Below are positions 1-64,000 of a stretch of DNA of 64,000 nt, piece after piece; position 1 is the first letter of the stretch, and every line of letters begins with the position of its first letter. The notes below the pieces were generated by a model. The model did not search any database. It saw nothing but the letters and a program-made list of their open reading frames with translations, and had not been told where the DNA came from. A program made the translations under genes and the position numbers. The stretch comes from Calcarisporiella thermophila CBS 279.70 (taxonomy: Eukaryota; Fungi; Calcarisporiellomycota), in assembly GCF_041956535.1 (NCBI RefSeq), contig NW_027192222.1:84426-148425 (forward strand), given 5' to 3'.

Positions 1-305
1 CGGAGGTGTGTGGGTTATAAATACGGGTAAACAGAGCTTGGCGAGGAGAAAGAGAGGAGTGTGTCATCGTTTTTAGTGCCTGTTTCCATTAGAATGAGTT
101 CAACTGGTAAAATGAGAGCAGGTGGTAAAATGCACAAACTTACTGTTAATGCTTTAGGTCCAGATATTCGTATTACAGCGATGCCAGCTTTACCTGGTGC
201 AGAGGAGAGAGCAAATATTGTATCATGCTGGGGTATATGGCTTGTTAATGTACGCTTGAAGAGGAATGCCTTGTGGTGAACCCAGAAGGGTCGGACGCGC
301 AACAT
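1..305 (-). CDS. MSS1: Mitochondrial tRNA modification GTPase (MnmE/GTPBP3), 5' part; continues beyond window start
   Basis: Exon 1 (305-144) gives a presequence-like N-terminus then DTIFALSSAPGKAGIAVIRISGPKAL, the TrmE N-terminal motif. GTAAGT donor at 143. Confidence 0.85.
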
Positions 306-845
306 TATTTCTCGAGGCCAAGGTTTTGGAGAATCTTTGTATAAATTTGTGACTTTGTATCTAGAGCCTTGAAATTTGACACGATATGCTATCTAAACGA
401 AATACTCTAGTGTAAACGACTTGAGTTATCAATTAAAATAAGCGTAAATAGAATAATGGAATTATATTTTTTTGTCTAGTAGCACGGATAGATAGACTTG
501 TTTAATAGAAGCGGAGCCATTTGCTTCACATTAAACGCGAAAATTTGAAATAATGCTTTAAGATATTTGCTGTATCCCGAGAATGAATTATATTTCATTG
601 CACTACACGTGGTCCTAAAAGCAATAAAACCACCTTCTAGTTAGAAACCATCGTTGTGGGCGTCTTGTTTTCAATTTACATACAAAAGTTCAAGTTTTAT
701 TCCAGATTCACCCTATGAATCTATATTCACAAGGATGATTCTAATCTTCCTAATATGGAATATCCTCTTTATAAGAGAATTTCTCAAATTCACAAATAGT
801 GCACTGATCTATTGTAAGAAAAGATCAGATTAAAAACGAAAGGTC

Positions 846-1600
846 ATGGGATCCGGAGAGTCAAAGCCCGAGACGCTCATCTTCTACAATTCCGATGTTC
901 CGATTCGGGTATCTATTTCTATGTCCTCATAATCTTCATGTAGATTTATATCCAACATTCCATCCATTTTGTCGATTAGTTTTCGGCTGATTTAGTCCAT
1001 CAGCTCGAGGCAGAGCGTGGTGTAAGAGAGCTTAGCAGTTCCCATAAAATACTATGCATTATAAAAATGGTTAATCTCCGTTGTGTTTAGAATGTTTCCG
1101 CATCTCGTGAAGATATTGAGCGACAAGTTCGGGCGCGTGTTCAAGAAGAGCTCAAGCGCTTGCATGAGCAACAAGAGGAGCTACGTGAACAATCAGCTCG
1201 TGAGTTAGAGCAAAAAAATTCAACGCACCTCGGAAATGCAGTAGTTACTGAACGAGACATCGAGGCAATGATTGAAAAAACCAAAAAGTAAGTATCCAAA
1301 TCTCTTTATTATGTGAGTTTTTTTATGAGTAAATGGAGGCCAATGAATAATGCATATATCCTTGGTGTACAGATATGAACAAAGAGAAATCCCTAGAGAG
1401 GTGAAGGAACGGCAAGAAGCGGTCATTGCATGTTATCTGTGAGTATATGTCTTTTGCTAGATGTGAGTTCAAGCCATGATTTAACGGATTTTTGAACTAG
1501 CAATAATAAAACACGGCCTCTTGACTGCTGGGAGGAAGTTCAGACTTTCAAGGAGAGTGTGCATAGGATGCAGAAGGAATTTGTTGCTGCCCATCAATAA
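846..1600 (+). CDS. MIC19: MICOS subunit Mic19 (DUF1690/CHCH-type), multi-exon; missed by the ORF track
   Basis: Hand translation: MGSGESKPETLIFYNSDVPIR (N-myristoylation-type start), a coiled-coil middle (IERQVRARVQEELKRL), and a C-terminus ...VIACY / NNKTRPLDCWEEVQTFKESVHRMQKEFVAAHQ* with TAA at 1598-1600. GT-AG introns. Confidence 0.8.
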
Positions 1601-1791
1601 ACTATAGAATTTTTGTACTGTGCAATTATTAAGCCAGGTTTTGCCTGAATTTTCCGATCCCTTGGATTAATTCACAACTGCTCACTTTTTTCCTAGTCAC
1701 AATTCTCCCGTCACAGAACCTAAAAAAGTTTATCCCTCTTCTGCCGCTCCTCTCTTTCGATTATTAAGAGATCTGTAATTCAATATTTATC

Positions 1792-3880
1792 ATGATCAGA
1801 ATTCACTATGGAGGCTTACAAGTGCTCCGTCATGCCGCTACACGGCCGTTACCTCGGCATACCCTTAGAATGACTCACTCTACCCGATACCCATGTCCTA
1901 ATTTTTTTAGAAATGCAAGCTTTTCGCCACCAAGACGCCTAGTCACTCCCCTACCATTAATGACCTGCACAAGGCGTCTATCATTGCTCTCTTTCCCGTT
2001 TTTGCAACATCAAACACCAAAAGTTCTTCCCGTCCAACCATCGATTGCCGACTCCACTCTGTCATCTCTCTCTAATCCTCAAAAATCCCATTATGCATGG
2101 TTTCTTCAATTTCTTAGTTTCCTTCGGCGTCTTGCAGAGCCAATTATAATCATTTTAAGGTTTTTGGATTTGGTTCGAATATTTTTCCCAGTTATTTTTT
2201 GCAGCCCGATGCTGTTGGTTGGGGAGAGAATTCCTGAGTTGGATGGAGCAAGAAAGGGCGCAATTTGGTGGTATCGGCTGTTGGCAGCGCAAATGGAACG
2301 AGCTGGCCCAACATTCATCAAGGTTAAATAAACAAATTCACATTATATTCGGTTGTATTGGCAGCTCACATTTCATTTGTCATTTGTTAGTTGGCTCAGT
2401 GGGCAGCTTCGCGCACCGACCTTTTTCCTGTCGGATTCTGCCGGACCGTTGGCCGCCTACACTCCCAAGGCATCCCACATCCCTTTTACTGGACCCGTCG
2501 CTCAGTAGAGGCGGCATTTAACATGCCACTGGAGGAGATATTTTGCGAGTTTGAAGAAGTCCCCCTGGGCGTCGGAGCCATTGCTCAGGTTTATAGCATT
2601 GTTTTTTCAAAATCTAGCGTGTCATTTACTGAACTCTTCCAACCTTCAAACCCTAGGTCCATAAAGCGAAGCTAAAACTCAACACCCAACTCTTGTCTGA
2701 TCCCTCCAATCCTGATTGCGTTGTCTGTGCGATCAAAGTTCTCCACCCCAATGCTGCAACATCAATTCGAAGAGATCTCACCATACTTGAAACCGTAGCA
2801 TGCTTCATCAACATCTTTCCAACCATGTCTTGGCTCTCGTTACCAGATCAAGTGAGAGAATTTAGCCAGACCATGATGAGCCAGCTTGATCTTCGGGTCG
2901 AGGCTTCGAATCTTGAAACATTTATATCTCACTTCAAAGACAGAGAGCGAGTCAAGTTTCCTCAACCTATTTTGCCCGCACACGATGTGCTGGTGGAGGA
3001 ATTTCAGAGAGGTGTCCCACTGGAGCGATTTTTAGAACTAGGCGCAGGCGAATTTGATGCACAACTGGCACAGACGGGCCTGGATGCCTTCCTGCACATG
3101 GTCATCATGGACAATTTCGTGCACAGCGATTTGCATCCGGGCAACATACTGGTTCGATTCTGTAAGCCCTTGGCTAGGAGTTTACCTTTGCAATACTGGG
3201 CTCGGTGGCGCCATAAGCCTTTAGTGGATGATTCACAATCAGATGAAGTCGTTGCGCGGTTGATGAAAGCTTTTGAACAAGGCAAAGATGAATGGCACCG
3301 GGAGTTGAGTTCGGTGAAGGCAGAAGGATTTGTTCCTCAGTTGGTGTTCATTGATACGGGCCTTGTCACGGTTCTCAACGGCGAGAATCGCCGTAACTTT
3401 TTGGATCTATTCCGTGCCGTAGCCGAATTCGATGGCTATCGGGCCGGCAAACTGATGATTGAAAGATGTCGCACGCCAGATCTGGTGGTAGATGGTGAGG
3501 TCTTCGCTCTGAAAATGCAGCATCTTCTGCTCAGCATCCGACCCTCGAGCTTGCGCCTCCGCAGTGTCGAGATAGGGGATGTGTTGCACCAAGTGATGGA
3601 CATGGTTCGAAATCATCATGTTCGTCTCGAAGGCAGCTTCATTAACCTTGTCATGTCTATCCTACTTTTGGAGGGCATTGGACGCCGGTTGAATCCAGAT
3701 ATGGACTTGCTTAAGAGTGCGCTCCCGATTTTGCGAAAGCTTGGGACAAGCGATATGAGGGGTGCATACGAGATGGCGAAGGAGCTGCCTGAATCGGGAT
3801 GGTGGTTGAAGGTGTGGATATTCTTGGAAATGAAAGACTTGTTCGAATCTAGAAGAGAGTACGACGAGTACCCAATATAG
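1792..3880 (+). CDS. ABC1/UbiB atypical kinase, ADCK2/Cqd1 (YPL109C)-like, 3 exons
   Basis: AGPTFIK-LAQWAASRTDLFP, GVGAIAQV, AIKVLHP, NFVHSDLHPGN and FIDTGL motifs; mitochondrial presequence-like N-terminus. Confidence 0.9.
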
Positions 3881-5059
3881 TAAGTAGCTCTTTAATGCTG
3901 TCTACAATTTCTCCATGCTAATGTGGCCAATTGGGGCTCTCTCCTATTTTTTCACTCTTAATAGCGACTTCTGCGCATTCCCAACTACTTAACTCTTCAT
4001 TCAAGCGAACGAAACCTAGATTTTCTCTTTCTGTATGCGTGTTGTATTTATATATTAATATATAGATGATATGGACAATCACAAAGAGCTTGAGATATAA
4101 ATAGCATGTAAAAACATGTAAAGATATTTATAATTTCTGATATTTTGGAGAAATCTATCCAGATACGTGCGGTAAAAAGAAGGTCATCTTTAGTCAACAG
4201 TATATTTGGAGATATAAGACGAAAAAATGAGAAAAAACATGGATTCAATAACTTATCCAAGTGTCCCAGTTTTGGACCCAATCATATAGTTTTTGGAAAC
4301 TTTCGATAAACAACAGCTTTAGCAAATTCTCCTAATGAAGGCTTTTTGTAAGACAAGCAAATTTTGGAAGTCCAAGAGTCGCAAATAGCTTTTGTCACAT
4401 GAAGTGTTGGGAAGGAACGATCAAAAGCTTAGGGTTAGCTAAGGAATCGCTAGGATGGAATCTTATTAGCTATTAATCCGACACAACACTTTGTACGTCA
4501 ATTAATTTTCTTATATACGGTATTTATATATGTAATATGTTAAAATGGTATTCTTTTTTCAAATATGATAAAAGTTTGAAACATACATGTAAAAAGAGAA
4601 AAATTGTTGGAGGGACTTGAATGCTACTATGTCTTCATCTTACAAATCAAGCTTTTATGCAAATTGGCATTGATAATTGGATAGCGCGAGAAGAGAGCCT
4701 ATTGCAACAGAAAACAGATCTCGAGCAAAATATATTAAAAAGCTACCATCTTGAACGATTTTGTGTTCAAGAATTTTCTTGTGTCTTGTCTGAATTTTTT
4801 TCTTGCAGTGATAATTAAATGAGAGTGCTAAGTCAGTTCTACTGCACCATCCCCCGTTGTCCTCCTGGAAAAGTAGGATAATACATAAAGTCCCGGTCTT
4901 TGTATTATTGCATCTATTTTTTTCTTACAGCTCTATGATATTCGCCTACATATCATTACTTCGCTCATTCCCTTGCGCATTACTATCTGCAAGTTTTCGC
5001 AAGCCATTGTAGCTTGTAATTCTTGAAGTGCACCAGAGGGCCCATGAAAGTCTAAAAAA

Positions 5060-6875
5060 TCAGAGCTCATTTTCATATACTGCCCAATTCGAGCCCATCA
5101 GGAGAGGGAGATCTGCACGCGATACAAGGGTAACTGGATGTCCGCAGAATAGACTCCTTTCTGACATCATAGTATTGCTTGTTGTGATATATACATAATG
5201 GACACCTTCAGGCAGAGTCTTCTCGAGTTCGAGCTTCAGAGCTGCGGCATTTGGAAACCGCGGAGTGTTCTCTTTGGTCAGACAAAGAGACATGTAATAT
5301 TTGATAATCGACATATTATTCATCGTATATGTATCCTTCGGTTTCTTGATAATTCGTTTTTTGAGATCAGTAACCTTGGACCAGTGTTCGTTGTATGGCG
5401 ACAAAGAAATTTGAATAAAGTATAGTTCGCAGTCCATTGAATATGCTAATAGATCTGCAACTGAGTGTCCCTTTTTCAGAATTATTAGAGTGCCCGGTTC
5501 CAAAGCAGATACAGCATGCAGCGTCGAAATTTGTTCGATTGTTTGGATGAGGGTAATATTCCAAGTTTTCCTTTGTGGCTTTCCCGTGAGGGTCCTGCCA
5601 TTGAAGCGGATATCAATGCGCTTATGTGGCCTGAAGGTCAAGGTAATCAGAAGCCCGAATGCTCGCCATTTGAAAGATGGGTCTGCTAACTGACGTTAAA
5701 TCATTTAAGTTAGCGTTTGTAAACATACACACACAAAAAAGATAACATTGAATCTACCAACAAATTAATAGATGGCTAATACGATTGCGCCATATACTGG
5801 ACAAAAGCCCTGATCACGGGCGGACAGATATATACCCATACTCCTGCCCGTGATTTAGGGACAAACAAACCACTTATTTTCCATTGCAACGGTGGCTCCC
5901 ACAGCGACATATTTGTAGCAACTGCTACCGCGTAGTCATGGATCTTTCGCTGTTCAAAGGGGTCCATTTTTTCTGCACGGTCAAAGGTTTCCCTGATTTT
6001 GCTCTTGTATAACTGGGTAGCTCGATCGTAAAATCCACCGGTGTTGTCGCGAATTTTACTGAGAGAAATGTCCAGTTGTGTATACCAAGCCTCACACCAA
6101 AAAAATATCATCCGCGGAATAAGTCCTGAATGATATCGAATCTGGTTGGCATCAATAACTAATAAATAGTTAAACATGAAGTGAATTAAATTCAACAGAC
6201 ACTGTCCGAAGTTAAACTGTACCTTCGGGAAGTCGCTTAAAATTCTGTTGGCATTTCAAGATGGAGCTGAATTCATCTTTGTCATAGGGTAGAATGTCAA
6301 TCATAATCGTCTGTGCATCGGCGTTCCAAAATTCTTCATATAGATCGAAAGAAGAGGAAATGGCATAGAGCCAAAAGCCCGACTGCTAGAAGCAGATACA
6401 TTCATAAAACAGTAGTAATAATCGAGATGAATGCATTATGCGAGACATACCAGTCTGTTTTTGGTGAAAAGTTTCAACACTTGGTTGCTCATATTTTGGA
6501 GAGAGCACCTAGCATTCCATTCATCGACGGCAACGGGAACCGGATATTTACAACAATTAAGGTATAGTTAGAGCAAAGTAATCATTTTGAGGTATCGATA
6601 GAGACAGAGTTTAACTCACTCAAACTGTGCATTAAGAATAACATTAAAAACCATTTCTAGAGTTTTAAACGGATCCTTGTAGATGTACTTAACAATACAG
6701 TCATACAGAGATAGATTCTGATTTTGCTCTTCATTGATGCCAAAATATCGAGATATGAGCTGACTAAGAGACTTTTCGACTTTGATTGTCTTAAGTTTAG
6801 CTTTTTCAGCACTCAAAAAACCCATCAAAATATTCATAGCAGCTCCTGCTTCATTAAGTTGACTGAGTTCTCCCG
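5060..6875 (-). pseudogene. Crinkler-like NTPase + restriction-endonuclease-fold gene remnant, 5' part lost
   Basis: Exons translate to a Walker-B-like VAVDEWN (~6510-6535), SGLIPRMI, and C-terminal VADLLAY...YFIQISLSPY (PD-(D/E)xK-like). In-frame TAG at 5776-5778 and no clear acceptor AG near 6560. Family call is by motif resemblance only. Confidence 0.5.
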
Positions 6876-6938
6876 CTGAAAATTAACATATATACAAGAT
6901 TATTTTTGTTAGTGATCAATGAAAATAAATTGACTCAC

Positions 6939-8873
6939 CTGATGACAGAGCCAGTTTCGTTCCCAGGAGTTGATGCACCGACTTCCAAAGGTTGCTGATG
7001 AACCTAGGGTCGTGGTCTGATATAATAGTTTGCGGAATGCCATGGAGCCTGAAGATGACCTCGAAGAATATTTTGGCAATGGTGACTGCGTTGGAGGTGG
7101 TATTTGTGGCGACGAAGTGAGCCATCTTGGATAGTCTGTCTACGAATACTATAATTGCATCGTGACCCTTTTTGGATTTTGGTAGGTGGGTTATTAGGTC
7201 CATAGAGATTTGTTGCCAGCGCTGGGATGGTGTAGATAATGGTTGTAGTAGGCCTATTGGAGCTCGGTTGTTTGCTTTTGTTCTTTGGCATGTGTCGCAG
7301 CTTCTTATGTACTTCTTGACACTCTCGACCATTCGTGGCCAATAGAAATTGCGTTGCACACGTTCATAAGTCCTCTCCACTCCCAAATGTCCAGCTATTG
7401 CAAGATCATGGTTTTCCTGGAGCAGCTTTGTTCGAATCCCCGGATCTTCTGGAATATAAAGGCGATTTTTATCTTCTTTCTCATCTCCGTAGAGGAGTAA
7501 TCCATTCCGCAGCTCGTAGTATTTGATCAGATGATTCAGCTCTCGCGGTACCGGCAAGTCGGGGTCTCCCAGTTGTTTCACTAAGTCGTTAAATATAGGA
7601 TCATTAGTATACTTGGATTTGATTTCCGTCAAGAATTTTTCAGGGATTGCGAGGTGGATATCGCGCTAAGCATGAGGTCTGGCCTCCTGGACAGTGCATC
7701 GGCTACAACATTGCTTTTACCGGGCTGATAAATTATCTCATAGTTGTAGCTCTGGAGGGTTTGCATCCATCGTGCTTGCCTCCCCGTCAGGGTGGGCTGT
7801 GTGTTGAGGTAACGCAGGGGTGCATGGTTGGTATATATCCGGCAATAGGTGTATTCCATGGGCAGTTTCTGGCGAAGTGACCCGTCTTTCTGCAGCGAAG
7901 GCATTCTCCCATTTGGATAAGTAGGTTCCGTTCCCCTGGGGCTAGTTTCTTCAACCGTTGTGTCTGAACGCCGTCTATCTCCAGAGGAATGGCATGGTCG
8001 AATGGCATGTGGCTTGTTGGTTGACGCATTGGGCTGGGGCTTGTGTTTCTATGGAAGCTTGGGTATTTTACTTGGTCAAAAACGTTTGTGAAGTTAATTG
8101 CTTCCTTAAGGGATTTGGGTTGGCGGATCTTGACATCTGCTTGAGTGTTAGGTTTCAGTCCTCTGATGAAACAGTGGAGTGTCTCCGAGTTGGTCATATC
8201 CGGGATATTGTTGATTATGGTCTGGAATGTGTACGCGTACTCCCGGACGGATCCAGTTTGGCGAAGCCTGTCAAGTCGTTCGCGTGCGATGACTTCGGAG
8301 CCAATAGGTTTAAAATGCGTGTGGAACAACTGGGCGAGGTGGTCAAAATTGGTTGGCATGAGTCCTTGGTTGGACTTGGCTCGTCTCTCATATGTATTCC
8401 ACCAGGCCAGTGCATTTCCTCTCAGATACGAAATTACATAAAGGAGTTCGTCCTGGGGAGGTAGCTTATACAGCTGCAAGAATCTTCATATCGACGCGAT
8501 CCACGAATCCACGTCTTCCTCATAGTTACCGTGGAAATAGACGGGTTTACCGGGTTGGGGTGTTGACTTTGGTTCAAGGGCAGGGGGTGGAGTTGGAGTA
8601 GACTTCTTGTTTTCCTCGACTTTGGCTTCAAGTGAATTGTACGCTTCATTAAGCTGCATGATGTATCTGTACAACTGCGCAGGGTATGCGTCGGGTGTCA
8701 CTTCCATGTCCATGGGGTTCATATTGATTGAGTTTATGTGTTTCAGGGTTACTAGGGAAACTGGGTTACTTGGGATCTAAGGTACTAGGGGAAATTGGGA
8801 ACTAGGAGAAGAAGTGGGTAGTACCTCATCTACAGTAAGGGGAATCTGTATCCTTTGGTTAGTTCTAGTTTTC
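6939..8873 (-). mobile_element. Internally deleted Ty3/Gypsy LTR retrotransposon (gag, RNase H tail, truncated integrase)
   Basis: Gag at 8722-7860 (LRGNALAWW, LRQTGSVREY, knuckle CLRCRKTGHFARNC) joins directly to the RNase H end (YTNHAPL...RQARW...YQPGKSNVVADALSR). Integrase follows (GHLG...CDTC, ISMDLI, VDRLSK, ISDHD) and stops before the catalytic Glu. Frameshifts near 8480 and 7630. No protease or RT; LTR boundaries not resolved. Confidence 0.9.
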
Positions 8874-8888
8874 CAACTTAAGAATGCC

Positions 8889-8994
8889 TTTTTTATAACA
8901 AAGGACCTTTATTGAAAAGTATCCTATCCTGTTAAAAAGGTAGGGTAGCTTCTACGTCAAAAGCACCCAGGTAATGTTCCTGGCCTATCTTGCA
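8889..8994 (-). mobile_element. 5'-truncated non-LTR retrotransposon (3' UTR only), copy B
   Basis: Diverged repeat of 9013-9116, with AATAAA and an A-tail on the minus strand. Flanked by CAACTTAAGAATGCC (8874-8888) and CAACTTAACAATACC (8995-9009), 13/15 identical, read as a TSD. Confidence 0.8.
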
Positions 8995-9012
8995 CAACTT
9001 AACAATACCGCG

Positions 9013-10420
9013 TTTTTTTTTAACAAAGGACCTTTATTGAAAAATATCCTGTACAGTTAAAACGGTAGGGTAACTTCTACGTCAAAATCACCTGGGTACT
9101 GCCCCCAGCCTACCTTAAAGTGGTTTACAAGTGAGAAGAAAGTAGATAGATTGTTAGAGTTGGTTGATTTGAATGGTTGAGTATGTAAGATAGTAAAATA
9201 TAGATAGAAAATTTTTCTTTACTCTCGCATATCGTTTGATAAGCAGAAAGCAAAGGTGCTGAAAGAGAGTGACATTTACTGTCGCTGCAATATATATCTA
9301 AGCTCATGTTCCGTTGGGACTTCTGGTCGTTTTTACCTTAGTTTTAGGGGGGCTCTTGGTCTTTGAGGGGCTTTTTGGCTTAGTGATAGTTTTCCGTGTT
9401 GGATGATTGATGCGCGTGGGTGATTTAGTAGGACTGAAGTCGAACTTCAGATTCTTTTGGGAGGCTAGGAATTCTTGCAGGTTCACCGTCTTGATTTCGG
9501 GGCTCCTCTTGGCAGGCACGCTGGATGGTTCAAATCCGGATATTTCGCTGAACACTTTGGATTCTAGAGATTTGGTATTAGGAGTCTGTGGGGTACTGGA
9601 TATTTTAATGGTATTTTCTTGTTTCTTCTCTGATTGCTCGGTCTCACCATCCGTATTCATTCTATCTGGCGTGGTTTCACCAATGAGCGGGATGAGTGTT
9701 TGCACGGGCTTATTTCCTTGGTGCTGTTTATTCTTCTTTGGGCATTCTGTTCGTATGTGACCAGGAGTCTTACAGTAATTACACACTGGAGTAGATCCTC
9801 TCCAAGAAAGGATTATCTTGTCCTCATCGATGGATAGCTGGCGAGGTAGAAGGTTTTCTAAAGGTTCCGTGGTTTCAGGGTTCGGTTCAAGTATGGCGTA
9901 GCAGTATTCTTGTAACCACCCCGTGTTGCCATAGTATTGGAAGTCGATCTGAATGACTCGAGCATACTTGGACAAGGCTGCTTCCAATTTTCCCCTGAGG
10001 GATTCCTCTTCCTGACCAGGGAGATCGTTAATTCTAACGTTTAACACTCTCTGGGATGTGGAGAGAGTCTTGTAACAGGGGACTTTCCGATCATTATTTG
10101 ATTACCTCTTGAATATTTACCTCATTCCGGAATGCGAGAATGTTGGTCTTGGAATGTCCAAGGATCTTGATGGCTGCCACTTGCTTTTGATACTTCTCAT
10201 ATATTAGCTTCACTGCTTCTTGGGATGAGAACTCAAAACGCGAAAACTTGAAAGTGACCGAGTTTTTGAAAGAAGATCTAGGCGGGCTTGTGTTGACATT
10301 CTCCAGAGTCAGTCTCTCGACTGGGTCTTTGGTTTTCCGGGTGCTTGCTACGTGTAGAGCATCCGCGTAGGATGGATGGATATCAGGGGGAACACTAGCC
10401 ATTTTCTTATCGCGTTTTCT
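9013..10420 (-). mobile_element. Non-autonomous LINE-like element (ORF1 plus ORF2 stub, poly(A)), copy A
   Basis: ORF1 from ATG 10402 to 9304 (frameshift ~10095) has an RRM-like region, CCHC knuckle CNYCKTPGHIRTEC and a basic low-complexity tail. An ATGA overlap leads into a 60-aa ORF, then AATAAA and A9 (9013-9021). TSD is CTTAACAATACCGCG (8998-9012) / CTTAATAATACCGCG (10421-10435). Confidence 0.85.
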
Positions 10421-10507
10421 CTTAATAATACCGCGACGCAAGCGTGACTGCTTAAATAATTCTCCTTATCAAAAGATTATTTTCTTTCATCAAAAATCAA
10501 AGTAGGA

Positions 10508-10581
10508 GTTTTCGTGGTGTAGTTGGTTATCACGTCTGTCTAACACACAGACGGTCTCCGGTTCGAATCCGGACGAAAACA
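10508..10581 (+). tRNA. tRNA-Val(AAC), intronless
   Basis: Acceptor stem GTTTTCG/CGAAAAC-A, A-box TGGTGTAGTTGG, anticodon arm TCTGT-CT AAC AC-ACAGA, T-arm CCGG-TTCGAAT-CCGG, and downstream T-runs (Pol III terminator). Confidence 0.97.
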
Positions 10582-11197
10582 TTGATATTTTTGTTTTTTA
10601 TTTTCTGCATAATATTTTTATTGCCGAGTTCAACCACCATCATCTTACTTAATACCTTTTATTACTGACATCTCTGTGACAAGATAGGAGTTTAACAACT
10701 AAAAGCTAGTAAGAAATTGTTAAAAAGGATGAAAATTTACACTACTTCCTGCTGTTTTGAGCGGAATACTGCTGCAAGCTTGGTTTCAGAGTTTTAATAA
10801 CAACTAGTTCTGCACGCAGATGGAAAACTTCTCTAAGATCGAATTATCTATTTATACCATACATCAATTATGCCTGAGCTAGAAATTAGATAAGTCTCAA
10901 TATGTTCGTAACTCATCTAATAATCTTAAAGCAATCTGTGTAATTCATGCCTTACCCATTATTTGATGTTCCTTTCTAAATACTGTTACATGGTTAGTCA
11001 GCAATTATCTGATAACCCCTGAAAATCTGCTAGATCACCGTCTTTTCATATAATCATTACGGTAATTTTATAAAGTACTCCTGAGGGAAGAAAATAGCCA
11101 CAATTATATATTTGCTAAAAGAAGTCTCTAATTAACGCATATATATTGTGCTATTATTTAAATTGTCACTCTATCTACTCTTTTTTAAAATATAAAA

Positions 11198-12670
11198 ATG
11201 TTCATTAAAGCCCTCGTCTTCAGTGTAGTTACTTCATTAGCGGCTTATGCGTTGGCTCCTCACAATAAAGATTCGGAAGTACTAGCTCCTCTACTTCCAG
11301 CCAATAAGGGCATCAAAGTCATTCAAGACAGCTATATTGTGGTGTATAAAGAAGATCACGACATGGAAATCACGGATCAAAGTGTCAAGAATGGAGTGAA
11401 GCAGCTCTATGATTTTGGTGGGTTCAAAGGGTATTCTGGTAAATTCAACACGGAAACTCTGAGAAAAATCCGACAAAACCCAGCGGTAATCTGATTATGA
11501 CGCAGAGCTCTGCTCGGCAAGCTCTAATCGATTTTTCTGCACGTAGGTAAAATATGTTGAACCCGATGGGATCATATCCATCATCGAGACAGTAAATCCA
11601 ACTACAACCCCCTGGAACTTGGTGCGTATCTCACACCGTAACAGAAATGATACTAGTGGTGGATATATATATGATCCTAAAGCTGGCGAAGGAACGACAG
11701 CATATATTCTTGACTCCGGAATTGATATCGATAACCCCGAGTTTGAAGGTAGAGCAAGCTTGGGCGCAAATTTTGCCCAAGATGGGGATAATGATACCCT
11801 TGGTAGGAATGATAAGTGTATATATCCTTAGGCAGTTAATGATTTTGTTATAAATCAGGTCACGGCTCTCATTCGGCTGGTGTGATTGGCAGTAAAACGT
11901 ATGGAGTTGGTAAGTACTTGTAGGGCTGAACAGGGTGAGTTGTTATCCCAACGCATATATCTATTGATTGTAGCCAAAAAAGCCAAACTTATTTCCGTGA
12001 AAGTCATCAATGGAAGCGGCCTAGGGATCATTGTGTAATCTACATATCACCAAGTGATATGTTTAAACACATACTAACACAAATATCATTGTTTGATCTT
12101 AGCGATGTTGTTGGGGCCATCAATTGGGCAGCAAATCATGCTAAAAAGAACAATCCCGGAAAATCAGTTGCAAGCATGCCTTTAGTAGGAGGCATTTCTA
12201 GGTCCATTGATGATGCCGTTAACAAGGTATATAGATAAAACACAATTTTAACATTACAAAACTGTATTCATAATAACATTGGCTTGAAGGCGGTTGAAAG
12301 CGGTCTGCACTTTGCAGTTCCTGCTGGAAATCATAATTCAGACGCATGTAACTACTCCCCAGCCCGTGCTGAAAAAGTCATTTGCGTTGGCGCCACCGAT
12401 GAGCTTGATAGAAAGGCTTCATTTAGTAATTATGGTAGTTGTGTGGATATATTTGCGCCAGGAATGTACATAACCTCGACCTGGTCTAAGAACCGCACAC
12501 AAACTATATCTGGCACATCCGCAGCTTCTTCGCAGGTTGCCGGACTAATCGCTTATTTCCTTTCACTTGAACAACGTGATCCTACTTCAATGCGATCTTT
12601 CTTGAAAGCAATCGCGACCAAAGATGCCATTCCTGGATATGACTTTGTATACAATAATTCCGGTAAATGA
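11198..12670 (+). CDS. Secreted subtilisin S8 (proteinase K-like) with I9 prodomain, multi-exon
   Basis: Signal peptide, I9 (SYIVVYK...GYSGKF), catalytic Asp ILDSG, His GHGS, oxyanion AGN, SFSNYGSCVDIFAPG, Ser SGTSAA. Confidence 0.9.
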
Positions 12671-13135
12671 TTCGGTTCATAGGAAAACTTGAATAAAACA
12701 TTTCTAAGCAAGTACTGTTGATTTTTCGGTCAATCGTTGGAAATAATATTCCAAGAAATAATTGGGAGAACCCTCCTAATTCTTATTCTACCTCCTAATG
12801 AATATGCTATTTGCATTAGTTAATGTATAGTTTGTTCGAGGGTATACAAGATTTATTCTAATTGTCTAATATTTTATCATCCACAGAGGTGCAAATCCAG
12901 TGTACCTTGTATACGAAAGTTGAATGTTGAATTGATAAATGCATTTTGGTCGGATCATCGCAATATAAACCTAATCTAAAATTCTATATCAATGAGAGAT
13001 GGTTTATTCCTAATATCAATCGAGGCTTTAAATATGATACACAGCTTTCGACATTATTTCATCGATCATCAATTAAGCTAGGAAGAGATTTTAGATATTT
13101 TTGATTCCTTCATTCCAACAGCAATCTTTTCTATC

Positions 13136-14875
13136 ATGTATACCCGCCAATTGCTAGCGGCGCCAATGAATACTGTATACTCTACTTCAGCAGACAATAA
13201 TGCAGATGAAACAGAAAACCATCTGCAACCACTCTTGGCTTCAGATGCATTGCACTTTCAACTCAAACTGAATTCATATACTGATCTACATAATCTTCTC
13301 AGTGCTCAGTACCTCTTCGATGGTATCTTATTACCTGATAACCTTTTTCGACCTCCAATCTACACTAAAGCTACCAACAGAGAGCATACAGATTACTGCT
13401 CTTACTTTAAGATTCTTATATTCCCAAAACCAATTGAAGATAAAATCGTCAGATGGCCGACAAGATCTTACATTTCCAAAGACAAGCTGCTCATCGATCA
13501 ACTATTCCATGTCTATTTGAGTGCTTGTTGTGTAGACTCTATACACCCAGACAGTGAAACTTTTCTTAAGAGCTATTATTGCTACGAACTCGAGCCTGCA
13601 CTTGTTCACACTGCTGTCGCAAGTGCAGCAGTCCATTTATTACTATCACATCCGGAGATATCATTTAGTAGTAAGCTCCAAGCGGCTGTAGGGGGTCTGT
13701 TTGCACGGGCAAAAGAGTCATTGGCAGACGTATTTGATACTCCATCTCCACAGATTGTTCTTGCCTTTCTAAATATGAATATTTGTCTGCAATATCTTTA
13801 TCGCTATAAGGATGCATATGCATTCTACTCACAGGCTGCACACATGGCACTCTCACTCCAGATGGACAAGGACAATGCTACAGAGAAGGATTTTATACAG
13901 ATAGAGTTTCAAAGAAGGATCTGGTAAAAAGATCTAGTCTTTTACCCATGATATATATTCATTGACATCATGTAATCAAATAATTCAAAGGAGTGAAATT
14001 TGCATGCGTGAATTGGAATATGTATTTGAATTTGACATGCCGCCTTTAATAAGCATGGATACTATCAAATCATCCCCCAAACCTACCGTGACAACGAGAG
14101 ATAGCGAGTCGTATAAGTTTGAAACAGTAATAAGACAGAATAGCTGACAAATATGCATTATATCAACTAACTAACCTAATATTGCAGATATACTTCATGC
14201 TGAAGATTGCCACATATTCTAAACTTTCGGAACTTAGAAACATTGATTGGGCACTTCCCGATGTTATTATCACACAAAAACTTGCTGGCCTTGCCGCGTA
14301 TTTACAAAATGAACTAACCGAACTAACTCAGTACTGCAATGAAGGAGACCTGCGAAAGATTCACTCTCCAATAGTAACATTCGATTTTTGGTTACAATGG
14401 AGTGCTCTTTGGCGACAATTTATCAAATCAGACGCACCTGCCGAGAGATTGGAAACAAATTTGATGCAACAATTACGTGAAAAGGCATTCGACGAGTATA
14501 TTAAGGTAACAGTATTTTAAGATTTCTGTATGCATGTTGATTGGCGTCATGCTACATCTATACTTCATTAAACAGGGCCTAATCCAATGCATAAGATTCT
14601 TTAACTGGAAAATTGTTTCCCAAGTCAGATGCAAATCGAGATTTCTCTTAACGGCAAATCTTATTTACGAAGGTGTTAAGTTCATTGCTCAAATGCATCC
14701 CGAAATTCGGATACGACGCAAGATCTTCCAGGAGCTCTTAAAGATATTAAATACTCTGCAATCACCGGAAGCTAGAGGTGTATTGTCGCAGTTGCTTGCT
14801 TGCCAATTCATGGATGCATTAGAGGAGTTAAAACCAACAATATTTTCAAAGGAGGTGCTGGAACGTACAGCCTGA
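13136..14875 (+). CDS. Fungal-specific transcription factor middle-homology-domain protein (no Zn2Cys6 cluster seen)
   Basis: ...AYAFYSQAAHMALSLQMD...IEFQRRIW resembles the Fungal_trans signature. Four ORF blocks separated by short introns; true start uncertain. Confidence 0.6.
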
Positions 14876-15676
14876 AATCAAAACTGAAAAATATTAGAAA
14901 TTGGAAAAAGGTATTTGAAGTGGTTGGATGATACTAAATTTTCTCAATAATTACAGTGTTTCTATTTGAATTGTCGAAAAACATTTAGTTTTATAGCAAA
15001 GGTTCGAAGAAAATGTACCTTGTAAAATAGAATCGCTGTGTTTTCTAGTACTTTTAATGAAAAGAACTTAGAGATTTTATATTATCCAGCACTCATCAAT
15101 AGTTGTATTAATTTTGCAATCGTTGTTTTCTTCGAATAGACTGCAGATTTTGTCAGCAGTCCACGCTTCACGATGAAGCGACTGATTTATTGGATAAAAT
15201 GAGCTGATTCAAAGAGTAAAACAAACAATCCACAGACAAATATTAGAATAAATCTTTATTGTTGAAGATAAATGTTCAAAACCATAAGAAGAATTCTCTC
15301 AAAATGATGTCTCCTTGGCCGTTTTGAGCTAGTTGCTTCCGTTTAAGATGGATCACTAAACTGAAAATTTCCATTGTGAATCAGAGAGCGGCTCCAAAAA
15401 GGAGCTGCAAGATGCACCACTCCAGATAATTGAATTGTATAATATACTATTCATTTATCTGGGCCAATCAAATATCGTAACTCTTATATCCTTATATATT
15501 TTTTGTCTGATTCTTTTGGAATCTCTTATATGATGTTGGCTATTTTTGAAGAAAATGATGAGATTTGAAATATTGAGGAATTAGGGCCATATATGGGAAA
15601 CCTATCCATTCAAGCAAATGAGCCACATTCTTTGTACTTTTTATTGAAGCCTATCTAAGTAGATACGAATTCGATA

Positions 15677-16474
15677 ATGAGGATTATCGGCCTTACGGGC
15701 GGCATAGCCACGGGGAAAAGCACTGTATCCCGTGCTTTTCGGTCTCTCAGCATTCCTGTCATAGATGCAGATCTCATAGCACATCAAATTATGGAGCCAG
15801 GTCAACCTGGATATCGTGACATCCTTCGTCATTTCGGAACATCAATACTTCATCCAGACGGACGCATCGATCGCGAAAAATTAGGTGCTATAATTTTCGC
15901 TGATGCTGAGCAGCGTAAAGTGCTAAACAAGTGTACACATCCGCATGTCAGAAGAGAAATTTGGAAAAAAATATTTTGGTACTGGTTTGTGGGGGAAAGA
16001 TTAATAGTGCTAGATGTTCCTCTCCTTATTGAAAGCGGAATGCACAAATTTGTGAGCGCAGTGGTAGTAGTCTTCTGGTGAGATTATCGCTTCTCTTTGA
16101 CTGCATTTTTTTTTCCTTGATATTCTCCCAGCTTGGCATTGCGGTCTTATAATTTATTCTATAGCTCTGAAAAATTACAGCTCTCTCGCCTGATGGCACG
16201 CGACAACTCTACAGAACAACAGGCGAAACAACGTATTCGCGCACAGATGCCTCTCTCAGAAAAATGCAGATACGCGAACCATATCATCGACAATTCCGGA
16301 AGCAAGGCGGAGACAGAGAGGCAAGTTCGCAATCTTGTGGAGAAGCTGCAACCAAACGTAGTAGTATGGCTATTAAGATGGGCTGGACCTGTAGTACTTT
16401 TGGCTTGCACAGCTGGGTTAACCATCTGGTTGTCGCGTGGGGGATATCATCAGTTACTAGAGTTACGGCAATAA
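15677..16474 (+). CDS. CAB5: Dephospho-CoA kinase with C-terminal membrane anchor, 2 exons
   Basis: MRIIGLTGGIATGKS P-loop, IDAD, LDVPLLIE, QMPLSEK...IIDNSG; hydrophobic tail. Confidence 0.95.
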
Positions 16475-16658
16475 TCCGTATTATTGGTATTTCTGATTTC
16501 TTAATTTATTCAACTAGACTTCTAACATCAGACAGCAACTTGTGGAATAAAATAAAAACAAAGACTTCAAAAACAAATTTTTAAAGTATGAAAGAGAATA
16601 TATATTTTATATAATAATGTGCAGCGATAAAATCGAATAGTGTATGTTAATAATCTGC

Positions 16659-19063
16659 TCACACCTTTCTTAATCTGGCCTCTTTCTTTTTCGTCCAAAC
16701 ATCTTTCAACACCTGTTTGATCCTTGCTTCTCCTTCTGTGAAATTTGCTACCGCAGTACGCACAAGTTGGTCAATTTGCTCGGGTGTCCATACAAGATTG
16801 TACTATAAAGATGGCATGCATTAAAATGTGTTCAAATTATAGTGATCCCTTGTCTTACTTACAGTGCTGCAGAAAGGCGCCTTACAAGGGTCAAACGTCG
16901 AGTCAACCTTATTTGGATAGAGAGCCATATACAGTAAATGAAAATCGTTCGTTGCTTGAGGAACGTTGTGTTCTCCCAAATTTGGCGTGTTTCCGCGAAG
17001 GGGAGGATTAATGGCTTGTCCATAGTAGACTTCACAATACCGACCTGTGAAACGCCGTGCGACCATATCAGGTGTACGGTCGAAAACTGGACGGATATCC
17101 CAATAATCTGGATCATGCTGGGCTCCAGCCTGAGCCTCGGTACTTTCAGACTTTGACTCAGCCGTATGTGATGTAGTAGTGTTTTGAGGAATGTCGAGAA
17201 TAGGGTTTCCGTGTTCATCCAGCTTTGTCCATTTAATCCCTTTTCTTGTGCTGAAACTGACGTAGCGTTCCAAGAAGTCACCGCATTCCACATCACTGCT
17301 CGCATCCACTGCGAGCACCACGTCTACTGGTCTCGCCGGATGTGTCATTGGATATAGTGGCAAATTATTGTCGAAACCCGCATCCAGTAGCTGGATAAGC
17401 TGAGTTGTGTATATACCGGGTGGATTTGGAGGAGGGTCGATCTGGAAGAGCGGGTTGGGATTGCTGGGTGGAGTAATTGGATGATGTGATTCAAATATCT
17501 CCACTCCATCTTCGCCCCAGGCTTCCGCAACCTCATCCGCGACTTTCCTAAGGATATTCCCGAAGAAGCCCTCGGGTAAATTGCGCTGTAACGTCCCAAT
17601 ATAAGCACTCAAAGGTGCAGCAGGAGCACTGCCCCATGCCCCCATCATGGCCCCGATGTCTTGCTCTGGGAGCAGCTCTGTGCTCTCGCCCTGCACAAAA
17701 TGTCGTCCCCATCCCCAAGTGGGAATCCAGGCCTGCAGCTCATCGCACCCAATTTCATATGGTGTGAATTCGAACCATTGAAACCATGCGTCCTCTGCCT
17801 CCATTTCTTCCTTGCGATTTGCGGGCTGGCCTACCCCGAATGGTGCATGTGGATCGACCCAATACTTCCAAGGTCGCTCATGTCGCACCGCCGTATATAT
17901 CGGTAGGGGATGCGATCCATCCTCTGTCAAAATAATTAGTTCCGTCAAGTTCAATTATTTTTAAATCAATCTCTATTTCAAGCATACCAAAAAGTTTTCG
18001 TTGATTAGAAAGCTTCCAATGGCTTGGAATTAATCGCTTTTGCCGAGTGAGCATTAGCCGTCCCCCAATAAGCGCACCATACATGTCCATGCTGACTACC
18101 GGCACATTCAAGAGCTTCTTAACTTCAAGCCCTCCAAGCATTAGTTGCGCCGCGCCTTGAGTGAGAAGCACTTCAAAAAGCGCTGCTGGTGCAGCTGGGT
18201 GCAGGTGACAACGTCGTTTAATGTGTTCAATGAGTTCAACGGGATCCCCCTCTGCAACGGTATAGTAACATGCAAGGGCCCATGTTGATCCTAGGTAGAA
18301 GATAGTGTCATTTCGACGATAAACTATCAGTTCAAATTCAGAAAGCTACCAGAGACACCAGATAGATAAGAGCATAAATCGAGTAGACCTGACTTTTTCA
18401 TTGCCATCAGGTAGGCTGCTGAAGTTATCATGGCGCGATATCCACCTCCACTATATAGCCAGGGATAAAAGGGAATCCAAGCTCAGTCACCTGATAGTGT
18501 CAAATTTGCGTAAGTTTATGCAACCTTCCTCCGAACGCAATAACAGGTAAATCTTCCTCGGAGACCTCCTCTTCGCTCACATCAATGTACTTAGCAAATG
18601 CCTTCCTTACGTGTTGAAGTCTTTTCCTCAAGAACTCAGCCTCAGCCGCACACAGCTTATTCCCTCGTCTAACGTGTGCCTTTTGCCTTACTTCAGGGTG
18701 CAGTAAAGGATCTCCGATATCATCCACAGATACGCGTTCGAGCTCGAAGAGAACGTGGAAATAGTCACGCACTGACTTTGGAATATGTTCCATAAAGAAT
18801 TGACGCGGATTTTTAAAGAAGCTAGAATGTTCATGCTTGGGTTCATCAGAGTGACTGATGTATTCTGTGGCTTCGGTTCCAATTTCCTTTTCATGTCCTT
18901 GTTCATGTTGATGGGGCTCTGGTTGCTTAGAATGACGATACTCTTCAACGCGCTTGGCTAGCTCATTCATGTAAGAGGTGCTGAGCGGGGCGGGCTGGCT
19001 CTGGAATTGCTGTTTAGCTACTTGAGAGTCGTATTCCTTTTGCCTTACCCGATAGTTGTCCAT
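16659..19063 (-). CDS. Cytosolic phospholipase A2 / lysophospholipase (PLA2c domain), multi-exon
   Basis: PVIAFGG-SGGGYRAM oxyanion loop, SGVSGS-W nucleophile motif, PLPIYTAV, WFEFTPYEIG, LLDAG, VDAS. Confidence 0.88.
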
Positions 19064-19755
19064 GGTGGTAGGGGCGCTGGAGTCAAGAGAGGCGGTTATA
19101 TTGAATGGAGTTAGCGAGGAATTGCTTAAGTGACGCGACAGAAAAACAGTCCATCGAAAAGAATAAGCTAAGGCTATAAATACCGGCTCTGCCTGTCGAA
19201 CAAAAAATTTTCTACCCCGCACGTGCACCATATTGTTAAGAAGCGTTTTAATTAATTTTGTTTTTGATTTTTCAATCTGGCTCCACCTCCTGTGCTTGGC
19301 TATCGAACATGAGATTAGCGAATGAGCTCCCGACTTACAGAGGATAGGGGATTTACAATGTGTTCAACTGACACATTATCGCTTATTTTCCTATGTTCTA
19401 TAAACTCTAACCTAACCTCAATGTTAATACATTCTTGATCAAACGTAACTTCTCATATCGAATTTTTTACTCCACCTTGTTATAGCCCAAACTTGCATCT
19501 TTAGTTTCTTGATACCCATCGCTGTTCATGAGAAATTCGCTCGCTCTTTCTGAACTACGCTACTCTTTTCCTAATTCGACAATCCCCGATACTCTAACTT
19601 GTCCTAACTCCAGCTTCCAGTCCAGCTCCTGATATTCGCCACTTCTCATCTAGTACAAGATTAACATAATTGGGAATACAATCTATTTCTGTTTTCTGAT
19701 ATATATCTTAGGCTGTGGGTTCATTCCCGGCCTCAAGTGATTCTATCTTGTTAAA

Positions 19756-22700
19756 ATGTTGTTGTGGGAGCGATTTTTGCTTCTTTTCCTATTATTATTT
19801 CCGGGTTTTACCTATGCTGACAATGGATTCACTCACTGCTACGGCGTTTCGGTATACATGACCATTTACAATGTCACGCAATCATATCTTCCGAATGCCA
19901 ATGCCATCAATTTAACGGTTTTGGGAGCAACCTCCCAGGAGGTCCCTATGCAGATTGAAAACAGTAAGCCACCATAATGACAAATCTATTGGATTAGGCG
20001 AATTTTAACATAGTCTACTACTCATTTTTCAGCTCTAGCAACTGGTTTTCCGCAAGCGTCCATTTTAAATTGGTTATATTATAATGAGCCAAAAAATCTA
20101 TGCACAATGGTGGATGGGGGATGCCCCATCAGGCCAGGAAATGTTACAATTAGGATGGTAATAACTGCTTTTGATTTGTTCTTTTTTTTTTCTTTAACTG
20201 ATCGTAATATCTACACTGTAATAGACTATTCCTTTGCCTGGCAATAATATCCCGATCGGAGATGTTACGACCAAGTTTTCTGCCCGAGATCCAACAGGCA
20301 CAACATTTACCTGTCTTCAGGGCGACCCTATCCCGTTCCATCATAGCACATGGCAGTTAGTGTTCACGTGGACATCCGTCGCCATCACGCTCTTTTCTTC
20401 AATGGCTACAGTAATGCCGGGACTAGTGCATGGCCAACTTTCGGGCGATGTGTTCATTTACACAAGCAATTATGCCATGGAGTCGAAAATTTTGCGTGCG
20501 AAGACACCAGGTTTGACGGATCTATTCTTCTACGCACAATTTTTATTAGCCAGTGGCCAGTTGAATTTGAGCTACCCGAAATACTATCAATATTTCGTCG
20601 CAGATTTCTCCTGGGCCGGCCTCTTTTTGAACACAGACTGGCTAATGAATATCGCGCGGAGCACCTATACTGGCGGCTCGTCCAAAGAGAGCTTCTCTGC
20701 ACCCCCACCACCGACGAATAATGCCATTTCGCCAGCGCCTTCAGGTGTGGCTGGCACACGGTCGTTGAAGGTGTCTGCCCCTACCCCCAGATCCCTCTCT
20801 TCATCTCCACTTCAAGAACCTCAGATTTTTCGGCGCCAGGCATCTTCTCCTAGTATGTTGCCTCCAGAGATAAACCCGAAATCGGCGGATTCTGCGGCCT
20901 CATTCAATATCTCAGATACTGGGCTAGGTCGCTTCGCCTCCATTACGGGAATCGACCCATCTGCGCTTTTCCTAACGGTGCTGATCTGGTTCTGTATTAT
21001 CTTTGGAGTTATCTTCGCAATACATCTGCTGATTTGGGTTGCCTCGGAATTACTTGCGTGCCAATTTCCTTATCGTTTCGGTGGAGCAAGACCCAAGATC
21101 ATTAATTTCGCCATTGGTAGGGAAATACATTTACGTATATGTGTTTGTTTCCGTGGGAATTGAATTCATGCTTGTATCTGTCTTTATATGCTAGGCAATA
21201 TGCTGCGTTTGCTCTGGATCTTCTATCTGCCTCTCCTTTCTGCCAGTTTTTTCCAACTGATGTCGCCCTCAGTTTGGTATTTGGACATGATTGCGGCACT
21301 TATGATCGTTTTTCCGCTGATTGGCCTAATGGCATACGTTTCATATCTAATCCTACGTGTGCGACCGCCTTCGATGCTCTTCGACGATTTTGGAATTCTC
21401 CTGCGCCTCGGTCCTCTGTACAACATGTTCACAGACGAGACTTTCCAATTTTTTTTAGCAATGCTGCTCTATCGCTTCCTTTACGGAGCCATCATTGGAC
21501 TCACCCCCAGCAGTCGTGAATCTGGAACGGCCCAAATAGTGGTGCTGTGTGCGATAGAACTCGCCTATTTGGTGGGACTCTTCCTCAAGCGGCCCTATGC
21601 CGACAACGATGTCACGAACTTTCACATCTTTTTCTCCATTCTGCGCACGACCATCATGTGCTTCTCTCTGGTGTACATCGAGGCCTTCAGAGTAAGCGAA
21701 GTTAGCAAGCAGTGGATAGGCTATATACAGATTCTTCTGCATTGCATTGCTTATCTCGTCTTCTTTGTGTCGTCTTCGTTGACGTTGTTTGCGTTGGTCT
21801 TTGGATATGACGGCGATGTAACAGAATCCCTGGGTGCGCGACTATGGAAGGCTCGACTAAGGCAAAGCCGACAGGGTGGCGATGTAGGAATGGATACCAT
21901 GGCTGCGGGCGATCCTAGAGTGGAAGGGTTTGGGAGCCCGAGTGACGGCTACGGGAGTCCCACACTCATTCCGCTGGATGAGCACAAAGGGTTGGAGATG
22001 GAGATGGAGAATGTCACCAACGTGCCCCAGCTTCCGCACATAGAGACGACCAAGCGACCGTATAGCCAGCAGCAGCTCTATGACGAGTATTTGTCTCCTG
22101 AAGCTGCTATGGTGAGCTCTGCCTCCGTTGGGAACGGAAAAGATTCCCCACACGATACAAGCCCCGTGTTATCCTATGTAAGTGGCTCGAACCGGCCTGT
22201 CTCGACGGTGTCTTCCTCGATCGGTGATGAGCCCCCTCCAGAGCAACCCAGCTTCTACCGACATTCCAGGCGAAGCATGCGTAAGAAGAAGGCGCTAATG
22301 TCGAGACCGCTGCGATCACCGCAGCCGCTGGAGTCGCTTGAAGAGCCCCAGCGGGGGTACGAGGAGGAGGAGGCGGGGGAAGAGGGGGACGAGCGGGAGG
22401 AGGATCGCGACTACGCTAGAGGCTACGCTTATACTCCGAATGTCACGGATTCTCCCGTGTCGGGACAGCTGAGTGTGAATCAAAATTTGACCGGAACGAC
22501 ATGCCCAATCTGTGGTGCGGCCGGCTTTTGCGGATGCAATAGTTCGCGAGATGAGGTGAGCGAGCGTTCATCACGTGTAGATTACCGGCACGAGCACGAG
22601 GTTCATCGCCCGATACCTTATTCCAGCACTTCACACTTCTACCATCGTGGCGCAGAGCAACCTTATTTTCACCGCGAGCATATCCAAGCCCCTCCGGGAG

Positions 22701-22906
22701 GAGGCGGAGGTGAAGGTTTCGGCTTGGGCTCGCCCTCACCTGACCCTGAGCATCCCTTGGCGAGAAGGGGGGTGGCCTACTCAGTGGACCGCGAGTCGCA
22801 GGGTCATGGTGGGGACCATGGCAGGCGTGGTGCGCCGGGCGAGGGCGAGGGCGAGGGGGAAGCCGAGCAGCCGCCCTCTGTACCACCGCATCGGTATTTT
22901 GATTGA
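19756..22906 (+). CDS. TRP-like / flavin carrier (FLC/Pkd2 family) membrane protein
   Basis: Signal peptide, ML-like N-domain (LCTMVDGGCPI), TPGLTDLFFYAQF...GQLNLSYPKYY...FSWA, multiple TM helices, LGPLYNMF, KRPY and a disordered C-tail. Confidence 0.85.
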
Positions 22907-23439
22907 CAGATGACGAGGCCAAAACAATAACTCTGTTATAATTTACAATAAGGATTTTCCCCCTCTATTTATGGTCGATTAGTAGTTTTCTTTTATTCTA
23001 ATTGTTTTCTTATCTTTCTTGGTACTCCTCCCCTCCGAACCCTACCCCATTCCTATTTTCCCACCTCCACCATTACAAATCCGTTCTAATTTTCCTGGTT
23101 TGCGCCTTTGTTCTATTATGTTCTATTTTCCCCTTGTGTACTGGATATTCTCTTGGACATTTGAAAAATAATCATGGAAAATTTTCCGTGAATTAAGCTC
23201 AGTTTTTAAAGCGAGAAACCTTAACGTCATGCTCTCCACCCGTATTCGCGGCGTGAAAGGGTAGCACAGAGTCACACTAATTATTATTTCTCCACGCGGT
23301 TTTCTCACACCTGAAAAAAGAAAACACTGCAAAGCATTTTTTCCCCCTCGCGGATATAATATCGCTCTTGCGACCCAGTCGAAGAATCCATTTTCACTAG
23401 CACATCCCTTCTGATTCTCCTCCTTTTCCATATCACATC

Positions 23440-25191
23440 ATGCCGGAATTCGTTGGTGCCATCGATCAGGGAACCACCTCCTCCCGCTTCCTCATCTTCA
23501 GCAACCGCGGCGAGCTGGTCGCCTCCCATCAGCTGGAGTTTGCACAGCACTACCCTCATCCCGGGTAAGCTTCCCTCTGACAAATAGATTTATATATACT
23601 TAGGCCTCAGTTTTGTTGTTTGATTCGATACTTACTATGTGGTTTGGGCGATTAGATGGGTAGAGCACAATCCCGAAGATATTATGGAGTCGGTGAGAGA
23701 GTGCATTCGAGTCGCCATGGAAAAATTTGAAGCATTAGGTCATAGCAAATCCGATATTCGAGGTGCGCGCCCCTTCTACCCCGATTTTTACTCGCAATCG
23801 GCTTAATTTTTTTTTGCATCTAACTAGGAGTCGGCATCACAAACCAACGTGAGACTACTGTTGCATGGGATGCCGAGACAGGAGAGGCTCTTTACAATGC
23901 CATTGTATGGTGTGACACACGTACCCTCGAAACCGTTCACGAGCTTGCAGGGCGCTCCGATAAAGGCGCAAAGGCCCTGCAAAATGTTTGTGGACTTCCC
24001 TTGACAACCTACTTCTCCGGAGTCAAGGTGAAATGGATGCTTGACAATGTCCCCGCCGTTAAGGAAGCTTTGGAATCCGGCCGGTTGCGCGTTGGCACCA
24101 TCGATTCCTGGCTGATTTATAAGCTGACAGGCGGAAAAGAGGGGGGCGTGTTGGTGACGGATGTGACGAACGCCAGCCGCACTATGTTCATGGATATCCG
24201 AAAGTTGGAGTGGAGCGAGGAATGTTGCGAATTCTTTGGAATCACCCCCAGCGTCCTCCCCAAGATTGCCACTTCCTCTGAAGTGTATGGCAGGTTCGTA
24301 AGTGGCCCGCTGGAGGGCACGCCGATTGCGGGATGCCTCGGCGATCAGCAAGCCGCTCTTGTTGGGCAAAAATGCTTCCAAGCTGGCGATGCTAAAAACA
24401 CCTACGGCACAGGGTGCTTCATGCTGTTCAATACCGGCACAGAGCCCGTCCTCTCGACCCATGGCCTGCTCACCACTGTTGCCTACCAGTTCGCTGGCTC
24501 GGAGCCCCACTATGCCCTGGAAGGATCCGTCGCTGTCGCTGGATCGGCAGTCAAGTGGGTGCGCGACAATCTCGGCCTCATCAAGGAGGCCCACGAGATT
24601 GGCGAGCTCGCAACCAAAGTCCCCAACACAGGAGGCGTCTACTTCGTCACCGCTTTCTCCGGCCTCTTTGCTCCCTATTGGAGAGACGACGCAAGAGGTG
24701 TGCTGGTTGGGCTGACTCAGTATACCAACAAGTACCACATTGCACGCGCAACCCTTGAGGCTGTGTGCTTCCAGACCCGGGCTATCCTCGATGCTATGAA
24801 CCTTGACTCCGGAAAAGAGCTCACCGGTCTCAAGGTTGATGGTGGCATGACCAATTCGGATGTATGCATGCAGTTGCAAGCTGATATTTTGGGAATTGAA
24901 GTTGGTAAGTAGCGCTTAGTTCATCGCCACCCTCTTAGCTTGTGCTTAATATTTGTATTTTTTTTTTTTTTCGTTTGAAATTTAGACCGACCCGAGATGA
25001 GGGAAACCACAGCCCTTGGAGCTGCCTTTGCGGCTGGTATTGCAACTGGAGTTTGGAAATCACTCTCCGAGCTCACCAGCATCAACACAGAAGGGCAGAC
25101 CCTCTTCAAACCCCAAATCTCTGGGGAAGAGCGCGAAGCCAAATACAAGGATTGGCAACGTGCGGTGGAAAAAAGTCTTAACTGGGTTTAA
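23440..25191 (+). CDS. GUT1: Glycerol kinase, 4 exons
   Basis: [72 protein letters not shown]. Confidence 0.97.
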
Positions 25192-25239
25192 TATAGAAGT
25201 TCGAAAGGGACTTATTTTTTCTGTAATTTATTTTAACGT

Positions 25240-26361
25240 TTATTTTAATAAATTTGGGTTTTCGTTCCAAAATGAGTCCCCTATGATATCGCAGTGAAGC
25301 ACGGTCAGGACTTTTTTGCGCCGGATGGCAGGCTCGCCCGTTTTCGAATTCACCACTGGAATATCGGTCTGCAAATAGAGAGATTAGCCACGGTGCAGGG
25401 TAACGAGGTGGAAGATGAGGCGAGGTGTCTTGGGATATACTTGCTTCTTTACGGACTAGTACCGACCCTTTCCGATACATCGGATCAATATTGTTATAGT
25501 TGATGTTAAAGGTTGAGAAGAGGAGCTCGTTCTTCTGCGAGGATATCGTCCCCTTTCAATAGTGCATAGAGATTAGTGGGGAGGCTTCCTCCTCTTTTTG
25601 GCAGACTCAGATAAGACGTACCCTTAATGTCTGCTCTGCTTCAGATTCCGTCTTTCCTGAGTGCACCAATGCCCAAAAGCATGTGTTATATAGGTTGTTT
25701 ATATGACCTAAAGCAGAAGAGAGATATCTTGCTTAGACGAGCACCACATCTGGGGAGGAAAGAGCCCACACTACTTACAGTCTGCCTGCCGCCAGCTCAA
25801 ATAGTCTCGGAGGATTGAATCACTAGGATAACATATTACTCTAGAATCAAAACAGGGCGGATATTGAAGGGTTTCGTCGGGGAAAAAGTTCTTCCACCAG
25901 AATACGTAGTTCGATGCAAACTGAGAGACGATGGTAGATGAAATTTTGCTAGATCGGCGATCATATAACTGCGATGTTTTTCGGAGGACAAAACTAAATT
26001 TCACATTCATCCACCCAGTTTATCTTAGCTTTTAGAAGTAGAATTTAACGCTCTCAAGAAAGTCACCTGTATTCATCACTCTCTCCATACGCCAGTATGA
26101 TATCTTTGACATCCTCCATCACTGCTTCAGCACAGCGATTCATTAAATCGAGAGCGCGCCTGTCATTTGGCTTTTGAAAGCAATGGTCGGCCGAGAATCT
26201 ACATTGAGTTGCAGGGTTGATCATCCTCACCAAGAATTCATAGGATAAAGAAATTACTTGTGAAAGCCTCGGCCATCAATCCGCACCACCAGCCACGTAT
26301 TGGGAAGGAGGCGGTCTTCTAGCTCAAAGTCTTTGACATATTCATATTTTGACTTCGCCAT
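25240..26361 (-). CDS. THG1: tRNA(His) guanylyltransferase, 5 exons
   Basis: [13 protein letters not shown]...[30 protein letters not shown]...[10 protein letters not shown], ending [19 protein letters not shown]. Confidence 0.95.
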
Positions 26362-27179
26362 AACTTCGACGCACCGCGATAATAGTAGAAAGCAACCAGT
26401 GTGACTTCATTTTCGAATGAATTGACAACTTGCATAAATATTTTCCAGGTTAAATCGTGTCAAATCCGGTTGATATTCCACTTTTCTTCGTATAAAATCC
26501 CATTAATCTAACAAAGCCAAGAGTCTTTTGTTGTGTATCTTATACCAAATATAGTCCTTCAAAGTAGCTAGCTAGTAAGAATATTGTGTTTGAAAATTTG
26601 AATATTTGCTATGCTTTATCCACAAATCGCTTTTTTATAGCTGGGTTTACAATATCTAAGTCAGTCTACTCACACTGAATCGGAATGAAGTTGTAATTCA
26701 ACATTAAAAAACCTGATTAAGGTTGAACCAGCTTTATCTACACTAAACTTCACTTTACTAACTGCGTAGTTAGTCTCTTCCTCCCACTCCAATATCATAT
26801 CAATGGTTATACTTTTTCTCATTATTACTTAAGCCAGAGACACTATTCCATTCTGAAAATATAATAGAATGGAGGCTTGGCAATGCTAATTTATAATAAT
26901 CTTTTTTTCATTTCGATATCGATTGTTCCATCCTATCCGAAGATTCAAAGTTGTAATTATACCAGGTATGTCTAGATTTTCCTCCTTCAAACGAGTCGGT
27001 GGTTGTAATGATAATACCTTGTTTTCTAACTTTTAAACCAGCTTCTTACTATATTATACAGAAAGGTTCACTTTTGGTTGCACGGCACTTACATTTAGTT
27101 ACTTGCTTCATGTGTATATATAGTCGCCGTGGCCAACTCTGAGAACATCCCTTTAACTCATCGCTATTTTCCTCTCTTT

Positions 27180-30031
27180 TATGGACTCTAATACATTGTC
27201 ACAAATAAATATTTGGAGGCATAATAGCGGAAATTGCCCTTTTGTCGACATTGGAACTGAACGATATAAATTATGGGAAAAAAGCATTGACTCTGTTGTA
27301 CGTCAAATAGAAGAGAATACTGAGATATAGTTGATTCTCTAGATCATAATGCGAATGGATTTCGTGTTTCGGTTTTCACTGGTCAATGACTATATATACA
27401 CTATATATATATTGGGTTCTTAACTGAATTGCGCTTAGAATGCGGTATCCAATGTTTTTTTGCCTCAAATATGCCAAAAGCACATCTGCGGTGGACTATC
27501 CCGAAGTCTTCAAAAAACTGGATGAAGTGGTCCGGGAAGAAGGCAAGAAAATTAAAATCATCGCATTGTGTGGGGAAGGTGGAGCCGGGAAATCACATGC
27601 GGCCGTAGAGTTTTGCTACCGTGTAAAAGAGGATTATAAATTTATATTTTGGATGGATGCGTCTACGGAAACAGTCTTGCAGAATAGTTTCAAAAAAGCA
27701 GCAAAGTCACTAGGTCTTTTACCCTCTTCCACAGATTCCACGACTACCGTGCTCCGAATGAAATTATGATTGCAGAAAAATGCAGGATGGTTGCTTATTT
27801 TCGACAATGCTGATGATTTTTCCCTAGGTAAAGGGGTCAAAAACTATCTTCAGGACAACTATTTTCCGAAAGAAGGGCATGGTATCATACTGATAACCAC
27901 CCGGCAAGGCAAGCTAGGAGTGAACGTAATATCCATTGATTTAGATGATTTGGAAAATCAAATGGATGATACTGCTGCACTAGAATTGCTACTCAGGAAG
28001 GAAGCGAGTGCTGCCGACTATCCTGCAGCAATAAGTCTCGTAAGAGATCTGGAACATCTACCGCTTGCACTCGACATAACCGGGCGATATATACTGTAAT
28101 ATGGAATATCCCTTGAAGTATTCCTAAATCTCCGTAAGAAAGGTGTGGAAGACCTGTGCAGACTCAGTCACCTATTCCCCAACGAGCTTCGGGAGCTAAT
28201 TAAAACTTCATCTGGGAAAACGTTCTTATTCCTATGGAGGGACATGCTAAATCGTTTTAGATACGAATGTAATTTCAGCGATGCGATGGCTGTGAATTTC
28301 ATTCAAACCATCGCATTACTCCATCCCGAAACCCTACCACTAGACTTTTTATATGATCAGATTAAGACAATTTTTGGGAACACTAGTGGTGATTGCTTTT
28401 ATGTTGACAACTATACACTTAAGAAATACTTAGACACGACTATCGAAAAATTCCAAAGCCTCTCGTTTATTACATTATCAAAGTCGGGTAGTACCACCAG
28501 TGATTGTTCGAAAGAGGCATTGCGCATTCAACGACTAGTCCAACAGGTAGTTATATTAAGTATGGGCCCATAGGAGAAACTCCAGCGGTGTGAAAAGCTC
28601 ATCAACGCTTTGAATAAACAAATTCAGATAGATCATGGCCCAGATAAGGTTGATCCAAGAGATTTTGAAATTTACATTCCTCACGTTCAGAATTTGGCCC
28701 TACAATTCGAGAGATGCATGCAAGATGAGAAGCTCAAAGAAGCCAATGGATATGGCGGTTCGTTCGAGCTTGGATTATTGCTTTCGCCCACCGTGAAAGC
28801 CCTTACTAGAAAAAGGCAATTCAAGGAAGCTGAGGAACTCGCTAAGTTTGCTCTATTGAATTCAAAAATGGTATATGGTGTAGGGCATATAGCTACAGCA
28901 AAGGCAGAGAGCGATCTCTTTTATCTATTTTCAATGAAGAGGGATTTTGTTGCGGCATGTCCCCATGGAGAAGTAGCACTTGTGACTCGTAAGGTGTTTC
29001 TGAGCCACAATGACAGACGAACTCGCTCTTCTCTTCACTATCTTGCGTTTGTCTACACCCAAATTGGCAAGCTCGAAAAAGAGGTGGAAATTTACAAAGA
29101 GTTTGCTAGAGCATGCGAATACACTGCCATGGAAGCGTTGAGCTTCACCTACGATCATTTTCTATCCCATAAAGAGGTGGACAGTTGGTTGCACAGATGG
29201 AGGGGTCAACAAAAGAAAGGAATCATTTTCGAGTATGGCAGGATGGATCGAACCCCTCTACATCAAGCCATCCAAGATAATGACTTCGATATAATAAATA
29301 GCCTCACCGACTATTTTAAAGAATTTGCAAACGCACCTGATAAAGATGGTTTAACACCAATCCATTATGCATCGATTGGAGGGAAGATTGAGATAGTTAA
29401 CCTTGTTTTAAAATTAGGAGGGAGCGCAGAAGCCGTTGATAAATTTATGGGGACGCCTATGCATTCAGCTGCGATGAAGGGTCATGATGAGATGGTGGAG
29501 TTCTGGGCGAGAAACAAAGCCAATGTGAATGCTAGGAACAAGGACGGATATACCCCTTTGCATTGTGCTACAAAAAGTGAACATATCCAGGATGCAAAGA
29601 AGCTAATAGAGAACAATGCCGATGTGAATGCCAAGAACGATAGTGGATGGACCCCGTTGCACTTTTCAACCGAATCTTGTTCTGAAGAGTTGATGAGGCT
29701 GTTTTTAGAGAATGGTGCAGAAGTGGATGCGAAACACTTTGAAGACAAGACGGCGCTGCACTATGCAGCGTCAAAACCAAATGCTCCAATAGTGAAGCTG
29801 TTAGTGGAGAATGGTGCTGATGTGAATATACAAGACTACAAGGGACGGACGCCGTTGCATTTTGCCACATCGAAAGGAAACAGCGAGGTGGTTCAGTTGC
29901 TCTTGGAAAATGGAGCAAATCTATATGTTGAGGATGATGTTGGATATCGACCGATAGAAATCGCTAAGGTGCGTGGAATTTACAAGATAAATCAAAAGTA
30001 CGTCTATGAATCGACTGATGCCTTTCATTAA
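27180..30031 (+). pseudogene. NLR-like NB-ARC-TPR-ankyrin gene, copy 1, with nonsense codons
   Basis: Walker A GEGGAGKS, WLLIFDNAD, ITTR, HLPLAL, TPR-like helices and ~6 ankyrin repeats. In-frame stops at 27767 (TGA vs TGG in copy 2), 28097 (TAA vs GAA) and 28571 (TAG vs GAG). 5' end uncertain. Confidence 0.85.
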
Positions 30032-30819
30032 ACCAAATTCTCCCGGCTACGTGGAAAACTAAGTCCTCCTACACCCTTTGTTAATAACTCAAGACCCTTT
30101 GGTAAAGTTATTTTTGGAAATGACACCTGAATGTTCACAAAAAAAACCCAATTAATTAAATGCGTTCGTAACGATTTTTACGATGTCCAATTCAGGGTAA
30201 CTTTTCAATAAATACTCCAATATCCGCGATGATATTGACAAGCCAGCTAAGAACAAATTATCATCTTTATTTTATATGGGTGATATGTATAGAATATGCC
30301 GTGTCGATTTGATTAGTGTCATTCAATTTGAAATTAACTAACACTATTTGATTATAGCAAATAAATGAGCAAGCTTTTGCTCATTCTAAAGGCTGCATAT
30401 GCCAAGATTGGCCGTTTTCCATCTTGATCCATGACCTAGTTGATGTCAATGCTAACCTTTAATCCATCATTTTTCATTAATAAAACAAGCAGTTGAGGGC
30501 AGGTATTCTTGGAATAGAGAGAAAGATGTTCGTGTCAAGCCACAAGGCGGGAATTGTAAATTTTTCGAATTCCGTCCATGCTTGGTAGTTTTCATATGAA
30601 AAAGATCGCCTCTAAGGTTTTCTATTTAATCTCAGAACCCGATGGTCTCCTAATAGTTTACAAGAGAGAGGTAATGTTCCGGAGCATTTGTAATCCGTAA
30701 GACGAACTTAAAATCTTGGGATTGAGAAGATCGGGAAACTATACTGCCAGTGTCATAAGCAATTCGAACAGATTCTCCGAATCATTTAAGACTGGGTGAA
30801 GCGTGGCTTCAAGTCAACT

Positions 30820-31050
30820 GAAGGTAATTTTACTAGATCAGCGGTCATATAGCTGCGAGGTTGTTAGGAGGACAAAACTTTATTTCCAATTCATCAACCT
30901 AGCATACTTTAGCTATTAGAAGAATCCAGCATTCTAAGGAAAGTCCCCTATTTTCATCCCTCTCTCCATACGGCAGTATAATATCTTTTACATCCTCCAT
31001 CACTACCTCGGCGCGGCGATTCATTAAATCGAAAGCACGCCTTACATTTG
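30820..31050 (-). pseudogene. Degenerate internal fragment of THG1 (exon-intron-exon)
   Basis: Aligns by eye with ~25940-26170 (e.g. CTCTCTCCATACG-CAGTAT-ATATCTTT-ACATCCTCCATCACT...CGATTCATTAAATCGA), including the intron. Confidence 0.85.
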
Positions 31051-31599
31051 CTATGTTCTATCCACAATGTGGTCACTTTTATATTGCTTAGTTTGCAGTA
31101 TCTGAGTCGGCTTACCCACATTGGAGCAGAATGAAGCTGTAATTCAACATTATAAAGTATCAATGATTGAACAAGCTTCTTCTAGACTAAACTCTACATT
31201 TATAACCGCGTATTTAGTCTCTTCATCTCCATTCCAATATCATATTGATGACTTTTCTTTCTTTTTATAATTTTCCTTAAGCCAGAGAGACATTACACCG
31301 TTCTGGAAATATGATGAATTATAGAATTGGCTTATAATTTCTGGTATTTTGGTTCCAGCATTGAATTCTTCGTCATAGACCAGGACTAATTCATATTACG
31401 CCTGATGACTCTAAATTTATGCTTTTAGTCGGATTACTCGCACATGCCTTGTTTTTCCAACTTTCACACCACCTTCTTGCTATGTTATGCAAGATGGCTC
31501 TCCTATGGCCGTGTAGTACCTCCATTTTGTCAACTAACTTATCGTGTATATGTAGCTTACATGGTCAACTATGTAAACACTCTGTTGAACCTCCCATTT

Positions 31600-34478
31600 C
31601 CTTATGAACTTCAACACTTTGTCACAAATTAATATTACGAGGCATCCCATTTCTGAAAAATGTCCATACGTGGATATTGGAACTGAGCGGTATAAACTAT
31701 GGAAGGATATAGTTGACTCTGTAGTACGTCCAGTAGAGCAGAATAAGAAGGTATGGTCGACCCTTTAGTTCGTAATAGGATCAAGGGTTTCCGCCTCCAT
31801 ATTTCATAGTAATATTTTTTTTTTCATACCTCCCTGACTCAATGCATTGCGCTTAGGATGTGGTAGCCAATGTTTTTTGCGTCGAATATATCCGACACGA
31901 ATCATTAGTGGATTACCCAGAAGCCCTCAAAAAGTTGGATGAAGTCGTCTGGGTAGAAGCCAAGAAAATTAAAATCGTTGCACTGTGCGGTGAAGAAGGA
32001 GCTGGGAAATTGCAGGTGGCCCTAGAATTCTGCCACCGTGTAAAAGACGATTTTAAATATATATTTTGGATGGAAGCATCCACGGAAACGGTCTTGCTGA
32101 ATAGTTTCAGAAACGCCGCAAAGTCGATTGGACTTTTGCACCCTTCCTCGGATCTCAAGACTGTAGTGCTTCGGGTGAGACTATGGATGCAGAAAAATGC
32201 AGGATGGTTGCTTATATTCAACGATACTGACGACTTTACCCTTGGTAAAAGCTCCAATACTTACCTGCAAGACAACTACTTCCCCAAAGAAGGGCAAGGA
32301 GTCATACTGTTAACCACACGACAGGGCAATCTAGGAGAGAACATCATATCCATTGGGTTAGATGATTTGGGAAATCAGATGAATGATGCTGCTGCACTAG
32401 AATTACTACTCAGGAAGAAAGTGGGCGTCTCCGACAATCCTGAAGCACTATGCCTCGTAAGAGAGCTAGAGCATCTTCCCCTGGCACTCGACATTGTCGG
32501 GGGATATATGAAGGAATATGAAATTCCTCTTGAAGAATTCCTTACACTTCGTAGGGAAGGTGTGGAAGGCCTGTGCAAATTTAACCATTTGTTCTCCAAC
32601 GAGCTCCACGAGATAACCAAAACCTCATTTGGGAAATTGATCTTATTTATATGGAGGGACATGCTGAATCGCCTTCGAAACGAATGTAGCTTCAGCAGTC
32701 TGATTACAGTGAAAACCATTCAATTTATCGCATTACTCTATCCGGAAAGAATACTATTGAGCTTATTCAAAAGCCAGGCCAGAACTCTTTTTGGAGAAGC
32801 TTGTAAACAATACTCAAGGATAGACAAATTTACAATTGATAGTTACTTAGAAGTTGCTATCGACAAACTCCAAAGACTCTCCTTTATTCGACCATTAATA
32901 TTGGATTATATCCCGGAATTTTATTCGGGAAGAGCACTATGCATTCAACGACTAGTTCAAAAAGCGGTTCTTTTTAGTATGAGCTTAGAGGAGAAACTTC
33001 AACGATGTGAAAAGCTAGTCACTGCTTTGAAAGAAGAAGCTCGTATATGTGCTGATTCAGCTGAGGGAAATAATCGCGAGCTTATTGAATTGTATATTCC
33101 ACATATTCAGCATTTGGCACAGCAATTCGATAAATGTATGCAAGTAGAGAAGCACAGAGAAGGCAAGAGACAAAGCTGCTCGGTCGAGATATCTTCATTG
33201 CTTTCGCCCGCAGTGATCTCCCTTTCGAGAAGAAGACAATTCGAGGAAGCTGAGGAACTCGCTAAACTTGCTCTATTGAGTTCAAGCATCGCCAACGGTG
33301 CTGAGCATCGGGTTACGGCGAAGGCTGAGAACGATCTCTTATTGATGTTTTCAATGAAAAGGGATTTCGATACTGCAAGATCCCATGGAGAAGAAGCATT
33401 TAAGATTCGTAAATCACTTCTTGGCCTTAATGACAAACAAACTCTTTTTTCCATTCACTATCTGGCACTAATTTACACCCAGCTTGGCGAGATCAATGAA
33501 GCAGCGAGAATTTACAGGGAGGCTGCTAAAGCACTCGATTTCACAGCTATAGAAGCGCTGGGTTTTACTTTCGATCATCTTCTATCTCATAAAGAGGTGG
33601 ACGGTTGGTTGCAACGATGGCGGAGAGAAAAGTCGAAAAACGGGGCTAAGATCAAATATGACAAGTTGAACCTATCACCTCTTCACCAAGCCATTCAGGA
33701 TAACGACTTCCATATTATAAAGAGTTTCGCAGACTATTTTAAACCCTTCGCAAATGCATGCGATAATGATGGCCTTACGCCAATTCATTACGCATCAATT
33801 GCGGGGCAGGTTAGGATTGCTAGATTCATTATAGATTTAGGTGGGAATGCAGAAGTATTTGACAAATTTATGGGGACACCTCTGCATTTGGCAGCGATGC
33901 AAGGCCATGATGAGATTGTGGAGTTTTGGGTGAGGAACAAAGCCGATGTGAATGCTAGGAACAAGGACGGATATACTCCATTGCATTGCGCTGCAAAATG
34001 TGGCCATATCCAGGCTGCAAAGAGGCTGGTGGGGAATAATGCAGATGTGAATGCAAGAAATGATGGTGGATGGACCCCGTAACACTTTGCTGCAACGTCT
34101 GAGTCTGATGAATTGGTGAAATTACTTGTAGAAAATGGTGCAGAAGTGGATGCAAAGCACTTTGAAGACAAAACACCGCTACACTATGCAGCGTCATTAA
34201 AAAATATTCAATCGGCGAAAGTGTTAGTGGAAAATGGTGCTGATATAAATACGCAAGACGAAAGCGGATGGACGCCATTGCATTATGCTGCAGCGAATGG
34301 AATTGCCGAAATGGTTTATCTGCTTTTGAGGAAAGGAGCAAATTTGAATATTGAGGATGATGTAGGGTATAGGCCGCAGGAAATCGCGGAGACGCGAGGA
34401 AAATGGATGGTAGGAATAATGTGCAAATATTACTTAAACTATGGTGAACTCGTTGAACCACCTTACCCCAGCAGCTGA
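31600..34478 (+). pseudogene. NLR-like NB-ARC-TPR-ankyrin gene, copy 2 (one internal stop, degenerate NTPase motifs)
   Basis: Paralogue of copy 1. 740-aa ORF, TAA at 34080-34082 (TTG in copy 1), then 121 more ANK codons. Walker A GEEGAGKL, Walker B WLLIFND. Confidence 0.8.
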
Positions 34479-36897
34479 GAAGATTAAGCTGTCCTACTTA
34501 CCTCTTTTATAATCGAGCGCCCTTTACAAAATTTTTCCGGAATGAAAACGAGATATTCGCATGTGTCCAAGTAATGTAAAACGTTCGAAACGATTTTTAC
34601 GATTTCTAATTCATAGTAGCTTTTCTACAAGTACTATTAAATGCGCGATGTTATCGACGAGCCATCTAAAAACAATAGTAAACCTTACTTTCTGTGTAGG
34701 AATATATATAGAAATTGCCTTATTGATTCGATGGCGATATAATATTATTTGAAATTCACTACAATTTTTCAAGGCAAATACATGGTCTAGATTTTGTTCA
34801 CCTCAAAGGTTGCATTTACCTAGAGTAGCATTCCGACGTGTTTTTCCATGAACGATTTGATGTCAATACTAGCATCATCATAAAATCCACCTAATTATAT
34901 TTAATATAGTAATATAAACTAATATATATTTTTATTTTTCTTGGAATAGAATGAAATATGTTTGTGTCAAGGCAGTAATTGTAAATCTTTTGAATTCCAT
35001 TTAGGCTTGGCTATTTTTTTATGAAAGAGATCTTGCTCTAAGGTTTCTTATTTAATCTCGGAACTCGATGGTCTCTTGAGAGTTTACAAGAGGAAGCCAT
35101 TCATTTGGAGCATTTTTAATATGAAAGAACTTAAAATCTCGGCATCGGAATGACCGGAAACAATACTACCAGTGTTATAAGCAATTTGGAAATGGGTTCT
35201 CCAAGCCAACTGAATTTGGTTGCAAATGCTGTTTGTGACGTCATTCTCAAGCAATTTTCATTTTCACCTACATCACGAAATTCTCTACTACATCAATACT
35301 GTACGGGGGATCAGAGGGCTTCTCGACTGGATTATTTTGATAATTTTTCGCTATAACCACTATAATCCTAATAAAGCCAGATCTCATTCTGATAAAAATA
35401 ATTCACTCAATTTCGACACGCAATAAAGCTATACTGTCAGCTTAGATATATGTACTTGCGCCTTATCTGCTCTAAATCAATACATTTCAATGAAAAAGGA
35501 CAAGGAAGCGATATTGCATAATACGTAGTAGGATATAGCAGGAGGTCGCAAATAGACGCCAGCTGCAAACGGAAATTGACTTCATATCCATATTTGGCAT
35601 CCCAAAGAATTTGCCGTAGAAATCACAGATTCAAAGTAACGCTAAATTATTTTCTGGAGTTTGCCCAGGTCTCAAAAAAATTATTCAGGTGATTTTTGAT
35701 CGGTAGGTTTCGACAGCCAACACCACGAAGATCCGTTCGGGAAATATCCGATTAGAGCAGAGCGCTATACGCCTTGTAAACCTCAGAGGCGATGATGGTA
35801 AAGCATCGTATTTTGAAGCCTGACAAAGATATTGGTATGGAATTCAAAGCACTAGGCCAAAGAGACTTAGCAGCAATATGGTTCTTGTGGTTTTCTTTCT
35901 TCCTCAGAAGCCAAGTTACCCGTCAACTTGAAAAAGGATATCGAAACGAACAGGGGTGAATAAAATTGGAAAGGGAAAAATTCGATTCACGGGAAAAAAA
36001 ATGTACATACAAATTAGGCCTATAAGACTGCTCGTTCTAGCGCCAGTTTCTATACTGGCGTCGGGCGAGGCTACGGAATAAGTCGCCTGGATAACTTGCA
36101 ATGCTGTGCCAAGTCTATACCCTGACAGTATATAAACAGTGAAACCACTTTTTCGGGCAAAGGAGCAACACTTGAAATTTGGCTCGAAAAGGTTCTTTCA
36201 TCCGGTGAATCCAGGTCTGAGCTTGGCCTATTTTTTGTGCGACGCGAAAATGACGCGTAAGCAACTAAACATAAGTGAGCAGTTATCTAAATGCAGTGCA
36301 TCATCGCGGAAAAAAACTAGTGAGGACGTGAGGAGGAAGGATTGTATAGAGGTCGGGTTTTCGCTTAAAGGACGAGTTCGTCCTCTTCATTGTGGTTGAG
36401 AGTTGTGCTATCAACTTAATTGCCTTATTTTTCATATCGAACCCTCCTGTGAAGGCACACCTTCAGCGAAATCAGATTACCGATCCACTTCCGACAGAGA
36501 AAAATGCGCCGTCTTTTTAAAGTCCCCTGGTAGAATATTTACACTCGAGCTGAATCTCGGATCTGCTCGCACAGATTCTCTTGCGCCCTGCTCAGACACG
36601 GTCCGATAACCTATCCTATGTCTCTACTCTACATGTCTAGTCGATGAATACGCAGTTTGTTAGATAAACTTATCAATATTTAAATGAGCTCGTCCCGTAT
36701 TTTTTTCTTTAGAAATTACAATCTTTTTGCCAATATCGCAATTTTTGTGTCGGAACTCTCCATCACACTAAGGTAAAGAGTGTTAAGATAATTTCTGGAT
36801 AGAGCTACTGAGTGCCCTAACCTACATATCCGCACACATGCGCTGTATCTAGTCCAGAATTTAATTGCAGTCAGCTTTTCGATTTACACCGGTGATC

Positions 36898-37137
36898 ATG
36901 AAAATTTCACGCTATATTTTGGCTCTGGGATGTACTCTATCCCTTGCTAGTGGTATCATGGCACAGTGGACCTCTACCTGCAGAACAATCACAACCAACA
37001 CATATATTAGTACCTGCCCTACTCCATCCACTCTAATTGCGACCATTTGCACGCGCACGTCCACCATTATACAAACCTGGACAAATGGTGCACAAGTGAT
37101 CTACACTCCGGGAGGATGCACGCCAACCCTTAAGTGA
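36898..37137 (+). CDS. Small secreted Thr/Cys-rich protein (79 aa), orphan
   Basis: MKISRYILALGCTLSLASGIMA signal-peptide pattern; mature ~57 aa with 4 Cys and many Thr; single exon. Confidence 0.6.
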   Translation: MKISRYILALGCTLSLASGIMAQWTSTCRTITTNTYISTCPTPSTLIATICTRTSTIIQTWTNGAQVIYTPGGCTPTLK

Positions 37138-37939
37138 TATATTTAGACATGTCTGTATTGCTTGCGATGTACTGTATCCCTTGAAATAATGGGAAGCTTT
37201 AGCCCCTCTGCTTTTATAAAGTCCAGTTTTTTTATTTCTGTGTAAACAATTAATATCGAGGTTTGATCCTCTCTCGATATAGCCATCATCTGCTATGACT
37301 ATTCTTTCCAAACCTTGGGTTATCTACAAAAGCTTCTCCGTGGACTAATGTTTAAATGCACTTAAAAATCAAAATTGAACACTACGGCAGTTAATGTAGT
37401 TTTTGAAACTTTACTATGTACCTCAAAACGAACGAATGGTAGATGTTAAGGGTATTTTCTAGCTTGCAATTAACTTCGGCTTATATTGCCCCTTGGAAAT
37501 TGGCTTACTTTTTAGCAAACTTACATTGTTAAAATTCCCATGCTGTCCATTGAGGGTCATCGAAATTTGGTTGTTCAGTTGTTGCTAGACTCCAAGTATA
37601 CAGCGAAATCAAAAGGGAGTGAATAACGGGGGACGGAGGGTCGCTTGTTCCAGGAGCTTGGCTATCTAGTCACGCGACCACTGGTGCGGTTACTTCGCTG
37701 AATCTTATAATGAGATTTATATCGAACCTCTATGTCCGCATTCAATTCCGTCTTATTAACGAATATGGTCGTTTTCCCCAGTTGAACTTGTGATTCGTAA
37801 CTTTTAATTGAAGCCTATGTGACTGTGAATCGCTTCCACTTAGGCATGAATGGGAATTAAATTGCCAAGACTCCTATTTTGCGTTTCTTTTTCTTATATC
37901 CCTTCAACCACTGGTGAGTCTACATTTTGGATATTCGTC

Positions 37940-40482
<2,543 letters not shown>

Positions 40483-40902
40483 CGGTTGTTGAACATGGAG
40501 TGGCCTAATTGAGTAGCTTCTTTGCTGTGTTGTTTACACAGGTCTATTTCATTTGGTCGGGGATCCTAGCACACAATTTGTTTTTATTGTTCGATTGAAT
40601 ACCGGCGCACATAGGAATTACAGGCATGCAGCCCACGAACCGCGAAAGCCATGCACGTGTGCACTGGTGTCTAGCGTGTTTTTGGTCGGTTTTGGGCCGC
40701 CGTGGGTGGATGCATCTTTATTTTTCGTGGCACCCGTTGATTTCAGGATTATTTAGGAAAACCTTGTTACTGTAAATTACAAGACCCGAAAACTAGGGGA
40801 AACAACAAAATAACCCATTTCAAGCCACAAAAGTTAATATCGGACCGTATTCTTTGGTATTAAAATATTGAGTTTATTCGTTGGGAAGTCGATAAGAACA
40901 CA

Positions 40903-41930
40903 ATGGATGATGCATTATTGGCCAAACTCAATAATGCCCATTTGGACGACAATGACGATATCCGCGACGAATCAGGTTCCGATGTCTCGGATAATGAGCT
41001 AGATGAGGACTCGACCCAGCCCGTGGGCAGTGTCGATGAAGTTAGTTGAATATCCCATATCTCCATTTGTTGCGATGACTGATTGATTATTCTCGCTCGG
41101 TTAATCCAGCCGTTCCCCTTAGACTCTGGGCGCCACAACACCGGCCCGAAAGGCGTGCTTGCCGATCATGCCCAGCATCAGCGCCAGGCTCGGGCCGCCC
41201 GGAAGCAGGCCCTCAACGAGCACAATGCTCGAGCTCTAACTCATGCCCTCACCACCACCACTTACCTCGAGGACGAGGCAGCCGCCAGGCAGGAAAATGG
41301 GGATGACCGAGAGCTTATTATCGAAGGGCTGGATGAGGAGCAGGCAGCCCTCGAGCGGTATCGCAGGAGCCGAATGGAGGAGATGCGAAAGAAGGTGCGG
41401 CGATTTGGAAGTTTGCGCCAAATCCGATCGGATCAGTATGTGGAGTCTGTGGATGCAGAGGATGCCGAGGTCTCGGTGGTGGTGCATATATTCGATAATG
41501 TGGGTACTTCATGACGGTGGATGAAGTCTTGATTATTAACCGCTTCTTGTTTCTCTCGAAACTACAGATGATACCCTCGTGTCGCCTTCTGAATACCTGT
41601 CTGGCCCATCTGGCCCGACGATACTCCGCCGCTAAGTTCCTCTCGATTCTTGCCGACGAAGTTGACTTTGACCCTGTGGGGTTGCCCGCCGTGCTCGGGT
41701 ATCGCGCAGGGAAGTTGGAAGTGAATTTGACCCCGATCACGGACGAGATCGGCGAGGATGGTTTCGATTTGGAGCAAGTGGAAGATGTTCTCCTGAGATT
41801 TGGGGCCATCCGAGAGAGCGATATTGGGGAGCAGAGCCTATACTCTATGCCAAGCACAGGGTCGGGCAGCTATGGCCGAGGTGGTGGGGACATTGACAAG
41901 GAGGAGGACGATGATGATGACGATGTGTAA
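40903..41930 (+). CDS. Phosducin-like protein (PhLP1 type), 3 exons
   Basis: HNTGPKGVLAD, YRRSRMEEM...FGSL, VVVHIF, LPAVLGYRAG thioredoxin-like domain; acidic tail. Confidence 0.88.
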
Positions 41931-42199
41931 TTGTACTATCCCTAGCGGTGTTTAATTTTAATAGTAATCCACACTTGCATTTTATTTTTAATCATACAAC
42001 CAAATAATTTGACCACCTATTCAAGATGTTGAGGGATTCAGCCCAGGTGAAATAGTGTGACGAGTATAGAAAAGAGTAAAAGGGAAGAGAGCTGTTTTGA
42101 AAAGGAAAAATCATCGGAATTGAAATACAAATAAAAAGAAAAAAGGGTGTGAGAAAAGAAAAAGGGTCCAGACGGGGGAAGTGTGGCCGTACGACTCTA

Positions 42200-44766
42200 T
42201 CATCGATGGATGCTCTTTCCTTTGATGACCGCAATGATTTCTTCCTGGCTCAGCGTCTCAAACTCGATCAGGGCCTTGGCAAGCCGGTGCAGCTCATCCT
42301 TATGCGACTTGAGGATATTCAGCGCACGCCCCTCCGCATTCTCCACCAGGGCGCGGATCTCGCTCTCGATCACCTCCTTGGTATGGGCACTCAGCTGCCC
42401 CATCTCCTCCTCCGGATAATTCACGGGACCGACCCGATCGCTCATCCCGAACTGCGTCACCATCCGCTTGGCCACCTCAGTCGCCTTCATAATGTCGTTA
42501 TGCGCCCCACTGGTGACCGCGTCCTTTCCAAAGATGAGCTCCTCCGCCACACGGCCGCCCATGCACACGTCGATCATCGCAATGTATTCACGGCGTGTGT
42601 ACGAGTCCTTGTCCATCTCGGGCAGCTGCACCGTCATACCCAGGCTAGACCCGCGGGGCATAATAGTGGCCTTGTGAAGGGGCATCGCCCCGGGCGTGTA
42701 GTAGGCAAGCAGCGCGTGTCCACTCTCGTGGTATGCCGTCAGCCGCTTGCTCTCTTCCGTGATCACGGCGCTCCGCCTTTCCGCTCCCATCAAGATCTTG
42801 TCTTTTGCGTACTCGAGATGGCGCATGCTGACATCGCGCGAGGCCTCGCGTGACGCCTGAATCGCAGCCTGGTTGACCAGATTGGCCAGGTCGGCGCCGG
42901 AAAATCCAGGCGTCCCCCGGGCAATCACGGACACGTCCACATCCCGTGCAAGCTGGACCCCACGCATGTGGTGCTCCAGAATCTGCATGCGGCCCCGCAC
43001 ATCGGGTAGCGGCACGGCAACGTGGCGATCAAAACGACCGGGACGTACGAGCGCCTTGTCCAATAGCTCCGGGAAGTTGGTTGCGGCGATGAAAACTACG
43101 CCTTCGGTTTGGGAGAAGCCGTCAAGATCCACAAGAAGCTGGTTGAGGGTCTGCTTCATATAGCTCTGGTCCTTGGGGTTGCGCTTGGATCCGATGGCGT
43201 CCAACTCGTCGATAAACACGATGCTAGGCGCTTTGCGCCGCGCGGCCGCAAAGAGCTCGCGCACTCGACGCGCCCCGACACCCACGTACATCTCATCGAA
43301 TTCAGACCCTGACATGAAAAAGAAGGGTACGCCAGCCTCGCCTGCAACCGCTCTCGCCAAGAGGGTCTTCCCGGTACCCGGCGGCCCCGTCAGAAGCACC
43401 CCCTTTGGCAGCTTGCCACCTAATTCCGTGAACTTGCTTGGGTCCTTCAGAAACTCGACCAGCTCCTCCAGTTCTTGTTTCGCCTCATCCACCCCGTGCA
43501 CGTCAGAAAACTTCACGGCCTGTTGCGATGAGGGCTCGTATTCTGTCTGCGTCCCGCTGGCCTTCAACAAACCCGAGTTCTCGAGCGCAATCGAAAGGAA
43601 GGTAAGGATACAGAAGGCATATGTAAAGGTGATGCCTATCCATCGGAGAGCCCGCCAGAACATATATCCTTTTGCTTCAGCGACCACAACGTAGATAGGG
43701 TTCTCTTTGCCTCCCGTGCCGGTGCGAGCGCTCTCTGCTACTAGGCGGCCGATTCCATTGGCAACCGAGTCAACCGAGGCGGCATTCTGCATATTCTGTA
43801 GTCGTAAACTGCCCATAACCTTATCATAGATTTTGTTTGTCTGGTTTGTCTGAGCGAGGGCAGAGATATAGCATTTTAGGCATTCCTCATCCTGAGCATA
43901 GACGCCCTTTTCAATGCGGTGGATCACGGCTGAGGGGTTGTTGGATTTTAAGAGTTCCTGCCAAAGTGAAGGACAGGTGCATTAGCTCTACCGGTCCGAA
44001 TAGGTAGTATCATTATTTCGAAGGTTTACCCTGTAGAACTCGGCCTGTTTTCGTGCATCTTTCGGGCTAGCATTAGCCTCTACCTCAAGCTTACTCAATC
44101 TCCGAACGTCAACGAAACGAAATGGATTATTGTAGGAGACAAAGCGTTTCGAATCGGGACGGAGAGGAAATACTAAAATCAAGGGAAATAAAAAACTAAG
44201 TAATTGCGAACGGGAATTATTAGCTTGAATACACGTTATTACCTTTGCGGCAAAATTTTCTTAGTGGAGTTATGGATGTTCTAGTAAATGGGTATGTTGT
44301 GGTTATTCCCCGTAAAGATCCTAGGTCAAAGCGAAACACGTAAGTGGGACAGAAAGCTTCTAAACTCAAAAGAGTCGTACCATCTAGCAACAATTCTCGC
44401 GAGCTAAATGCTACGTGTGGTTCCTGCCTTAGGATCTTGGTGGCATCGCAAAGGGCCATTTTAGCAATGGACCGGATCTCGTGCTTTCGGAGGCAGCTTG
44501 GGATATCCATGGACTAGGTGAGGCAGAGTTAGAAATCCATGATCTCTCCCAGAGAGCAGAAAGACAAGCATCTTACTGATAATGTTTTCCTCACTACGCC
44601 CGCAGCCTTGGGTGGAGGTCTTGCAAACGAGTGCAAGAATTGGGCAGTGTCTGCTACCACTGATTGCAGCTAGAAATGGGGAATGGGTTAATGATAGGCG
44701 TAGGGAGAGATGGCCAAAAAACCAGTTGATCAGCTAAAATACCTGTTGAGGAAGCTGGGCGAACAT
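42200..44766 (-). CDS. YME1: Mitochondrial i-AAA protease
   Basis: [30 protein letters not shown] metalloprotease motif, one TM. The small 5' exons and the start (MFAQLPQQ at 44766) were inferred by eye. Confidence 0.93.
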
Positions 44767-44933
44767 GATCTTAAGTTATTAAGGGGCCAAGGCAGAGTAG
44801 GACTTGGAGGGGAGAGAGGACTTGGAATATTGGTGAGGTTGAAAACACTGATAACACGTGATCTATAACCTAACCTAACTTTAAATGAAAGCAAGAAAAT
44901 AATTTGGTGGAAGCGAGATCGTTATACGTTAAA

Positions 44934-45447
44934 ATGTCAGACGAAGATCCCTACTACTGTCTCAAGTTCCCACAGGAGATATCGCAATCGCCAGACACCA
45001 CCAACGTCATACATTACACTTCAACCTATCCGTTTGCATTACCAACAGGCAATCTTTCAATTTTCTAGTCGAATTTTGCTCGATCTAATAATTGCCGTTT
45101 TATTGAACAGGAACCGAGATCGCGATTCAGAATGGACCCAATCTCGGCAAATACACATTACGAAGGGTAGCCGTAGTTGATCAGGTGATAGCTCCTTCAG
45201 TCTTGGTTGCAGTATTCTAAGTTAAAACCTATTTTTTCATAACATTGCATAACAGGCTCAACCCCTTTCTTCCTCAACCTCAACTACCACCTCTTCAAGC
45301 TATGACCCCCTCGTGTCCTCGCCTTCTTTCCGCAGTTCCTCGCACTTTTTCTCTACCCATGGTGGATCTTTCATCAATCCCCAAGCTTTGAAGCCGCCGT
45401 CACGATCCCCTGCCTCGAGGTATGATAAGCCAGTGACAATACGGTGA
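44934..45447 (+). CDS. Possible small hypothetical protein divergent from YME1
   Basis: AAAATG start and three open segments joinable in frame via a GC-AG and a GT-AG intron, giving ~125 aa with a Ser/Thr-rich tail. Confidence 0.35.
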
Positions 45448-46320
45448 GTCTATATTTTTGTATTGAAGGAGAAAGAGTACTATAATCATGGGTGTATTTA
45501 CGCGTGTTGTATTAAGGGAGGATCCTTCGCTTATTTCCATGTTTGATCGAGAAAAGCGTAGTGTATTCTGAGCTCGAGGATGGTTTTGGAGCATATTACT
45601 TGGTAATAATAAAATCAGTAATTTAAGTTGAAAAGTTTTGCGCGCAAAGTCTCATAGGTTGGCGTGTATGGAGACCCACTATCTATGCACATCAGTATTA
45701 TTGAAGAGGCACATGAATAGGTCATATTTTAGCAAAGCCCTCGATTTTATTTTGTGAATTCAAAAATATCAATGCCATTTTATCTCTGATGTCTGATAAA
45801 ATTAAACGGAAGTTTAATGATACTACAACGGTTTGTCACTAAGCATGGAGAAGCTTGGTGCGAGGCTAAATGGTTGATTGAGTCAATATTGTGAGCTTGC
45901 TTTGGGTACCTGTCAATTTTATTCCTGACCAAACTTCGCCCTCTTTGACCTCGAGTCCCATCCACAATATGGCTTAGCCTCTATGTCATATGGCACTCGG
46001 AATGCGGTGCAGCAGAGTTAACCCAACAATTTTAGTGTATTATAGAACCTAGGAAAAACTATATATACTAGGCCTGCCGAAACAAGAATAACCCACTTTT
46101 TCTTTCGCTCCTAGAGGGATTTTTATTTGTAGAGCGGACTATCTACCCCCAGAATGCTTCTATCCGTGTTTCAGAATTCATCGATATTTGTTAGGAACCT
46201 TGCATCATAGCCTATTTGAAGTGGAACCAGTGGCAACTTGCTTTAATTGCCAGTCACAGTATAATAAAAATTTTAAGAGTGGGGTAGAATAGACCCATTC
46301 TCGTCGACATCTTGAGCACC

Positions 46321-48258
46321 ATGCAAAAACGACATGTAGTCACCGTGTTCCTCATTCGTGACGAAGAAGATTCCACCCCATCTCCTGAATTTTCCCCTCT
46401 TCGTCGTCACTCGAGTTTTAGTATCCACGGGCGCCGATCGAGCCTTCCCGCAAAGCAAGGTTCGCGTGTTTTACTCATTAAACGTGGTGAGCAGGCGCGA
46501 ACATATCGGTAAGCAGCTTGTATCTGTTTTGTTTTATTTTTAAGCCCTGCTCTGTTCCATAAATAATTCGTAAACCGACAAAATACGACACGGACTCTCA
46601 TTTTATTTCTTTCTTTGTTGAATCTTATGTAATTATGTAGAGATCATTGGGCCGGCATTTCAGGATTACTTGATCCAGCCGATCCCACTCCTCTTCACCG
46701 AGCATATGCCGAACTACAGAAAGCAACCTCTCTAGCATCAAGGGAGGTGGCCCTAATTCGTACCGCGCTCCCACTCATCTATTCCGCTCCTTCACTCCAG
46801 ACTGAATGGCATGTACATCCTTTTTTATTTAAACTTCACGTAAGGAGCGAGCATGTAAAGATTGAATTGGAGAATGAGGGAGTTAAATGGGTGAGAGTGG
46901 ATGAGGTGAATGAGATTGCTGGAGGAAAAGAGACTGAAGGGATGCAAATGGTGCCATACTTAAGAGAGGCATTTCATAGGGTAATCATTACTCGTTTTCG
47001 AAGCCATTTCACTTTTATAAGAATACGGCTCAACCCTTGACCGTATAAATATTCTTAGGTCTACTTACCGGAACCAGTGCACCAAGCTCTCCTCGAAATG
47101 CACCTCGATCGCTCCTCAGGGGCTCAACAGCTTGCTCATCAAGCGATCTGCGTCCTCCGAGAGTTGGCCAGATCACACCGCCTCCAGAAATGCGTTGCCG
47201 ATACGAGGGAATTATGGCTAGCCTATGTGAATATAGGGTGGCATCTCTCTCAGATCCGTCCAACGATGCGAGCTGGAATCGTGAACGAAGTGGCCCGAGT
47301 TTTACTGAGTTGCAAGCCAGCGGAAGGATGGACGCTTGAAAAGGTTGAAAATCAAGTAGAACAAGCAGTAACTGAAATAGAGAATGAGCGACCCCTCTTA
47401 GAAGAACGCATCCGGCTTGGGGTGGTCGAGGCGCTGGGCATTGGCGCGGGAGAGCGGGAGAGTGTCACTCCCGAAGATGAAAATGAGCCTGATTCGGATG
47501 AAGAGAGTGAGGAGGATGGTCGGCCCTCGCGGGAAAATCAAAGTCGTATCCACGTTCTCACCATGTCATATAGCTCCTCCATCGCCTTGGCTCTAGAACA
47601 CGTGATAGACATTTTGCCGCCCAACCTGCAGCTTATGATCAGTGTTGCGGAGGCACGCCCATTGTGCGAGGGAGGCGCACTTGTGAAGCGGCTGGCAGCC
47701 CGTATTAGGGGAAAGAGAAATGTGAAGATTGCCCTGATCACCGATGCGGCGGTGGGTTATTTTATGCAAGGCGTAACCCATATTTTATGTAAGTGAGTTT
47801 TTTCGGGATTACCGAAGGCATGGGTGAGTCTAATCCTCATCTCCTACTTCCCCTACGCGGATATACTAGTCGGGGCAGACCGAATATTTCCCGACGGCTC
47901 TGTCCGGAACAAGATCGGATCTTTTATGCTCGCCCTTTTCGCACGGTACTTCCACCGCAAGATTTTTTGCATCTCTACCTCCGATAAGATTGGCGAAGAC
48001 GATGAGGCTGAGGAGGAGAATGATGTCGAGGAGGTGACCAAAGTGTTTGGCCAGGACCCATTCTGGCAACAAAGGGACGGCGGCCTGGACGGAGAGCAGG
48101 TGAGGGTGCGCAACGTGTACTTTGAGAAGGTTCCGGCCGAGCTTGTGAGCGGGTATGTGATGGACTGCTCTGAGAAACCTGGGGTGGTTGGGCGCGACGA
48201 GGTAGAAAAGGCATGGCAAGAGAAGAGACATGCAGGGCGAGTCTTCGAAGAGTTGTGA
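46321..48258 (+). CDS. Nudix-like domain fused to IF-2B/NagB-RpiA-like domain
   Basis: N-terminus VVTVFL...VLLIKR...TY-HWAGISG; C-terminus SSGAQQLA, RPTM, VLTMSYSS, EARPLCEG, VGADRI...VRNKIGS, RNVYFEKVP. Confidence 0.85.
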
Positions 48259-48693
48259 GGGTGGGAGTTCGGTGCAAATAAGAAGCAGTTTATTGGTACA
48301 GAATAAAAACAGCTAGATTCCACAAAGTTTAAATACTATAAAGTGATATATAGAATGTGTCTCGGGCAGAAGATAACAAAACACAGATATATGAACAACG
48401 ATTGATGGATATATTATTAGAAAACCAACCGTGGGGGTGGGGTCCTTCACCGGGAAAATAAGAGGAGGTGAAGCTGAATATGGATAAGCGGGCTGCATTG
48501 AAGCGGAGGGCAGCCGGTATGACTAGTACAATAAATAATTACAATCGGGTGCAATGTGTATGGCGATGATAAGGGTGGAGGGGGTATAGCTTCCTATATA
48601 AATCAAAACAAGAAAGGCCACGCGTCAAGGAGGTTGGCTCGGGAATGACAGGGTGGAGAGCGAGGAAGAAGGCTGCATCATCGAGAATAGGCA

Positions 48694-50490
48694 TTAGCAT
48701 GCTTCTCCTTCTTCTTTGATTAGGATTTGGCTATAGACCAATTCGTTTTCCTCATAGAAACGGTGAACCCCTTCCTCTTCCTCTTCCTCTTCCTCTCCCT
48801 CTTCCGCTTCTTCTTCCTCGAAGACGGACCCCAGTCCGGGCGTCATCTTCCAAAGTTGAAGCAGATCGTGGAGACGGAGGGTGGACTGCTCATCCTCTTC
48901 CTCCTCCTCTGCAACCTCTACTCCCGCCGGAACTTGCTCTTCCGCCTCCCTTATTTCCTGGCTGCTCGCCAATGCTTGGGTTTCCGGGCTGTTTTCATCA
49001 AGAGCCATGGCGCTGTCTCTATTAATCAATTTGCGAATCGGGTCGAGGCTCAGCTGCGAGCCCACTGCAAAATCCCACAACTGAGATGGACATTTGATGA
49101 AAAATGCGGGGGGCGGCGTTGATGCTGGTTGATGCATTGGAAATCTATGGTTCAACGGAGATTGGATGTGGTGGAGCCCAAGCTGCTTGACTAGACGGCT
49201 GGGGGCATTCGCTTTGCGGAGGAAAGGGTGGAGGAGGAGTCTGGACGCCGTGGAGCCTATCCAAAGACCATCCACAATGTAGTGAGTCGGTAGCGATGCG
49301 TCTATGACAGTTGTACTTACGTCGCCTTGGGTCCGTCCGCAAGCAGAGGGAGGTAAAGGCTTCAAACTCGGAAGAGTAATACCACGTGCACCTGGACATG
49401 TCAAGGCGCGGAGGGTCTTTTGTTGTTATTTGTCGAATCAATTGTCGGTCATTCAGCCTTCTGGAGTAGACTTTATCCCCGTAGGCAAACTCCAGGGCCA
49501 CCATTCCTAGGCTCCAAATATCCGCGCGACCATCGAACGGCTTCCCTTGCAGTAACTCCGGGCTCGAATAGCGGATGGTTCCAGCATATCTTTGCGGCTG
49601 CGCGGCCTCTTCCAGCGTGCAGCTCAACCCGAAATCTCCTAGTTTCAAGCATCCGTTCTCGTCGAGAAGCATGTTGCCTGGTTTGATATCGCGGTGCACC
49701 ATTCCTTGAGCATGCAGATAAGCAAGGCCTTCAAGCGCCTGTTTCATCAATGTCGCCAGCGGTGCCTCGGTCAATCCCCAGTAAAACATGGGAAGGAGAC
49801 GGAGATTGCTGCAGGAACCGTATTTCATATACGGGGTGACGATATACAGATAGTCGGTGTTGACAAACGAGGTAAGCAAGGGTAGGAGATTGGGGTGGGA
49901 GCATGACCGCATTATCTTGACTTCTTTCTGAAAGAGCAACGCGAAATTGCACCGGGGTGAGTACTTTCAGATCCACGGTGCAGGAGGAAGCTTATTTACT
50001 TACGCTGACGGCATCCAACCAGTGGATCTTGTCATGGCAGTTCTCTAAATTGATGCGCTTAATGGCAACGGGCTCCCCACGATAGAGCGCCAAGTACACC
50101 TTGGACGACGCTCCCTGGCCTATTGTGACCACATATTTAGCGCGATGCTCCCATATATGACTGAACGAAATAAGGGCCCTTACCGAGACCTTGAATTATC
50201 TTGTAATCGGCCTTATCGGTCGAGTATTCCTCCGCCACTTCCTTGTCCTTTTTCTTCCTTTTGCGCGCTAAATTGGTCAAAAGGGCGATGAATTTCCGTT
50301 GGCGGAGGAGGGAGGAGGCAGAGGAGGAGGAGGAGGAGGAATTAGACGAGGAGGTGGAGGAAGAGATGGTGCGATGCTTTGCAAGAGAGGATGGCTGGAA
50401 TTGGCGTTGGAGAAAGCCGATCGGGTTGGTGGCCTGAGGTGGAAGACTACTGTCGGAGGAGAGGAAATGCGGGCCAAGTTCCGGAATCAT
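48694..50490 (-). CDS. STE20-family Ser/Thr kinase (OSR1/SPAK-like), multi-exon
   Basis: GQGASSKVYLA, VAIKRINLE, HRDIKPGN, DFG, GTIRYSSPE, ADIWSLG; acidic C-tail. Confidence 0.85.
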
Positions 50491-51394
50491 TGCGGAGGTC
50501 TCGCTGGAGAAAGGAAATTGAAGCGTGGAGGCGGCAGAATCACAAGGATAAATACCAGTTGATAATTGTTAAGTTAGAATGCTGGGTTTCCAGCGGGAGA
50601 TAAGTTACGAATAAATAGAGGGTGGAGCGGAACAGAGGGGGGCAGTGTAGGGCGCCAAAGAGGAGGCGAATGCGGGGAGAGAAAATGCGGGAAGAGAGAG
50701 AATGCGGTTTGAGAAAGGGGGTTCGTGAGTCAAAAATTTCTTAGAGATAGTGCGGGGAAATCCCCATTCATTACGGGCAGGTGACAGCTTTTCCTCGTAA
50801 AAAAAAGGAAAAAATCGCTGGTTCGCGCGGGCGAGGTCGAGCAGCAACGTGGGCTTTCAGCTCGCTGGAAATCCAGCAGAAAAACAGAAATTCGGCAGCC
50901 GTGTGTCGAAGTTTAACCGGGTGGAGATAGGAATGGTCGCGGGAGATTAGGATTCAAGGTTTGTCATATCTCTCCCCCTCAGCCGCAGCCTTCACACCCC
51001 TCCTAGGCCTTTCTTGGCTCAGGCTGTGCCACGCCTGACCATGCCGGGAATGCCGCAGTGGGCTCGCCGGCTGCCCATCTCCGTTGATCGCACTTTCCCC
51101 TTGGAGGCGGCGAAACGTGGGACAAGCAATAAAATCCTGGGTTTCGATGGGACAAGTGAGACCACTCGAAGATGTCTGAGGGACCGTGCACCCGAATTTC
51201 TACCAGACTTTTCCTGGAACCAAAGAGGGGCGGCCGTAAAGAAAACCTCGGATTACCTAACCGCTCTCCCCTCTTGCCTCTTATCTCCCTTCCCCCGCGC
51301 TTCTCCCTCAACCAGCATTTTCCCGCACCATTCCTTTCCCATTCCCTCATCACATCTCTACCATTCGCTCATTTTCGTTCGTTAGCGCGTCTTC

Positions 51395-53341
51395 TTGCCC
51401 GTTAATGCAATTATAGCCATTCCAATGGACAAGCGTGCCGGAAACGATCGTAAGCGGAGGCGCAAGAACAAGGCCTCAATTGAAACCGATACTTTTATCG
51501 TAGAAAAGGAGAAGTCCACCGGCAAGCGTGGGGGTAAGAAAGACAAAAAGAAGAATAAGAAGAATCCTGCCGTTCTTTCGGATGCGGTGACTGGTGCACC
51601 GACGCCGAAAGTGGAAGCGCTATCGCAACAGGGGGAGGCTGAGAACGGTAGCGCGTTTGAGGTGGAGAAGGAGCCCGCTCCCCAGAAAGATAACGGAGAG
51701 TCAGAGGAACAAGATAAAGGCGACAATGGTGACAACAAGGAGGGTGAGGAAGAGAACGAGAAATCAAAGGAGGAGGACGGCGAAGGCAGTTCTGGGTCCG
51801 ACGAAGAAGACAAGAATAATGAAGAGGGGGGTGCTTTTGAAGTTGAAAAGGAGGATTCAGAGGACGAGAAGCAGGGCAGAGAAGAGGAAACGAAGGACAG
51901 CGTTCCGCAAACGGAGGTGGCCGAGCCGACCAACACCCCAATCTTCTCTCTGCTTCCTACGCCAAGCACAACCATCATGCCCACCCTGACCCCTCTTTTC
52001 CCCTCTCCTTCCTCGGATACGCCCGCCATGCCCACGAACTCTGAGCTAGCCTGCACCCAAGACCCTAACAATGCCACGTTGCTCGGCTGTATGGCAGATT
52101 ACATGTACTGTGACGAGGGCTCGCGCATCTGTCTCCCTAAACTCACGGCGGGCGCTAGCTGCACCATGGACAAGCAGTGCTCCACCGAGAACTGCGCGGG
52201 CGGCTTTTGCTCGGACAAGCAGTTGGGCGGAAAGTTTCTCCGAGTGAGCAATGATTACAACGGGAGCATGAATGGAGACGGCCCAGCCGCTGGATTAGAT
52301 GTTGGAAAACTAAGCGGCGCCATCATCGGAGCCGTCCTTGGCGTGGCGCTGCTGGTACTCGGGGTGCGACAAGTTCGTAAGTTCCGCAGTGGTAGCCAGC
52401 GCGCTCCTGAAAATGCGCTGCACAATGCCCCCAAGGGGGGAGGCGCTACCCGAAGTCTTCCTTCTCGGGACAATCCGCCCTCATTCTATCCCGGCTTTCC
52501 TGGCCAGCAATCGAACAAACTATCGTACGCATATAATACGCGCGCTCTTGACTCATCCCTTACCCCCCAGAACGGGGGACACGAGGTCGCGCCTTTTGCT
52601 TCCCCCCTGAAGGAATTCGAGTCGGTCGATCTCGGCAAGAACAGCCAATACGGCGAGCTGCGCGTGGTGAACAACCTGGGCGTAGACATTGACTGGAGCA
52701 CCTCGGACGAGAGTGGTGTCGGCGGGCGCTCGACAATTCGAACCAGCGCTCGGATGTCGAAATACAACTTTTTGACGCAAGCTATCTCGCAGATGCGGGG
52801 TAGTCAGTCGTCGGTGGGTAGCAATGGCCCTGGTGGCTATCGCGACTCGGACTTGCAGGAGGGAAGAGACTACTCCGCAAACAGCTCATTTTACGTCGCA
52901 GAGGAGTCCTCGAGGTTACATGAAGGTCGGCACGACCACCCCTCGTCTCGAGTCACCTCCGCCTACGGCGACCAGAGCCGGCGCTCAGTCAGAACCGATT
53001 CCTCCTCCCTCCTCTCGCACTACTTCGGAAAGGGCACCTTCGCACTCACCCCACAGCCCCCGCAGCAAGTTCACCCCAACCAGCCCAATCCTGACGCGAT
53101 CCCACGCTTCACCTTTGCCTCGATGGCGACCGGCATTCAGTCGCATTCCGAACTCCCGGCGGGCGAGATGAGCTATGCCGACTTCGGCACTCAGGCGCCG
53201 CCTCCCGCATACCATCCCGACCAGGAAGATCTGGGCGAAGAGTTCCGCCGCGGGAAATACGAGACCTCCCTGGAGGATATGGTGACAGCGCTTGAGCGCC
53301 ATCCACAGGACAACCATAAGTACCAATACGGCTATTTCTAA
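51395..53341 (+). CDS. Single-pass membrane protein: charged low-complexity region, Cys-rich module, TM, cytoplasmic tail
   Basis: 648-aa ORF with 8 Cys in C...C...C...CLPKL...C...C...C...C, TM LSGAIIGAVLGVALLVLGV followed by RQVRKFR, and PPPAY in the tail. 5' exon not identified. Confidence 0.7.
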   Translation: MPVNAIIAIPMDKRAGNDRKRRRKNKASIETDTFIVEKEKSTGKRGGKKDKKKNKKNPAVLSDAVTGAPTPKVEALSQQGEAENGSAFEVEKEPAPQKDNGESEEQDKGDNGDNKEGEEENEKSKEEDGEGSSGSDEEDKNNEEGGAFEVEKEDSEDEKQGREEETKDSVPQTEVAEPTNTPIFSLLPTPSTTIMPTLTPLFPSPSSDTPAMPTNSELACTQDPNNATLLGCMADYMYCDEGSRICLPKLTAGASCTMDKQCSTENCAGGFCSDKQLGGKFLRVSNDYNGSMNGDGPAAGLDVGKLSGAIIGAVLGVALLVLGVRQVRKFRSGSQRAPENALHNAPKGGGATRSLPSRDNPPSFYPGFPGQQSNKLSYAYNTRALDSSLTPQNGGHEVAPFASPLKEFESVDLGKNSQYGELRVVNNLGVDIDWSTSDESGVGGRSTIRTSARMSKYNFLTQAISQMRGSQSSVGSNGPGGYRDSDLQEGRDYSANSSFYVAEESSRLHEGRHDHPSSRVTSAYGDQSRRSVRTDSSSLLSHYFGKGTFALTPQPPQQVHPNQPNPDAIPRFTFASMATGIQSHSELPAGEMSYADFGTQAPPPAYHPDQEDLGEEFRRGKYETSLEDMVTALERHPQDNHKYQYGYF

Positions 53342-53764
53342 CCGTCACGGGCAACCTCTCCTATTTCATGCATATTCCAATGTTAATATCCTAGTCAATT
53401 CTCTCATTTGATTGGATGCCATATCTTGATCACCCACCAAGTATAATCATTTCAAGCTGTCTAATGTCATCTTTCTCTTTATTTCCTTTTATGCTTGCTA
53501 TTTGGTATTTCACATGTGTAAGGCTTGTTCATTGTTTTCCAATGTAGTTGTTTCCAAAGTCATAGAAAATCGTTCTTTTTTTTTTAATAAAAAGAATCTA
53601 AGGAGGTCTTTATATTTAGGCAATGTTAAATTGGAAAATAAAATAAAATAAAAAAACAAGACGATAAAAATAGCAGTAGGAAGAGGTGCGATAAAAAATA
53701 CATTTAAGAAGAAGGTAGAAAGAGCATGTATGCATTGACAAAAAGAACCAAGGAGAGGCCGCTT

Positions 53765-56700
53765 TTACCAAAACGCGCACCATCCGATATAGCACTGGCA
53801 CAGGTTCTCGATGGACACGGCTTGCTGGATGAGTTTGTCGACCTGAGTGGCCACGTCCAGGTTGACGGTGGATTTGAAGTCTCGCCCCGTCAGCTTGTTC
53901 GACACGCGGTTCAAGACCGCGACCGCCCGAAGATTCTTGCCCTCGTCGAACTCCATGTTGATCAGCTCGTTCTCGTTTCGCTGCACCTTCCGGTGGTCCA
54001 CGTTGCCCCCCGCGTCGACCCCCGCCACCGCGCCACCCCCGCCATTGATGAGGCTGCGCGCTTGGTTGCCCTTTTGACCGCCTCCCTTACCATCTCGCTG
54101 CCTATCATTCGGAAGGAAGACTCTAAAGTTCAACAGGGGATCGTACACAAACGCCTCGAGCACCGCCATCAACGACTCCTTGTTTTCGCGCAGCACGCGC
54201 ATCGTATGCTCGCACGTGATTCGGAAGCTGCCCTCGATGCCGGACACCTCCATGGCATTGACGAGCATGCGCGTCAAGCGGAAGGGGATTCTCTCGGGGA
54301 ACTTTTCGCGGTTCATGGCCACCTCGAAGCAGTCGCCAAAGTCGATGTGTACCACGTTGCCCGTGGTGCGCTCGATCATCAGGTTGGACGGGTGCCGATC
54401 GCCCAGGCCGAGGATGTAGCCGACCATGGACATGACCGCCAGCGAGCGTGTGTAGTTCGTGCGACGCTCGAGCCAGGACTCCGAGTTTTTGCTCTTCAGC
54501 CACAGGACGCGATAGAGGTCCTGCCCCGTCGTGTTGTCAAGGGCGTACTCGAACACCTCCACCTTCTGCAGCAGACTCAGGTTGTCGTAGTCGGGAGCCA
54601 TCGAGAGCATCAGTCGGTGTTCGATGTTCAGCAGGATGGACCGCGTGTCTCGATACTCGCGTATCAGAGCATGCATAGTGTCCGTGTACGGCACCCACCC
54701 GATCAAGCCCGAGTTCGGCGACAGCGGCGTCACAGAATATCTCACGATTCTCAGGTGTCTTCGGTATGTCTCCACATCGCCCAATAAGAGGGCGTTCACC
54801 AACTCAAACACTTGCATGACCCTCTCGTCGAGTCGCAGATCCTCTCGCCCCTTCAAAAGGTACTGATACTGGTTGCCGTCCATGCCCTTGATGGTCATCT
54901 TGCGCGGCCGCTGTTTCGAGGAAATCACTGAGAGTTTGGGAGCAAACGAGGCTATCCGAACGACCGGCTCTCCACTCCGGTAGGTGCCAGGCACAGCAAG
55001 GTCCAGGTCACGTGCCACCTCGAGTTTGGGAGAGACGAACTTGAGCTCCAAAAGATTCAGCTGGGGGATCTGCTTGCTGACCCGCCGGAACACCTGATAG
55101 TATAGGTCCCACGCATGGTTGAGGTCGTTGATGTCCATTGTCTCTTTGTATCGTCGGCACCAGTCCTGCGCTTCTTGTAAATCCTGCCCGTAAGCTTGTA
55201 TGAAGGTCATCTCGTTAATCGTTTCGCTTCCCCGCCCCAGGAGCTGATGCAGAGGCTCCAGCGTCGAGAACATCCCTTCAATGTTGTGCTCTGCGAAATA
55301 GAGCCTCGAAGCCTCTTCTAGGCCCTCGTGCCACATCTCGTGCCATAGAATCGCAACCCGCACCAACTCTTGACTCACAAGCAAGGCCTGCTCCACCAGG
55401 GTTGGGTGGTAAGAGCGCAGCTTTTCGATGATGCTGATGGCCGCGTTTTTGCGCACAATATTGGGGGATTTACTGGCCACCATGATAGAGTACAGTAAAG
55501 CCTGCGGATGGGCACGGCCGAGGTCACAAAGCAGCTGATGGATGAGTTTGCGCACAGTGGGGTTCGGCGCATGGATGCGCGCGATGAGCTGGGGAACCAC
55601 TTGGAGCCAGGTGTCTATATTGACGGTATTGAATCCCTCCATGATGGCGTGATAAACATCCTGCTGCGACCCATGCTTAAACCAAAGCGTGAGCAATCGG
55701 AGTGTGTCCTGGAGGGAGTTTTTCTTGCAGAGGGCAATGGAGCGGAAGAACCCTTGTACCGCCGGTACGATATGCTGCGCCAGCATATTCGGCTGGGCTT
55801 CCTCCCTCTCATTCTCATAGTGCTTGATCACTTCGTAGTTGGCCAGCGCCCAAGCATGCCATGCCTTGTACCAATTTTCATCGAAGTGGGTGGCAAGTGC
55901 ATAGGATCGCAAGATATCGGGAATGGTGTCCTCTCGCCAGCGATCTTGCAGCGCCACCTGCCATTGCCCTTGCTTCAAATAGCAGCGGGCTAGCAGACGG
56001 ATGCATTCCTCGGATTCGCTCTGAGCCCATACCATGCTCAGTGATGCATCGCGCCCCTCTCCCGTGCTCAAGCCAAGCTCCTGGTATAATCGGTTGGCAT
56101 ATTTTCTCAGGTAGTCCAGGGTGGCTTGTCGCGACTCGCGTGACACATCCGACGCCCACATCTGCTTCAGCCGCGAATACACTACTTGGGGCGGGGCATT
56201 TGTGGAGATGGGATCCTCAATCAGTGCGGGATCGTTTCCTAGAATATTCATGAGAGTCTTCTCCGCCCGCGAGAACCGCCCATTTTTGCGACACAAATTG
56301 GCGAACTTGATCCACATCGCCATGTCTTCCTGCGGGCTTATGACAAGCGCCCGCACTTTGAGAATACGCTGCCACACTTCAACGCTGCGCTGCGTACCCT
56401 TTAGTCGCTTCATCCATGTTTTGCGGGTCACCGCCTGGCGTTCAGGCTGATAGGCATTACGCTTGTACGCAATAATCTCTTCAAGCTCTGCCAGCATCTG
56501 GATTCGAACAATGACATTATAGGCTCGATTGTAGCTTTCGCTCAACAAGGCCGTGAGCTCTGTATCCAGCAGGTTTCTTGTCTTATCGATGTACATAGCT
56601 GCCTCGTCGAACTGGTCTCGATGGACGGAGAGGATTGCGCGGAAGAAGGCGTAGTTGGGAGTGTCAGGCTTCATTGCCACTATATACTTGTCTATTCTAT

Positions 56701-59700
56701 CCCACTGCCCAATACCCCATGCAGCCGTTGCGGCAAGCGGCGCGATATTAAGGCGGTATTCCGCAGTCGCGTAGGGCCACTTCTCTTGCGCGAGCTGGGA
56801 CAGCGCATCCCATTCACCGAGCGCTTGCAAGCATCTCATCCGCCCAAATGCGGCTTCGAAATTGTTCGGATCTTCCTGCTGCTTACGTTCGTAAGCTTCA
56901 AGAGCAACATCCCAGCGCCCCAGCTCCTCGTACCAATACTCCTTAAGTTCGATGTTCAGGTGCTTCTGCCCGTAAATAAGAATCCCGTTGGCGGCATCCG
57001 GCATCTGCAGCTTCTGATTGTAGTGGATAAGCTTTTCCACGGTGCTCTGCTGGTATGGGTCGCCCATAAACTCGAGCTCCTTATAGTGGAGCGCCTTTGC
57101 AAATGCTTGGCATTTCGTGGCATATAGGCCAAGCGCCTGATTCTCAATCCCAAGGGTTTTCTCGTCATGCTCCATGAATTCGGCCAAATTCAAGAGCTGC
57201 TGCATGATCTCCGGCACATTTGAGGCAAGTGCGGTTTTCAGCGCACCCACCAATTCGTTCTGAAAGTCGCGATCCAGTTCCAGCCAACAGGAGACAAAGG
57301 CCGAGTTGAACAATTCTTTGGAAAGAGGCTGGTAGACGTTTGCAAGCTTCGCACATGCACGCAATGCTTGAGAAGGCGATTCTTTAAGTAGCTCCTCTGA
57401 GAAATGGCGCATCCACTCGATCCAGTCCTCCTTGGTCGACCGCTGCGTCGTATCCCAGGCACGTTTCAGAAGCTGTTGGTTGACGCGCAACCCACGGGGG
57501 TTGTCTATTTCAGAGACCGGAAGAGATTCGTCGGGGGTGAAATCAGTATAGTTCTCGTCGGTCGAGAGGGTTGCTGGCTCGACAGGCAACGGCTCATTGT
57601 TGCGAATTTTATTCACAAGCATGTTGTAGAGCGGGTGATGGATCCGTTGATGCTGGATAATTGCGTCAATGGTCGGAATAAAAATGGCATAGGATTCCCC
57701 TAGTTGGGTTGCAAACGAGCAGAGCGTGTCCATCGCCACCTGCCGCAATTCTACAGGACCAGTTGCTAGTACTCTTGTGAGTGCGTGCACAATCCGCGCG
57801 GAATATTCCGCCAAGTTTACGCGGCGACTCAATTGTCTAATCGTCAGGATAGCTACCCTGCGCACAGACACCGGCGCTTCCACTTTTTCAAACAGATTCA
57901 CAATAACGGGCGCAACTAAATGCAAATATTCCTCCAAATTCGGACCAAAAATGGCAAGCGCTTGTAGAGCTTTGAGAGTCATCTCCCGACCAGGCGTGCG
58001 GTCGGTCTCAAAAATCTGGAGCATGAATGGGAGCAGCTCGGGGAGATAGATTTTGAACTCTCCATCCATTGCGACAGCAATCGACTCGACCAAGGAAATG
58101 ATGTTGATTTGCACGTTGTCGCGGGAATTCCAGAAATCGCGAACAAGATTAAATATATCACGGATGAAACCACGAATATGCTGCTTCACGATGGAAACAA
58201 GAATGCTCAGTTGTTTGAAGTAGAAATCAAGGACAGTCCGCGGTTGACAGGTGCGTACAATCTCGATTAAGGCAGGAATAATCTAGAAGCAAGATGGTCA
58301 ATACTCACATTACGATTCAAAATCGATAATTATTAATAGAAAAGGCTGAAGGCAATACATACTTGAGGCAAGAAGGATACGCATTTGAGTCCCATTGTCT
58401 GAAATATATGGCTTACAGATTCGACCACGTAGAAGTGATATAAAGAGAGGGTGGGATCACGCAGAATTTTCATAAGCGATGTAATGACCACGGTGGGATA
58501 ATACTCCTCAGAAGATGGGCCAATTCCTTGCATCAACAAGGCAACGTCGGTATTCGTGGACTTTGGATCCGTTTTACTGTCAATGGCACCAGATACTGTG
58601 TTCTAACGTGACAAAAAAAATAACAGTGGAGGTGAGTGATAGTCATCTCCGGAACGCGAAATTTTCTCTGCTTACCCGCTGCTGATATGGATCCAATGCA
58701 CCCAAGATCCCAATCAGTTTCATTGTTTCTCGCCGAATTGAGAAGTTCTGCTCCTGCCTCAGGAAGTTCAAGAGCACGGGTAATAACATCGGATATTTGA
58801 CATAGGGATCCACTACAAATCCTGTATTGCTCGCTAGATGACCCAGGGTGCGAAGCGCTGCGTCGCGTTTTGTGGTTGAGCTTTGGTCCTGCAGCGTCTC
58901 CATGATGATCGGCATCAAATCCTCTAAGAATGGGATCAAATCCTCTCCTCCAACTCGTGCAAGCTCGCTCAACACTGAAAACACGCTTGCCACCACGCTA
59001 GGACTAGGATCCTTCGCTCTTGGCAATAACACCTTAACAATTGGCTCCACGTACGGCTTAACTAATCTCTGGCCCGCTGCAACTAATAATCCTAGCAGTT
59101 TCGCCGCCTCCTCTTTGTTGCGGCTGACAGTAGAATATTGCAGCTCCATCAGCAGTTGGATGAGCGTCTTACGCAACGAAGGCATAATATGCGCTGGATT
59201 GTGCTGGGTCAATCGTCCAATAATCGCAATCGCCCTCTCTCGGATTTCAAACACCTCGTCATTAAGTGCAATAAAGAGCGCGCGGATATTTTCCGCTTGC
59301 GCTAAATGACGGTCAAACACTTCATCAAGCGAGGAAAGTACACATGCTCGTATTGTTGGATCTAGGAAACCACATAAGACATCAATTGTCTGAAAGCAAT
59401 TTTCCCAAGCAAGCTATGAATAAAACCTGTATCCGCAATACCGACTGCTAATAATTTCTCGAGGACCTGGCCAACAATCTGCACTGCATGGCTACTCACT
59501 TGGTGACATATGGGGTCATGGCGGAAGAGTTGGCAACAGGTAAGTGCCGCAGCCTTCCGAACCTCAGGCGAAGTGTCATCTAGGTAGAGAAGAACTCTCT
59601 CTTTGACAAACTCACTGAGCGAATGATCTACGTATTACCAGACGTGTAAGCACTTTTTACACAAATCTAAAAAGGTTTGCACCTGGTATACACACCCTTG

Positions 59701-61637
59701 AAGTCAAAGGTAGCCAAAGTATTAAGCGCTAAAGTAATCATTCCTGTGTCTCGGCTACCTAGCTGTAGGTCGCGGAGTCCGGTTTGAATATTCGTGGTTG
59801 AGACTGTAGGGGCACCGGGTTGTCGATACGGCTGCCCACTTAAAATAATGGCCAGCATATTTAATAGGTTTTCTGATATATGAAAACATCAATCTTTTAG
59901 AAGATATAAATACACTACAAAAAAAAGCCCAAATTTACCTTGGATGCTTGGTAACAAAGGGGGTATATGCTTTGAGAGCTCAACAAGAGCTTTCCGCAGC
60001 TCATCACTCAATCCACATGCAAACATAATATCCAAGAGTTCGTTTGCATGCTTAGAAAACGTTTGCCCAAGAGCTTCGGCTAACATACTGATACATTTAA
60101 AGAGAGCAGCCTCTAGTTCCTTGCGATTACGGCTGAAGTGGATTGTTAGTATTTCAGGTAGAGATTCATATTTTGTTGAAATACGCGATATCGCTTACGT
60201 TTTTACAACAAACGCCTCTTTGATATGGGTCACAATCGTATCTGCATAAGGGGCAATATTTCGCCCCACTCGCACTGCCACCTCCCCAATGATGAAAAAT
60301 GCTAGAGGTCTCTCGCGTTCTCGCTCTCGTTTTATTTGCCCTGTTAAAAGCGTCATGCACTGGAGCAGATACATTTCCACAAACTCGTCTGTGTTGTACT
60401 CGGCAAGAGTGGGTATTAATAGGATGACGGTTCGACGGATAAGTGCGTCGCGATGGTCCTTGTAACGAAGTACTATTTCGCACACCTCAACGTACTTATC
60501 TCTCATGAACTTGTAAATAGCGTAGTAAAAAGGTGTTAGAATGCTCAGTGCACCTGCAAAATTTAGAATAATATTTACCATTCCAGCATGTTTCAGCAGC
60601 TCCCGGTAGGTTAATAATGACCCATGGATGCAGTCAGTTGTATTTAATTTCATATTCTTGTCTGCTTCGTCCAGCACTCTGCTGTACCACTGCATTTTTG
60701 AAGGGGTCTGACGCTGGTCAATAATGGCTAAACAAGCGCTAAGCGCTTCCGCTGCCGCCTCCCGCACCGAGAGTTTAGCATCGCGAAGAGCAACCCATAT
60801 TAATTCGAGAAACTGAGAGACAAATGCATAGAATAGTGTAGGTGTCTGATAGGCAAGCTCTCGTAATAGAAGCACGGCACCCAGTCGCTTGTTTTCGTTG
60901 CTGTCAGTGGTTGAGAGAAGCATAGTAGATACATCTATTTGGAGTTCAAAACCGGAGGCTCAGCCCATCCACTCCCCTATTCCAAAACATGTGCCAGTAA
61001 TCAAACCTTGTAAATATTCAAAGGCGCGTCTCATTTCAAACTCTACAATCTCGAGAGTCAAACTAGGATTTGTGACTGCAACATGAGCTATTATTGGATA
61101 AGCAGATCCAAGTGTGTGCGCATGAAGTGTAAATTAGTTCATAATTCGATCTGCATAGTTCAAAGGGCTTAATTTTACCCGTAGCTTTAGCTGCCAGATG
61201 CATTAGCTTTGAATCATTACTCGGTATAACCATGCGTAAATAGTTCGTAAATCGCGATATTAGTCGCGTGTTATCTGAGAAGAAATCTACCAAATTATCT
61301 AGAAAGAGAACAAAAAAAGTTCATAATTATTCGCGTTCATGCTCCCTCTGCAGCTCCTCAATGGCAAATTACCAATAGCTAACACTCCGCCCATCTTATC
61401 CACTACATCTGGACTGTTGATCAAATCCACCACTCCCTGGTTGATCACCTCTGTGAGCTTCTGCAAATTTTCCACGCTGGTCTCCCGCAGCAATATTGCG
61501 ACATGGGCTTGGAGCTCGGCAACGGCGCGCTCACGCTGATCATCTTGCCTTGTCCGTAATCGTTTAAATAAGAGGTCGAGTCTGGGAAATTTTCTGTCAT
61601 GAGAGGGGGCAGTTGTGCCCGCGTGAACTGATGTCAT
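53765..61637 (-). CDS. TOR: Target of rapamycin kinase
   Basis: HEAT repeats, FAT, FRB ([17 protein letters not shown]), kinase ([23 protein letters not shown]), FATC (YIGWCAFW). Confidence 0.98.
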
Positions 61638-61867
61638 ATATAAAAATGCTATTCACGGAGACGTATGAGTGAGAGATTCCTTCCAGAAGAGTGGCAAAAA
61701 CGGTGCGGAGGGAGTTAATGTCGATAAGAAATGGTCGGTCAAGATAATAAAAATTTTTCGAGCACTTTTTCATTAATGTGTGGCTTAAAATACGTGACTG
61801 TGACCACATGAACAATTTTGAGCCTATATATTTTTTGGATTATTTTTCGATTGAGTACATTAGAACC

Positions 61868-62925
61868 ATGGCAGATAATTCGCAAGATGCTTCTACAGTA
61901 GATCGAATAAATCCTCCTTCTTCGACAGTACCATTCTTTAAAAAAAGAAATGTTTCCAAAAATATTCGTAAGCGGCCACGATCTCCCTCTCCAGCATCCG
62001 ATGATGATTCTCCTGGCTCTAATGTTGTTGTTCCCGATCAAAAATCTGTAAAAAACCCGCTGATCCAAAGTACAAAATCCGAGAAGAAGACAGAGGGCGC
62101 ACTGACAGTGTCTTATCAGTCGAGCGGTACAGCCTTAATGAATGATACCAACGATGCAACCCGCTACGTCGAGATCGATACCGAGTTCGATCGCGATGCT
62201 CGAGCTTTACTCGAGAAAAAAATCAAGCTAGAAGAGGTAACCACTTATGAATTTTCTTAATGATTTTGCAGATTCAGTTAGAATCTGACTGATCTTTTAT
62301 CCATATATAGGAAACGCAAAAAGATGATCTTTATAGAGGTCAAGCTGCCTATAAATCCTACATTGTACGTCGTGAGCCCTCTTCGGCCGCAAGCGGCAAA
62401 ATGCGTGCCGGTCCTATACGTGCTCCACAAAATATTAGAGTAACGTCGCGATTTGACTATCAGCCCGATATTTGCAAGGACTATAAAGAAACTGGGTTTT
62501 GTGGCTACGGAGATTCGTGCAAGTTTTTGCATGATCGAGGCGATTATAAGAGCGGATGGCAATTGGATCAAGAATGGGAGGCATTACAAGCACGTCTAAA
62601 GCGCGATACTGGCAACCCTATGGCCGACGAGGAAAGCAGCGACGAAAGTAGTGATGAGGAGCTGCCTTTTGCGTGCCTAATTTGCAGAAAAGAGTTCACT
62701 CGGCCCATTGTGACGAAGTGCGGGCATTACTTCTGCGAAGCATGTGCGTTGAAAAATTATAAAATATCCCCCAAGTGCTTTGCATGCGGAGCAGCCACAG
62801 GCGGGGTATTCTCAACCGCAAAAAACCTGGTTGCTAAGCTAGAAGAAAAGAAACTACGAATGAGTGAAAAGGGGGTAGACGATGAAAACTCGGTCGATGA
62901 TAGCTCAGAGGATGATTCTGATTAA
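61868..62925 (+). CDS. CWC24: Pre-mRNA splicing factor Cwc24/RNF113A, 2 exons
   Basis: GPIRAP-NIR, DYQPDICKDYKETGFCGYGDSCKFLHDR (CCCH), RING LPFACLIC...CGHYFCEAC. Confidence 0.95.
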
Positions 62926-63325
62926 GCTTGTTCTTTGTTGAGAAATTACTTTGTAGTATAGATTTTTGTTAATATGAATACACCAATCAATAAAATACTG
63001 GGGGATTTGAGACTTGACGATGAGTTTAAAATGGGCAATCCTAAAATTTATTTTAAATTTAGTATCAAAGACTTTTACAACCCTACAAAAAACTCCAATA
63101 GAGAAAAGAGTTAAAAATCTTATAGAAATCGTAGGGATGTGAAAACATATACAATCGCGAACCTTCTTTTACGATTTCTTATTCCATACTTCAAACTTTT
63201 CTCGACCCTTTCCTTTTCCTTATTTTTATAGATTTCTTTGTAATATTACCCATTCGTTATTAATAGCAGATTAATTAAATGGGATATTTATTTAATTATT
63301 TCGCAATTATTATGGGCTGCACATT

Positions 63326-64000
63326 TTACGGTAGCATTGTTCCGCTTCTTTTTCTTGCAGCTCTTGTCAAATATCCATTTGGCCTGCTTGCTGATTCCAT
63401 CTCTTCGCTTTCACTTGCGTCATTGACACTCTTCCTCTTGGCCCTTTTCCTACACTGTTCTTCCGGCTCTGCATTCTCCTGAGGTTGCTCTCCTTTTGTA
63501 ACGGGTGTCTCCTGTGTTAAATTTGCTCTAATGCTATCCAATCCCTTTCGTCGTCTAATTGGAGGTATCTCTACACGAATATATGGGAGATTCCAAGCCA
63601 GAGCAGACATACTAGATTTAGAAGTTAGAGAATCAGGGTATCAGAAATATCTGCAACTGTTAATATATCTTTTAAAAATTCGTTAATAATTCTCGAAAAT
63701 TTTTGCTTTGCATTCTTCATCCCAACATCAAAAATTGTATACCGAATTTATACCGACTTATATACCAATTATATCGTGGCTTTATCTTCATTATGGCAAC
63801 TCTTTCTACTTCCATTCCCCGTTTTATTTCTCAGTTTGGAACTCGTTTCATGCCAAATGCTACGCGGAAAAGTCGCAAGGCGAATCTAAAGGATACCTCA
63901 TCTTCTCCTACTTACAAAGAGCAATTGGACAGCATTGCTCATTTCTTTTTTCATTCCAGAGATGGGATGCTTTTGTATACTCATTTACTAGAACACACAG
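63326..64000 (-). pseudogene. Fragmentary coding-like sequence, probably a decayed gene extending beyond the window
   Basis: Short protein-like frames (EDEVSFRFALRLFRVAFGM, DEECKAKFSRIINEFLK, ORF 63326-63610) broken by stops and frameshifts. Confidence 0.25.

What the first reader, a model, noticed from the sequence alone, without database searches (positions are those of the whole stretch)
8874..10581. Candidate tRNA-gene-targeting non-LTR retrotransposon in a fungus: two independent insertions 3 bp apart upstream of tRNA-Val
Seen: the same ~15-bp target occurs three times (8874-8888 CAACTTAAGAATGCC; 8995-9012 CAACTTAACAATACCGCG; 10421-10435 CTTAATAATACCGCG). These bracket two poly(A)-tailed elements with homologous 3' ends: a 106-bp truncated copy and a 1.4-kb ORF1-bearing copy. 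Removing them puts their 5' ends 90 and 87 bp upstream of the tRNA-Val(AAC) +1, both pointing away from the tRNA. The nick site (CCGCG|ACGC) is not an L1-type TTTT/AA site. Established: Dictyostelium TRE5 non-LTR elements insert orientation-specifically at a fixed distance 5' of tRNA genes via ORF1-TFIIIB contact, while the classic fungal examples (Ty1, Ty3) are LTR elements. Inference: a convergent Pol III-targeting LINE family in an early-diverging fungus. I am not aware of a described case but cannot search.
Basis: partly seen in the sequence, partly recalled or inferred. Interest (0 to 1): 0.9.

Follow-up and report, generated by a model that had tools for sequence, protein, structure and literature searches.

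The report
Fungal LINEs that target tRNA genes
In the fungus Calcarisporiella thermophila, several families of poly(A) retrotransposons (LINEs, an ORF1-only derivative, a young tRNA-derived SINE) insert at one spot, about 60-90 bp upstream of tRNA genes and always pointing away from them. For non-LTR elements this habit has so far been described only in social amoebae.

Summary
The window comes from Calcarisporiella thermophila (Calcarisporiellomycota).

**In the window.** A 1408-bp ORF1-only element (family A, 9013-10420) and a 106-bp 5'-truncated copy of a sister RT-encoding LINE (family B, 8889-8994) lie head-to-tail upstream of tRNA-Val(AAC), on the opposite strand. Each has its own 15-bp target-site duplication. 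The two duplications are offset by 3 bp, at -73..-87 and -76..-90.

**Genome-wide.**
- At 15 different tRNA genes, duplications that flank poly(A) elements start 60-76 bp upstream.
- None was found at that position in the opposite orientation.
- 51 of 55 element segments within 2 kb upstream point away from the tRNA.
- A 328-bp tRNA-like SINE (at least 100 copies, 95-98% alike) starts at -81..-91 from 10 of 63 independently listed tRNA genes. About 0.001 would be expected by chance.

**What it resembles.** ORF2 is L1-like. The behaviour parallels Dictyostelium TRE5 and NLTR-B, but sits about 20 bp further out. Papers in the searched library report this for non-LTR elements only in dictyostelids.

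**Not tested.** Contact with TFIIIB or TFIIIC, and phylogenetic independence from the TRE elements.

Other first-stage readers flagged the same pattern in other windows of this genome.

The parts
10508..10581 (+). tRNA-Val(AAC), the targeted Pol III gene
   Evidence: ARAGORN. A T-run terminator follows at about 10596.
10436..10507 (.). 72-bp spacer between the tRNA and the insertion site. It is left intact and is presumed to hold the TFIIIB footprint. It contains a GTGACTGC motif at 10444-10451.
   Evidence: Sequence. Related CAGTCAC or GCGCCAC motifs lie upstream of other tRNA genes at variable offsets.
10421..10435 (.). tRNA-proximal copy of element 2's 15-bp target-site duplication (-73..-87). 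The first-strand nick falls between 10435 and 10436 on the + strand.
9013..10420 (-). Element 2: family A, 1408 bp. It is an ORF1-only non-autonomous LINE derivative with an 18-nt leader, an AATAAA signal and an A9 tail.
   Evidence: There are 5 other near-full copies at 82-89% identity. ORF1 is broken in every copy examined.
10094..10402 (-). N-terminal piece of ORF1 (102 aa from the ATG). The frame is broken before the next piece.
   Evidence: It aligns colinearly with ORF1 of a Rhizopus L1-like LINE.
9304..10047 (-). C-terminal piece of ORF1 (247 aa), holding a CCHC zinc knuckle and a K/S/P/T-rich tail.
   Evidence: Pfam zf-CCHC is marginal, at 19.6 bits against a cut-off of 20.8. 24% identity, E = 8e-9, to Rhizopus LINE ORF1 including the knuckle.
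9013..9116 (-). 104-nt 3' tail shared by families A and B (84-87% identity).
8995..9012 (.). Middle target copy. 8998-9012 is the distal duplication of element 2. 8995-9009 is the proximal duplication of element 1.
8889..8994 (-). Element 1: a 106-bp, 5'-truncated copy of family B (the RT-encoding LINE), ending in ATAAAAAA.
   Evidence: 93.5-95% identical to B tails and 81.5% to the A tail.
8874..8888 (.). Distal copy of element 1's 15-bp target-site duplication.
7787..8810 (-). Context only: a degenerate Ty3/Gypsy fragment (gag). Its homology to the one other genomic copy starts 63 bp beyond the LINE target.
   Evidence: Pfam Retrotrans_gag and Ty3_capsid. Own-genome search. No LTR repeat in 3500-9000.

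Best explanation
This is a tRNA-gene-targeted community of non-LTR retrotransposons in Calcarisporiella thermophila.

**Members.** L1-like LINEs (family B, and at least one further lineage, D) supply the machinery: an ORF1 protein with two RRM-like modules and a CCHC knuckle, and an ORF2 protein with reverse transcriptase and a C-terminal zinc domain. In related families of this genome, an apurinic-type endonuclease domain lies next to the RT. The same machinery is also used by non-autonomous passengers: the ORF1-only family A, a 328-bp tRNA-like SINE, and shorter poly(A) elements.

**Proposed mechanism.** The ribonucleoprotein is brought to tRNA genes loaded with the RNA polymerase III factors. 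The endonuclease nicks the tRNA-sense strand about 60-76 bp upstream of the mature 5' end, whatever the local sequence. Reverse transcription is primed there from the poly(A) tail. The second strand is cut 11-16 bp further out. The result is an element whose 5' end faces the tRNA gene and whose transcription runs away from it, flanked by an 11-16-bp duplication.

**Arrays.** The site is re-used, so later insertions land between the tRNA and the earlier ones. This builds head-to-tail arrays with the youngest element nearest the gene. The window shows one such array: family A inserted 3 bp closer to tRNA-Val than a family B fragment.

**Shown versus inferred.** Shown: the site, the orientation, the duplications, the families and the lack of a target consensus. 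Inferred: the contact with TFIIIB/TFIIIC, and which element protein makes it.
For: **Window anatomy.**

**Position.** Scanning upstream of 33 tRNA genes for duplications that abut an A-run puts the proximal copy at -60..-88 for 15 different tRNA genes of 13 anticodon types. In the histogram, 19 pairs start in the 60-79 bin and none between 100 and 380.

**Orientation.** The mirror-image scan finds none at that position. Its only hits lie 9-35 bp from L051's tRNA-Glu and belong to the neighbouring tRNA-Val array seen from its far side. Within 2 kb upstream, 51 element segments point away and 4 point toward the tRNA.

**Independent sampling.**
- 63 tRNA genes were listed by tRNA score alone, and 100 SINE heads were listed by pattern (the reversed-pattern control gave 0).
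- 12 SINE heads fall within 3 kb of a listed tRNA gene.
- 10 of those start at -81..-91 in divergent orientation. About 0.001 would be expected by chance.

**No sequence recognition.** The 15 nick sites share no consensus; the highest column reaches 0.84 bit. The innermost targets are not poly(A) tracts.

**Different families at the same site.**
- Family A: window and L004.
- Family B: L033.
- Family D: L043 and L050.
- SINE: L016, L025, L032, L040, L046.
- Five different 3' tails occur at the site.
- The identical 14-bp duplication is used three times at L040.

**Age order.** SINE copies are 95-98% alike and are the tRNA-proximal member of mixed arrays. The 82-95% LINE copies lie further out.

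**Element type.**
- ORF2 has RVT_1 and a sub-threshold zf-RVT match of 24.3 bits against a cut-off of 27.5.
- It matches human L1 ORF2p at E = 1e-67, against 1e-29 for R2.
- Its closest database relatives carry endonuclease, RT and zinc domains.
- Endonuclease-coding stretches lie directly next to RT stretches elsewhere in this genome.
- An A-type ORF1 is physically fused to a B-type ORF2 in L014.
Against: **Biased, incomplete sample.** Only 51 loci (about 215 kb) could be read.

**Masked sequence.** Many loci carry N-runs that hide the 5' parts of the LINEs. As a result, no full-length family B copy, its 5' end or its endonuclease domain was seen directly.

**Loci without a visible tRNA.** About 20 element loci show no tRNA or other Rfam gene within the readable flank. 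The flanks there are short or masked.

**Position varies between genes.** The site differs by about +/-8 bp between tRNA genes. In some loci it seems to track a conserved upstream block as well as it tracks the tRNA 5' end. The true ruler (transcription start, TFIIIB edge, nucleosome or bound factor) is therefore unknown.

**No protein-interaction evidence.** Single-sequence ORF1 models were too poor to use.

**No evidence of current activity.** Every family A copy examined is broken, and no sequencing run was listed. Activity is inferred only from SINE similarity.
Confidence: 0.82

Rival explanations
1. Same targeting, different ruler. The elements read a chromatin or DNA-structure feature that sits upstream of active tRNA genes, such as the edge of the nucleosome-free region, a positioned -1 nucleosome, or a factor bound to the CAGTCAC/GCGCCAC-type upstream motifs. 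They do not touch TFIIIB or TFIIIC directly.
For: The site (-60..-90) lies outside the usual TFIIIB footprint. It varies by about 16 bp between genes yet is exact within a gene. Recurrent upstream motifs and 50-95-bp blocks shared by different tRNA genes lie just proximal to the nick.
Against: The motifs sit at variable offsets from the nick, from 3 to about 40 bp. Several targets have no recognisable block. Strict orientation is easier to explain by a polar protein complex. No chromatin data are available.
Confidence: 0.12
2. Sequence-specific endonuclease. The LINE recognises a DNA motif that happens to occur upstream of tRNA genes, in the manner of Tx1- or R-element-type site-specific elements.
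For: Some tRNA genes share long upstream blocks. In those loci, the duplication falls at the same place within the block (L002 and L046).
Against: The 15 independent target sites have unrelated sequences, and no column exceeds 0.84 bit from -45 to +11. The window's target core is not repeated elsewhere as an insertion site.
Confidence: 0.03
3. Poly(A)-tract targeting, as in Candida Zorro3. New copies insert beside existing A-tracts, and the arrays grow outward from a chance first insertion.
For: In arrays, each duplication is directly preceded by the poly(A) tail of the neighbouring element. Zorro3 does target poly(A) (PMC7175516).
Against: The tRNA-proximal target copy is not next to an A-tract at most genes, yet it sits at a constant distance from the tRNA. 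Young SINEs are proximal and old LINEs are distal, the opposite of outward growth. In the window, the proximal and middle target copies are the more alike pair (1 difference against 2), as expected if element 2 inserted last, next to the tRNA.
Confidence: 0.02
4. Random insertion followed by selection. Copies survive only in the harmless space upstream of tRNA genes.
For: The genome is compact (28 Mb). tRNA genes and transposable elements are clustered in the same regions.
Against: Selection cannot produce a 16-bp window, exact re-use of the same duplication, or a 51:4 orientation bias. It also cannot explain SINE starts confined to -81..-91.
Confidence: 0.01

Closest known systems
Dictyostelium discoideum TRE5 elements (TRE5-A/B/C), L1-type tRNA-gene-targeted non-LTR retrotransposons
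   Same: Poly(A) non-LTR elements that insert at a fixed distance upstream of tRNA genes, in the opposite transcriptional orientation, with short target duplications and no target consensus. An abundant ORF1-retaining deletion derivative exists here, which to my recollection parallels TRE5-A.2. ORF2 has RT and a zinc domain. Literature: PMC5911963, PMC5006619.
   Different: The host is a fungus, not an amoebozoan. The site is 60-90 bp upstream rather than 40-54 bp. ORF1 is a recognisable RRM-like/CCHC type that is homologous to ORF1 of Mucorales LINEs, whereas TRE ORF1 proteins resemble nothing known. No A/B/C-module UTR structure was seen. A tRNA-derived SINE shares the site. The phylogenetic relation to the TRE elements was not tested.
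Polysphondylium pallidum NLTR-B and Dictyostelium purpureum NLTR-A
   Same: These are further non-LTR lineages that acquired tRNA-upstream integration independently (39-64 bp and 2-6 bp upstream). They show that the trait evolves repeatedly (PMC5006619, PMC5911963).
   Different: They carry an RNase H domain in place of the C-terminal zinc finger, and they occur only in dictyostelids.
Yeast LTR retrotransposons Ty1 and Ty3 (and Tj1, Tca8, Tyl6)
   Same: They are fungal retroelements that use Pol III genes as safe havens. Targeting works through contacts with TFIIIB (Ty3) or the Pol III subunit AC40 (Ty1).
   Different: They are integrase-based LTR elements, not target-primed non-LTR elements. 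Their positions also differ (the transcription start for Ty3; a window of up to 1 kb for Ty1).
Candida albicans Zorro3 and Mucorales L1-like LINEs (e.g. the Rhizopus arrhizus element in L052)
   Same: They are fungal L1-superfamily LINEs with an ORF1 carrying a zinc knuckle and an ORF2 with endonuclease, RT and zinc domains. Family A's ORF1 aligns with the Rhizopus ORF1. Named ORF2 hits are from Mucoromycota.
   Different: Zorro3 targets poly(A) tracts. The one Rhizopus copy examined has no tRNA gene within 5 kb upstream. Neither shows positional targeting of tRNA genes.

Membership tests
Non-LTR (LINE-type) retrotransposon, L1 superfamily | Poly(A) 3' end, variable 5' truncation, and target-site duplications from target-primed reverse transcription | tested here: met
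   A-tails, 11-16-bp duplications, and copies truncated at many different 5' positions.
Non-LTR (LINE-type) retrotransposon, L1 superfamily | ORF2 with an L1-type reverse transcriptase and a C-terminal zinc domain | tested here: met
   RVT_1 at E = 4e-37. zf-RVT is below Pfam's cut-off (24.3 against 27.5 bits). Human L1 ORF2p at E = 1e-67, against 1e-29 for R2.
Non-LTR (LINE-type) retrotransposon, L1 superfamily | N-terminal apurinic/apyrimidinic-type endonuclease in ORF2 | tested here: inconclusive
   This region of family B is N-masked in every locus held. The closest database relatives carry Exo_endo_phos. Endonuclease-coding stretches abut RT stretches of other LINE families in this genome, known by coordinates only.
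tRNA-gene-targeted non-LTR elements of the TRE5 type (by behaviour) | Integration at a narrow, fixed distance upstream of tRNA genes, independent of target sequence | tested here: met
   Duplications start 60-76 bp upstream at 15 tRNA genes, and SINE starts fall at -81..-91 from 10 more listed tRNA genes, one of them shared with that set. No consensus. The distance differs from TRE5's 40-54 bp.
tRNA-gene-targeted non-LTR elements of the TRE5 type (by behaviour) | Orientation opposite to the tRNA gene (head-to-head) | tested here: met
   51 segments point away and 4 toward within 2 kb. All 10 SINE/tRNA pairs are divergent.
tRNA-gene-targeted non-LTR elements of the TRE5 type (by behaviour) | Dependence on the Pol III factors (ORF1p-TFIIIB contact, need for the B box) | not testable with these tools
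   No TFIIIB sequences from this genome could be fetched. The ORF1 models had pLDDT 36-43.
TRE clade of Dictyostelia (by descent) | RT phylogeny places the element inside the TRE5/TRE3 clade | not tested
   No TRE reference sequences were reachable. The best named relatives are Mucoromycota LINEs at 30-37% identity.
tRNA-derived SINE (the passenger at the same site) | tRNA-like 5' head with A and B boxes, a short body, a poly(A) tail, duplications, and no ORF | tested here: met
   The 328-bp unit has a head with TAGTGTAGTGG and GGTTCGAATCC boxes. The Rfam tRNA-clan match is weak only, E = 5e-5, below gathering. At least 100 copies. 95-98% identity.
Site-specific LINEs (R1/R2, Tx1-type) or Zorro3-type poly(A) targeting | A conserved target sequence or an A-tract at the insertion point | tested here: not met
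   The targets are unrelated in sequence and mostly not A-rich.

The most novel reading that the evidence does not exclude
Tethering of L1-like LINEs to the Pol III complex arose independently in an early-diverging fungal lineage. At least two LINE lineages and three or more non-autonomous families share it, including a SINE whose 95-98% copy identity suggests recent activity. That would make a thermophilic fungus, whose proteins tend to be stable, a second system, and the first fungal one, for working out how a target-primed retrotransposon measures its distance from a tRNA gene.
Probability: 0.55. Interest if true: 0.85.

Novelty: new variant of a known kind. Interest (0 to 1): 0.78.

Why it matters
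Position-specific integration of non-LTR retrotransposons next to tRNA genes is a textbook case of a "safe haven" strategy. In the reviews and surveys in the searched library (PMC5006619, PMC5911963, PMC7175516) it is reported only for dictyostelid amoebae. The fungal examples there are all LTR elements that use an integrase.

A fungal LINE/SINE community with the same geometry would do three things.
- It would show that target-primed elements reached this solution at least twice.
- It would offer ORF1 proteins of a recognisable type for mapping the contact.
- It would make "which host factor sets the distance" testable by comparison, since the site here is 60-90 bp upstream against about 48 bp in Dictyostelium.

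It also matters for annotating this genome. Much of the repeat content and many assembly breaks sit in arrays upstream of tRNA genes.

Tried and rejected
- **Discrete 104-bp short element: rejected.** Those copies share conserved upstream sequence and are 5'-truncated family B copies of 142 bp to over 3.5 kb.
- **Target inside a Gypsy LTR: rejected**.
- **"ORF2 stub" between ORF1 and the tail of family A: no support.** It shows no similarity to the endonuclease N-terminus of the closest ORF2 relative. Its origin was not identified.
- **Structure prediction of two natural ORF1 pieces.** Mean pLDDT was 36 and 43, so no fold search was run.
- **Public sequencing runs.** None was listed for 8500-10800, so no read-level test for empty sites or expression was possible, and read laying was not used.
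- **Rfam at gathering threshold on 20 element loci without a tRNA.** It found nothing.
- **One Rhizopus relative.** It has no tRNA gene nearby. A single copy says little.
- **5S rRNA genes as targets.** Four 5S hits were found. Only a weak one has a SINE head nearby, at -10 rather than -80. This is unresolved.
- **Further genome DNA.** I did not try to obtain the same genome through another tool.
Ages are therefore judged only from pairwise identities.
- **One literature search was badly worded** and gave nothing useful.
Full report
**1. What is in the window**

ARAGORN finds one tRNA gene in the 64 kb: tRNA-Val(AAC) at 10508-10581 on the plus strand. Two elements lie immediately upstream of it, on the minus strand, and both end in poly(A).

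- **Element 2 (9013-10420, 1408 bp).**
  - It starts with an 18-nt leader and an ATG at 10402.
  - It carries an ORF1 now split into two frames, 10094-10402 and 9304-10047. The second holds a CCHC knuckle.
  - It then has about 190 nt of unidentified sequence, an AATAAA signal and an A9 tail.
- **Element 2's duplication.** It is flanked by CTTAA(T/C)AATACCGCG at 10421-10435 and 8998-9012.
- **Element 1 (8889-8994, 106 bp).** It is flanked by CAACTTAA(C/G)AAT(A/G)CC at 8995-9009 and 8874-8888.
- **Offset.** The two 15-bp duplications overlap with a 3-bp shift, at -73..-87 and -76..-90 from the first base of the tRNA.
- **Priming nick.** The primer strand is the tRNA-sense strand, cut at CCGCG|ACGC. 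It has no T-run to pair with a poly(A) tail.

The 12-nt target core with up to 2 mismatches occurs nine times in the window. Three of those are these junctions.

**2. Which elements they are**

The window's contig belongs to a 28.2-Mb, 116-contig genome.

*Family A.* Searching the genome with element 2 gave five further near-full copies at 82-89% identity and many 5'-truncated ones. ORF1 is broken in every copy examined.

*Family B.*
- More than 25 hits matched only the last 104 nt, all starting at the same query position. They are not a discrete short element.
- They share conserved sequence further upstream and are truncated at many different points (142 bp to over 3.5 kb).
- They are copies of a second, longer family whose tail is 84-87% identical to A's.
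- Family B encodes an ORF2 with RVT_1 (E = 4e-37) and a sub-threshold zf-RVT match (24.3 bits against a cut-off of 27.5) (L051:6102-8267 and 8606-9139).
- That ORF2 matches human LINE-1 ORF2p at E = 1e-67, against 1e-29 for R2.
- Its best database relatives (about 40% identity) carry endonuclease, RT and zinc domains. The named ones are from Mucoromycota.

*Links between A and B.*
- Element 1 of the window is 93.5-95% identical to B tails and only 81.5% to A's. The window therefore holds one insertion from each family.
- In L014, an A-type ORF1 fragment (93%) is fused by an internal deletion to a B-type ORF2 (97%). This ties the two families to one lineage, with A as the ORF1-retaining deletion derivative.

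*ORF1.* Family A's ORF1 aligns colinearly with ORF1 of a Rhizopus arrhizus L1-like LINE. The alignment covers two RRM-like modules and the knuckle (E = 8e-9 and 1e-5).

*Endonuclease.*
- The endonuclease part of B was never seen, because that region reads N in every locus held.
- Endonuclease-coding stretches do lie directly next to RT stretches of other LINE families in this genome, including one open frame of 1372 codons. This is known by coordinates only.

**3. The host**

A 1474-residue TOR exon in the window is 100% identical to a protein of Calcarisporiella thermophila. This fungus is a thermophile placed in its own phylum, Calcarisporiellomycota.

**4. The genome-wide test**

These gave three lines of evidence.

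*(a) Position.*
- I read the sequence upstream of each of 33 tRNA genes, outward from the gene. I looked for 12-mers (up to 1 mismatch) that recur immediately after an A-run.
- At 15 different tRNA genes, the gene-proximal copy starts 60-76 bp and ends 70-90 bp from the mature 5' end. These genes are Val-AAC, Val-CAC (two), Leu-CAA (two), Leu-TAA, Lys-CTT (two), Gly-GCC, Ile-AAT (two), His-GTG, Pro-TGG, Thr-TGT and Gln-CTG.
- In the histogram, 19 pairs start in the 60-79 bin, 2 in the 40-59 bin, 1 in the 80-99 bin, and none from 100 to 380. Pairs further out are the displaced duplications of outer array members.

*(b) Orientation.*
- The mirror-image scan (duplication followed by a T-run) finds nothing at that position. 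Its only hits near a gene lie next to L051's tRNA-Glu, which is the neighbouring tRNA-Val array seen from its far end.
- Of 55 element segments within 2 kb upstream of the tRNA genes that carry any, 51 point away.

*(c) An independent sample.*
- A 328-bp element with a tRNA-like head, carrying A-box- and B-box-like motifs, turned out to be the commonest occupant of the site. Its match to Rfam's tRNA clan is weak.
- It has at least 100 copies by pattern search, with 0 for the reversed-pattern control. The 40 copies scored are full length and 95-98% alike.
- I crossed the 100 listed heads with the 63 tRNA genes that the genome search had listed by tRNA score alone. Twelve fall within 3 kb of a listed tRNA gene.
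- Ten of those start at -81..-91 in divergent orientation. One lies at -402, also divergent. One lies downstream. About 0.001 would be expected by chance in that 11-bp window.
- Nine of these ten tRNA genes are not among the 15 above. At least 24 tRNA genes therefore carry an element at the site.

**5. What the site is not**

- **Not a sequence motif.** Aligned on the nick, the 15 targets share no consensus; the highest column reaches 0.84 bit from -45 to +11.
- **Not an A-tract.** Most gene-proximal targets are not A-rich, so this is not Zorro3-type poly(A) targeting (PMC7175516).
- **Not a Gypsy LTR.**
  - In the window, the only other genomic copy of the adjacent Gypsy fragment matches from 63 bp beyond the target.
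  - No LTR repeat is present.
- **Not survival after random insertion.** The window is only 16 bp wide, and the orientation is uniform.

**6. Arrays and order of insertion**

Elements of five different tail types occupy the same site in head-to-tail arrays (A/B, D, the SINE, a "C" tail and a short "X" element). One array has up to six members (L018).

- At L040, the identical 14-bp duplication brackets three successive elements.
- At L051, a C-type element and a 3.5-kb family B copy have duplications shifted by about 6 bp. This is the same picture as in the window.
- The young SINE is the gene-proximal member in the mixed arrays, and the more diverged LINE copies lie further out.
- In the window, the proximal and middle target copies differ at one position, while each differs from the distal copy at two.

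Both observations fit re-use of a site measured from the tRNA gene, with new copies pushing old ones outward. They do not fit growth from existing tails.

**7. Mechanism**

*Shown:* a position-specific, orientation-specific, sequence-independent nick on the tRNA-sense strand 60-76 bp upstream, and a second nick 11-16 bp further out. At least two RT-encoding lineages (B and D) and several passengers share this site.

*Inferred:* the ribonucleoprotein is positioned by the Pol III pre-initiation complex, as established for Dictyostelium TRE5-A through ORF1p-TFIIIB contacts and the need for the B box (PMC5911963). The site here lies about 20 bp further from the gene than TRE5's 40-54 bp.

*A live variant:* the ruler could be a chromatin feature, or a factor bound to the recurrent upstream motifs and shared 50-95-bp upstream blocks.

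*Could not be tested:* no protein-contact test was possible. The ORF1 models were unusable, and the host's TFIIIB sequences could not be fetched.

**8. Comparison with what is known, and novelty**

- Surveys and reviews in the library list tRNA-targeted non-LTR elements only from dictyostelids. They name TRE5, TRE3, NLTR-A and NLTR-B (PMC5006619; PMC5911963).
- The fungal cases they list are LTR elements.
- The fungal LINE whose targeting has been studied, Zorro3, goes to poly(A).
- Searches for later reports found none, and papers naming this fungus do not treat its repeats.
- By behaviour, this system works like TRE5 and NLTR-B. Membership of the TRE clade by descent was not tested.
- Its nearest named relatives are Mucoromycota LINEs. 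The one Rhizopus copy I looked at has no tRNA gene upstream.
- I therefore class it as a new variant of a known kind.
- Other first-stage notes flag the same pattern in three other pieces of this genome. I did not read those pieces.

**9. Limits**

- The locus sample was chosen by element homology, apart from the SINE-by-tRNA cross.
- Many loci contain N-runs that begin inside SINE heads or LINE bodies.
- About 20 loci show no Pol III gene within short or masked flanks.
- No sequencing run was listed, so there is no read-level evidence for polymorphism or expression.

Noticed in passing
L002:3500-3565, L042 (upstream of tRNA-Phe at 5445-5519), L046 (upstream of tRNA-Ile at 1768-1843), L050 (upstream of tRNA-Met at 3433-3504). 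Other classes in L012, L013, L016, L036 and in L025, L039, L047.: tRNA genes of different anticodons share 50-95-bp upstream blocks at over 90% identity, in at least four classes. The blocks start 14-34 bp from the gene. The LINE/SINE target lies inside or at the end of these blocks. They could be an upstream promoter element or remnants of an older inserted repeat.
   Followed up: partly
G000 contig 5, 1186694-1186848 (not in the window): A weak 5S rRNA match (47.8 bits) has a SINE head ending about 10 bp upstream of it, in divergent orientation. The two strong 5S genes on contig 31 have no listed SINE or LINE nearby.
   Followed up: no
L040:914-1241 and at least 100 other places in the genome: A 328-bp tRNA-like SINE has copies 95-98% alike. 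It encodes CCA after the acceptor-like stem and carries variable leaders of 1-38 nt before the head. Its partner LINE was not identified: its tail differs from those of families A/B and D.
   Followed up: partly
window 10403-10420; L002, L003, L004, L005 at the 5' ends of family A copies: Family A copies have unrelated leaders of 3-23 nt between the duplication and the ORF1 ATG. So the family has no conserved 5' UTR or obvious internal promoter.
   Followed up: no
L014:1501-2963: A single copy joins the middle of an A-type ORF1 directly to a B-type ORF2, about 100 codons into the part of ORF2 that is readable in L051. This is an internal-deletion derivative that links the two families.
   Followed up: yes
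L051:3445-5900, L015:752-1370, L034:1211-2318 and more than 25 other loci: Runs of N, withheld or assembly gaps, start within SINE heads or LINE bodies. They hide the 5' halves of the long elements.
   Followed up: no
window 7787-8810 (minus strand): A degenerate Ty3/Gypsy fragment (gag with a CCHC knuckle) lies about 150 bp upstream of the same tRNA gene once the LINEs are removed. Only one other copy of its 5' region exists in the genome (87% identity).
   Followed up: partly
G000 contigs 8 (936-1217 kb), 10 (204-214 kb), 24 (86-89 kb) and 29: tRNA genes are strongly clustered, often in divergent pairs about 140-300 bp apart. An array aimed at one gene can therefore end next to another, as at L051 (tRNA-Val / tRNA-Glu).
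   Followed up: partly
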